A stretch of 51,249 nt of DNA, the filler included, from Dimargaris cristalligena (lineage: Eukaryota): NCBI GenBank assembly GCA_003614675.1. It is 3 parts of 3 records of this genome, joined end to end, with 100 filler letters (N's around TTAATTAATTAA, not from the genome) between each part and the next. Parts side by side here need not be neighbours in the genome. Positions count along the whole stretch, not along the records: positions 17,154 to 34,154 come from ML002823.1; 2 more parts are not named here. One strand, given 5' to 3'. Shown piece by piece: positions 1 to 51,249 of this stretch. A program made the position numbers and the translations under genes. How positions within the stretch are numbered: the first letter of the stretch is position 1; each line of letters begins with the position of its first letter. Below the pieces are notes generated by a model. It saw only the letters and a list, made by a program, of their open reading frames with translations. It ran no database searches and was not told the DNA's origin.

Positions 1-617
1 TTTATATCCCCCGTTCTCCGTTTTGTTCCATTGATTACCCATCCCTCCGTTATCCCGCCATGACGACGCCCAACTCCGCCCCTGTCTCCTCCAACTCCGC
101 GAACCTCCCGTCTTCTACCACCAGGGAGCTGGCCGCTGCGACTTCTGGCCGGGTTGATAAAGAGGCAGTTGCCTCTACGCGAATTCCGAAGGCCGCTGGC
201 AATAGGCCGGACGCCCCGGGTAGTACACAACCCCAGCGATCATTGAGCCGTCAGGTTTATACAACCTGCTGATTGGATTCTTCATGGTGAATTTTGGATC
301 AGCAATGGTTACTCCCATACCCCAAATGGTCAAGGAGTGGGTTGTTTGAAGAGCTGAAGGACAGTAGACAGGACGAAACCACTGTGTTCGGCTAATCCTT
401 GGACTATAAAGCTATTGGTGGTTCTCAGGCACTCATTGCAAATGAATTTAGTTTTGCCAATGTCAGCATTTCCGTATTATTTTCCGATGATATATTTATA
501 CACGCCCTCCCTCCGACTTCTCTTATTGCTCACTTATCTATTTGCCTCACTCTTAGCTATTACCATTACCCTACACATTACCCCGCATTCTCTTGATATT
601 TACTTAGTTTACCCAAC

Positions 618-1208
618 ATGAAGTTTTCTACTACTACCATTGTCGCCGCCGTGCTTGTGCTGGCCTCCGCCATTCCCGCCCTGGCCGATTACATGCAAGA
701 ACAGCTCCAGTGCATTACAGGGAACAACTGCATTAACACGGAGGATTTCTGCATGGAGAAGTGTTTTAATATGAGCCAAACTCAATACAACGAGATGGCG
801 GTTTGCTACAATAACTGTGACGATGACAACTCGAGTACCTGCACCCAAGCCTGCGACGCCCAATTCGAGAAAATCGCCGGTTTGTCCATGAACGACCTGG
901 TTCATTTATCCAAGGCCGCCATGGAAATCTTTAGTGCGATCGAGGTGTCGTCCTCTGCCCTCCCCTCTCTGACTACCGCCAGTGCCAATGCTCCTTCATC
1001 ATCGGCCCATTCCAGCAGCTCGGTGGTGTCCAGCGTTAGTGCCAGCTCCAGCACCCATCCCTCTGCATCGAAAATGGGCAGTAGTGTCCCTTCGTCTAAC
1101 GAGTCGAGTGATAGCAGCGAAGATGACGAATCTAGTGGTGCAAAGGCTCTGGTCGTCATGCCCAGTACCCTGATTTCAGCAGCTCTTCTGACTTTTTATT
1201 TGCAGTAG
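618..1208 (+). CDS. Secreted, probably GPI-anchored, Cys-rich cell-surface protein (196 aa)
   Basis: Signal peptide MKFSTTTIVAAVLVLASAIPALA; 8-Cys domain (QCITGNNC...CMEKC...CYNNC...CTQAC); Ser-rich stalk; small residues ESSG followed by a hydrophobic C-terminal tail (LVVMPSTLISAALLTFYLQ). Confidence 0.85.
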   Translation: MKFSTTTIVAAVLVLASAIPALADYMQEQLQCITGNNCINTEDFCMEKCFNMSQTQYNEMAVCYNNCDDDNSSTCTQACDAQFEKIAGLSMNDLVHLSKAAMEIFSAIEVSSSALPSLTTASANAPSSSAHSSSSVVSSVSASSSTHPSASKMGSSVPSSNESSDSSEDDESSGAKALVVMPSTLISAALLTFYLQ

Positions 1209-4200
1209 CTAATACTGTATTGAATACAAGTACCCCTTTCGTCAAATGACCTGCTTCTGATTTTTATCGCATATTTGACATAGATTCGAGGAGTTATTTT
1301 CTACCTTGTTATCATGACCACCCCTAACACAATTCCTAATAAATATATACCTAATTGCTTAACCTATGGACCGACTAGACGCCCCATTTTTATAATATAT
1401 GAGAAGCTCGACCCAATTGTATAGGATAAAATCTATATAAGCGACCCAACCTATTCAAGTCACGTGATTTGAGTGGGACCGACAAAACCTTCCCTCCCCT
1501 ATGCCATCTTTCCAACGTCCATAATATAAGCCAAGAAGACCTGGCCTATATAGCAATGAGGAGGAGGAACCCAGAAAGGGCAGGGGTGTGTAACTGATAC
1601 TCAACTGAGTACCGGTATAGTAGGGGGGCTATATTCAAAACTATAATTTTACTGACACCTTATTACAGAGCAACAAAGGTGTCAGGTAAGAAAGTCACCA
1701 AGTTAGCTGGATCACAAAAAAAGTGACCAATGCTTATAAATGGGGTTGCTCAGTTTATTTACAGTGTCCCTAATACGTAGCGCAGGGTTTAACAAGTTCG
1801 GGGTGGTTTAAATATAATGCCTAGCTTGTAAATTAACGGTAGCCACCGAAACACAACCACGCTTGATCGTACGAGTCCAGAATGTATGGATTGTATTGTG
1901 CAGCCCAAAACGACTGGGGTAGGGAATAGAGTAGACGAGGGTATTGGACAGTTGGCCGGGGAAATGGATTAAGTTCTTTTTAAAAATCAGTTGTAAAAGA
2001 CTGGACTATAACACTATAATAGATATGCAGATACATTCCTGACTAATGGTGCAGTTAGACCATAGTTATCGTATTTTGGGTGTTTTTACTACAACACCTT
2101 TCCCAAGTGAACGGGCGAGTAGGTGGGTAGGTGGATGCCGTTCAGTAAACAAGTAACATTCGATAAAATGCAAGTTAATATATAAGTAGATTTACCTATT
2201 TATATCCGGCTAATAAGATCGGTTAGATACCGCTATCCCATTGTTCCCGGGGTGGCTCTTCCAATGCCTCTAATATGGAGATACCTTCCTGATATTAAAT
2301 ACTTTAAACAAGCCTGCGTCCTATAACCCGCTAGGTGGCCGACCCAGTACATTAACCCTGTAATATCCTAGTGCTATCGATGCAGTACAGGTAACTGGGA
2401 ACTGTGATCACAGACCAGTCTAACTTAATTATTAACTGATGATTCAATTTAATTACTTTCCCTGCCTCTCCGCGAAGTCCATTTTCTATTTCGGTATCGC
2501 ATCTCCTTCATACGATCGTAGAGCCATTAATTCGTATAGCGTTTACTTATTGGAAAACGTTGGTGTAGTAGTATAGCATATGGCGCCGTGCTCAATACCC
2601 AGTATATTCGTACCAGGGATACTTTAATACCGTGATATTTGTCGTGGGGTATCAATGTGGGAAATTAAAGACCCACCTTTATTAAGTCGCTGCTACCTAA
2701 CTACCCCGACTTTTCCAAAAAGAGATAGTAAGTCAATGTTCGCACATGTATTATCACCTACGCGATATCCGTATTCTCCATTCGTGAATAATAATTAGCT
2801 ATGCGCCCTATTTCGCAGCAGTGTCCTTAAATGTAATACGCATTTATTCCTAACCTGACCACATGTCCATTTCACTACATAATAAAGTGGTCGTTTCTAT
2901 GATTTATTCAATGGCTGGTTGACAGCTCGCTCGTATGTTACCATTCTGGTGGACACTGCCCATATCTGAACACCCCCCCCGCCTTCTCTATAGCCATCTT
3001 AAAATGGTTCCCTTACAAACATGTTTTGAGCGAGCCTAAGTATGTTTTTCCCAATCTTAGGTAATTCTTACGATTCCTAGGATTTTGACCTACAAAAGAC
3101 GATCAATGATGTATTTCTGGATCTAATAGACACATCCATTCCGGCGATTAACCAATGTTTAAACATATGTATTGATCCTATAAGTCAAATCCTTTGGAAA
3201 CAGAGACAATAACGCCCAGGTCGGCCCATGTTATTAACAATAGGTTGCCCAGGATAAATCGCAAAACCTATAACTACTCTCATTATTTAAAATCGTTGGG
3301 CTAATACTCCAGGTGCAGCCCCAACTCTGCCCATGTAAACCACTGGCGCAATTATAATATAACTATATTCCAGTAAATAATCTACATGTGACACTGTTAG
3401 CCAGGGCTACTACACGTCTCATGCAATACGCAAAAGCATTATGAAAATAGAATCCGTAGATTCAAAGGGGTCCGCTGGGAAATCCCGGTGAAAGACAGAG
3501 GGGAAGATGCATTTACATGATTTACTAGTGCTAATTCATTGGGAAGTACGCCCAATATGCAAAAATTTACATGCTGCTCCAGGGGTGTGGTTTGTAAGGC
3601 AACTCAGACGGCTATCACTGAGTATAGCAAATGTCAAAATTATTTAGCTGCTAAAAATCAAATGGTAGATAGAGTGTGATTGGGTGACGGGAATGCGAGG
3701 CAATAGCGCTCGTGAACCACCTATTTGAGATATGCGAGGCTTTAATTGAAGGCGGGGTATAATTCTTGATATCAGTGTCAAGCTTATATAAAACTCGTTT
3801 TCTAGTAAAGGGAGGCCTTCAACCGTACGCCTGGCCTCGTTGATTGACACTGTGGTGGAGGGGCCTTCCCCAGTTGCGGCAATGTCACCCATTTCAAGGA
3901 GTACTCCCAAGTGTGGGATTCTTTTTTTATCTCTCATGGTTGCCTCTTATTGGATATTGGATATGTTTTTGGATACAATATTCGAATATCAATACTAAAT
4001 AGCCCAACTCTTCCACTGTAGATTGTCTCCCCAGGGGCAATGTGAAAATCCCTCCGATTCTAGCTCATATTCTCATCTAATTCGTTCATCTACTGCCGTT
4101 TCTAGGCTAAATGCGACCTACCGCTCACTTGTGGCCAAGTGTAATCCCCTCTGGTGCCTGGCTATTATGATTATTACTATTATTTATTTCAGATATTAAG

Positions 4201-6905
4201 AAAATCATGGTGACGGTTATCACCCCATATCTTGACACGTTTGGGGGATGTTCCTATACCATGCGCCCGGTGTCACCATGGAGTGATGCGGAAGAGCTGA
4301 TTTGCCGTATGCTTATCATAATGTAAAATAGTAATGAAAACTAAAGATAGGAGGGCAGTCACTGGTAATCTAGAACCGGTCGCCCATTAAATTTGAATAT
4401 CAAAATAGCGTTTTATGGAACATTGACGTACGGGATCGTACAATTGATAATAAATACTGGGTATCCTGATCAGGCGATCGTGGAAAAGCTCACATTGGTT
4501 TTATCAAAAATCTATAGGGGTATACTGTTGGTGGCTTAATAGTCAAAAGTGGCCGATATTAGCAGCTCTGTGAGTTCCATCAAATGGACTGATCGACTTG
4601 CAATTGTGTTGATGGCCGAGGCGTTTTATGGGCTTATTAAATTCCCCCCCCCTGCTCCTCTTCGTTCAAATATTATAGTCTCTATCATCTCTTTTCTCAA
4701 CCCACATCAGCGTTTCCCCACCAGTCGAACTTTGATATTCCACATTTGTTAAGTCGCAGTGAATAATGGTCCACGGTTCTAGTTTAACATCAACCATCGC
4801 GACAAGGAAGGTATTCGTTCGCCAAAAGTGAGAATTCCCAGGGTGTTTATTGTGGTTCTTTGGTCCGGGGCTACCGGTTTGTCCCATTAGACCCCGTCAT
4901 TGGTGGGGAATAGCGTACTCGAGCCGCATATTGAACAGACACAGCGCGACTCCCGGTCCTTCGAAACTCCGACTAGGGATCTAATCCGCCGTCTCCCCCA
5001 TCTAGCCACCTCCCGCTCCCAGAGATCCATTAACTATCCCCGGCGACTACCGGTACTAGTCCTCCGAAGCCCACACGCTACATCTGCTGTAATCCCGCGT
5101 CCTCTCTCTTATGCAGCGATAACGTGTGCGACTGTTGAACCGGAACCTACACCTTTTATACCATGGCTCATATACTGGTGAATTTAGATATGGTCTACTA
5201 CGGACAAGATTACCATCCCCCCATTATATATATTTATATATAGCGCCTGTTGGCCATCGGACCGACTTTGATATTATAAACCTACATCCTCAATGTTAAT
5301 ATGATGCATGCCTTAGTTTTTTTGAAACTTGAAAGACTAATGTCCAAAAGGGATACTGTCAATCAATAAATTTATAGTGTAATGGAATAACTGATATCAC
5401 ATTTGTTGCATCACCTTAGGTTGTCCCTATAATGTCATCGGTTACGGCGAATCGAGTCGTCAGAGTGTCGGGCTCTATGGAATTGATGCATATTTTCTCA
5501 TCAAGGTTGGCGTTCTTTTCACCTCCATTTAACCTTATACGGTTAATTGACATGTTTAACAAACAAGATGATTGTAGCTAGTTCCTTTTTAGGGTATAGT
5601 TTCCGAGCTGCTTATGCTCAATTTAAAAGGCAAGGAAAATCAGCGATCGGCAGTATTTTTGCCGCTTTCGAGTTTATTATATTTCTCTATCATATGGGTG
5701 AAATGCGGCCCAGCCGTATAAGGTTTTAAATGATACATGTATGGGGTAATATATGGGAGATTTATTTTCAACCAGTAATATTCACTTCATCCAACGGATT
5801 TTTCGTTATACAGCTTGGTTGAACCTCTCCCATATTCTTTATCCATGCTTTATATATGTTGCCGTCAGGATCGGGACTCGTGGCGCCAGATTTGGGTATG
5901 CGACTGGGAATCATGGGCTCTGATACAGGGCGTATTGACATCGATGGGGGGCTTCTCTTGGCCGACAGAGGGAGGGATATTGGTCGGATAAGAAGGATCA
6001 AGAGATAGGTGGGACATTATTTCTACGATTCGATTGTTATTATCAATACAAATATATTACAATTGGTTTATCAATCGTAAAAGGAAAGAAATGGTGTACA
6101 CAGAACATCACAATCTGTTTTGAAGAGGACTCTTAAACCAGGGTCGCAAGACAACCGTTTAGATATGCCAAATTACATTATACATTTAAAATTAACGTCA
6201 TATAATCAGCATTGCACATGGTTAATAAACCAATTTTGAACGTAACGGTCGGGACATAGATTTTCCGAAATTTGGAAATATCCACAAAAAGTATCATAAC
6301 ATTTACCATCATTCAAATAATCGACAATCGTCGATTTATCATAGTATTCATCAGCTGAACTGATACCCGGATATTCAAAGCTAGTATGTGGCCGTTTCAC
6401 GACACTACATATGCGGAGATTTAACAGGTGAATAGTGGTTTGACGATGGAAGGGCGTAAGATTAAGATAGCACTATATCCGACTGAGAAGAATTGGTCCG
6501 AAATTCCCAGGATGACTTCTTTAATGTCCTTAATCTGAAAAGGCATTAGTGGCTGTCACTACAAAATGTCTTTAATACCATGCGGGTGAACACTAATCCC
6601 ATTGTTTATGACTTTAAATGATACGCATATAGTAATGGCGGGCAAATTCATAAACCATCAATACTTGTATCATTAATCGGGTTATCGGCTATTTATCTGG
6701 GTTGGGCATTTTTCATATTTAAGATATACAACGTTACCACTACACAACCGCCCTGCGTTAGCAACAGGTATATTAGATACACAAAATATAGTAAAAATTT
6801 TGAATAAAGAGGAAAAATTCCTCCGACCATGCTGTAGATATTAGGAAAGGGGTGACTGGGTAAAATGACCCATGTATCAGTTTTGGAGACGGGATAGTGG
6901 GGGAA

Positions 6906-8718
6906 TCATGATCGCTCCATATAGGGAGTGAGGTCCGACAAAGTCGGGTTTAGAAGCCGACGCCATGAGTCGCAGAATTTCGTCTGGGAAAACCGGTCAT
7001 GGGCCGAACGACGAGCCTCCTGGCGGATACTAAGGCGTTGTTCATCAGTGAGAACATCGAGGCAGTAATGGAGACATTCGGCGTACTCTTGTTCCGTGGT
7101 AGCCAAGAAACCGGAAGCTGGTTTAGAGGGGTGTGGTGAATCGGGCAGCGCGGGACTTCCTGAGGCTTTGGGGGAATCGAGGGCCTTGATCCCCGAGGGT
7201 TGTCCACTGAACAGCAGATGGGCTGGTTTGGTGGACACCACCGGGTAGGGTTGGATAATGTCCAATTTCGGACCGCCCGAGCAATGGGCAATGGAAAGCA
7301 AACCCGCTGCCTAGAAAATGCGAAGTCGACAAAGGGTACGTGCATAAGGAGGATATTCCCGTATTTCAGACAGTTAGTATAGATTAGTACTCAGTAGGAT
7401 AACATAAAGGAATACCAATTGTATAATTTCATGAACTAGCGCTATACGAGCCCAACCACCACAAACAGAGACAACAAAAGCACCTTACCATATATTCAAC
7501 GATACCGATGCCAAAGTGCTCTTCCCGCATGGTATGGATACCGATGGAGGCACGGGCCAGATGGTCCTTGAGTTCTGGGAAAGAGGCATTGATTACAAAA
7601 TGGACGGAATCGGCTATCCCGAGCTCATTGGCCAGGCGACGCAAGGCATTGATCCGATCCTCGTCCCCTTGGTTCCGACTGCTACCAAGTAGAATCAGCC
7701 GGGTATCTTCCGCTGCATCGGGATAGGTCCGACGGTAAAGGGCGAACGCCGTAATCTGCAGGACGTGGTTTTTTTCGGGGCGGAATTGGGCCACCGAGAT
7801 GATGACGCGTTGGCGGCCAGTGAGGGAGAAATCCTGGAAGGCTTGAATGTCGCAGGGTGGGCACACCGTGTGAGGGGATGGTGCCGCAGGCCAAATGGAC
7901 GCGATGTGATTGTGGGTCCAGGTGGAATTGACCATGACCACGTCCGCGTAGGAGCCCGCCCAGCCGTAGAGATGTGCAAATAGTCGGTAGTAAATCAATT
8001 TGGCGTGGGCTAACCCCCGGGTACGCAAGGAATGAAAGGTCGCGAGAACTCCACCAGGCCCAGTGCCTGCCTGCACAGGTAAGCGTTGCATCATATCCGT
8101 ACTGATCGTTGGATAGTGCACATAGGCTATTACCGGCACACCTGTAAGCCACTTGACCAAGGGGTACGTAAAGGCATAGCCCATGGTGTCGATAAACACA
8201 TCAGGGACAACTTGCTGAAGGGCCTCCCAGCCCAGACCCACGGAGCCGGCACTCTGGGCTACTAAGGTGCACCGCCGGTAATAGTCGTCGGCAACGAGGT
8301 ATCGGCGATTCAGAAATATAAACTCTATGCGGGATTCATCCAACGAAATGTCAAAGTGGGCCGCCACTCGCTCTAGGATTCCGTGCTTGGTGCACTGGGT
8401 ATCCCCGGTATACACGACGAATCGGAAATGGGGATACCGGTTCTGCATAGCCTCCAAAGCAGTCCAAAGCACCCGCTCCCCGCCGCCCCCGGCGTTACAG
8501 TATGGGTGAAAAAACCCAACCAAAGTGGGCGGTTGGGTTTCTTCGGGGTCGGGGCTGGTGTCCGTTGAAGCCGTCTCGGCGGTTAGCCGGTCGTGATAAT
8601 CGGCGGTGCAGTCACGGAGCTGGAAGCGGGCATAGCTAAAGGCCAGGTAGCCCAGTGGAATGGCACTTAGACACACATAGAGGAGCGCAATAAGAAGAGT
8701 CTGGCCGTCGACGAACAT
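6906..8718 (-). CDS. ALG11: GDP-Man:Man3GlcNAc2-PP-Dol alpha-1,2-mannosyltransferase (GT4); exons 8718-7489 and 7310-6906, ~544 aa
   Basis: N-terminal TM helix; motifs GFFHPYCNAGGGGERVLW, DTMGYAF, YVHYPTISTDM, AQFRPEKNH, EHFGIGIVEYM|AAGL..AHCSGGP; phase-0 GTAAGG...TAG intron. Confidence 0.96.
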
Positions 8719-9251
8719 GGCCGCTTTGAAGGGAGGAGAGGCCTATTGACTAGAATGGTCCGCACTAACGGGGAGGTTGGGGCAGCCGGAGTTGCCCGGA
8801 TGAGTCAATGTCGTGACTGGAGAAGTTAGCGGGGAATAAAAAAAACGGAAACGGGTAGTAAGTAAAGGGGGAAAAGAGTCGGCAAGGTTCCGAAGCAAAC
8901 GAACAGTTCCATGTTCTAATTAGCTCCAGCGCCTCCTACCTCTAGAGTGACTATCGAAGCCTGCGGTTGCTGGGAAGGGATAGTTACAAGCCCAATCGCC
9001 CACTAAGGTTGAAGAATGGACCACTTGCTGACTACTGATTACCCGTCAGCCAACCACCCCACCACAGCCCTACAGTTCATACGCAGCACCCAGGCCCCCC
9101 CATTCGCTCCTGCAGAAATCTCGAGTAGAGATAACGAGCTGGTAGTTCATAGTTATTCCTCACCTCCACCTTGCCTTCAATAAACCCACTTACTCGCCTT
9201 TATTTGGTTCCAGCCCCCCCATTCCTTCCTCGCTACCTAGCCTTATCACCC

Positions 9252-11459
9252 ATGCCGCTACTTCTTACTCACCTTCGCGTGACCCGCGTTGCTCTCCAGC
9301 GGAGACTCCCTTCCACCTTATTCTCGCGAGCCTCGTATGCCACTTCGTCCGGCGCCGGCCATATTGACAGTCTCGTCGTCCCCGTCCACCGCCATGACCC
9401 TTTGGACGCCCAGTTAAGCCGCCTTTTGCCTCGGGCTCTCGTGGATCAAATCACCCAACAGAACCAGGCCTCGGGTGGAAAGGCCAAGGCTGGTGAATGC
9501 ACCGTCGTCTATCCCCACTTGGGGACTGCCAATTCCACTGGCGTGGACTCGTCCTACCAAAACGTGACCCGGGTGGCCCTGGTGGGCCTTGGCCTATCCC
9601 CCGCCAACCGGCCCCAAACCTCTGACGAGCTCGCTGAAAAGATGCGCACGGCGGTAAGTAACCAGCGCTACTATGATTGATCCGAGCAGCACCTGGTGCT
9701 CCAGCGATTATGACAGGTAACTGTCCCTTTATATGATATTTTCCGACATCGGGCAATCGCCCCTCACTTTCCATGGATCTCTCCTACCCTGACATATGAT
9801 TCCATTTTATTAATTATCACCTCATTCCTCTATTTCCATCTATCCAACCCGAAAGGTTGCCGGTGGCGTCAAGTCCCTAAAGAAACAGGGTGGTCGCCGC
9901 ATTGGTGTAATTGCCCCCCAGGAGCAGAGCCGGGCCGCGGGCGAGGCGACCGCCTTGGCCCTGTTTGACCATACCTACGCCAAATCCAAGTCGACGAAGG
10001 ATAACGGAGACCAGTCGGGAGTGGCGGTTGTACCCGTCGCCTGTACCCCAGACTCTCCACTCACCCCTTCGACCCAAGCTACGCCTGCGTTCGACCAGGG
10101 CATGATCAGTGGGGAGGCCCAGAACCTAGCCCGCCGGTGGGCTGACACCCCGGCCAACCTCATGACCCCCACTAAATTCTGCGAAGAGGTCGTGCAGCAT
10201 TTGGGTTCCTTGAATCACATCACTATCCATGTCCGCGATCAGGCGTGGGCCGAAGCCCAGAAGATGGGTCTCTTTCTGGGCGTATCCCGGGGATCCGAGG
10301 AACCGCTGCGTTTCCTCGAAATTGAATACCGGGGCAATACCCAAAAGTCGGGTGTGGACATTGGCCTGGTTGGCAAAGGTGTGACATTCGATTCGGGCGG
10401 TATCGATATTAAGCCCTGGCAGGGTATGGAGGACATGAAGGGTGATATGGGTGGGGCGGCCTGCGTCGTGGCAACCATGTACGGCCTAGCTCGTCAGGGT
10501 GTGCCCGTTAATGCGACCTGTGTCGTACCCCTGTGTGAGAATATGCCCGATGGCCGGGCCGTCAAGCCGGGTGATGTGCTGACCGCCCGCAATGGTAAAA
10601 CCGTGGAAGTCCTCAACACCGACGCAGAAGGCCGGCTCATTTTGGCCGATGCCCTTCACTACATGTGCACTACGTACGATCCTCCCCGGGTGGTGGATGT
10701 AGCCACGCTGACGGGCGCCATGATGGTCGCCCTCGGATCTACCTACACCGGCGTGTTTACCAACTCGGACGCTCAGTGGGCGGCTTTGCACCAAGCCAGT
10801 ACTGCCACCCACGAGCTTCTCTGGCGGATGCCTATGCACCCGGAGTACCGCCAAGCTATATTGGGTTCCCGTATGGCTGATTTAGCCAATATCTCGGCCG
10901 GACGTGGTGCCGGGGCCAGTACCGCGGCGATGTTCCTGAATGAGTTTGTCCAGCCCGACGCGCCCGCTTCTTCATCATCTAAGGCCGAAGAGAGTCTCGA
11001 CTCGCTGATTACCCAGGAGAACCAGGACCACCGGGTGGAGTCTCAAGGCCAACCCCGTGAATATGCTCACATTGATATGGCCGGCAGTATGGATGACAAG
11101 AGTGACGAGGGTTATCACCACAAGGGCATGACCGGTAAGTACACTACTACAATCCTTCCATTGGTCATTGTATTTTCCCAGGCGTTTGGTTTGGGATTAG
11201 AACGCGATCTTTTCTATTCACATTTATGGGTATCTGATTAGGGGCGGTTTTATGGGTATTTTATAGACTGTTAGCATAGTTGCTATAATATGTGTATCCT
11301 GATTAATGGCCTTAGGAGAGCATATCTAACACCTATTTGATACTATTGGCCCTATTATATATTTTTGCACATTGTAATGCTATAACTATCTGATATCTAT
11401 CACTGACAGGTCGACCCACTCGAGCTCTTATTGAATACATCCGTGGTCTGACGGCTTAA
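9252..11459 (+). CDS. M17 leucyl aminopeptidase with probable mitochondrial presequence; exons 9252-9653, 9856-11134, 11410-11459, ~576 aa
   Basis: Intact metal and catalytic motifs VGKGVTFDSGG, MKGDMGG, NTDAEGRL, VATLTGA; C-terminal GMTG|RPTRALIE after splicing; Arg-rich, acid-free N-terminus. Confidence 0.94.
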
Positions 11460-12731
11460 AGGAATACCGTCGCATTTTTCTTTTTTGGAATCAGATATAT
11501 TTGGCTATATCGTGACGTACGGCGCGACATTCTACCATTTCCAACTTCCGCCTTAGGTTCACCTTTTTGAGTATCAGTGGGGGATTTGGACAGTCCTGCG
11601 TACGAGTAGCTCAAATACACTATACTGCGGCTATTTAATGCGAGCCAATATACGTCCTAGTTGAAATAATAAATATAAATATAGCAACATTATCTCTTGT
11701 AGAGCCGTTGTGTATACGATAAGTATATGGGTATAGTATGGCATTGTCGAAATCGAATAACAGCTAATTAACGCGTGTCCGGTACCTTGCCCATACCTGC
11801 TGATCAATGCTGGGCTCTATCTCCTCATGAAGTATATATGAGCACCTGGATGTTGCTGACATTATTTTTGAATTGGCTCACTCGCGACTATCTTCATGCC
11901 AACCACTGTAGCCACTTGCCCTTAACCTAAAACCCAATTAGAAGGTCCACCCGCAAATTCAATAACCTAACATTCGATCCTTGAGCAAGTAAGGATTAGT
12001 ATGTACCCGAGGAATGGGCCTGGAATATTACGCCCAGAGTCGGCTTAAAACCCCAAGAAATGTAGAGGCGGGGTATCTGTGGAAAGGCTAGGATATGCGT
12101 AGACCCATTAATAGGACCTGTCGGGAAAACTGACCAATGTCTAAAGGCTGGCATAGCATGCACAGACTATCTAGCTATAAAGGTTGGCAACTGCCATGCT
12201 CTCCCTCTCATACCTTGGGTATAGCCCGTTACATTGTAAGTATGGCAGATCACATGACCACAATGGGTTGTTATGGTTTTCGGATTGTTTACCAAAGAAT
12301 GTCAAGCCAATCCAAAAACAGAGCTGGCTTAGATTGACGGGAATCAATGGTCCCTGAATTTCTGAGTGGTGCTGTACTTTCCACTACAGTTTTCATAATG
12401 GGTTGGTTATTAAAATTGAGAGCTAGCTAATACCATCAACAAGGCCCTGCTCAGTCTGCGGTTCACCGACCACGCCCAGCTCCACGGCACACACTCTTTA
12501 CTTTTGGCCCGGTTCTTGTTATTGATTCCGCACTTTACACCTTAACCCACCACTCCATTTATTTTCTAAGCCGTCGTGTCCATTTGCACCTTGAAGTGGC
12601 GCTAGCTTACTATCGCCTCGTTTAAACTACCAACCCCTACTATACGGCTAACTATATTAGCATCGCCTCGCCAATCCTGCGCCCCTGTACATAACATACT
12701 CGTTCCGATTCCTTAACAAATTATCAGCAGC

Positions 12732-15532
<2,801 letters not shown>

Positions 15533-15700
15533 GTGTCCCTTTTTACTAATTGGCCGTTCACTATAAGTTTGACTAGAACACATCCATTATTCTAAATCTC
15601 ACTGTTTGTTTTATTTTATTGGCCCAGGTGGTGGTAGGTTTATACCCTGCATGGATTCTCAGTGATGTGGTTTAATCTTGTGTGCGCTTATCATAATCTG

Positions 15701-15725
15701 ATATATATATATATATATATATATA
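15701..15725. repeat. (AT)n microsatellite downstream of MCM3
   Basis: Perfect AT run read directly. Confidence 0.9.
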
Positions 15726-17053
15726 CTCCCTTTTGTCGTTAGCTTCCCTGACCTTTGCAATATTTTGATAGCACCATCTATATTTTTTTCTAATAATAGC
15801 AGTCTCTTTTTAGATCATCTCGGCGTTTGGTGTACTGTACGATCTTACGCATTAAATTCCATTAGGCTCAATCAGCAGAACTAGCATTTCTGATAGGTCC
15901 CACTCCCTTCATTTTGAGACACAGGCCATTTTTGTCATGAAGGAGTTTATATGTGAAAAACATCAGTAATAGTACTTAACAGGGCATATGGCACAGCTGA
16001 CAATGTATATTTGTAACCTACTGGCCATGGTAATGCAGGGGGGGGGGTAGATTTATTTCAACAAGCTGAGTTGCCGAATATGTAATATGGGGTATTATTG
16101 TAACTGTAGAGGACGGGTAGGGCTGGATGCAGAATGATAAGAAGATTGCACTATAGAGAATAATATTTATTTCAAAGATAAAGAACCATAGCTGGTCACT
16201 CGAGGCAGTACGTTTTTATTCCTCTGGGATGAGGTATTGTTCTTGTGCCAGTGGGGTAGAGGTGCCCTCCTCGAGTGGGGGAGGTAGGTAGGCCACTCCA
16301 TAGTCCTGATGGTTTCCCTTACTCAGGTGTGTAGTGCTATGGAGGGGATCAGCCTCTCACCTCCAACTGGTGGTGGCCTCCCTCGGTTGCACTAGAATGT
16401 GACCATTAGTTCTATACTCAATGTGTAATTATGATGCTCGTCATATTCCATGATGCTTGCTTAACAGTTTCTATCATACAATTACATATCTACAGGAATG
16501 GAAGCCAACAGAAGGTGTACTAAGTGAATTTATAGCATGCAGATGTTAGTTCAAAGGAGGGCTATAATTGACTGATTCTGATTTCCCTCCTACTGATAGT
16601 ATCTTTAAAATAGTTCAATTAATAAAATGTAGTGTTGCATAATTCTTTTAGTGAGTGTATCAGTGCATGTATCACCTTGGCTATATTGTAACATTTTTCT
16701 TTGGTTATACTTGTAATTTTATTAGCCATATTTTTTGCCATTCAAAATACATAGAACCATGCATACACATTGGTTGTCTGTTTTAGAATTTTATATACAA
16801 CCCAAAATCATAGTACTGTTGTGATATAGCCAAACAGCTATAGTAGTATTTGCCATTATCTTATTTATTTTTCCTCTTTTATTGAAACCACCATCCATAT
16901 TTAGGTGATTAGTCAAGGAATTGGTGCTGCTAGCCTAAGTTTTCCCTTTTTAGAAGTTATTATTGTTATACAATGATTATATTTTTTTTTTGATTGGTTT
17001 ATTTTTCTGAGTATCACATTTATACCCTTGCTGTACTCTATCAATGAGTATCA

Positions 17054-17153
17054 NNNNNNNNNNNNNNNNNNNNNNNNNNNNNNNNNNNNNNNNNNNNTTA
17101 ATTAATTAANNNNNNNNNNNNNNNNNNNNNNNNNNNNNNNNNNNNNNNNNNNN
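17054..17153. other. Artificial contig spacer (44 N + TTAATTAATTAA + 44 N)
   Basis: Exactly 100 nt with a six-frame stop linker; identical structure at 34155-34254. Confidence 0.97.
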
Positions 17154-18158
17154 CCCGTCCATATGAGTCGGTTCCTACTCACGATTGAATTGGGTAAAGT
17201 CACCCATCCCCGTATTGTGGCACTCTGCCGCGCTCCGGAAGGCCTCCTCGATGCATGTGATATTCGGACCGGGTGGTATCATCCTGCGGTTATGGCCTAT
17301 ATGCGCAACTTTATTCTGTTTCAAATTAAAGTGCACTACCGACGGCATCCGGCCGAAGGGTCCGGGGCGGCGTCCCAGGCGGGACCAACAGACGATGATG
17401 ATCGGCATCAACCGCAATCTTCTCTTGAGGGAGGGGATTCTAATGTTAATGATGGTATTGCGAGTGCCATGGGTGACGACGACCTCACTTCCGCGCAGGA
17501 TGGGGAGGAGTTCGGGCCGCAGGAGACCAAACGGTTTATTGGGGAGTTGATATCCAAATACGAGAGCGACCGGGCCGCTCGAGCTGGCCCGGGGCCTGTA
17601 CCATCCGATGAGCTGGGGCAACGCCTCAATTCAAAGGTAAGTCTTCAACATGCTTTTCTTATTACCCTAGGACTGCCCTATATTGTTAGAGTCCTCTCAT
17701 ACCAGACATGCCTCGAGTTTAAGCAATTTTCGAATGATGTCTCACTAACCTAACTAACCTAACCTAACCTAACCTAACTTTTCCCTACCCAATACCATGG
17801 AATTGCTATTTGCTGGGGATTTTTTTTACAATCCTTTAGGTTGATGAATTAATGCAAGCCCTGGAGCAATTTACCGATGCTCCCTACCGCGAAGAAGACG
17901 GTAAGTCCATATTGATGTACTATGTTTGGGATATCTGCCCACTCCCCTCAGCTACTCTGTATTATTTTAGTGTGGGTGCATGCTCGTCGATTTGGCCGTA
18001 ATGCATTTATTAATATATTTTTTTGTCTACTCTCCAATTGCAACTATCAAAAATCCGGCGTATGGGGTCTACTTTTAGGTCAAGAAATAACCGGGTTCGA
18101 CAACGAAGATGGCGATGACGACTTTGGAAATATCTTTGGGAGCGATAGCGACGGTTAG
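17154..18158 (+). CDS. 3' part of an unidentified protein (5'-truncated by contig edge); exons <17154-17636, 17840-17900, 18079-18158
   Basis: Frame open from the contig edge; two GTAAGT...TAG introns with matching phases (0 and 1) give an acidic C-terminus ...RLNSKVDELMQALEQF...DDDFGNIFGSDSDG*. Confidence 0.75.
17745..17778 (+). repeat. (CTAAC)~7 tandem repeat inside an intron
   Basis: ctaacctaactaacctaacctaacctaacctaac, ending ~60 nt upstream of the acceptor at 17839. Confidence 0.85.
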
Positions 18159-18237
18159 GCCCACAAAAAACCATATTCCCTTAGCCCTCAATATGGCTGG
18201 CACGTGTTCACCGTGGGACATTGGAGTTATTACCTGC

Positions 18238-19326
18238 TTAAGCCATGGTTACGGAGTTGTCCTTGAACTGGAATTTCACCTAATAAAATATTAATCGATA
18301 GCGTGGCTCGTTGTAGTGTTAGATAGTTGTTACATGCAAATCATCAACCCTCGGTACTAAAATTCACGAACCAATAAATATGTCTGGAGTGGCCATTTCG
18401 ACCCAGTCTTCCATGTAGCATACACGCCCAGCCAAATCAACTTACCGATTCGTCGAAGGAGTCCTTAATCTCGGATTTACTCATCGAATTGTCCTTATGG
18501 TCCTTGAGAGTCTTGACCACCTTCTTACGCAGTTTGTCCAGACTCAGGGTTTTGCCCTCGTCAGCCAAAACCACCCGAACGACCAAACCCAGGCGCTCGG
18601 CGTTATCGGTGGGCAGTTTGGCTTGCGACCATTCTTTGAGAGTAGGCACTTTTTCGGTGGTGGGGGTGGCCTTGGCCTTCTTGCCGTTTCCAGGGGCGGG
18701 GGTCGTCGAGTCAGCAGCACTGGCCGTCTCTTTCCGTTTGGCCGATTCCTTGTCTTTGATCTGGGCTACAATGGATTGGGGTGGGGTCGGGTTCGATTCG
18801 GTCGTACTGGACGCCGGCTTGGAGGTTTCCGGTTTCGCAGAAGTGGTGCCCTCGGTGGTTGGTGGCTTAGTCGTAGGAGTCTGGGCTTTTTTGGCTGGCT
18901 GGGCTTTACCTTGGGGAGTCTATAGGATTGATCATAAATCAATGGGCAAAAAAAACATTAGACAAAATGTTTGTAAGCATTAATTCTGTCAACCAGATGG
19001 TCGATTGAGTGGAGTTGGGTAAATACATATTCAGGGGAAATAATACCCGAGCCCAAATCAACTGGCATACCAACCAAGCATTGCTTTCTTGTCTAAGGGA
19101 CCTTCAGTCTATTACACGTAGCTCTTACCTTCTTATTCTGGTAAATGTGCTTCTGGTATTTTTCCGCTTCACTGATACACGAAGTGTGCTGGCGGTAGTC
19201 CGTGCCGTAAAAGTCGGTCGAGCAATCGATGCAGGAGTATTGCGCATTGTAGCAGCGGTTGAAATGCTGTTCGAGGCGGTTCTTCTTTAGAGTCTCCTGA
19301 CAGACATTGCAGACAAAGGACACCAT
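18238..19326 (-). CDS. LYAR: LYAR-type C2HC zinc-finger nucleolar protein; exons 19326-19129, 18919-18446, 18279-18238, ~237 aa
   Basis: N-terminus MVSFVCNVCQETLKK...HFNRC...SCIDC...HTSCISEAEKYQ is the LYAR signature; Lys-rich linker; C-terminal LSLDKLRKKVV...VKFQFKDNSV; two phase-0 introns. Confidence 0.92.
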
Positions 19327-20248
19327 GGTGAATGGACGGGTGTAGAAGGTAAATATAAAGAAAGGGTGATATATATATATATATTACGCGGAATGCGGAG
19401 TAATGAAATGGGCTATCGTTATAATAAACATGGGGTTGCCGAATGAAAAATGCCTCCAGTTTATTTGAAGAAATATTCACTTGAACTCAATGCCAATAGG
19501 CACAGCAGCGTAGAAAGCTAAGCGGTGAAAAAATTTATTCTTTGGGAAAGTAAAAAAAAACCAATCAGCATTATGTATTTTGGGTAATAGCCGCAATAAA
19601 ATAAAGATTACCCGATTAGTCTGGTGGTGCTACATACTATTTAGTGTGGTAATTATAAACGGCCCTAAACCAATAGGTGTCAAGGACATGCAACTGTGGC
19701 CGGCTGGAGATGCCTCACTACTAACCTCAGGTCCATAGAAACTTGGACCTCCACCAGAACTGTCCTCGAATGCCAGAGAGTAGGTTGCGTCAAATAAATA
19801 GAGATGCCATCCTTATCAATGATAATTACACATCTCTAGGATACATTTTGCAATCGCTCTTTTTATAGTATCGGGGACATGGTGCCCATTTATTTAAGAA
19901 ACTAACATCGACGTATAATTAAACCTGTTACATGGAGCGTAATTGAGGGCATCTATAGATTATGATAGGCGTACTGCCTTGGCAGACTAAGCCAAATGCC
20001 AATAGAACAATCGTGGAAATATGCTCCTTCATAGACACAATTGATGGCCTCTCACAAAATACATTACCAAGTTTAGTATCAGTGCCCCCTATAAATGGTC
20101 GGAATATCTCATTGTGCGGGATTAGGCGTAGCAATAGCGGGACTGTCTATTCTGAAAACTCGGCATTTATTTACTTATAGATATACAACGCGTCAAACAC
20201 CAAAATGTCCCAGGGGGCGAATAAACCACAGAAGGCCCACGTCGATGC

Positions 20249-21229
20249 TTACGAAGAAGTTATATTGTGGTGCTTCCGGGCTCTCTGGTATCCCTCCGCA
20301 TCCAGACAGTCAAACAGACAAGCGTATTCTTTCTTTTCGTGGGGCTTCACAATCGCCAAATACCCTCCGTAATTGGGGGCTTGCAGAATCAAGTTCGGTT
20401 CCGCGGCCAAACGCGGATTGAGCTCAAACACGGTACCGAACCCGACTCCCATATTGACGATAAACGTTGAGCTGTCATGCAGAACCACGTTGCACAGGGG
20501 GGTCGAGGATCGGAGGCTGTCCCGGGTGTTGGTGTGGTTGCGCTTCCGGCGAGCGGCCCTGGGGGTGCCGCCGTTTTTACTGGGATCGGGATCGGTGGTT
20601 AGGAAATCGATCCGTTTGACGAACGACGGGGTTTCGGAATTCTCGGTCGCGGAAGACTGGGCGTTTCGCAGGTACTCGCGGTAGAGGGTAAATATCTGGT
20701 GATCGCGGGCCAACCCCACCAGGCAGAGTTGGTTGGGCACTTGCCAAACTATCTGGGTCAACGTGAAGTCGGGTTCGTGCACCGGGGCGATGGTGGTGGT
20801 AGTGGTAGTGGACGGTGCCTCCGACGAGGCAACCTCGGGCGAGGGGTTCTCGGCGCTTCTAAAGGCCCGACAGTTGAGGTGGGGCACTGGGTTTAGAGGG
20901 AAAATGGATGGTGCAGAAAAGGGTTGGTGTAAGTCCATACGGAAACGGCTAAGTAATGGCCCCGCATGGGCCGGCTTCAACAGCAGCAGAAGTCAATCGG
21001 GAATTTGGCTAGGCTTTGCGTAAAGTCTTCCCATTCGGAGGGTTAGGCCTACAGCTGAATAAGATTACCTACCGTAATAGTAGCGGGTGAAGTAGCGATC
21101 TAGGAAAGTTGCCCCTTCAACGGGGGGAACACAGTCGGCTGGCAAGTCCGACTTGGTGCCAGTCTCCTGCCATGAATCACAGAGCGGCCGGAATTCGTCA
21201 ATAGTGGCTTGGTCGTAAAAGGTGGTCAT
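20249..21229 (-). CDS. ABITRAM/FAM206A (Simiate)-like protein; exons 21229-21073 and 20886-20249, ~264 aa
   Basis: Motifs FLDRYFTRYY, NQLCLVGLA..H, PLCNV, GTVFELNPRL...PNLI....NYGGYLAIVKP parallel the animal family as recalled (DRYFTRWY, NRICVITLA..H, PLCKI, GRLMEVNE, EGYIAVVLP); phase-1 intron. Confidence 0.82.
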
Positions 21230-21918
21230 GGCTCAAATATTAGATAAGAAAATGGCTAAAATGAAGGAACTTGAATATAAGAAAAGGCTTAGGTGAAGGA
21301 CCTTAGGGTATATGTATAAAATGAGGGAGGGGGTTCGCTAAGTAATATTAAGTATTCTCGGAACCAAACGGCTTAACAAGTTGAGAGACTGCGAGATTGG
21401 CAATGTGGCCTGGGGTTCGTTTTAGGTTTACCACACTTAGGAGGGGAGGGGTAGTATAGGGTAAGTTTTTTCTGGTTAACGAAGTACCCTAAATAATCCC
21501 CCTCTCAATCACCCAAACCAATGGTATTGTGTAACATATGTACTGTGAATGGGTTGATGTCTCTCTCCAGGCAATTGCCCCAAGTGAGCGAGACTGGGTG
21601 TAAGTTTTTTATATGGGTATACGAGACTTCAACCTTGCAAGGCGGTCCATATTATAAATATACATAAAATCATCTCTCAGACAACCGCCTAATAACGACC
21701 CCAAATAGCTAATGGCCAACAACCACTAACAAGTACTGGTCTGTAATTATGCCATTTAAAAAATCCAATGGTAGGTGAAAATAGGCAAAAATAACAAAAA
21801 TTTATTAGTGAAAATGCCGAATGTAGCCGGGAAATTCAATAGGGACGCGACTATTTACAGGTCCTCGTACCAACATAGCAGACACATGGACAGACACTGA
21901 GCCATCTTAGCACAGGAG

Positions 21919-24661
<2,743 letters not shown>

Positions 24662-25274
24662 TTAAATGCGGAAATGCGGGCTGTTGGTCTAGGAAGGTCA
24701 ATGGGGAGAAGTAAGTTGGGGACAAGAAAAATGTCAATCGGGGAGAATGGTGGTGTGGTGGGTGGTACACGCGGGGTCGAGGGAACACTATTGGTGAAGG
24801 TAAAGGGGTAATGGGTGGTATAGGTGCACTAGCGAAGCTGTAATGCGTGTAGTAGTAGGGTCCATTAGACGAGACTGTCCTGTAACTGCTCTGTGCGCCA
24901 GAGAACCCTGTAACTGGGAAAATCGGCCAGTTAATACATTATTTTTCAGACCTGTGGCCACTGCTACCCGCAATAGCAGCCTAGTCTGGGCGAACAGTCT
25001 TCGCCATAGTATCCCCCCCACCCCTTCTTCCTCCTGGCCTCCCAATAAAACTTGCCGAGGCATGTTCCGCCCGTTCCCCATACTTACACCACCAAGCTTG
25101 AGAGGGAAAGTCGACGTATACTTTACTTACATACAGGAAGAGAGGGTCTTCCCCCCCTGAGCCACTGTCGCTTACCTTGCTTAGCCTTTTTCCCTGATTG
25201 ACTTATTTCACCGACATATTGTTTCCGGCCCTCCATAGTCGGCTTACTTTCCATCTATCCGCTCTTTATCCAAC

Positions 25275-26918
25275 ATGGCGCAATCCTTCCCTACCTTGGC
25301 CGATATCGTGGGCCGCACTCCCGTGGTCCAATTGGCCGTGGCCAACGACCTGGGCGTCCATCCCAACATCGAACTGTTGGCGAAACTGGAGTACCTTAAC
25401 CCCTTCGGTTCCCTTAGTGACCGGGTGGCCCAAAAACTGCTCCCTACTCTGCCTCCGCCCACCGTGACCACTCCTCCTCCCAGGTCAGGTACCGCTGCTA
25501 CCACCCTCGTGATTCCCTCGTCGGGCAACTTGGCCATCAGCATGGCTGCCCTGGCCGTCCCCAAGGGTTACCGCGTCACCGCCGTCATACCGGAACGCAC
25601 TTCCAAGGACCGCATTATGCTCCTCAAGGCCCTGGACGTGGAAATCGTGCGGGCCCCCGATAATGTCCTGCCCGAAGCCCCCGAAAGCTTTACGTCGTTG
25701 GCCCGTCAGATTACGGCCGAAATGCCCGGGGCGGTCCTGGTGGATTTATTCGCGGGCTCCAACGACGTGGAGAACCTGTACCACGAGTTAGCCACCGAAA
25801 TCTTGGAACAATGCCACGGTCACTTGGATGTGCTGGTCGTGGGCGTGGAGAGCGGGAGTAGCATCACTGGGCTGGCTAAACACCTGAAGCGGAAGTTGCC
25901 CGCTTTGCGGGTAGTCGGGGTGGAACCTACCCAGTCTTATATTCATGAGGGCATCGTCCAGCAGCACCAGCAGGAGCAGCCGAGTTCCGCCGGCCACTCC
26001 CAGCCCATCACCACCACCTCACGGTCGGCCCTGATCTCCCAGAACTGGAAGCTCGAGGATCTGGGCCAGCACGCTATCCCGGCGGCCCTGGATCCCGAGT
26101 GCGTAGATTTGTGGTGCCAAGTCACGGACCAGGTGGCGTATTCCATGGCCCGCCGACTGATCCGATCCGGGTTCCTGGCGGGAGTGTCCTCCGGTGCCGT
26201 TGTGGCCGCTACCCATACGTTCGCTCGTACCAGCATGCAGCCGGGGGAGCGGGCCTTGGTCCTCCTAAACGACACGGCCCGTAACTACGGCTCTACGCTA
26301 CTATCAAACGAGTGGTTGCTGAACCACGAGCTCATGGACGACGGTCTGGCCCGTAAGCTCCATTACCAGCTTATCAATAAGTACCGAGGGGCCAGCGTCG
26401 AAGACCTCCAGCTCCCCGCGGCCGTCGCTATTGCCCCCACCGATCCACTGGGTCAGGCCTTGGATATCATGGTCGAGCGGGAGTATTCGCAGCTTCCCGT
26501 GGTCTCCGCGCCCCACCGTAAACTGGTGGGCTATATTACGCTGGCGACTCTGCAATCCATGCTTGAAAACCAAAAGGTGGAACTGCACCAACCAGTCAAG
26601 GACGCCATGTACACCTTCCGACCCTTGCCATCATCACCACCCTCAGGGACCTCATCTAACCCACAGACCGCTAATGCGTCGGCGTCGGGCCGTGGGCCTG
26701 CTGCCACTACTCCAACCGCTCCCCGCCTAGCCTCAATCCGGCCCCGCTATGAATTGATTACGCCCAGCACTCCGTTGAACGAACTGGCCGAATTCTTTGA
26801 ACATCACAGTGTGGCATTTGTTACTGACTCGTCGCGTAAATTCTGCCTTGGCGTGGTGACTAAATTCGATCTCATGAAGTTCATCTCCCGTCGCCACGGA
26901 ACGGCCCCGGACTTTTAG
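25275..26918 (+). CDS. Cystathionine beta-synthase-like protein (fold-type II PLP domain + CBS/Bateman pair) with degenerate active site, 547 aa, intronless
   Basis: GRTPVV, LLAKLEYLNP.GS..DR, SSGN, VVGVEP, ARRLI..G.LAG.SSGA, D..RNY; C-terminal CBS pair (YSQLPVV...LVGYIT; GVVTKFDL). The catalytic Lys position is Ser. Confidence 0.88.
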   Translation: MAQSFPTLADIVGRTPVVQLAVANDLGVHPNIELLAKLEYLNPFGSLSDRVAQKLLPTLPPPTVTTPPPRSGTAATTLVIPSSGNLAISMAALAVPKGYRVTAVIPERTSKDRIMLLKALDVEIVRAPDNVLPEAPESFTSLARQITAEMPGAVLVDLFAGSNDVENLYHELATEILEQCHGHLDVLVVGVESGSSITGLAKHLKRKLPALRVVGVEPTQSYIHEGIVQQHQQEQPSSAGHSQPITTTSRSALISQNWKLEDLGQHAIPAALDPECVDLWCQVTDQVAYSMARRLIRSGFLAGVSSGAVVAATHTFARTSMQPGERALVLLNDTARNYGSTLLSNEWLLNHELMDDGLARKLHYQLINKYRGASVEDLQLPAAVAIAPTDPLGQALDIMVEREYSQLPVVSAPHRKLVGYITLATLQSMLENQKVELHQPVKDAMYTFRPLPSSPPSGTSSNPQTANASASGRGPAATTPTAPRLASIRPRYELITPSTPLNELAEFFEHHSVAFVTDSSRKFCLGVVTKFDLMKFISRRHGTAPDF

Positions 26919-27287
26919 TTGACCTGTAGCAATGAAATGTAACGCAGACAGATAGTCCTCCAAGTCCATATGGGCGTTTATTAAATCACACTCTCTATTT
27001 ATCCCTCTTTGATGCCTCCATCTTTCATTCTTAGCATCTCTGGTAGAACTATTGGGAATCTAGCTATTAAACTTATACTTGAACATCAGCCCAGCCACTC
27101 ATATTTCTTATAGCCAGGACTATTAAACAAAAAATCCAACATATTCAAAATTATACCCCTATTTTATTTATAGTTATGAGTTGGTATAACATACACTAGT
27201 CGAGGGGGCGAGGAACGGTCAGTTGTTCGATGGTATTCACGGTGTCAACTCCAACGTAGAGCGGAACTTGAGGGCCCTAGAGGTTAT

Positions 27288-27830
27288 TTACTGCATGACG
27301 GGTCCCCGGGGCTGGTTAACGCGCCGGTTGGTCTGGAAGGGCTGGCGGTTCGGGGTGTGTTTGGCGGTCTCGGCCTGGTCCGCATGTTGCATCCAGGCAC
27401 GGTGTTCTTCACGAGCGCTCGCCTCGGCCTCCTGTTTGCGTTGGCGTTCGAGCTGTTCCTCGTGCTGGCGGCGCTGCAACTCCTCCTCAGTTAAATCAGA
27501 GTCGGCGTGAGCGTGGCGGGGGTGGGCTGGGTCAATCTTGGTACTTGGGCCCTTGTCCTCAGAATTACGGCGCTGGGCCTGTGGGTGGTTGCGGTGGGTG
27601 GGAACGCGCATGTTTCCAGCGCGGGCTGGAGGTTGAATGGTACAGTAAAATATCAAGAATAATGGGCATTGTATTAGGGGTGCGCCAGATATTGCTCCAC
27701 ATTTATCAACAGATAGTTTCTAAAGGACGCCAGGGACGGAGGGTAGGAAGCAAGCGGGTTGCCGGGAAGTGGCTATACGTGGTGAAAAGGACTTACTGGC
27801 TGGTAAATGGCCGGCTTTAGTTTCCTGCAT
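27288..27830 (-). CDS. DAP1/DAPL1 (death-associated protein 1)-like protein; exons 27830-27797 and 27625-27288, 123 aa
   Basis: Splicing the 171-nt GTAAGT...CAG intron gives MQETKAGHLPATRAGNMRV, matching DAP1 ETKAGHPPAVKAGGMRI; C-terminal RVNQPR matches DAP1 HIQQPRK (animal motifs recalled). Confidence 0.85.
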
Positions 27831-28062
27831 AGCTAAGCGAAAAGAGTCGGGCAGTCGTCAAGGTCGTTAGAAAAGGGCGGATAAAGGTTGAAGGGGGGGC
27901 TATAGAGGTAATAGTACAAAAGGAGAACACGGGGTGCGGATGGTTATATGGAGTACAATAATAATAGCAATTGGGAGGTGTGGAATAATGTAATAGGTTT
28001 GGAAGGAAATGGTGTGGAGTTGAGAGGATATCTACTGTTACAACTGGTGGCGGCAAGTGGAC

Positions 28063-28346
28063 TATTTATAAAGCCCCTGCCCAGGAATCATATGAGTAAA
28101 ACTCACACACCAATATGGACAGTTATGGCAGTTGGCGGCTGAGGGCCAAAGGTGAAATGGCGTGGGGAGGGAAGAGGAGAAGGGCGGGGGGGAGGGCTTG
28201 ACGCAGTCCACACCCCTACACGTTATACACTTCTCTATTTCTATTTCTATTTGTCCCCCCGCTCCGACCCGTACACTCTTCCCTTGACCCGCCGCCGACT
28301 GGGACTGTTTCTGATCGCCCGGCCAATCACGTGATAGTTGCGTCAT
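28063..28346 (-). promoter_or_regulatory. Putative promoter of the DAP1-like gene
   Basis: TATAAATA on the minus strand (28063-28070); TGACGCA elements (28199-28205 on +, 28339-28345 on -); palindromic ATCACGTGAT (28326-28335) overlapping CCAAT. Confidence 0.5.
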
Positions 28347-30691
28347 CTATCCCTTCCCTAGGCCATTGTGACGGGCTTACTGCGGCTGCTCGCGGACGAG
28401 AGGCCCGTCCATAGTGATAATGATATGCGCAGGTGGAACCCCCCGCCCTTGTAGTGTTACGTTTGGTCGAGGTGGACTAGTGTTTAAGGGAGTTGAGTAG
28501 GGCATGGTGTTTTTAAGATATATGTGGCTAACTGGATGGATGGAAGGGTAGGCGTGTTTTATTCAAAAGATGTTCTAATAAAAGTAGTCTTGCGCGGGGG
28601 GGTCCAAGGGCTTGCTTGTCTTGGCCATACCCATCATACCATGTACACTGTATGCGCATGTATTTAGAAAGAAGAACACAGGTAGAAACCACCCCCCTGG
28701 CTTTTCCATCGGGCTGGTCACACGACCCAAGTAGTGATTCCCACAGCGATTCCGGGAGGAACGCGGGTTAATGCGGACTTCAAGAGCACACTTACCCTCT
28801 CTCCTCCTATTGCGCAGTATAGCTTCATGACTGGCTACCCATCATGCTTGAATTCCCATCCGGCTGACCTTGGATATGGAACATAGGTAATCATAGCTCT
28901 TCTTCACTGAAACTGCGTAGGCTATTTTATTTGGAGAGCGGGTTTTCATACTTAGGCACAGTTTCGACGAATGAATAGACTGGTATGGTCTATTATTAGC
29001 AGGACGCTCATGCCCAACAATGGGGTCCTCGTATACCTTAGAGGTGTGTATTGTCTATATTATGGGCTGACTGGCAGGGTCGTTTAGTAGTAGTAGTCAG
29101 ATGATAATGGGGGGGGGATAGATGCTGCAGTGGGAGTATCCTTCGGTCAGGGGTAAGTGTATGTATGTGTGTGTGGCTGTGGGCTCTCTATTCCTATAGG
29201 GCGAGGGGGGGGGCAGTCACATGAGCCGGCTTAGGTGAAAAGGCACAAAGTGTGAGCGATACTCTCACCACACAGTCAATCTCTTTACGTCCCCCAGAAG
29301 CGGTGGCAATACATCAAGGCTAACCTCAAGCCTATAGGAGGTTCATCCTGTAAAGTATGTGCTTTCTTTCGTAAACTCTCTTCGGGCTTTCCTTACCAGC
29401 GCAACCGCCGGAAAGGGCCCATTGCCCAAATAATGATGTGGTTATCCGACCCCTCCGAGGAAAAGGCAATGCCCGAAGAGCAATGCAATAATAATGACCA
29501 GTTAGTTATCAGTCATACTAGACAATAGGGCTGTAAATGGGGCATCATCACGTCGTAACGAAATTCCGAATTATATATCTGAAATTTCGCCTATTCTATT
29601 AATAATAATTCCGTCGCCAGAACTAAGCGCCCTACTCGGCAATCATGGTAATTCCCAGCCCAGCTAGGCTTGAGTGTAATACCAGTTCAGCCGCTAGTGT
29701 GTTATCATCTCCACCCCACGATCAGTAATATTTGTCATGTTCACAACTTGGGGCTGTCCCACTCCAGGTCTGCGCAACTCCATTAACGAGCTCAAGGGTT
29801 GATGCACATTATTGACAAGTACCGGTAGTTTCGGCCGACCCCTTCCCCCCTTCAAGTGTCTCTGGTATTGGCTTTTATTTACAAGTGCTATTCCTCCAAG
29901 AGAATATAAATGTAGAATTGGCCAGCTTAACCCATGACCTCATTTCTATCCCGCGCTCATTGCCATCCCCAGAAAATCTATCCGCTTCTTGAAATATATT
30001 GTTATTCTCACCTTACCCCTTTAAAGGCCCCGTTGCCCTATCCTCTCCTCTATGATTAACCGCCCTAGGTGGCCATAAAATACCCTCTTCAATATGCTCT
30101 CTATAGCACTATACCTACATGAATACAACGATAAGTGTCCAACAAACTCATGTAACTAGTATATATACGAACAAAGTCAGAGATATTATGAAACGGGCTG
30201 TATACGAAAGAGTAGGTAATTTTGGGACCTATGAATGTCATATATAACCATGGTTACATTTTGGGGACGTGTATTACCCATTTGGCACAGCCCGTCAGTG
30301 GCCGGGTGTTATGCGACATGTTGGCTGCGGCGCTTTAACGGCCGACACACACTCCTTTCCATACGAATTCGGGTTGGGGTATCTAGAGGACGTCTAGTCT
30401 AGCCATTAGCTTTGTTTACCAACTACAGACAACACCAATGAAAGGGCCGCAAGGGTTTATAAATGGGGATGGTATATGTGCCCGAGGGGACTTAATGGCG
30501 TGCTGCACCTTTTATCTTACTTTTTCCTCTTAAATTACGAGCGGATCGAAAATCACATTTTCATATTTACAAACCTGCATCTCTGGAACTGCGTTCCCGA
30601 CATATCTCTTTTGTATCCACTTCACCCGGTATGCCCGTAGTGGTCCCGTCGAAGCCCGGTAATTCTCGCCCTTAACCAAGCCCCTCTCGCC

Positions 30692-32607
30692 ATGCTATAT
30701 CGGCACCCCAGCATTGTTGGTCTAGCCACGTTCTACCTCGGCTCAAACCTTCTGGTACTAACTGGCCTACCTATATCCGCAAATGCCTTAAATAATCCGG
30801 CTTGGAGCGAACCCAGCACCAGTAACACCCCGGCTCTGACGGGGTATACTGGGCCGGAGTTGGTGGAAGAGGACTCCGCTAACTCGTCCGCACCGGCCGG
30901 TCAACGGCCCAATATGAACCACCACAGCTCAGCCCCCAGCATTCCCCCTCTAGTGAATCGACTAACGACCCTGCCCACCGAGCTACTGAGCCTGATCATA
31001 AAATATTCTTATAATCGCCGCTCTCGCTCCGAGCTCTTGGGTTCCTCCAAAGTGATCGCTATGCATGCCACCAGTTATATTGAGCGTGGAATCGAGGTAG
31101 GCGTTGGTTCCGGTATTTTTAAGTTATATTGAAATTATCGGTGTTATCTTCTTGCATAGGACTAATGCGGTACCTTATTTATATATAATAACCCAGAACT
31201 TTTTGAAGTGCCTAGGCTAATACGGACTTGCCTTAATTCAGCTGGGAAACATCAGTATTTAACATCATTTGTTAACGGTCTGTATTTGATTTAGAGGGGG
31301 CATCCATATATACAGTACCCCCCGAACTAATCATTCCCCACTTTTTAATCCGATTTCGTCAGCAAACCTACTGGGGCTTGCAATATAACCTCCAAAAATA
31401 CCATAATACCGGCTCATTGTCGCACGGTGAGATTCAAGCAACATTTCACGCTTGGCACCGGCTTCTCTACCACCAAATCGCGGGTAGCCTGCTCAACCTC
31501 TTTGGCAATCAATTCAAAGTACCTATGCGCCTTTTCCAGGACTCCGTCCGTAGCCGACTTAACGTGGTGCGGCTTTCTACAGTTCGTGAGTTGCAGACTC
31601 TTATATTGAATTTCCGGGGAAATTCACTTTTAGCGATGAACGGATGGCAGTTTATTGACCCGGAGAAGCTCTCTCGGGCGACCCTAATCGATGAGTTACC
31701 CCTTTTTGCTCTAGTCGATAGCCAGGGCGATGGACAAGGTGTTTTGGAGGTGTTCAAAACCTTAACGGATCGCTCCCTCTTAAAACTAGCTTCACAGGAT
31801 TGGCCGGTACCCTCTAATTCAAAACTCGATCGAGTGGATTTATTGCGTGAGTGGGTCACTATCTTCCGGGATCCTAGCGCGGATTGGCGCGCCCCCCATG
31901 TCTACAGCCACCTGTACGGCTGTACAGCGGCCATTATGATGTCGCGCTTAGCTACCACGGGCCGAGATAAAGATTTGGTCACCTTCGTAGAGGGACTACA
32001 GGTATACTTAAATGGGCCCTGGCCGGCTCGTTTTTCGATCACGGCGTCGAAGATCCAGCGGTGGGCCCTGATTCTAGCATCCGTGACTCGTCAAGAAGAG
32101 CTGTTATTAAACTTACCCGGTGTTTCGGATGTACGAGATGCAAAACGCCTAACATCCAGTCGCCCGTTGGACGGAAAGTGCGGCTTAGCCTTTGAACTAA
32201 GGGCCCTCGAGCTATTTCATAGTGCCAACTATTTGGAAAACATTCTGAATTGCCCCCCAACCCGATTTAACGTGTTGACCGAGACGGGTAAATTGATTGG
32301 CATTTCCCACATGCTGTTTATTATCGAACAGCTTCGGTTTACTGATGATGGTGGTAGTCTTCGAATGGCAGTGGCTGTCCTCCGACCAGAGTTTGAAGAT
32401 GCCAATTTAACCGGTTCAGCTGATATAAGCCCTTGGCCATACTACAAAAACCTCTGGGGACTTGGTTCGCAATTATCGGATCCTAAGCTATACGACCAGA
32501 TTCAGCGTATCATTGCCGTGGCCTATGGCCAACATGGCGGCGAGCATCGCTTTGTGCAAGCATATGATATTTTGAAAGATTCCCGCGAAGACTTTTCCAA
32601 TCGCTAG
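30692..32607 (+). CDS. Putative secreted protein with an F-box-like motif; exons 30692-31096 and 31363-32607, ~549 aa
   Basis: Hydrophobic N-terminus ending ...LPISANA; LTTLPTELLSLIIKYS; a phase-0 GTAGGC...CAG intron with ACTAAT branch site joins the two ORFs; upstream TATAAAT near 30458. Confidence 0.7.
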
Positions 32608-34154
32608 ACTGATTTCTGGGAAAACAAGGCCGGTCAAGCGCATGCTTACACCAATGTGCTTAGCTAGATAACTCTGCGCATAGTATTCCAGCACCAGAAT
32701 CATTCGAACCTGACGTGGATATGTAATTCACAAAGTCCTACAGTCCCATTTTGCCCTTATCACCTATTTTGACCGTTTATCTCAGTCGGTGTTTGCGACT
32801 AGAATTCCTCCATAGTCAGTATTCTCATTTTCTTGTGATCATTTGTGATATTACTTTTACCTATTCGGTTTAAAAGATTGGGGTTACCGCTTCAATATAT
32901 TTCCCCCCGTTTTTCACAAAGCTGAGCAATTGTTTACCTATGTTATATCAAGCTCATTCCGTTCGTAGTCTCATATTCACGTGTGGCTCAATTTTTTTTA
33001 TATGTTGAAATATAAAGACGAAGCAAAAAAACTGGTAAGTAAAGGAGGAAAGCTGCTAGAGGATGGTGGATGCTTCTAGGTAGTTATTTTTATCGAATAC
33101 TATAGTCAATATAGGGCATTGTGGGGGGTTAAAAAAAGGATAAAAAATAACTAAATAAACCAGCATAATTGGACTGAAACATGATATAATAGTCTACCTG
33201 TCTTGATATATTTTTCAATAAGTGTACCAGAACTGAAATGGTGAGTATGGATATCCACGGTAGGTAGGGGGAATGGATTACCCAATAGCTAAATGTACTT
33301 TGTGACCTAAACTAGCATTTGGTTTAAAACTAACCATAAAGCCCCCCAAAATGATAATTTTACAATCTACCATTCGTGTTTCTTGCACCCTATTCGTCCA
33401 GCTGTTCCCTCTTATTTTCACCCTCCCCATCCTAGTCAAATCTTGCCTATACGCCCCCCCTGCACTTCCCATCCTTTGTTCAATACCCCAGGTGCGTCGT
33501 CGATCACTAAATGCCTTTAGATACGAGCTTGACCAGCCCAACGTATAAAAAGTCCTTTTAATAAACCGAATCCCGCTTCTGTGGCTTAAAACAGGTGCGT
33601 GACTACACAAATAGGCCAAGGATCAGGTCTCTGGAAAGCACCATTGTCGCTACTGAGAGATAAAAACTGAATGTTGGTAGGTAACAGAAACGGCCTAGCA
33701 AAACGTCCGTGCTATTCGTTAAATTCTTAACCGGATACTATGCCATTCTCCCCAGTTTAAAGCTAGAGTGTCAATATGGCGTGGAATCCAATCATTTTAC
33801 CGTAAGGTTTTTGTGAGCGTTAGTGAATGTGAACTACCTTGCTCTAAAAATACCTAGGGTGTGTTAACAGACGATATTGAAAGACACTGACCCACCATAT
33901 AGACGCAGTCATATGGGCATCCAAATTGGAGAAGGGAGAAGGGGGATTAGGGCGTCCATTGCGGATAAACAAGTAGGTTAATCTTTCCATTATGACCGGA
34001 ATGACTTACCTGTTCCCGAACCATGGTAGTGTGAAATGAACAATTCAATTGAACATATCTCATTAACTCAATGATTGTACACATTACATTGTATGGGTAT
34101 TTCAGCCCACCCCCTACGCTATGCGGCTTCCGCCTTGGACAGAGAGTGGAATGA

Positions 34155-34254
34155 NNNNNNNNNNNNNNNNNNNNNNNNNNNNNNNNNNNNNNNNNNNNTT
34201 AATTAATTAANNNNNNNNNNNNNNNNNNNNNNNNNNNNNNNNNNNNNNNNNNNN
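34155..34254. other. Artificial contig spacer (44 N + TTAATTAATTAA + 44 N)
   Basis: Same 100-nt structure as 17054-17153. Confidence 0.97.
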
Positions 34255-35354
34255 GTGCTCAAAGTTGTCCCGCACAAACTCCAGCGAGTTGAGCAGGGCG
34301 CTGATGGCGGCCAGACGAACCTCCTGACTGGGTTCCTCCTTGCGGGCGCCCTGCACCACGGCAGTCAGAATCTCATTGGCCTGGGTAGCCAGGATTTCGG
34401 GGGCGATGCTCTCGCAGATAAAGCCAATGGTCTGAAGCGAAGATTGCTTAAGGTTGGTATTGTCGGTTTCCATGAAAGAGAGAAGCACTTTAACCAGGTC
34501 CGTCCATTCATTCTGCGGCAGCTCAATGGCGGCGATGGCGGTCGTGACCTGGGCAGCGGCGGTACCGGCCCGATGGTCGGCAGAGCCTAGGGTCTGTAGC
34601 GTAGCCTGCTTAACCTGCAGCTTAGTATTGACATCGATGCTCATCCACTTTTGAGCCAGCTCCTCCTGTCGGGCGGAGTCCTTGGCCGTCATGGTATTCT
34701 TGAGGGCCAGACCGGCGGCAGTCCGCACATGGGATGGGTTCTGCTCATTGACCAGTTCTTGGACTAGCGCCACGGTATAGCCAGACTGGATAACGTAAAG
34801 CCAATTCCCGTGAGATTGGGTTAACGTAGGGCGAGTTGTCGACAAAGGGACACGGAGAAGGGGGAGTACACCAAATTGGGTATTGTCAGGGATAGAGTTA
34901 GCATTTGGCAACGTAAAAGGCTCCAACGGGGCAATACAGATGGGAGATATATATAATAGTAGGGCCGGGATATAGGCAGTTACGTAATAGGCCACTTACG
35001 AAGTTCTCGGCGGCAGCGTTCTCGAGTTTGGAAGTCGCATCCTGCCGGATTTGCGAGTCTGGGGAGGGGTACAGGGGGAGTTTGGGTAGTGGCCCGGTCA
35101 AAAAAGATATAGTCAAAATAGGTTAGTCCTAGCAAAAAACGGGGCGGTTACAGTAAGTTTGAAAGAGGAAGGATAATATACGGCATTGACTATAGGCACT
35201 AGGAATGAAAGAGAGAAAGTGTGTGTATGCGAGGGTGAAAACCACTGATAAAAACACAGGGCCAAGAAGCCCACAGTGGCATATTAGCCGCAGTATTTCG
35301 AGGGAAAGACTAACCTGCTGAAAGAGTATTGGCGAGGATCTCGGCCACGTTCAT
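34255..35354 (-). CDS. KAP95: Importin beta-1 (karyopherin beta), 5' part; exons 35354-35315, 35058-35000, 34785-<34255, truncated by contig edge
   Basis: MNVAEILANTLSADSQIRQDATSKLE...VRTAAGLALKN...IAAIELPQNEW...SLQTIGFICE...NEILTAVVQGARKEEPS.EVRLAA..AL.NSLEFV..NF; intron phases match. Confidence 0.95.
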
Positions 35355-36958
35355 GGTAAAATACGATATTCAAGGGGGGGTTGAAATAAAGGACAGGTTT
35401 TGAAGCTGGAAATGGGACAGGGCGGAGTGTCAAACGGATTATGGGGAAACTGCGAGGGAAGCGGCGGAGTAACAGGGTTTATATCAGCCGAGCGAAGCAG
35501 ATCCGGCCAAGAGGGAAAGGCAACCAAGGAAGAAAGGTAAAGAAAGAAGGCAAGAATATAGAAAAGGAAAAGGGAGACAAAAGGAAGAGGCGGATTAGAT
35601 TCCAGATGTATACTTTTGAAGGTGCCTGTGTCTGTGTTTGTGCGTATATGCTTGTATGCGGTAGTTGAAAGAACTCTCTCTCCCACTACTAACTACCACC
35701 AGGTGCGCATAGAACGAAGGAGGGAGAGAGAAGTGGAGGTGGGGAAAAGGGAGTGAAAAAACAGACGGCAGGGTGGTGGGGCCGAAAATGAGTGGCAAGG
35801 ACTAATAAAAGTTCCGCCAACGAGGTGATGGCCGTTACAACTTGCATAGTATAGTCTCCCTACCCTCTATGCATTGCAAACAGGGAGAGAGAATGGACCC
35901 AGCGCAACGGGGGCCCTGTATCACCTATTATTTGGTAGCCACAACCCAACTCTACTCCGTCCGTAGTTAGCGAACGGCAGTCAGCTGGCAAAAGACCCCA
36001 CCGTCACCGTAACAGAAGGTAGGTCACCTTCGGGGAGACGAAAGAGGAGAAGGTGGGGGGTAACAAGACCGCTCTCGCTCGAGTCGAAGAATGTCGGGGA
36101 TTTCTAGCGGGTATATTATTCCCCTGAGATGAGAGCGCTATGGAGCGAACCCCTTTCCACCACCGGAGTAGCCTTCAGGGGAGATAACATGGAAACCACA
36201 CCCCTCCCCTCCCGTTAAAGCCTCGCAAACCACTCACTAGTATTACCCACTCCTTCAAGAAAAAAACACTAAAGGGTACATCGATACTGGTATATAATGA
36301 GGACCTAAAACTAAAAGGCGGGGACAGACTTACTTAGGAAAGTCGCAAAACCGGGAGTGGAAACCACCAACGGACTGAGGGATAAATGGGGGCGTGCTGG
36401 ACGGGGTTTGAATTCGAAACTAAAGTATAATAATAACAGCAGGGACTAGGACTAGGGGGGTTCGGGACGACCAGTCGACGACAAGCCCTACATAAAAACA
36501 AAAGCGCCGGGGGAAAGGGGGTAGTAAGTAGTAGCTACTGAAGCAGTGAGGGAGGGGAGTATAGTTGCTATATGGGAGAGTCGGTCCCAAAAAGCAACAA
36601 CCACCCTGAACGACGAAAATAGGAGGATATCAATCAGGGCCAGCGAAGGGAATAGGGCAGCTACTTACTTCCGTACCAACTGGACCAATCGAGAAGGGAG
36701 AAATGAGTGAACGTTTATCCCAATCCCATGGGTAACTAACCAACTATTCTACTAGCTACATACTCCACGGAAACCCCCCTCCCTCTGCATTACCAGAAGA
36801 TTCTTTGCTCGAGCAGGTGGGGGCGAAACTTGCCGTGTGTCCAAGCCCAGTTGCGCGGGGTTCCATCGGCTGACTATCCCCGCTATTCATGCGCCCCTTC
36901 CTATTTCCAACTTTATGGATCCCAACAGCCCCCTCATACCAGGTGACACGTTCTTGTT

Positions 36959-36983
36959 ATATATATATATATATATATATATA
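36959..36983. repeat. (AT)n microsatellite
   Basis: Perfect AT run; a short (AAC)n run also lies near 37227-37248. Confidence 0.85.
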
Positions 36984-38199
36984 ACCCCCTTCCTGTTCAC
37001 CTTATCATCAACAGCGACCCGGCACCATTCATAGTGCTGCGTGGCTTAGTATGGCCGAGCTGACTGGGTTAGCTGCAGCACCCAGCGTCAACATTTATAG
37101 CAGCGAATGCAGCCCAGGCATAAATCAGTAGTAACAGGGGGGGGAGATTTGGGTGCTAGTTGATTGAGGGGTATCAATCTATATGAATGGCGAAAGAAGC
37201 GCATATGAGCTATTCCTATAAAAGAAAACAACAACAACAACAACAACAGCAACTAAACGCTACAATTTATTAGTTGGCAACCCAGTGGCTGAGCGAGCGA
37301 GAGAGAGAGAGAGTAGCAACCATGATCTTCACCACTGAAAATATACTTTAGAATAGCGAGGTTTCAGTGGTATTTTGGCGTACGGGTGGCCGCAAGGTGG
37401 ATGCTTCAGTAAAACCCAACTGGAAATACCGTTCTCTGATGACGATCAGAGGAATGAAAGTCTATTCCATCATTCTAGAACCTTAACCCTTTGGATAGTG
37501 GTGGATGATGCCAGTTCCATGTTGAATACCGCACCAGGAATCCTAGCGACCTAAATTAAGGCATCTACTAACTAGACCCCTTGGTCGGAACATCCAATAC
37601 CTTTATGAAGCTTGAATTCCAAACCTCGGGCCAGTTAAGCCCCGGCTTCCATCATTCAATATTCGGACCTTCCAGCGAAGTCATCAAAAGCCCCAGAGCA
37701 TTCTTCCTCCGATTGAGAGGCTGGCCCAGACGGGGGGTCTGGCAATGGTCCCTACTGCCCCAATACCAATTACTCGGCCCACTCTAGCAGACGGATTGAA
37801 GCACGACGAACCCCTCTTCTATGCGCGCCAACTAATTATTCGCCTATTTTTGGTAATTTATTTATTATTTCTATTAAAGAGTCTCCCGAACGTTTGGCCG
37901 TAAAAACACCTCAAATGATAATCATCGCGGCATCTACCAAGGGCCTAGTTGGGAGGGTAAATATCCAACAGAGGGGTAGCTCTGATTCAAATTGGAATAT
38001 ACACATACTGTGCATCATATCGGCTTCCCAAGTGCCGCACTACTAACCGGCAGCGAGAAATAAATAGCGGTAATCGGGTATCAATACTACCAACGAACCT
38101 TAATCCCAATTACAAAAAGTGTAGTACAGGGACGGTGGGTTAGATAGAGGAGGATGGGTGAAGGTCGCAAATAGCCGGATTATTAGACAACGGCGGCTA

Positions 38200-41100
38200 T
38201 TACTGCTGTAATTCATGGAATGCATTTTCAATACATTGCTTAATATCGCGGTAGCTCACAATCAGGCACGACTGCTCATCCCGAGAGGTTAACATCACCC
38301 GTTCCGATACCCCGGCGTCCAACTTATTAAGGCACGTCAGCACATGGGCCATGTCCACCACTGGCCGGCCGTGTTCGTCGACTTGATGAAACACGAAATC
38401 GCGGAAGAGTTTAATCAGGTACCGGTCGCCGGTTTCCGACCAGTCGGCTTCTCGGTTGAACTCGGGCCGTTCGTTGATAAACCCGAATTTAGTCAGAAGG
38501 CGCACCAGTCGGGCATTCTCCAGTTCACGGCTCAGCTCGGCTTGGAGAAGGTCATTCTGGCGTTGTTGGGCGTTGAGCTCGTCGAAGATGCGCGGCCCAA
38601 CAATCCGCAGTAGGTCTTCCACATTCCGACCGGGCCCTAGACGGCCCAGGAGGTACATGATGACCTGTTTGAAACTGGCCGAGTAGGTGCGTTGAATGAA
38701 GGCCAGTGCCTCTTTGGTGTGGGTTAATGCGTGAAGATTACCGCACGCCAGGATAATCAAGATCCGGCCGATGCAGGACAGGTCTTCCCTCTGGAATTGC
38801 GTGACGTTGCCTGGCATATCGTAGGTGACCAAATCCAGGATACCGGCCCGGTCGAGACTTAGGCGGTGCTTATCAATCATGAGAATATGCTCCAGCGTGA
38901 TGGTCCGAAAAGCCAGGCCCATCGCGTGGACCGTCGACAAAGCCGACGCTAGCTGGATAACGTAGCTCCACAGAGTAGCCTCGGGAATAGACTGGTTATG
39001 CTGAACCGGCCCAACCGCACCCGAAGGGGCCATCCCGCCTAGCGGACTAGTGCTATGCGATGGTGAGGCGTAAGTCGGTTTAGGCGACATGGGTGGTCCA
39101 CTATTCACAGGCGCGAAAAGGGGGACCCCCCCGATGGTGGAACTCTGCCCAAAGTAAAAGTCCCTCATGGTGACAGCCAGGGGATAGTAATCGTAGACTA
39201 GGACCAGAGAGTTGTCGTCAAACACCGTGGTGGTAAACGCCTCGTAGAGCGACGCGATGTTAGGGTGTTGGATTTTCCGCCAGGTTTCAACCACCGACAT
39301 AGCATCTTCATTCATTAGGCGGAACCCTTCAATGCGGCGTAAAGCGTAGATTAGACCATCACGGCTGGACTGGGCCTTATAAACAACTGTCACGTATCCG
39401 ATCGCGCCCCGGGTACCTCGATCGGTATCCTCCAGCGGCATCAGAGAATGGTACTGATTGACCTCATTGGGAATACTGGGGTCAGTCGCTAGTATTGTCG
39501 TCATCGAGTGTGAATCAATATATATAAATATATATATGGGGGGAAACCAAATAAGACAGTAAATATACGAATTGCTGGTGTAGGAAGCAAACTAAGAATG
39601 CTGCAGCGTGTAATCTATTATGAATAGCTCCGCATGTTGCGGTGGATGCACAGACCAGCGTGGTGGAATCTCACTACTCTCGGCGATGGGCAGCCAACTT
39701 ACATGTATAATTCAGACGGGCAAAATTCTTTTCCGTCAATTCGTGCCTCAGGGTATCTGAGATGAAAAAATGGCCAATGTGTTTCTGCTGTGGGGGTAAA
39801 TTCGCAACATTGGACGGAGGGCCGCTATACATATGGTACTGCAGGGGCTCATGGGGGAGGCGGGCCATTTGGATCATGTGCTGACCTGCGCTCACCGGGG
39901 TGCGGGCGTAGGTGTAGGCATGGGAATCGGGGCCGTGAAATGGCGGGGCAGTGGGGTGACCCGCGTCTTCGTATCCCAAGTCGTCACCAGGGATCACGTC
40001 ATCGGGGTGTTGCGAGGGGTCCTGATTGAGAGAGAGGCAATATAGAATATGGCCCAGAAGTTAGGGTTAGTTTTGGCGAGCAGGTAGGGGGCGAAGTGAG
40101 GAGCCGACATTCGCTATTCGAGAGTGGATAGCGACTGCACCATTAGGCGTGTATCATTGGCTAAACTCATGAACTGCAAAGTACCTGCAACCATATACTA
40201 TGCCAAACTGCACAGCATCACTTACCACCTCATCCACGTTCATGGCCGAAAATTGGTCATTGATTTGATGCGGGGTATGGCTATTGTTGGGGGAGAACAC
40301 ATCTCCTCTAAAGGTATTAATAGAACGGGGTACCAATAACAATGGTATGTAGCCATTAGGCAAAGTAGTGATGATGGACAAGGGCATCCCACAGCGGAAG
40401 ATATCGGCAGGTACGGTGGGTGGCCATTAAGACGCAGTGCTACATGAAGTAAACTTACGACAGGCCGGATGCTGGTCGGTTATCTGGTTTAATAAGTGCA
40501 TGTACATTGTAAAACAGGGTAGTATCGGCGAATGTTCAGTGCGTGCGGACCATACAAGCAAGTCATTCACAATTAGAGTTATAGGGACATGGTAACTATG
40601 GGGAGGCCGGTGGATATCTAGTATTTTACCTAAGTGAAAAGCCGGGGTGGTGGCATGCTGCTCAGAGAAAGGCGCTTTCTTGTATTTGCGCGGCGTGAAC
40701 ACGGGACTACTAGGGTCGGGCAATTTACCCTTTCTGATATCCGACAAGAAAATGGTAGAAGGGGGGAGGAAAATATGTACCCAACTAGGTTAGGAAAAGC
40801 ATTTAAAACAGTAGGCTTAACGGACAAAGGAAAATGGAGAGATATATGCCGGATTACCACAGCTGGACTTACCGTTCCGGACTTTTCGAGAGCAAGGGGT
40901 CGCTGGGTTTCTCGGGCTGACATGACGGATGCAGTTACGGGAAATAGATAAGGTTGCGATGACATAATATTGGAATGAAAAGTTAGCAATGGGAGCAAAG
41001 CTAGTTAAGGCGGGGGAATATATCGGGGTACTGGACCCTGCGGTATATCCGAACCATCGGTAGTAGTGAGTCGTGGGGATTATCCAAGTACCACTATTAT

Positions 41101-41657
41101 ATTGCTTTACAAAGATAAGGGAAACCCCGGACACAGCGCGTATGCAGCCCAGCGGGTTTCAAAAAGCAATAAAGGTAGGAGGGGTGTGGGCCCTCTGGGT
41201 ACGAAGCGTGGTAGGTAAAGGGAACCGCTTAGACGGGGGAAATTACCTCATGGCTGAAGACACAACCCTTGCCTTCGAATTTGCAGCAGCCGAAGATGAT
41301 GACATTCCGGCAGAGACGCGGCTTGGCATTAGGGTCAGGCGTGGCCGCCGCACCGGCTGCTATCCCGTTGGGGACAAATGGGGGCTTGTGGGGCGACAGC
41401 ACAAACGGGGTCACGGACGAACCTTTGGCCGCGGGGGTAGTGGAGGGTGACGCGGTTCGGCCAGCCAAGGGGGTACTGCCGTTACTTTCCTTGGCACTCT
41501 GGAAGGCGGCTGATAGGTTCTGCTGGGCCGGGCCACTACTACTGGCGGCGTTGGATGAATCGGGGCGAGCTATCCGAACCGGAGTGATGGAATGTCGAAA
41601 GCGGAAGAGTTGGGGCTGGGCCGGAGGAGGAGGAGGCTGGCTGTTAAAGGGCGACAT
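38200..41657 (-). CDS. PAN3: PAN2-PAN3 deadenylase subunit PAN3; 7 exons (41657-41247, 40916-40873, 40733-40630, 40483-40459, 40307-40226, 40021-39703, 39488-38200), ~757 aa
   Basis: CCCH finger CRNVIIFGCCKFEGKGCVFSH; pseudokinase YHSL.PLE...VYKA....DG..YALRRI; coiled coil LSRELENARLVRLL.K; knob WSETGDRYLIKLFRDFVFHQVD, LNKLDAG; all phases consistent. Confidence 0.95.
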
Positions 41658-44496
41658 GGTCGAACAGGGAAAGACATAGACGGGCCGCTGGGAGGATAAA
41701 AAAAGGAATGGACGAGAAACGAAGGAGGGGGGATTCGAGGTATTTGAAAAAAGAGAGAGAAGGGGGGGAAAGAGAGGGAGGCGGAACCCTCAAGATGGAC
41801 AGAACGTTTTCCGGCGGAATTGGGTACAGGATGTGCGGTTGACAGTATAGTTCAAGACTCAGCCCCACGCCACTAGAAGGCACATAGGAGGAAGAGGGAC
41901 TTGTCCGTGAAGCCGAGGGCAAATGCTGACTGGTTCAAGGCCACAATACAATAGCACAGCCCTGTAGGTTTATAATACCTAGCAACCTCTGTGTATTAAG
42001 TAGAGAGACCTTAGTGCCAAAACATTAATAATTAGATGGGTTAAAGATAACTCCACCATATTCCCCCATGGAGTTAATTAGTCGCCGACATAGGTCAACT
42101 GAGCCAAATAACGATTATCCCACTATATTGGTCACTAATATTCAACAATGGCAGCCGTATCCCTCGACTATTTATAGCTTACTTTCACCTTATATGTATT
42201 ACATAACCCGGGTTGCTTCCTATGCTTGATGGGTCTTTTTTCATTGTCACCTACGCCTCTAATAGACGGTTTTAGAATATCGCATGCACTATATAGGTTT
42301 ATCTCCCCATTTTACATCAGCTTTTGAGTGATTTTACAGTAGGGCTACTGCCTTTACCAAGGGAGTAAAATAGTATTTGGTATCATGTGGTAATTTCCCA
42401 CTTACAACCAATCTACGGAGGTAGGCTAATCGGTCGCTGATCCTAGGGTTGATCCGGAAAAATGCCTGCGGTGATGGAATTGACTCAGCGCCAAAGGCCT
42501 ATTATTGACCGTAAATTGGGGGAAATTATTTGGTTTGACATATTATTTTTAATTAGTTACTAGCGTTGATTATCCCAGCGAAGGTGGCCCATTCGTCCAG
42601 CTTGCAAGTTCAGATGTTCTTTATCAAAATAATTAACAGTTAGCCCTAATGCCAATATAGCTCTACCCCCAAGGTCCTCATGTAAGCCTAGCTATTTGAT
42701 GGATTGCTATGGTAATTAGCCCATCCGTCAGCCCCGCCGTCTAGAAAGGAGTGGAGCTTCATTGAGGACAAGAACGTATTTAGTTACAGACCAGTCTGGA
42801 TTGAGACTGCTGTATATTGAAGTATGTTCATAAATTTATTTGTTGAACAGATTGCCGTCGAGGCGAACTAGTATTAAGGGAAATGGCTATCGAGCATTCC
42901 AAATAAAAATGATTATTAGGGGCCGTGGACTATGTCCCCGAATACTATAAACAAGTCGAGTACCCTGGATGAATCTTTCGTCCATGCCAACTGGACAAGC
43001 ACCACAGTGATGGAAAAGCCATGCTCGATTTGCCTTAAACTCATATTCCATCTACCCATCCCAATCTAAAGAGTACGGCTTCGCTGGCAACTTCAAACTA
43101 CTAGTGGTAAGTGTAACCAAAAATCCTCAAGCTAAAACATCACAAGACTTCTCAATAGCATCTATCCCGATACTGGCTGAACCTGTATGAGCGCGTAAAT
43201 GCTTGGTTTCGAAGCTGGGAAAATGACACGAGCCTCCATTCGGAGACATTCCCTCCGGGTGGTGTATTATTATTACATAATAAGTCCTGCCAATGGCAGC
43301 TGACTTCTAATATCCCATTAACTATCCGGACACCATTTAATTTACAGGCCATTTCAGTATAAAATTTCTTTGCACATGCTGCTGAAGGGTCATTTTTGAC
43401 AATTATCCGAATTTAAAGACCTTCACAATCAGCCTCGCAATATCCCTCGTGTTAATGAAAATGGTGCAAACCCCAGGAGGGCCGGGACCCCCTCTGACCC
43501 ACCCCATGCGAATACCCCATTTAGGATTGCTCCAGTCCCCCAAAGAGAAACTGCAATTCTCCCCAAAACAATCCTATTCAAGTATTTAAATAATGCCATT
43601 TTATAGTAAGAGCCCACTACAGCACCCACCCAGTTCCTGAGAAGCTCGTGTCACAGCCGCTCGGGTAAACTTTATAGCCCTGGAGAGGATATCACTTATA
43701 TCCGGCAATGGCCAACCGGAACACTCTCCTAATAACCCTCGCCGCACGTGTGTCTAGAAAAAATATGGTCACCCCCTCCCTGGACAAAAATAAACCAGAA
43801 AGAAGGCAGTGTGAATACCACGAGTAAGACAGGGCTGAAAGTCAAAGGGCGGCTGGATGTGGTCGGGGTGATTGAATTATAGCTGGTTCTCATGGCAGTG
43901 AAGAACTGTCTTTATACTTGGGTAGGACAGGTTATAGGAGTGCAGAGGCCCGCTACAAAGGGGAGCACATGGGGCGGTTGGTTTGTACCTCGCCGTTTTC
44001 CTATATCCGACCTTAGTAATACGGCAGCGTCGACCTAATTTTTTAAGGGAAGTGTGCTTTTCTTAAGAGGTGAGAACGCCGGAATAGTTGGGTAACCTTA
44101 AGGATAAAACTCCACATAAGCAGGACATAGGGGCTGTCAGGAATGCCAATTGAGAGGCGGTTGTTACACGACTGCAGCTGTTTATTCAGCTATGGGACAG
44201 CTTGTTTCGGAGATGCAGATTTGAATGGCAAAAACCATAGTCAACAGTGGAAAGGATGGATGTTGCTTGAGAGTTCGGCAATTTAGACTCCAAGTAAAGT
44301 GAATGTCTCCATGCCGAAATTGTTACACTGCCTCTAACCCCACTGCTACTATCAAAGCTGTCGGATGATCTTCCACATCACTGCTGTATTAATAGTCTTC
44401 AGAAAATATCAAAACTGTAAATACAAGCGATATCAAGGGTACGCCGGTATTGTAATTCACTCCATTGTATATCTACAGCCCTGACCACCCGGCAAG

Positions 44497-44504
44497 TATA
44501 AAAG
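44497..44504 (+). promoter_or_regulatory. TATA box upstream of the secreted Cys-rich protein gene
   Basis: TATAAAAG ~160 nt upstream of the ATG at 44663. Confidence 0.5.
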
Positions 44505-44662
44505 ATGAAGGATCGGCTCGCCATAAACTATATTCAGCACGTTTCAGTCTACTCACGAACACGATATTGCACTGACCTGTCTATTCCATCCGAACTATTT
44601 GGGCTAAGTGTTATCTTAATACGCCGCTCTCTATTCCACCCCTCCCGCTACTTCTACTTACC

Positions 44663-45175
44663 ATGAAGCTTTTCGCCGTTGGCCTTCTGGCCCTTGCTGC
44701 ACCCACCGCATTCGCCGCCAGCCTTGGTGCCGTCTCTGGTACCCAATTCCCTGTCGACATGGCCTCCCCCCGCTTGACCTGTACTAACGCCACACCCCTG
44801 GCCCCAGAAATCCAAGCCATCATGAAGAAAACCAATTTGGACTGCCGGATGATCCATACCGCCATGCATAACTTTAAATGCGAGCGCTACCCTGCGGCCG
44901 GACCGTGTGCCAATACCGAGGAGTGCGCTAGTCGCTGGGCTGAGTTTACCGACTCCCTACGTGGTACTCCAGCTTCCGTACCCTACATAATCGAAAATTA
45001 TGAGTTGGACCGGCCCCGGAATCGCCGTCTTTTCCGTCGAATGCCCGAGGATCCCACTTGTTGTCCGAGCGAGAGCTGCATGGAGAACTTCTGCGGGTTC
45101 CCATGCAATTGTATGTCCTGCTTCTTTGGAGACTTTCTCTGCGGGACTTTGAAGCACTGCTTCGGCTTCAACTAA
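44663..45175 (+). CDS. Small secreted Cys-rich protein, probable prepropeptide (170 aa, 14 Cys)
   Basis: Signal peptide MKLFAVGLLALAAPTAFA; ACCATG start context; polybasic RPRNRRLFRR before a 44-aa tail with 9 Cys. Confidence 0.85.
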   Translation: MKLFAVGLLALAAPTAFAASLGAVSGTQFPVDMASPRLTCTNATPLAPEIQAIMKKTNLDCRMIHTAMHNFKCERYPAAGPCANTEECASRWAEFTDSLRGTPASVPYIIENYELDRPRNRRLFRRMPEDPTCCPSESCMENFCGFPCNCMSCFFGDFLCGTLKHCFGFN

Positions 45176-48100
45176 CTTTAATCAGGGTTTTTATTACCGA
45201 GACCAACGCTGTAGCGGGGTGGTCCAACAATTAGGCATCTACTATAGCATCGATCGCAGTCGTTATTTTTTTAGATGGGTTTTCGTCGATTATCTTCTAT
45301 TCGTTTTGTAGGATTAATAATCCATTGGGTTAAACTATTCAATAATATGCCCCGGGGAAAACTGAATAGCAAATCACCCTTATAGTATTTGAACCCTTTA
45401 TATTAGAAAATACTGTGATTGAAACTCGATTGGAGAGGTAGTTTAGGGGCGCGCCATCTGATTATTATTTTTTGGCCTATCTGTCTGACACCGATAGAAA
45501 ACTGGGAAACAGGCAACCGCGATGCGAATACTAGATACTGGGCCTTACTATCGAGGCATATACTTTTATGGAAAGTGGGCCAGACTAAGTAAAATTTTAT
45601 AGAGGGAGAACCCCCTCTTTTCCCAAACCATGCTCGCGAGGTAACCTATGCATTGGAGTATGTGGATGTGCCCTGCGTAAATCATCGATGGATTTCAACT
45701 GATACGTATTACTGATGAATACGAGCGTCGGACAGGGCCACCTGATTTAATACTCAGTGATCCCCCTGACAAATGCTGCCCGGTTCTATAGATAATCGCA
45801 GCTGAGTCGGGGATCCAATCTTATATATTTATTGGGGGACGGTATATTAAGCCAATACGAAGGTATAGAATACTCGACTGTAGTATCAGGATTACAATAC
45901 TCAGATCAATGCTCTCTGATTGCACACTGCTAGGCTTCCTACTTGGGCAATTACAATACACTGGTATTATTAGTGCGCCCGCATCGGAAGCGGTGGTACT
46001 GGTGGTAGGGTCTATTGGATGCTACTGTGGTAGAACAGACGGGGGTAAATCCCAGCCAAGTTGGCGAAAATATTTATCCACCTTGACTCTTGTCCTAGGA
46101 TTATCAACGACATGCCACTTGGGGCTTATGATGGATGTGTACCGTATACTATTGTGAGTGTCGGGGGTAGACAATCAGCGACAATCGCAGTACCTGTGCT
46201 CTACCGCTTTTCCCGAAGTGGATGGATAGTGTGGTCATAAATTTGGCCATATAAACGAGATTGACGCAAAATCCGAGACATTTACATAGATATGCAGAAG
46301 GAATATAAGATACTCAAGAAAGGTAAATGGCAGTCAGGTCCTTTAGTTCATGTAGATTGGGATTAGCCACTGGGTTTCTTGAAGTAGGACCGGGTCACTA
46401 TCCCTTTTAATAGGGTACATGTGGGCTTTTATGATCACCATCTTGGCGACTAAAGTGAATGGAAAGGAGTCGAAGTGCAATACATCAGCGTAAAAGGGCC
46501 AGCAGGGTAGTATAGTCCACTAATTCAGCCTTTGGGGCGACGAATGGTACAGTTGGCAATTTGACGCTTGGTCACTGCAATGGTCTACAATAACAAAGCC
46601 AAGTTGGTTTTACCAAGCATGGTGTTTAGAAAAGGGCTATTTCGCCGTGAATCAACAGGATGTTTAAAACATCACCGCGTTATTTCTCTAGCCTAATCTC
46701 CCCTTGATTTTAATACTCGCCCTTTTCCACTAGTGATCACCATGGCGGTGTGTTGCTTGGGAGTATGTGGTTTTGGGTCTGATCTAAGGCAACTACTATG
46801 ACACCCCCAGACGCCAAGCTGTCCCCGCTCGTTCAAGGCACTTGCTTCGTAAGCTCAGTTGAGCACCCCTTAATCTAGTCACAACGCCCTTCAAGGCAAG
46901 ATATGCCGGATTTCCGCACGACCAGGGTCGACTGTAGACCCCTTTCCTTAGCTCTCCCCAAATGAGAAGCAGTTGGCGGTAGGTATTCAGGGGCTGATCA
47001 ATTCTTCCTATTGCCTCTGGCTGCGCTGCCTTAAATAGACCGGTCCTATCGCCCACCTCCCCTAGCCCACACTTTATTAAAAATATATAGTTGCTATTAG
47101 TCCATAGCTTTTAATTATTGATCTGCTTGCCCAGTGTTAACCAAGTGTGATAAATTGCCTTATTGTCCTTTAATCCAGTTATTTTACCCCACTTGATGAG
47201 ACCTTTTCGGCTACCCTATCTATGTGTACCTGTATCTAATCTAGCCACCTACCTGAAGTCAACCCAGTGTAGAGCTACTATTGCCCACTTCACGCACATT
47301 CGACCCACTTCACCCTGCCCCGGGATTAACGTACGTTGCTGTGTAAAATTTGATACCTGTGAATAAGTATGTGTGCCTCCTTCAACTGCGTTTAGACCAG
47401 GTCCTTTGCCACCAATAGCAGCAAAGACCCGTGTACTTCCCCGCTTTTCCTCGTCAGCTGGTCATCTGCACCTTTGTTGCTGTGGGCCTGGTTCGCTGGC
47501 TATAGGCTCGGTTTGTCCATCTTATCGATGCACACCGATTGACCGCGTATATTGCGCATCCGCATGCTGGACTGGCCAACCCATTTGGTTCACTATCCAC
47601 TTGGGTATTTCTCCTTCTATTATTCGTTATATATATATATGTTTGAGTAGAGTGCCTAAAAGGAGAGAGAGGGTTTTATAATCCCCGGTGGTTTCCCCTC
47701 CCCCAGTTGCGTGCAAGTCTCACTAACCAATCCCCCTCCACCTTTGTACACCTACCTGCCTATATATCTACTTATTTCTATTGTTGTATTATCAGCTACC
47801 CTTGTATTGCAATAGTCATTTATTTATACCGGACTCGTGGGGAGCTTTAATCATTTGATTCTTTCGACAACCCCGCAGAGCCGCTGGGAAGACCCTATTC
47901 GCCCGCCAACGCTGGTCCATTAATTTAGTCATCGACTAGCAGGGCTTTGCTTTGAAAGTGCTAACCGACGCCACTGTTGCCATTGGGCCCCGGCCATTCC
48001 ACTTTATCTACCGTCTCATCGTTGCGGCATTGGGTGGTTCGTCAGCTATTCTTGGAATACCCCTTTCCCGTTTTTCTCCCCCACAGAGTCCGTCCACTAC

Positions 48101-48560
48101 GCTGCACCGGTTCGTTTCAATATCGGATTGCGCTGCCCTTGTGCACGACTTTCTGGCCCTACACTTTCCCCAGCGGGCGGTACCCTCGCCGTCCTTTTTT
48201 GTGATATAACCTTCCGAAGGAGTGACCGATTACGCTTAGCTTTCTTCTATTTTAAACTCTCTATTACCGATCTTTCTATTGACGTATATATATATATACA
48301 TTCGTTTATTCTTGATACTCATTGAAACAGCGGGCTCGCTTGGCTTCTTTTATCTTTTGCGAATACGAATAGCTATTATTTCGCTGAGTTCAGTCCTTGC
48401 CTTCGTCGGAGACTCGTTTACACACCCTCTGCTTATCACCCGGCTATGACTTTCCCTGGCTGAAGAATATCATCATTCCAATACACCACCAGCCTTCCAA
48501 GTGTCCCTCTTCATAGTCCTATTTTTTTGTTTTCATTTTCCAACGAGCTTCCCGTTTCTA

Positions 48561-51249
48561 ATGGCCCATTCCGAGCTCCCCTCCCAGGCCACCGAGGCTC
48601 CCGATGCCCAACTGAATTACCCGCGGCAACTCCCATCTTCGGCACCGGGTTCGGCCCTTCCTACTCCGACCACACTGTTACCCCCGCCGACCCACCTCCA
48701 GCGGTTGTCCAGCTCCGCCCACCCCGTACCCGACGCAGCGACCTTTCGCTTCCGTCGCAATTCGGCCCACCCTACTAGCAGCAACAATAACAGTAGCGGC
48801 AGTAGCCACGCCGGAAACAGTTCCCTCCAGTCTCCGACAGCTAGTCTCCACCAAAGTCCCCCTTCTTTGTCTTCTACGACAGCTCATTCGCAAGCCCAGA
48901 CTCCCACTCTACTTTTCCCCTCGCATGGGTTCGACAGTAGCGCTCCCAGTGGGGTGGCGTCCCCCTCCTTTATGGCCACCAACGCCCCCCATCGGCCTTC
49001 GCCCCTGTCCCGGGAAACCAGCCGCGTTGACCCCTCGGGAATGGAGCGCGAGCCGCCTTCCACAGCAGGCTTAGTATACTCCTCCTGGGTCCGTCGGGGC
49101 GGCCCACCTTCGGCGACCATCGGGGCCGGTTCCGGCCATCTACCACCTCCCCCCGAGAATGAACCCGTCCCCGTGTCTTTGGCCATGTCACAGACCACCG
49201 GCTCCACCACATCCGTGGCATCGTCAACGGCGGCCGCGGCGGGTCCGCCCACTCGGCGGGTACGGGCTCCTCTTTCCAGTACCGCCTCGGATTTCCGGCG
49301 GGCGCTGCCTAATTATCCCCCGGTACGCTACACCTACTACCAGAACCAGTCCCCGCTGCCTTCGCCTAGCTCCTCCATGATGTCCTTCTCCCCCCAATTC
49401 GACGCCCATTACTCGGCCCACCTCAACAGTAACGGGGGCTATAGTCCCGCTTTCGGACCCGAGGATACCCATTATAACCCCAATGGCAGTAGCCATGGTG
49501 GTGGTGGTGGTGGTAATCCGCGGACAGGTAGTCAACACCACCCCGTTCCCCCACCACCCCTCTCCGCCGCCTCGAATTACTGGACCGTCGATTCCCGGTT
49601 CAGCCCCTTATTCCCCGCGAACGGCGGTATCAGTATGCATCATCGGCGGAGCTCTACCCAGTTTCCCTATTCACCCCGGGGCCCTTCTTCCCAATCGTCC
49701 GTGTCGTCGTCCGTGGTAATGGCCATGTCCAACATGGCGGGACCTAGCGCGGGGTCGAGTAGCGGCAGTGGTCCTTCCTCTTCGATATCGAGTAATAACC
49801 TATTACCCGCCCAGATGCACCGGCGTCGGAGCCACCAGGGCATGGTACCTTCGATGGACTCCTTGATTGCCCATGCGGGCCGACCCCGTCTGGCGACCAT
49901 CAGTTCGAATGACGATGAAAGTTTGCTGGAAGGAACGGTACCCGGGGCGACTGCTACACCGACCCTAGCACCACTCCGGTCCGCCTCAGTAGCATCCCCA
50001 TCGGGTGTAGCAATGAATGGTAGTACTGGCTGCCATCCCTCGACTACTACTACTGTGCCGTCTTATTCGGTAGAGGGTGGTGGTCACCACCGGAGCGGCA
50101 CCCGACTGGCTTCGCCCCCACCCCCTCCTGCATTGCAACCCCTCGAGCCTACGACGATGTCCAACCACCCTTCCCCCCGGTTCGTTGAATCACCCCTCCA
50201 ACTTCCCTCGATTGACCAACTGTTGGTGACCACGGGGGAACTCCTCGGTCGTAGACAGCACCGCGCCAGCACCAGCAGTTTGCTAAGTGGCTCTAACGTG
50301 CGATCGAACGGTCCCGGTGGTGCGGGTCCAGCCACCCCGCCGCCACGGATCACTTATTCGTCGCCGGATACGGAAATGACCGGCTCCGATGACGGGTGCC
50401 ATCCGCCGCACCACCACCTTCAGCAGCAACCTGCGGGTAATCCACCCCCACTGCCGTCTATTCAGGAAAGCGATTCCGCCGCCCGTGGAAGTGCCATGAC
50501 TTCCTCTGCAGCCGGCATGCACAGTGAAAGAAGGCCCTCCCCCGCCCAGCAGTCCTATGCAACTGCCATCACTACTGCCACTGGTACTACTGCGACCACC
50601 CCCTGCGCACGTCGACTGCAACAGACCCACCAACCCCCCGCCCTGTCCATGCACCGTCGCCACCCACCTCCCCATCCTTTAAATATGCAACCCCAGCCGT
50701 CCCCACCGAACCCGGTTTCGGCCTGCCCCACTGAGCCGGCCAGCTCTTCAACTCATCAGCATCACCCTCACCACTACAATCAACATCCGCGTCCCCACAC
50801 TGCTGCCTCTTCGCTGGCCCCCGCTCGATCGTCCTCGCATCTTCAACACCGCCTGTCAAACCACGGGAACCCTGATAGTCCGTCGTCGCCAAATAGTATG
50901 CAGGTGGATTCCTCACCACCATCACCTCCTACCCGTGATATCCAGTCTAGCTACCCTACTTCTATCTCTTCTTTATCTTCCTCTTCTGCCTCTACTTCCG
51001 CTGGACCCACGGCCGGCTCGACCAACTCCTACCGCCTCCGCCAGCCCCCGCCTCCCTCCCAGATGCCCGGGCGAGCCCACGGAAACCCCTACCCCCCGTC
51101 GTTCCATTCTCCCTCGCACCACTTAGGAGGTCCCCACTCCGCTCGCCCGCTTTACACAACCACGCCCGGATCGGCTACACCACCGTCTTCGGCCTCTTCT
51201 TCGTCCACGTCAGCCGCTACCCCATCCCCATCGGGTATCTACCCCGTAC
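48561..51249 (+). CDS. Long Ser/Pro/His-rich low-complexity protein, 5' part (at least 896 codons, runs off the window); possibly a transcriptional regulator
   Basis: Manual translation from ATG 48561 (MAHSELPSQ...) meets no stop before the window end, so it is absent from the ORF track; contains LQLPSIDQLL and PLPSIQE motifs and many RRxS sites. Confidence 0.82.
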   Translation, partial: MAHSELPSQATEAPDAQLNYPRQLPSSAPGSALPTPTTLLPPPTHLQRLSSSAHPVPDAATFRFRRNSAHPTSSNNNSSGSSHAGNSSLQSPTASLHQSPPSLSSTTAHSQAQTPTLLFPSHGFDSSAPSGVASPSFMATNAPHRPSPLSRETSRVDPSGMEREPPSTAGLVYSSWVRRGGPPSATIGAGSGHLPPPPENEPVPVSLAMSQTTGSTTSVASSTAAAAGPPTRRVRAPLSSTASDFRRALPNYPPVRYTYYQNQSPLPSPSSSMMSFSPQFDAHYSAHLNSNGGYSPAFGPEDTHYNPNGSSHGGGGGGNPRTGSQHHPVPPPPLSAASNYWTVDSRFSPLFPANGGISMHHRRSSTQFPYSPRGPSSQSSVSSSVVMAMSNMAGPSAGSSSGSGPSSSISSNNLLPAQMHRRRSHQGMVPSMDSLIAHAGRPRLATISSNDDESLLEGTVPGATATPTLAPLRSASVASPSGVAMNGSTGCHPSTTTTVPSYSVEGGGHHRSGTRLASPPPPPALQPLEPTTMSNHPSPRFVESPLQLPSIDQLLVTTGELLGRRQHRASTSSLLSGSNVRSNGPGGAGPATPPPRITYSSPDTEMTGSDDGCHPPHHHLQQQPAGNPPPLPSIQESDSAARGSAMTSSAAGMHSERRPSPAQQSYATAITTATGTTATTPCARRLQQTHQPPALSMHRRHPPPHPLNMQPQPSPPNPVSACPTEPASSSTHQHHPHHYNQHPRPHTAASSLAPARSSSHLQHRLSNHGNPDSPSSPNSMQVDSSPPSPPTRDIQSSYPTSISSLSSSSASTSAGPTAGSTNSYRLRQPPPPSQMPGRAHGNPYPPSFHSPSHHLGGPHSARPLYTTTPGSATPPSSASSSSTSAATPSPSGIYPV

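What the first reader, a model, noticed from the sequence alone, without database searches (positions are those of the whole stretch)
25275..26918. Cystathionine beta-synthase-like pseudoenzyme: PLP lysine and phosphate loop lost in an intact ORF
Seen: the canonical NxGGSVKDR reads NPFGSLSDR (Ser48, codon AGT at 25416-25418, two changes from either Lys codon, so not a single base error). GxGTGGTITG reads GVESGSSITG, the QY..N substrate motif reads DLFAGSN, VEGIG reads LEDLG and TSGNTG reads SSGNLA. The 547-aa frame and the CBS pair are intact. Established: that Lys forms the Schiff base with PLP and the GTGGT loop binds its phosphate in CBS and cysteine synthases; Bateman modules bind adenosyl ligands. 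Inference: concerted loss with acidic residues in the cofactor pocket suggests a selected non-catalytic role, such as a SAM/adenylate sensor or regulatory subunit of a true CBS.
Basis: partly seen in the sequence, partly recalled or inferred. Interest (0 to 1): 0.72.

Follow-up and report, generated by a model that had tools for sequence, protein, structure and literature searches.

The report
Ancient cofactor-less fungal cystathionine synthase twin
Early-branching fungi carry a second copy of the sulfur-metabolism enzyme cystathionine beta-synthase whose vitamin-B6 pocket is wrecked but whose nucleotide-sensing tail is well kept, so it probably acts as a regulator rather than an enzyme.

Summary
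Observation confirmed: an intact 547-aa CBS-like ORF with Ser48 (AGT) at the Schiff-base Lys; a contig from a second study keeps it. A canonical CBS lies on another contig. The gene belongs to one orthologous clade (support 100) found from an aphelid and chytrids to Zoopago- and Mucoromycota, beside a canonical CBS in 37 species checked. The shared lesions are G256 to E/D (102 of 112), G305 to D, Q222 to E, T150 to L/F. Across species the core drifts (48% versus 80% identity for canonical CBS) while the Bateman module is kept equally (59% versus 57%), with the adenosyl site intact but D444 to S. Precedent: the nematode CBS-1 dead module, where restoring Lys does not restore PLP. Best reading: a PLP-less, adenosyl-ligand-sensing regulator, probably pairing with canonical CBS (predicted heterodimer 0.84 versus control 0.00, possibly from memory; that interface is not specially conserved). 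No earlier scan finding on this family; ten literature searches found no description.

The parts
25275..26918 (+). Intact single-exon ORF, 547 aa, CBS paralogue without the N-terminal heme extension
   Evidence: contigs of 4 runs
25302..26270 (+). Fold-type II (PALP) core, residues 10-332, predicted to fold like CBS cores
   Evidence: Pfam E 2e-47; model pLDDT 86.5; rmsd 1.9-2.1 A over 310-322 residues, Z about 42
25416..25418 (+). Ser48 in place of the Schiff-base lysine (human K119); S or T in all 5 Dimargaritales species seen
25518..25532 (+). Substrate loop 82-86; N149 equivalent kept, T150 replaced by Leu (L or F in 101 of 104 clade rows)
25650..25688 (+). Entrance loop 126-138 (human L191-202) with the E201 equivalent E137 kept in 105 of 109 rows
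   Evidence: role of the loop and E201 from PMC7277093
25746..25748 (+). Leu158 at human Q222 (Glu in 94 of 107 clade rows; Gln in 119 of 119 canonical)
25848..25862 (+). PLP-phosphate loop 192-196 with Glu at G256 (E or D in 102 of 112 clade rows; Gly in 119 of 119 canonical)
26058..26060 (+). Asp262 at human G305 (Asp in 99 of 106 rows); the whole loop is deleted in several chytrid members
26187..26189 (+). Ser305, the kept PLP pyridine contact (human S349)
26382..26894 (+). Bateman module (CBS pair), residues 370-540, the most constrained part of the clade
26484..26492 (+). Site S2, first wall: Y404-S405-Q406 at human F443-D444-Q445; Asp replaced by Ser in 109 of 113 rows; preceded by R402 (37 of 37)
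   Evidence: human site from PMC4276868
26643..26738 (+). Low-confidence Ser/Thr/Pro-rich insertion in the CBS2 repeat (residues 457-488)
   Evidence: pLDDT under 50; variable length in orthologues
26850..26870 (+). Site S2, second wall: residues 526-532 matching the adenosyl-binding motif GhxS/TxhD; T535 and D538 equivalents kept in 110 and 109 of 110 rows
   Evidence: motif from PMC4133348

Best explanation
A pseudoenzyme paralogue of cystathionine beta-synthase, born by duplication before aphelids, chytrids and zygomycete fungi split. Step 1 (shown by sequence): the ancestor lost the heme extension and filled the PLP/substrate pocket with acidic or bulky residues (G256E, G305D, Q222E, T150L). 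Step 2 (shown): with catalysis gone the Schiff-base Lys was dropped repeatedly, here to Ser. Step 3 (inferred from the nematode precedent): it binds no PLP and makes no cystathionine (about 0.9 for this protein). Step 4 (inferred): selection keeps the Bateman S2 site and the entrance loops it docks on, so it still binds an adenosyl ligand and switches shape (about 0.65); D444S plus fixed Arg/Lys around the site point to AMP/ADP/ATP or another non-SAM ligand rather than SAM. Step 5 (least sure): it passes the signal on by taking the place of one subunit in a CBS dimer, tuning the canonical enzyme and so homocysteine-to-cysteine and H2S flux.
For: Pocket changes fixed in the clade and absent from 113-119 canonical rows. 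C. elegans CBS-1 N-module has Lys to Glu and G256 to Asn, binds no PLP, and E62K does not restore binding (PMC3316156, passages). Canonical CBS present in this genome and in each of 37 species paired by name. Core identity 0.479 versus 0.798 but Bateman 0.589 versus 0.574 over 666 species pairs; S2 site 0.84 versus 0.81; entrance loops 0.61 versus 0.46 for other core positions, reached by 1% of 2000 random sets. 27 Bateman positions fixed only in the paralogue. Chytrid members delete pocket loops yet keep the Bateman module. Heterodimer with the canonical CBS predicted at 0.84 in three runs, best of 3 controls 0.00, contacts agree at least 76%, partner pLDDT 74, on the usual core-core interface (mark reached by 51 of 78 solved and 2 of 108 mismatched microbial pairs, 39 of 65 and 2 of 126 in eukaryotes).
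Against: The complex pass may be memory of solved CBS homodimers; close cousins of true partners passed 10 of 12 times, and no confident core-Bateman contacts were listed. The 39 predicted interface positions are not better kept than the rest of the paralogue core (0.49 versus 0.46; 19% of random sets reach it; canonical 0.89 versus 0.75), and residues such as F71 and M340 of the canonical enzyme are variable in the paralogue. Lys, N149, S349 and T257/S are kept in most members, so PLP binding is not excluded outside the Lys-less lineages. No biochemical data; dN/dS not computed.
Confidence: 0.45

Rival explanations
1. Stand-alone sensor or scaffold: a PLP-less homodimer (or monomer) that reads an adenosyl ligand and acts on some partner other than CBS, possibly by binding a basic peptide, amine or metal in the now acidic pocket, as cysteine synthase CysK binds partner tails (recalled).
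For: Pocket positions are conserved within the clade with new fixed residues (0.63 versus 0.46; 20 fixed core replacements); the dimer face is no better kept than the rest of the core; Bateman module has its own 27 fixed residues.
Against: Chytrid members delete part of that pocket, so an acidic pocket is not universal; predicted heterodimer passes; a canonical CBS was present in every species paired.
Confidence: 0.3
2. Structural subunit or folding helper of CBS without signalling, like the dead N-module that keeps nematode CBS-1 soluble.
For: Nematode precedent (PMC3316156); predicted core-core heterodimer.
Against: Does not explain why the ligand site, not the core, is the most constrained part; canonical CBS enzymes form homodimers unaided.
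Confidence: 0.1
3. Neofunctionalised PLP enzyme: most members keep Lys and act on a new, amine-rich substrate suited to an acidic pocket; Lys-less members such as this one are secondary dead or PLP-loose forms.
For: Lys 90 of 103, N149 92 of 105, S349 101 of 113, T257 or Ser 104 of 112; some members differ from the canonical loop only at G256.
Against: Repeated Lys losses in intact genes; G256 substitution alone sufficed to block PLP in the nematode module even with Lys restored; core evolves far faster than in an active CBS.
Confidence: 0.1
4. Sequencing error or a decaying pseudogene.
For: No RNA run is listed, so expression was not tested (see Tried and rejected).
Against: Two base changes needed; second study agrees, with 2 of 2 ORF differences synonymous; S/T at this site in 5 Dimargaritales species; GC3 0.72 equals the canonical exon's 0.72; clade of 114 rows across several phyla.
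Confidence: 0.02

Closest known systems
Eukaryotic cystathionine beta-synthase (human CBS, PDB 4L27/4COO/8S5H; yeast Cys4, 6C2H)
   Same: PALP core + Bateman module; best sequence hit E 9e-61; core rmsd about 2 A; N149, S349, D376, E201, R336, F/Y443, Q445, T535, D538 equivalents kept.
   Different: No K119; G256E, G259S, G305D, Q222L (E in most members), T150L; D444S; no heme extension (Cys..His pattern in 2 of 93 paralogue versus 61 of 99 canonical N-termini).
[quoted passage not shown]
   Same: CBS core with Lys and G256 replaced; shown there to bind no PLP; kept by selection next to an active core.
   Different: That module is fused to the active core and has no Bateman domain; this one is a separate gene with a highly kept Bateman module, arose independently (a nematode tandem protein P0256 branches elsewhere), and most members still carry the Lys.
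Other PLP pseudoenzyme regulators: antizyme inhibitor, serine palmitoyltransferase LCB1 subunit (recalled, not tested here)
   Same: Dead paralogue of a PLP enzyme acting as subunit or regulator.
   Different: Different folds (types III and I); no fused ligand sensor.
Cysteine synthase family (CysK/CysM, MCY1-like)
   Same: Same fold; two such genes are in this genome with intact motifs.
   Different: No Bateman module; weaker hits; active Lys kept.

Membership tests
Cystathionine beta-synthase (active enzyme) | Fold-type II core plus C-terminal CBS pair | tested here: met
Cystathionine beta-synthase (active enzyme) | Schiff-base Lys (K119) | tested here: not met
   Ser48
Cystathionine beta-synthase (active enzyme) | Phosphate loop G256-T-G-G-T260 | tested here: not met
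   E-S-G-S-S; loop defined in PMC7277093
Cystathionine beta-synthase (active enzyme) | PLP ring contacts N149 and S349 | tested here: met
   N85, S305
Cystathionine beta-synthase (active enzyme) | Substrate residues T150, Q222, G305 (roles recalled) | tested here: not met
   L86, L158, D262
Cystathionine beta-synthase (active enzyme) | PLP binding and cystathionine formation | not testable with these tools
   needs purified protein
CBS gene family (by descent) | Branches with eukaryotic CBS rather than cysteine synthases | tested here: met
   Bateman-only tree groups the clade with fungal canonical and a few other CBS rows at 95/73; in whole-protein trees it falls outside canonical eukaryotic CBS, where long branches may mislead
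SAM-activated Bateman module (human type) | F443-D444-Q445 and D538 | tested here: not met
   D444 is Ser in 109 of 113 rows, the others kept; D444A raises the AdoMet AC50 about tenfold (PMC4276868)
Adenosyl-binding CBS pair | GhxS/TxhD motif with an aromatic residue opposite | tested here: met
   residues 526-532 and Y404; G in 32 of 37 paralogues versus H or A in 36 of 37 fungal canonical; motif from PMC4133348
Adenosyl-binding CBS pair | Measured ligand binding | not testable with these tools
   none
Nematode CBS-1 dead module | Tandem fusion to an active core, no Bateman domain | tested here: not met
   single core plus Bateman; fused forms longer than 958 aa were not searched
Pseudoenzyme subunit of its active paralogue | Physical hetero-oligomer with the active enzyme | tested here: inconclusive
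   model passes but may reflect solved homodimers; interface not specially conserved

The most novel reading that the evidence does not exclude
Early-diverging fungi regulate transsulfuration with a dedicated dead CBS subunit whose Bateman module reads adenylate energy charge instead of SAM, forming a CBS/pseudo-CBS heterodimer; the system dates from the base of fungi and was lost in Dikarya, which is why yeast-based work never met it.
Probability: 0.25. Interest if true: 0.85.

Novelty: new variant of a known kind. Interest (0 to 1): 0.63.

Why it matters
The 2012 nematode paper knew of no other fold-type II PLP protein lacking a PLP site. Here is a free-standing, phylum-spanning family, still annotated as active CBS or 'PLP-dependent enzyme', that shows a pseudoenzyme arising in stages (pocket plugged first, Lys lost later and repeatedly), which Lys-based screens would miss. 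If it regulates CBS it is a new layer of control on homocysteine, cysteine and H2S metabolism in Mucorales, Mortierellales, arbuscular mycorrhizal fungi and chytrids, and a natural test of how the Bateman module talks to the catalytic core. Metabolic models of these fungi would need one CBS removed.

Tried and rejected
Expression: no RNA holder listed; no evidence either way. dN/dS: orthologue DNA not available, replaced by protein-level rates. Gene neighbourhood: flanking ORFs gave no Pfam family and farther genes are housekeeping, uninformative. Bacterial operon test: a Lys-less bacterial CBS (P0315) was 1 of 80 loci returned, with no CBS within the 4 kb flanks held; its genome has a canonical CBS elsewhere; no support for operon pairing. 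Dikarya members: none named within the clade (120 of 213 listed; 150 listed, 20 looked up; 107 hits); these searches are word-limited or unnamed, so absence is not shown. Literature: ten searches found no description of this paralogue; most subscription papers are not held, and I recall, without a source, work on two CBS genes of Mucor circinelloides that I could not retrieve (several Mucorales have two canonical CBS entries, so it may concern those). PMC13396399 passages gave no core-interface list. ESM Atlas only returned the same Mucoromycota clusters. Supplements were not read.

Full report
Observation. The ORF at 25275-26918 (+) gives 547 residues without a stop, with a PALP domain (10-332) and two CBS repeats. 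Its best solved relatives are human CBS chains (E 9e-61), and the alignment puts Ser48 on K119. The codon is AGT at 25416-25418. Contigs of 4 of 4 laid runs cover the ORF; three may be the source DNA, while X5 from a second study spans it in one contig with two ORF differences, both synonymous. The same gene is in NCBI as a Dimargaris cristalligena protein (P0002) that lacks residues 220-236 and 445-479; orthologues keep residues in both stretches, so the unspliced frame is preferred, unproven without RNA.

A canonical CBS exists. The own genome holds a four-exon CBS on contig C172 with every motif intact, plus two cysteine-synthase-like genes. The window gene is therefore a paralogue, not the working CBS.

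It is one member of an old clade. Protein searches and name look-ups give orthologues in Dimargaritales, Kickxellales, Harpellales, Zoopagales, Entomophthorales, Basidiobolus, Mucorales, Umbelopsidales, Mortierellales, Glomeromycota, several chytrid orders, Gonapodya, Paraphysoderma and the aphelid Amoeboaphelidium. In a FastTree of 373 rows (11 short rows of 384 dropped) 114 rows form one clade with support 1.0; these rows include the duplicate model P0002 and partial sequences. A 76-row IQ-TREE gives SH-aLRT 100 and a Bateman-only tree of 72 rows 100/100, next to fungal canonical CBS and four other rows at 95/73 (few columns). In whole-protein trees the clade sits outside canonical eukaryotic CBS, so its exact origin is unresolved. 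In 37 species matched by source name both paralogue and canonical CBS were in hand (a lower bound, since one search listed 120 of 8000). No named Dikarya protein fell in the clade, which is not proof of absence.

What defines the clade. Counts over clade rows with a residue, against canonical rows (rough alignment): K119 kept in 90 of 103 (113 of 113); G256 E or D in 102 of 112 (G 119 of 119); G305 D in 99 of 106 (G 119 of 119); Q222 E in 94 of 107 (Q 119 of 119); T150 L or F in 101 of 104. Kept: N149 92 of 105, S349 101 of 113, D376 111 of 113, E201 105 of 109, R336 112 of 114. So the pocket was plugged first and the Lys went later: S/T in five Dimargaritales species, E or N in two Entomophthorales, H, L, D, F, N in chytrids; 6 changes on a 38-row tree, at least 2 forced by strong branches. 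Several chytrid members delete the G305 loop altogether and one has a core that Pfam no longer calls (P0401). The N-terminal heme extension is missing (Cys..His pattern in 2 of 93 versus 61 of 99). The roles of K119, N149, S349, the 256-260 loop, the entrance loops and E201 come from PMC7277093 (passages and section 2.1); those of T150, Q222 and G305 are recalled.

Is it dead? For this protein almost certainly: Lys-less CBS cannot form the internal aldimine. For Lys-bearing members the precedent is the N-module of C. elegans CBS-1, which has Lys to Glu and G256 to Asn, binds no PLP, and is not rescued by E62K (PMC3316156, passages). Against this, most members keep Lys, N149, S349 and a hydroxyl at 257, so residual PLP binding or a new chemistry is not excluded. 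The model folds confidently (pLDDT 86.5, pTM 0.75) and its core matches CBS cores at rmsd 1.9-2.1 A over 310-322 residues (Foldseek agrees); side-chain geometry could not be inspected.

What selection keeps. Over 666 species pairs the core is 47.9% identical among paralogues versus 79.8% among canonical enzymes, whereas the Bateman module is 58.9% versus 57.4%. The S2 site scores 0.84 versus 0.81 and the entrance loops 0.61 against 0.46 for other core positions (1% of 2000 random sets). 27 Bateman positions are fixed only in the paralogue, among them R402, S405, K416 and R540. Of the four human AdoMet residues (F443, D444, Q445, D538; PMC4276868, passages) three are kept and D444, which binds the methionyl nitrogen, is Ser in 109 of 113 rows. 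The GhxS/TxhD motif (PMC4133348, passages) is matched better than in fungal canonical CBS (G in 32 of 37 versus H or A in 36 of 37). I infer an adenosyl ligand, more likely a phosphorylated one than SAM; net charge of the module is the same in both groups, so this rests on local residues only.

Partner. A heterodimer of residues 5-537 with canonical CBS 36-502 scored 0.84 in three runs, best of 3 controls 0.00, contacts agreeing at least 76%, partner pLDDT 74, on the usual core-core face (mark reached by 51 of 78 solved and 2 of 108 mismatched microbial pairs; 39 of 65 and 2 of 126 for eukaryotes). CBS homodimers are solved and close cousins passed 10 of 12 times, so the pass shows likeness, not binding. 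The 39 interface positions are not better kept than the rest of the paralogue core (0.49 versus 0.46, 19% of random sets), although one half of the face (K118, L120, G121, R293, I296, G299, L343, D345 region) is kept. The heteromer is thus plausible, not favoured decisively.

Comparison and novelty. It works like a PLP pseudoenzyme regulator and descends from CBS, but fails the tests for an active CBS and for the human SAM site, and differs from the nematode module in being a separate gene with a Bateman module. Ten literature searches (listings only, apart from the five papers named) found no account of it; the library lacks most subscription papers. Earlier scan notes hold nothing on this family; one note concerns a dead cystathionine beta-lyase in a protist. 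Lys-less bacterial CBS-like proteins with the same G256E change exist and branch separately, suggesting convergence.

Verdict. Real, conserved, apparently undescribed pseudo-CBS family of early-diverging fungi; new variant of a known kind; interest 0.63. Non-catalytic about 0.9; adenosyl sensor about 0.65; acting through canonical CBS about 0.45.

Noticed in passing
L010:4001-5353 (G001:C35); proteins P0315, P0302, P0382: Bacterial CBS+Bateman proteins lacking the Schiff-base Lys; P0315 and P0302 also have Glu at G256. They branch with bacterial CBS, so the lesion looks convergent; G001 has a canonical CBS on another contig.
   Followed up: partly
G000:C172:32168-34249 (L007, minus strand): Canonical four-exon CBS with a Cys/His-rich N-terminal extension, a probable heme-binding region of the animal type that yeast Cys4 lacks (inferred).
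   Followed up: partly
window 25920-25984 and about 26607-26711: The NCBI model P0002 removes two stretches that orthologues keep; probably spurious introns over low-complexity insertions.
   Followed up: partly
P0082 (Calcarisporiella), P0081 (Parasitella): Clade members annotated with unrelated N-terminal domains (PF00825, PF03947); probably merged gene models.
   Followed up: no
listing: Several Mucorales and Basidiobolus have two canonical CBS entries in addition to the dead paralogue.
   Followed up: no
window 38200-39504 (-), 13343-15532 (+), 10102-11241 (+), 7429-8718 (-): Housekeeping genes: PAN3 pseudokinase, MCM3, M17 aminopeptidase, ALG11; all on other contigs than the finding (N runs at 17054-17153 and 34155-34254).
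   Followed up: no
window 31525-32607 (+), 20249-20938 (-), 44663-45175 (+), 618-1208 (+): ORFs without a Pfam family; the last two look secreted and cysteine-rich.
   Followed up: no

Follow-up and report, generated by a model that had tools for sequence, protein, structure and literature searches.

The closest described counterpart of the protein treated here is Dap1b/Dapl1 (DAPL1), a dormancy factor of egg ribosomes in zebrafish and Xenopus (PDB 7OYA, 7OYC, 7OYD; Leesch et al.). According to the preprint of Leesch et al., the C-terminus of Dap1b/Dapl1 lies in the ribosome exit tunnel, its invariant glutamine hydrogen-bonds the hypusine of eIF5A, and its N-terminal motif crosslinks to Rpl31. 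The motifs of the animal proteins are given there as P-A-V-K-A-G-G-M/K-R near the N-terminus and I-[Q/H]-Q-P-R-[K/R]-x at the extreme C-terminus. [quoted passage not shown] A second system is known from Schizosaccharomyces pombe, where SNOR, an SBDS-domain factor on dormant ribosomes, is described as entering the exit tunnel with its C-terminal tail and contacting the hypusine of eIF5A (PMC13345908). In the literature consulted, Dap1b/Dapl1 is treated as a hibernation factor of animals, chiefly of vertebrate eggs, and a 2024 review considers it unclear how widely eukaryotic hibernation factors are distributed phylogenetically. A search of the main texts of open-access papers and bioRxiv found no DAP-type protein linked to fungal ribosomes.

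We analysed a stretch of DNA of 51,249 nucleotides, filler included (the window), from the fungus Dimargaris cristalligena. This species is an obligate mycoparasite and belongs to the Dimargaritales (Kickxellomycota). The features of the locus of interest are compiled in Table 1.

Table 1. Features of the DAP-like gene; positions refer to the window.
Feature	Position	Strand	Remarks
TATAAA box	28065..28070	minus	start codon lies 240 nt downstream
Exon 1	27797..27830	minus	34 nt; codons of MQETKAGHLPA and first base of codon 12
First half of the putative N-terminal DAP motif, KAGHLPA	27818-27797	minus	in exon 1
Intron	27626..27796	minus	171 nt; GTAAGT...CAG; phase 1; between A11 and T12, within the putative N-terminal DAP motif
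Exon 2	27288..27625	minus	338 nt including the TAA stop (27290-27288); residues 12-123
Second half of the putative N-terminal DAP motif, T-RAGNMRV	27603..27625	minus	aligned to Xenopus Dapl1-B and zebrafish Dap1b
RRNS (R30 R31 x S33)	27561..27572	minus	R-R-x-S invariant in the four Dimargaritales homologues
Predicted charged helix, residues 58-97	27369..27488	minus	AlphaFold2, pLDDT about 90
C-terminal block V114-N-Q116-P-R-G-P-V-M-Q123	27291..27320	minus	DAP-like [ILV][QHN]QP[RQ] motif and 5-residue tail
AATAAA, candidate polyadenylation signal	27163..27168	minus	119 nt after the stop codon

The evidence strongly supports a real, single-copy, two-exon gene of D. cristalligena at this locus. 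Exon 1 starts with the ATG at 27830 and ends in ...GCCA, after which comes the donor GTAAGT; the 3' end of the intron reads ...CTCCAG, and a single candidate branch point of the form CTRAY is located 52 nt from it. The spliced coding sequence of 372 nt is free of internal stops and encodes 123 residues, MQETKAGHLPA-T-RAGNMRV ... RRVNQPRGPVMQ; when read without splicing, the frame is closed by a stop after 36 codons. The start codon is the first ATG downstream of the TATAAA box, there being none between the two, and the sole other ATG within 470 nt upstream precedes the box. The G+C content is 64% in exon 2, as compared with 47% in the intron and 39-45% in the flanks, and the GC3 value of the coding sequence is 0.71. 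In a tblastn comparison of three other Dimargaritales proteins with the window, the place of exon 2 was the sole match. The canonical splice sites, the open spliced frame, the first ATG after the TATA box and a high G+C content confined to exon sequence all argue for a genuine gene, and so do an independently deposited model of the same structure and homologues in three further species. All statements of the earlier note on the two-exon structure, the short first exon, the canonical intron and the length of the product were reproduced, as was its observation that the intron splits the N-terminal motif, KAGHLPA being encoded by exon 1 and T-RAGNMRV by exon 2. In a figure legend of Leesch et al., the exon 1/intron 1 lesions of the zebrafish gene are placed in such a way that they yield products of 18-20 residues, a hint that an exon boundary of the animal gene may lie nearby.

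The same note had called the gene hidden. This is overstated, as NCBI already carries the full two-exon model for D. cristalligena isolate P0002 (KAJ1987275.1, 123 aa), whose product differs from that of the window at 2 of 123 residues; correct is that the model was deposited without a functional name, as a 'hypothetical protein'. For the exact protein version of the window there is no identical record, and its cluster has 1 member. Homologues with 36-52% identity occur in D. verticillata, D. xerosporica and Tieghemiomyces parasiticus, and the alignment of the four proteins contains 26 invariant columns. The C-terminal block is found in all four proteins, and the models on deposit for three Dimargaris species share the N-terminus. 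The deposited Tieghemiomyces model begins at an internal methionine, so that its exon 1 was apparently missed by annotation; when a short motif is divided by an intron behind a very small first exon, genes of this kind end up truncated, as in this case, or left unnamed. A phmmer search against 1.84 billion protein representatives gave 3 proteins at E ≤ 0.001, including the query's own record. Word-seeded protein searches were run as well, one of which scored 2114 candidates at E ≤ 10; these large protein searches detected only the four proteins and no homologue outside the Dimargaritales. A scan of metagenome contigs with a back-translated protein pattern produced 406 pattern matches, none of which was confirmed by tblastn.

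Comparison with known families strongly supports, at the level of sequence, the assignment of the D. cristalligena protein as a divergent fungal homologue of the animal DAP1/DAPL1 (Dap1b) family. Its N-terminal block, KAGHLPATRAGNMRV, can credibly be regarded as DAP-type: in the alignments it pairs with KAGHLPAVKAGGMRV of Xenopus Dapl1-B (7oyc_s1) and with zebrafish Dap1b, and within KAGHLPAxxAGxMRV it agrees with the Xenopus protein at 12 of 15 positions. The published N-terminal motif, taken within KAGHPPAVKAGGMR[IV], is found in the D. cristalligena protein; PATRAGNMR is identical to the published form at 6 of 9 positions, and the exchanges V>T and K>R are conservative. In Pfam, DAP (PF15228) was the sole family matched by the full protein at E ≤ 10, with 17.2 bits and E 0.01. 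This match stays below the gathering threshold of 27 bits, a score that no Dimargaritales protein among the four attains; the best score is that of D. verticillata (24.3 bits, E 6.2e-5). Three of the four proteins match the profile, and the fourth is the one without exon 1. As exon 2 alone gave no Pfam match at E ≤ 10, the match requires the residues of exon 1. Kinship with Lso2/CCDC124, Stm1/HABP4 or SBDS was considered and rejected, there being no Pfam match to these at E ≤ 10.

Among 177,635 distinct PDB sequences, the single protein as query matched Xenopus Dapl1-B with E 0.055 and the Dimargaritales family profile matched it with E 0.0018; zebrafish Dap1b (7oya_s1) was matched with E 0.014, and the matches were limited to these two proteins. 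For a profile comparison, a set of canonical DAP proteins was compiled with a degenerate DNA pattern encoding KAGHPPAx[K/R]AG, which detected 27 metagenome loci. Of these, 15 were judged by eye to be fortuitous, lying within ORFs that were unrelated or very short, and were removed (L001, L002, L004, L005, L007, L008, L010, L011, L013, L017, L020, L024-L027); the 12 retained loci, with L014 duplicating L006, gave 11 environmental proteins. All 11 pass the Pfam DAP threshold (best E 2.7e-31); note that a set fished with the N-terminal motif could only contain proteins carrying that motif. Because each of the 11 also possesses the animal-type middle block, none supplies a fungal intermediate. Using hhalign, the Dimargaritales family profile was aligned to these proteins over 28 columns, with a probability of 96.8% and an E value of 2.4e-10. 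All significant alignments span only the N-terminal motif of about 15-28 residues. The homology claimed in the earlier note is supported by the N-terminal block, for which DAP was the only family returned by Pfam and by the PDB, while the C-terminal block is weaker than had been stated. As leads only, a protein language-model atlas placed a Mucoromycota cluster (234 members), a Basidiomycota cluster (72 members) and a chordate DAP1 cluster next to the protein. Since Pfam DAP is assigned to 18% of the proteins in one of these, the Mucoromycota cluster, DAP-like proteins of fungi are probably already in the databases.

The C-terminal block matches the DAP motif only in part. The two blocks stand in the order and at the places that the earlier note had described; what the C-terminus shares with the animal motif is Q-P-R, with a conservative exchange of V for I, and the statistics are marginal. 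None of the four Dimargaritales proteins contains the strict published C-terminal motif. The variant INQPR, with asparagine before the glutamine, occurs in 2 of the 11 canonical environmental proteins, and two Dimargaris species read QQPQP and have thus lost the arginine. When the C-terminal profiles are aligned locally, the best solution pairs VNQPR with IqQPR; in the comparison restricted to the C-termini, the observed score was reached by 15 of 300 column shuffles, which is marginal. In the global mode of hhalign, the C-terminal motifs remained unpaired and the canonical C-terminus was placed on the HLDQA region instead of VNQPR; a search of the C-terminal 25 residues against the PDB gave no match at E ≤ 10. 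A relaxed C-terminal motif was found in the last 12 residues of only 74 out of 200,000 shuffled versions of the protein, for a pattern picked after seeing the data. The four Dimargaritales proteins share the block NR[RP][LV][NQ]QP near the C-terminus.

The extension of five residues after QPR (GPVMQ) is real, and a 5-residue tail is present at this place in all four homologues. Seven residues follow the conserved glutamine in each of the four, versus 2-4 in the 11 canonical proteins; the two proteins with solved structures have four (chain lengths 113 and 109; Gln109 and Gln105). At least three extra tail residues would need room at the peptidyl-transferase centre beside eIF5A, a point that counts against a location in the tunnel. 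The distance from the N-terminal motif to the glutamine is 98-105 residues in Dimargaritales versus 70-84 in canonical DAPs. The last stretch, from 20 residues before the glutamine to the end, contains 4-5 basic residues in each of the four Dimargaritales proteins and of the 11 canonical ones, whereas its acidic residues number 0-1 in the former and 0-2 in the latter; outside of it, both groups have 7-16 acidic residues per protein. The order of the blocks at the two ends and the acid-poor basic tail are compatible with insertion into the tunnel.

As a whole, the protein (14.3 kDa, pI 9.8, K+R 17%, GRAVY -1.76) has a proline content of 8%, versus 15% quoted for animal DAPs by Leesch et al. Members of the DAP1/DAPL1 family are characterised as unstructured proteins of about 15 kDa with many basic residues and prolines. 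AlphaFold2 predicts one helix, in agreement with the charged helical middle noted before; residues 1-57 and 98-123 have low pLDDT values and no secondary structure. There is strong support for an architecture consisting of a disordered N-terminal tail with KAGHxPAxRAGxxR[VI], a charged helix, and an acid-poor basic tail with NRR[VL][NQ]QP[RQ] and five further residues. The predicted helix of 40 residues ends in the conserved block AR[EQ]EH[RH]AW..H.DQ, whose invariant columns are E85, H86, A88, W89, H92, D94 and Q95. The central block of canonical DAPs, SG..KGDADFP.EA..H.KP, occurs in all 11 canonical proteins; it is absent from the Dimargaritales alignment, and hhalign leaves the middle unaligned. 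As modelled, the charged helix is lineage-specific and without a counterpart in canonical DAPs. Ser54 is invariant in the four proteins, and R-R-x-S is possibly a site for basophilic kinases.

Based on the analogy with Dap1b/Dapl1, we assign a probability of roughly one half to the reading that this DAP-family homologue plugs the ribosome tunnel in dormant cells of D. cristalligena; that the fungal protein could act as a tunnel plug may reasonably be inferred. In this mechanism, the C-terminal tail would thread into the polypeptide exit tunnel of the 60S subunit from the exit side, Gln116 would occupy the place of the last residue of a nascent chain beside the hypusine of eIF5A, and the docking site of the N-terminal motif would be close to eL31, where the tunnel opens. 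In this way the protein would keep 80S ribosomes that are vacant from translating; the most plausible setting would be the dormant merosporangiospores or starved cells, and the protein might be released on germination, perhaps via phosphorylation of the invariant RRxS or of Ser54.

Another explanation accepts the protein as a true DAP homologue and assumes that it acts mainly as a small disordered substrate of nutrient-sensing kinases (mTOR in mammals), in autophagy restraint or starvation signalling, ribosome binding being lost or secondary. The evidence for DAP homology applies equally here, the role ascribed to mammalian Dap1 in the Leesch preprint is of this kind, and both R-R-x-S and Ser54 are invariant; the C-terminus, with arginine lost in two of four proteins and a longer tail, has drifted as if a fit to the tunnel were not required. 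However, the block NR[RP][LV][NQ]QP and the exact tail length are kept in all four species, which speaks for docking under constraint by the extreme C-terminus, and the tail is still basic and poor in acidic residues. We regard a predominant role as kinase substrate as rather unlikely, albeit worth serious consideration; the two roles are not mutually exclusive.

The resemblance at both ends might also have arisen by convergence or chance in a lineage-specific disordered Dimargaritales protein of unrelated function. That all Pfam scores are below threshold, that the alignments cover a short motif only, that the middle lacks similarity to canonical DAPs, that the C-terminal match is marginal and that sequence searches yielded no intermediates would all fit such an origin; the identity of the N-terminal motif with Xenopus Dapl1 at 12 of 15 positions and the fact that Pfam and the PDB return DAP proteins alone speak against it, as do blocks at matching ends of proteins of matching size and composition, the rarity of the relaxed (post hoc) C-terminal motif among shuffled sequences, and the atlas neighbours from Mucoromycota and chordates. 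On balance, coincidence is improbable. It is scarcely credible that there is no gene or that the model is wrong, for example because translation starts at Met17 (giving a 107-aa single-exon protein) or because the coding frame is the antisense one of 166 codons at 27320-27820: the deposited Tieghemiomyces protein does start at an internal methionine and the plus strand does contain this long open frame, but the GTAAGT...CAG intron joins the conserved KAGH[LP]PA exactly in frame, the N-terminus recurs in the deposited Dimargaris models, and the minus-strand protein is conserved in four species. The antisense frame was rejected as a gene, as it has no Pfam match while the minus-strand product is conserved.

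Returning to the tunnel-plug reading, there are hints that some early-diverging fungi may use DAP-type ribosome plugging. More tentatively, and at somewhat less than even odds, the plug formed by Dap and eIF5A in the exit tunnel could be an ancestral hibernation module of opisthokonts that silences the ribosomes of dormant spores in early-diverging fungi. It would have been kept in Dimargaritales and probably also in the clusters from Mucoromycota and Basidiomycota to which the atlas pointed; the added fungal helix would lie at or in the tunnel vestibule, and the tail, longer by at least three residues, would reach further into the peptidyl-transferase centre and the eIF5A pocket. If a fungal DAP variant of this kind exists, the origin of the module moves back to the opisthokont ancestor, and spores would become microbial systems for studying insertion and release of the plug. 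The longer tail and the added helix would then bear on what the tunnel and the peptidyl-transferase centre can accommodate.

Compared with Dap1b/Dapl1, the fungal protein is likewise small (about 100-130 aa in the family), basic and, outside the predicted helix, probably disordered, and it shares the N-terminal block KAGH[LP]PA[VT][KR]AG..R[VI] as well as [ILV]-[QHN]-Q-P-[RK] near the extreme C-terminus within an acid-poor basic tail. It differs in its Pfam DAP score, which is below threshold, in the charged helix replacing SG..KGDADFP.EA in the middle, in having seven instead of four residues after the conserved glutamine, in the wider spacing between the N-terminal motif and this glutamine, and in glycine replacing Lys/Arg after QPR and asparagine replacing Gln/His before the glutamine. 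With animal DAP1 (PF15228) it has in common the two terminal motifs and candidate regulatory phospho-sites; DAP1 itself is described as an mTOR substrate and suppressor of autophagy. Invertebrates have a single DAP gene, and we infer a single gene for D. cristalligena. SNOR folds into an SBDS-like domain and shows no sequence relationship, whereas the D. cristalligena protein has no Pfam SBDS match and no folded domain except for the one predicted helix; by analogy, the site proposed for it would nonetheless be functionally the same as that of SNOR.

The earlier note had claimed a two-exon gene between positions 27830 and 27288 on the minus strand, and every checkable detail of this DAP-like gene, i.e. 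exons, splice sites and the 123-residue product, was reproduced. Conceptual splicing of 27797 to 27625 gave a coding sequence of 372 nt without internal stops; the unspliced frame from ATG 27830 reaches a stop after 36 codons. The G+C content is 0.64 in exon 2, 0.47 in the intron and 0.39-0.45 in the flanks; the GC3 value of the coding sequence is 0.71. The window contains one copy of the gene.

Coordinates of the DAP-like gene and of further open frames in the window
Feature	Position	Strand	Remark
Exon 1, DAP-like gene	27830-27797	-	34 nt, ATG at 27830; MQETKAGHLPA plus one base
Intron, DAP-like gene	between 27797 and 27625	-	171 nt; GTAAGT donor, CTCCAG end
Exon 2, DAP-like gene	from 27625	-	338 nt; open frame to stop, TAA at 27290-27288
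TATAAA, upstream	28070-28065	-	ATG 27830 is the first ATG 3' of it
AATAAA	119 nt past stop	-	from the sequence
Cystathionine-beta-synthase-like gene	25239-26918	+	559-codon open frame; PALP domain, E 2.2e-47; CBS domain, E 6e-16
Antisense frame	27320-27820	+	166 codons, stop-free
Importin-beta-like frame	34210-34995	-	importin-beta N-terminal domain, HEAT/TPR_IPO5 repeats
Open frame	30641-31132	+	163 codons
Open frame	31276-32607	+	443 codons
Open frame	20249-20992	-	247 codons

The DAP-like gene lies tail-to-tail with the cystathionine-beta-synthase-like gene, whose frame ends about 370 nt from the DAP-like stop codon. The antisense frame has no Pfam match and most likely mirrors exon 2, which is rich in G+C. 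The importin-beta-like frame probably represents a single exon of a karyopherin gene, and the last three frames of the table gave no Pfam match at E<=0.001.

In a collection of 5.8 billion proteins, the exon-2 translation found a single match, the 123-residue 'hypothetical protein H4R33_002926 [Dimargaris cristalligena]' of another isolate (P0002, KAJ1987275.1), which differs from the spliced product at 2 of 123 residues and is otherwise the same. This identifies the window as DNA of D. cristalligena or of a very near relative (Kickxellomycota, Dimargaritales). The 90% cluster of P0002 has one member, so that the exact version encoded in the window has no identical entry among recorded proteins. 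As the same two-exon model had already been annotated independently, though without a name, the gene cannot be called hidden, as had been proposed. Relatives were sought by an exhaustive phmmer search against 1.84 billion representatives and by two profile searches. These yielded only three further proteins, all from Dimargaritales: P0004 of Dimargaris verticillata (131 aa), P0005 of Dimargaris xerosporica (131 aa) and P0003 (KAJ1925185.1) of Tieghemiomyces parasiticus (105 aa). The latter starts at a methionine matching Met17, as is expected if a tiny first exon was overlooked; judging from the sequences, the KAGHxPA exon was probably missed in this deposited model. Here, the suspicion that an intron-split motif defeats gene callers was right. 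Fungal intermediates linking the Dimargaritales proteins to canonical DAP were not recovered by the large protein searches.

The sole Pfam family matched by the full-length protein at E<=10 was DAP (PF15228), with 17.2 bits (E 0.01), a value below the gathering score of 27 bits; exon 2 alone had no Pfam match. The D. verticillata homologue reached 24.3 bits (E 6.2e-5), and three of the four family members matched DAP, the fourth being the one without the exon-1 residues. The profile check suggested in the earlier note pointed to the proposed family, but the D. cristalligena protein did not attain its threshold. Among 177,635 distinct PDB sequences, only Xenopus Dapl1-B (7oyc_s1; E 0.055 from the single sequence, 0.0018 from the family profile) and zebrafish Dap1b (7oya_s1; E 0.014) were matched, both of which have been solved within dormant egg ribosomes; the N-terminal alignment pairs KAGHLPATRAGNMRV with KAGHLPAVKAGGMRV.

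Canonical DAP sequences were gathered from metagenome contigs, which were scanned for a degenerate form of KAGHPPAx[K/R]AG. This gave 27 loci, 15 of which were dropped as chance matches; the 12 kept (L003, L006, L009, L012, L014, L015, L016, L018, L019, L021, L022, L023) lie on short contigs that resemble transcripts, and their products, 98-110 aa long, carry the motif close to the N-terminus. Each of the 11 distinct proteins among them passes Pfam DAP (best E 2.7e-31), and together they have the consensus ...LKAGHPPAVKAGGMRI...SG..KGDADFPPEA...IQQPRK. Hhalign aligned the Dimargaritales profile with this set over 28 columns (probability 96.8%, E 2.4e-10), a comparison which, as the set was picked by its N-terminal motif, tests only whether the fungal N-terminus matches that motif. 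It does, as had been claimed. In a protein language-model atlas, whose scores are by its own calibration leads and not proof, the neighbours were a Basidiomycota cluster (0.90), a Mucoromycota cluster (0.89; Pfam DAP on 18% of its members) and a chordate DAP1 cluster (0.79). When only residues 40-123 were used, the same Basidiomycota and Mucoromycota clusters came up (0.84 and 0.82).

The animal C-terminal motif is given as I-Q/H-Q-P-R-K/R-x in the preprint by Leesch et al. The four Dimargaritales proteins end in RRVNQPRGPVMQ, RPLNQPRGKVAQ, RRLQQPQPALGI and RRLQQPQPTLGI; none contains the strict motif, and all four contain the relaxed pattern [ILV][QHN]QP[RQK] in the last 12 residues. The latter arose in 65-108 of 200,000 shuffles per protein, a frequency to be read with a pattern chosen post hoc and four proteins that are not independent. 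For the last 28 alignment columns of the two families, the best local alignment was that of VNQPR with IqQPR, the score of which was equalled or beaten in 15 of 300 column shuffles. The last 25 residues had no match in the PDB, and global hhalign left the two C-terminal motifs unpaired. In favour of the block, the Asn-for-Gln variant INQPR replaces IQQPR in 2 of 11 canonical DAPs, whose C-termini also vary (QPR, QPRK, QPKK, QPRKQ); thus, the tail past the conserved Gln is not fixed even among canonical members. Of the claimed C-terminal block, the correct placement of VNQPR stood and the strict motif did not. The likeness is real, but it can count only as support, once homology of the N-terminus is granted.

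With the four-sequence alignment as input, AlphaFold2 predicted one confident helix for residues 58-97 (pLDDT about 90) and left residues 1-57 and 98-123 unstructured, which agrees with the helical middle said to distinguish the fungal protein from animal DAPs. The helix ends in AR[EQ]EH[RH]AW..H.DQ, the best-conserved block of the fungal family, which is absent in canonical DAP, whose middle is SG..KGDADFP.EA. In the stretch that begins 20 residues ahead of the conserved Gln and runs to the C-terminus, Dimargaritales proteins have 0-1 acidic and 4-5 basic residues (4/4), canonical DAPs 0-2 and 4-5 (11/11); outside this acid-poor tail, there are 7-16 acidic residues per protein. Such a tail is expected for a peptide entering the electronegative tunnel. 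Seven residues follow the Gln in all four fungal proteins, whereas there are 2-4 in the 11 canonical DAPs and four in the solved animal proteins (Gln109 of 113, Gln105 of 109). The spacing between N-terminal motif and Gln is 98-105 in the three motif-bearing Dimargaritales proteins and 70-84 in all 11 canonical ones. All four fungal proteins share an R-R-x-S site and Ser54 without variation.

The gene is a real, conserved small gene, whose product combines a DAP-type N-terminal motif with a DAP-like acid-poor C-terminal tail. For homology with the DAP family, we estimate a probability of about 0.8. An unrelated, lineage-specific disordered protein with a convergent short motif, to be weighed with the sub-threshold score on one side and the exclusive Pfam and PDB matches on the other, is improbable. 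An erroneous gene model, set beside the independently deposited counterpart, is very unlikely.

For a DAP homologue, a mechanism may be drawn from the solved animal complexes, as described in the Leesch et al. preprint: the C-terminal tail would thread into the exit tunnel of the 60S subunit, the conserved Gln would replace the last nascent-chain residue and touch the eIF5A hypusine, the N-terminal motif would lie near eL31 at the tunnel exit, and the ribosome would be kept silent. With only 19 residues between helix end and Gln116, the conserved helix end may be located inside the tunnel vestibule or close to it. A tail fixed at 7 residues points to a precise steric fit, and its length implies that the geometry at the peptidyl-transferase centre cannot equal that of Dap1b. 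Release via phosphorylation at RRxS or Ser54 would be speculation, by analogy with the mTOR-dependent phosphorylation of DAP1 (Leesch et al. preprint). We rate a ribosome-tunnel function of the Dimargaris protein at even odds or slightly less. As an obligate mycoparasite, D. cristalligena has spores that must await a host, which makes a role in spores plausible. That the protein is a DAP homologue serving chiefly nutrient or autophagy signalling seems unlikely, and would be compatible with a ribosome role.

The main texts of the open-access literature and bioRxiv contained no fungal DAP-ribosome link that we could find, no mention of PF15228 or IPR024130, and, among the papers listed for fungal genera, none with 'death-associated protein 1'. 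DAP-like proteins in fungi are probably already visible in databases, as the share of Pfam DAP in the Mucoromycota atlas cluster indicates. The Dimargaritales gene is a good testable lead, not a demonstrated system. Among known systems, Dap1b/Dapl1 is described as an animal-wide conserved, vertebrate-egg factor, and SNOR, the fungal factor known to act at the same ribosomal site (PMC13345908), is SBDS-like and unrelated to the Dimargaris protein. New here is the divergent Dimargaritales variant, with its helix, long tail and sub-threshold score, together with an explicit functional hypothesis.
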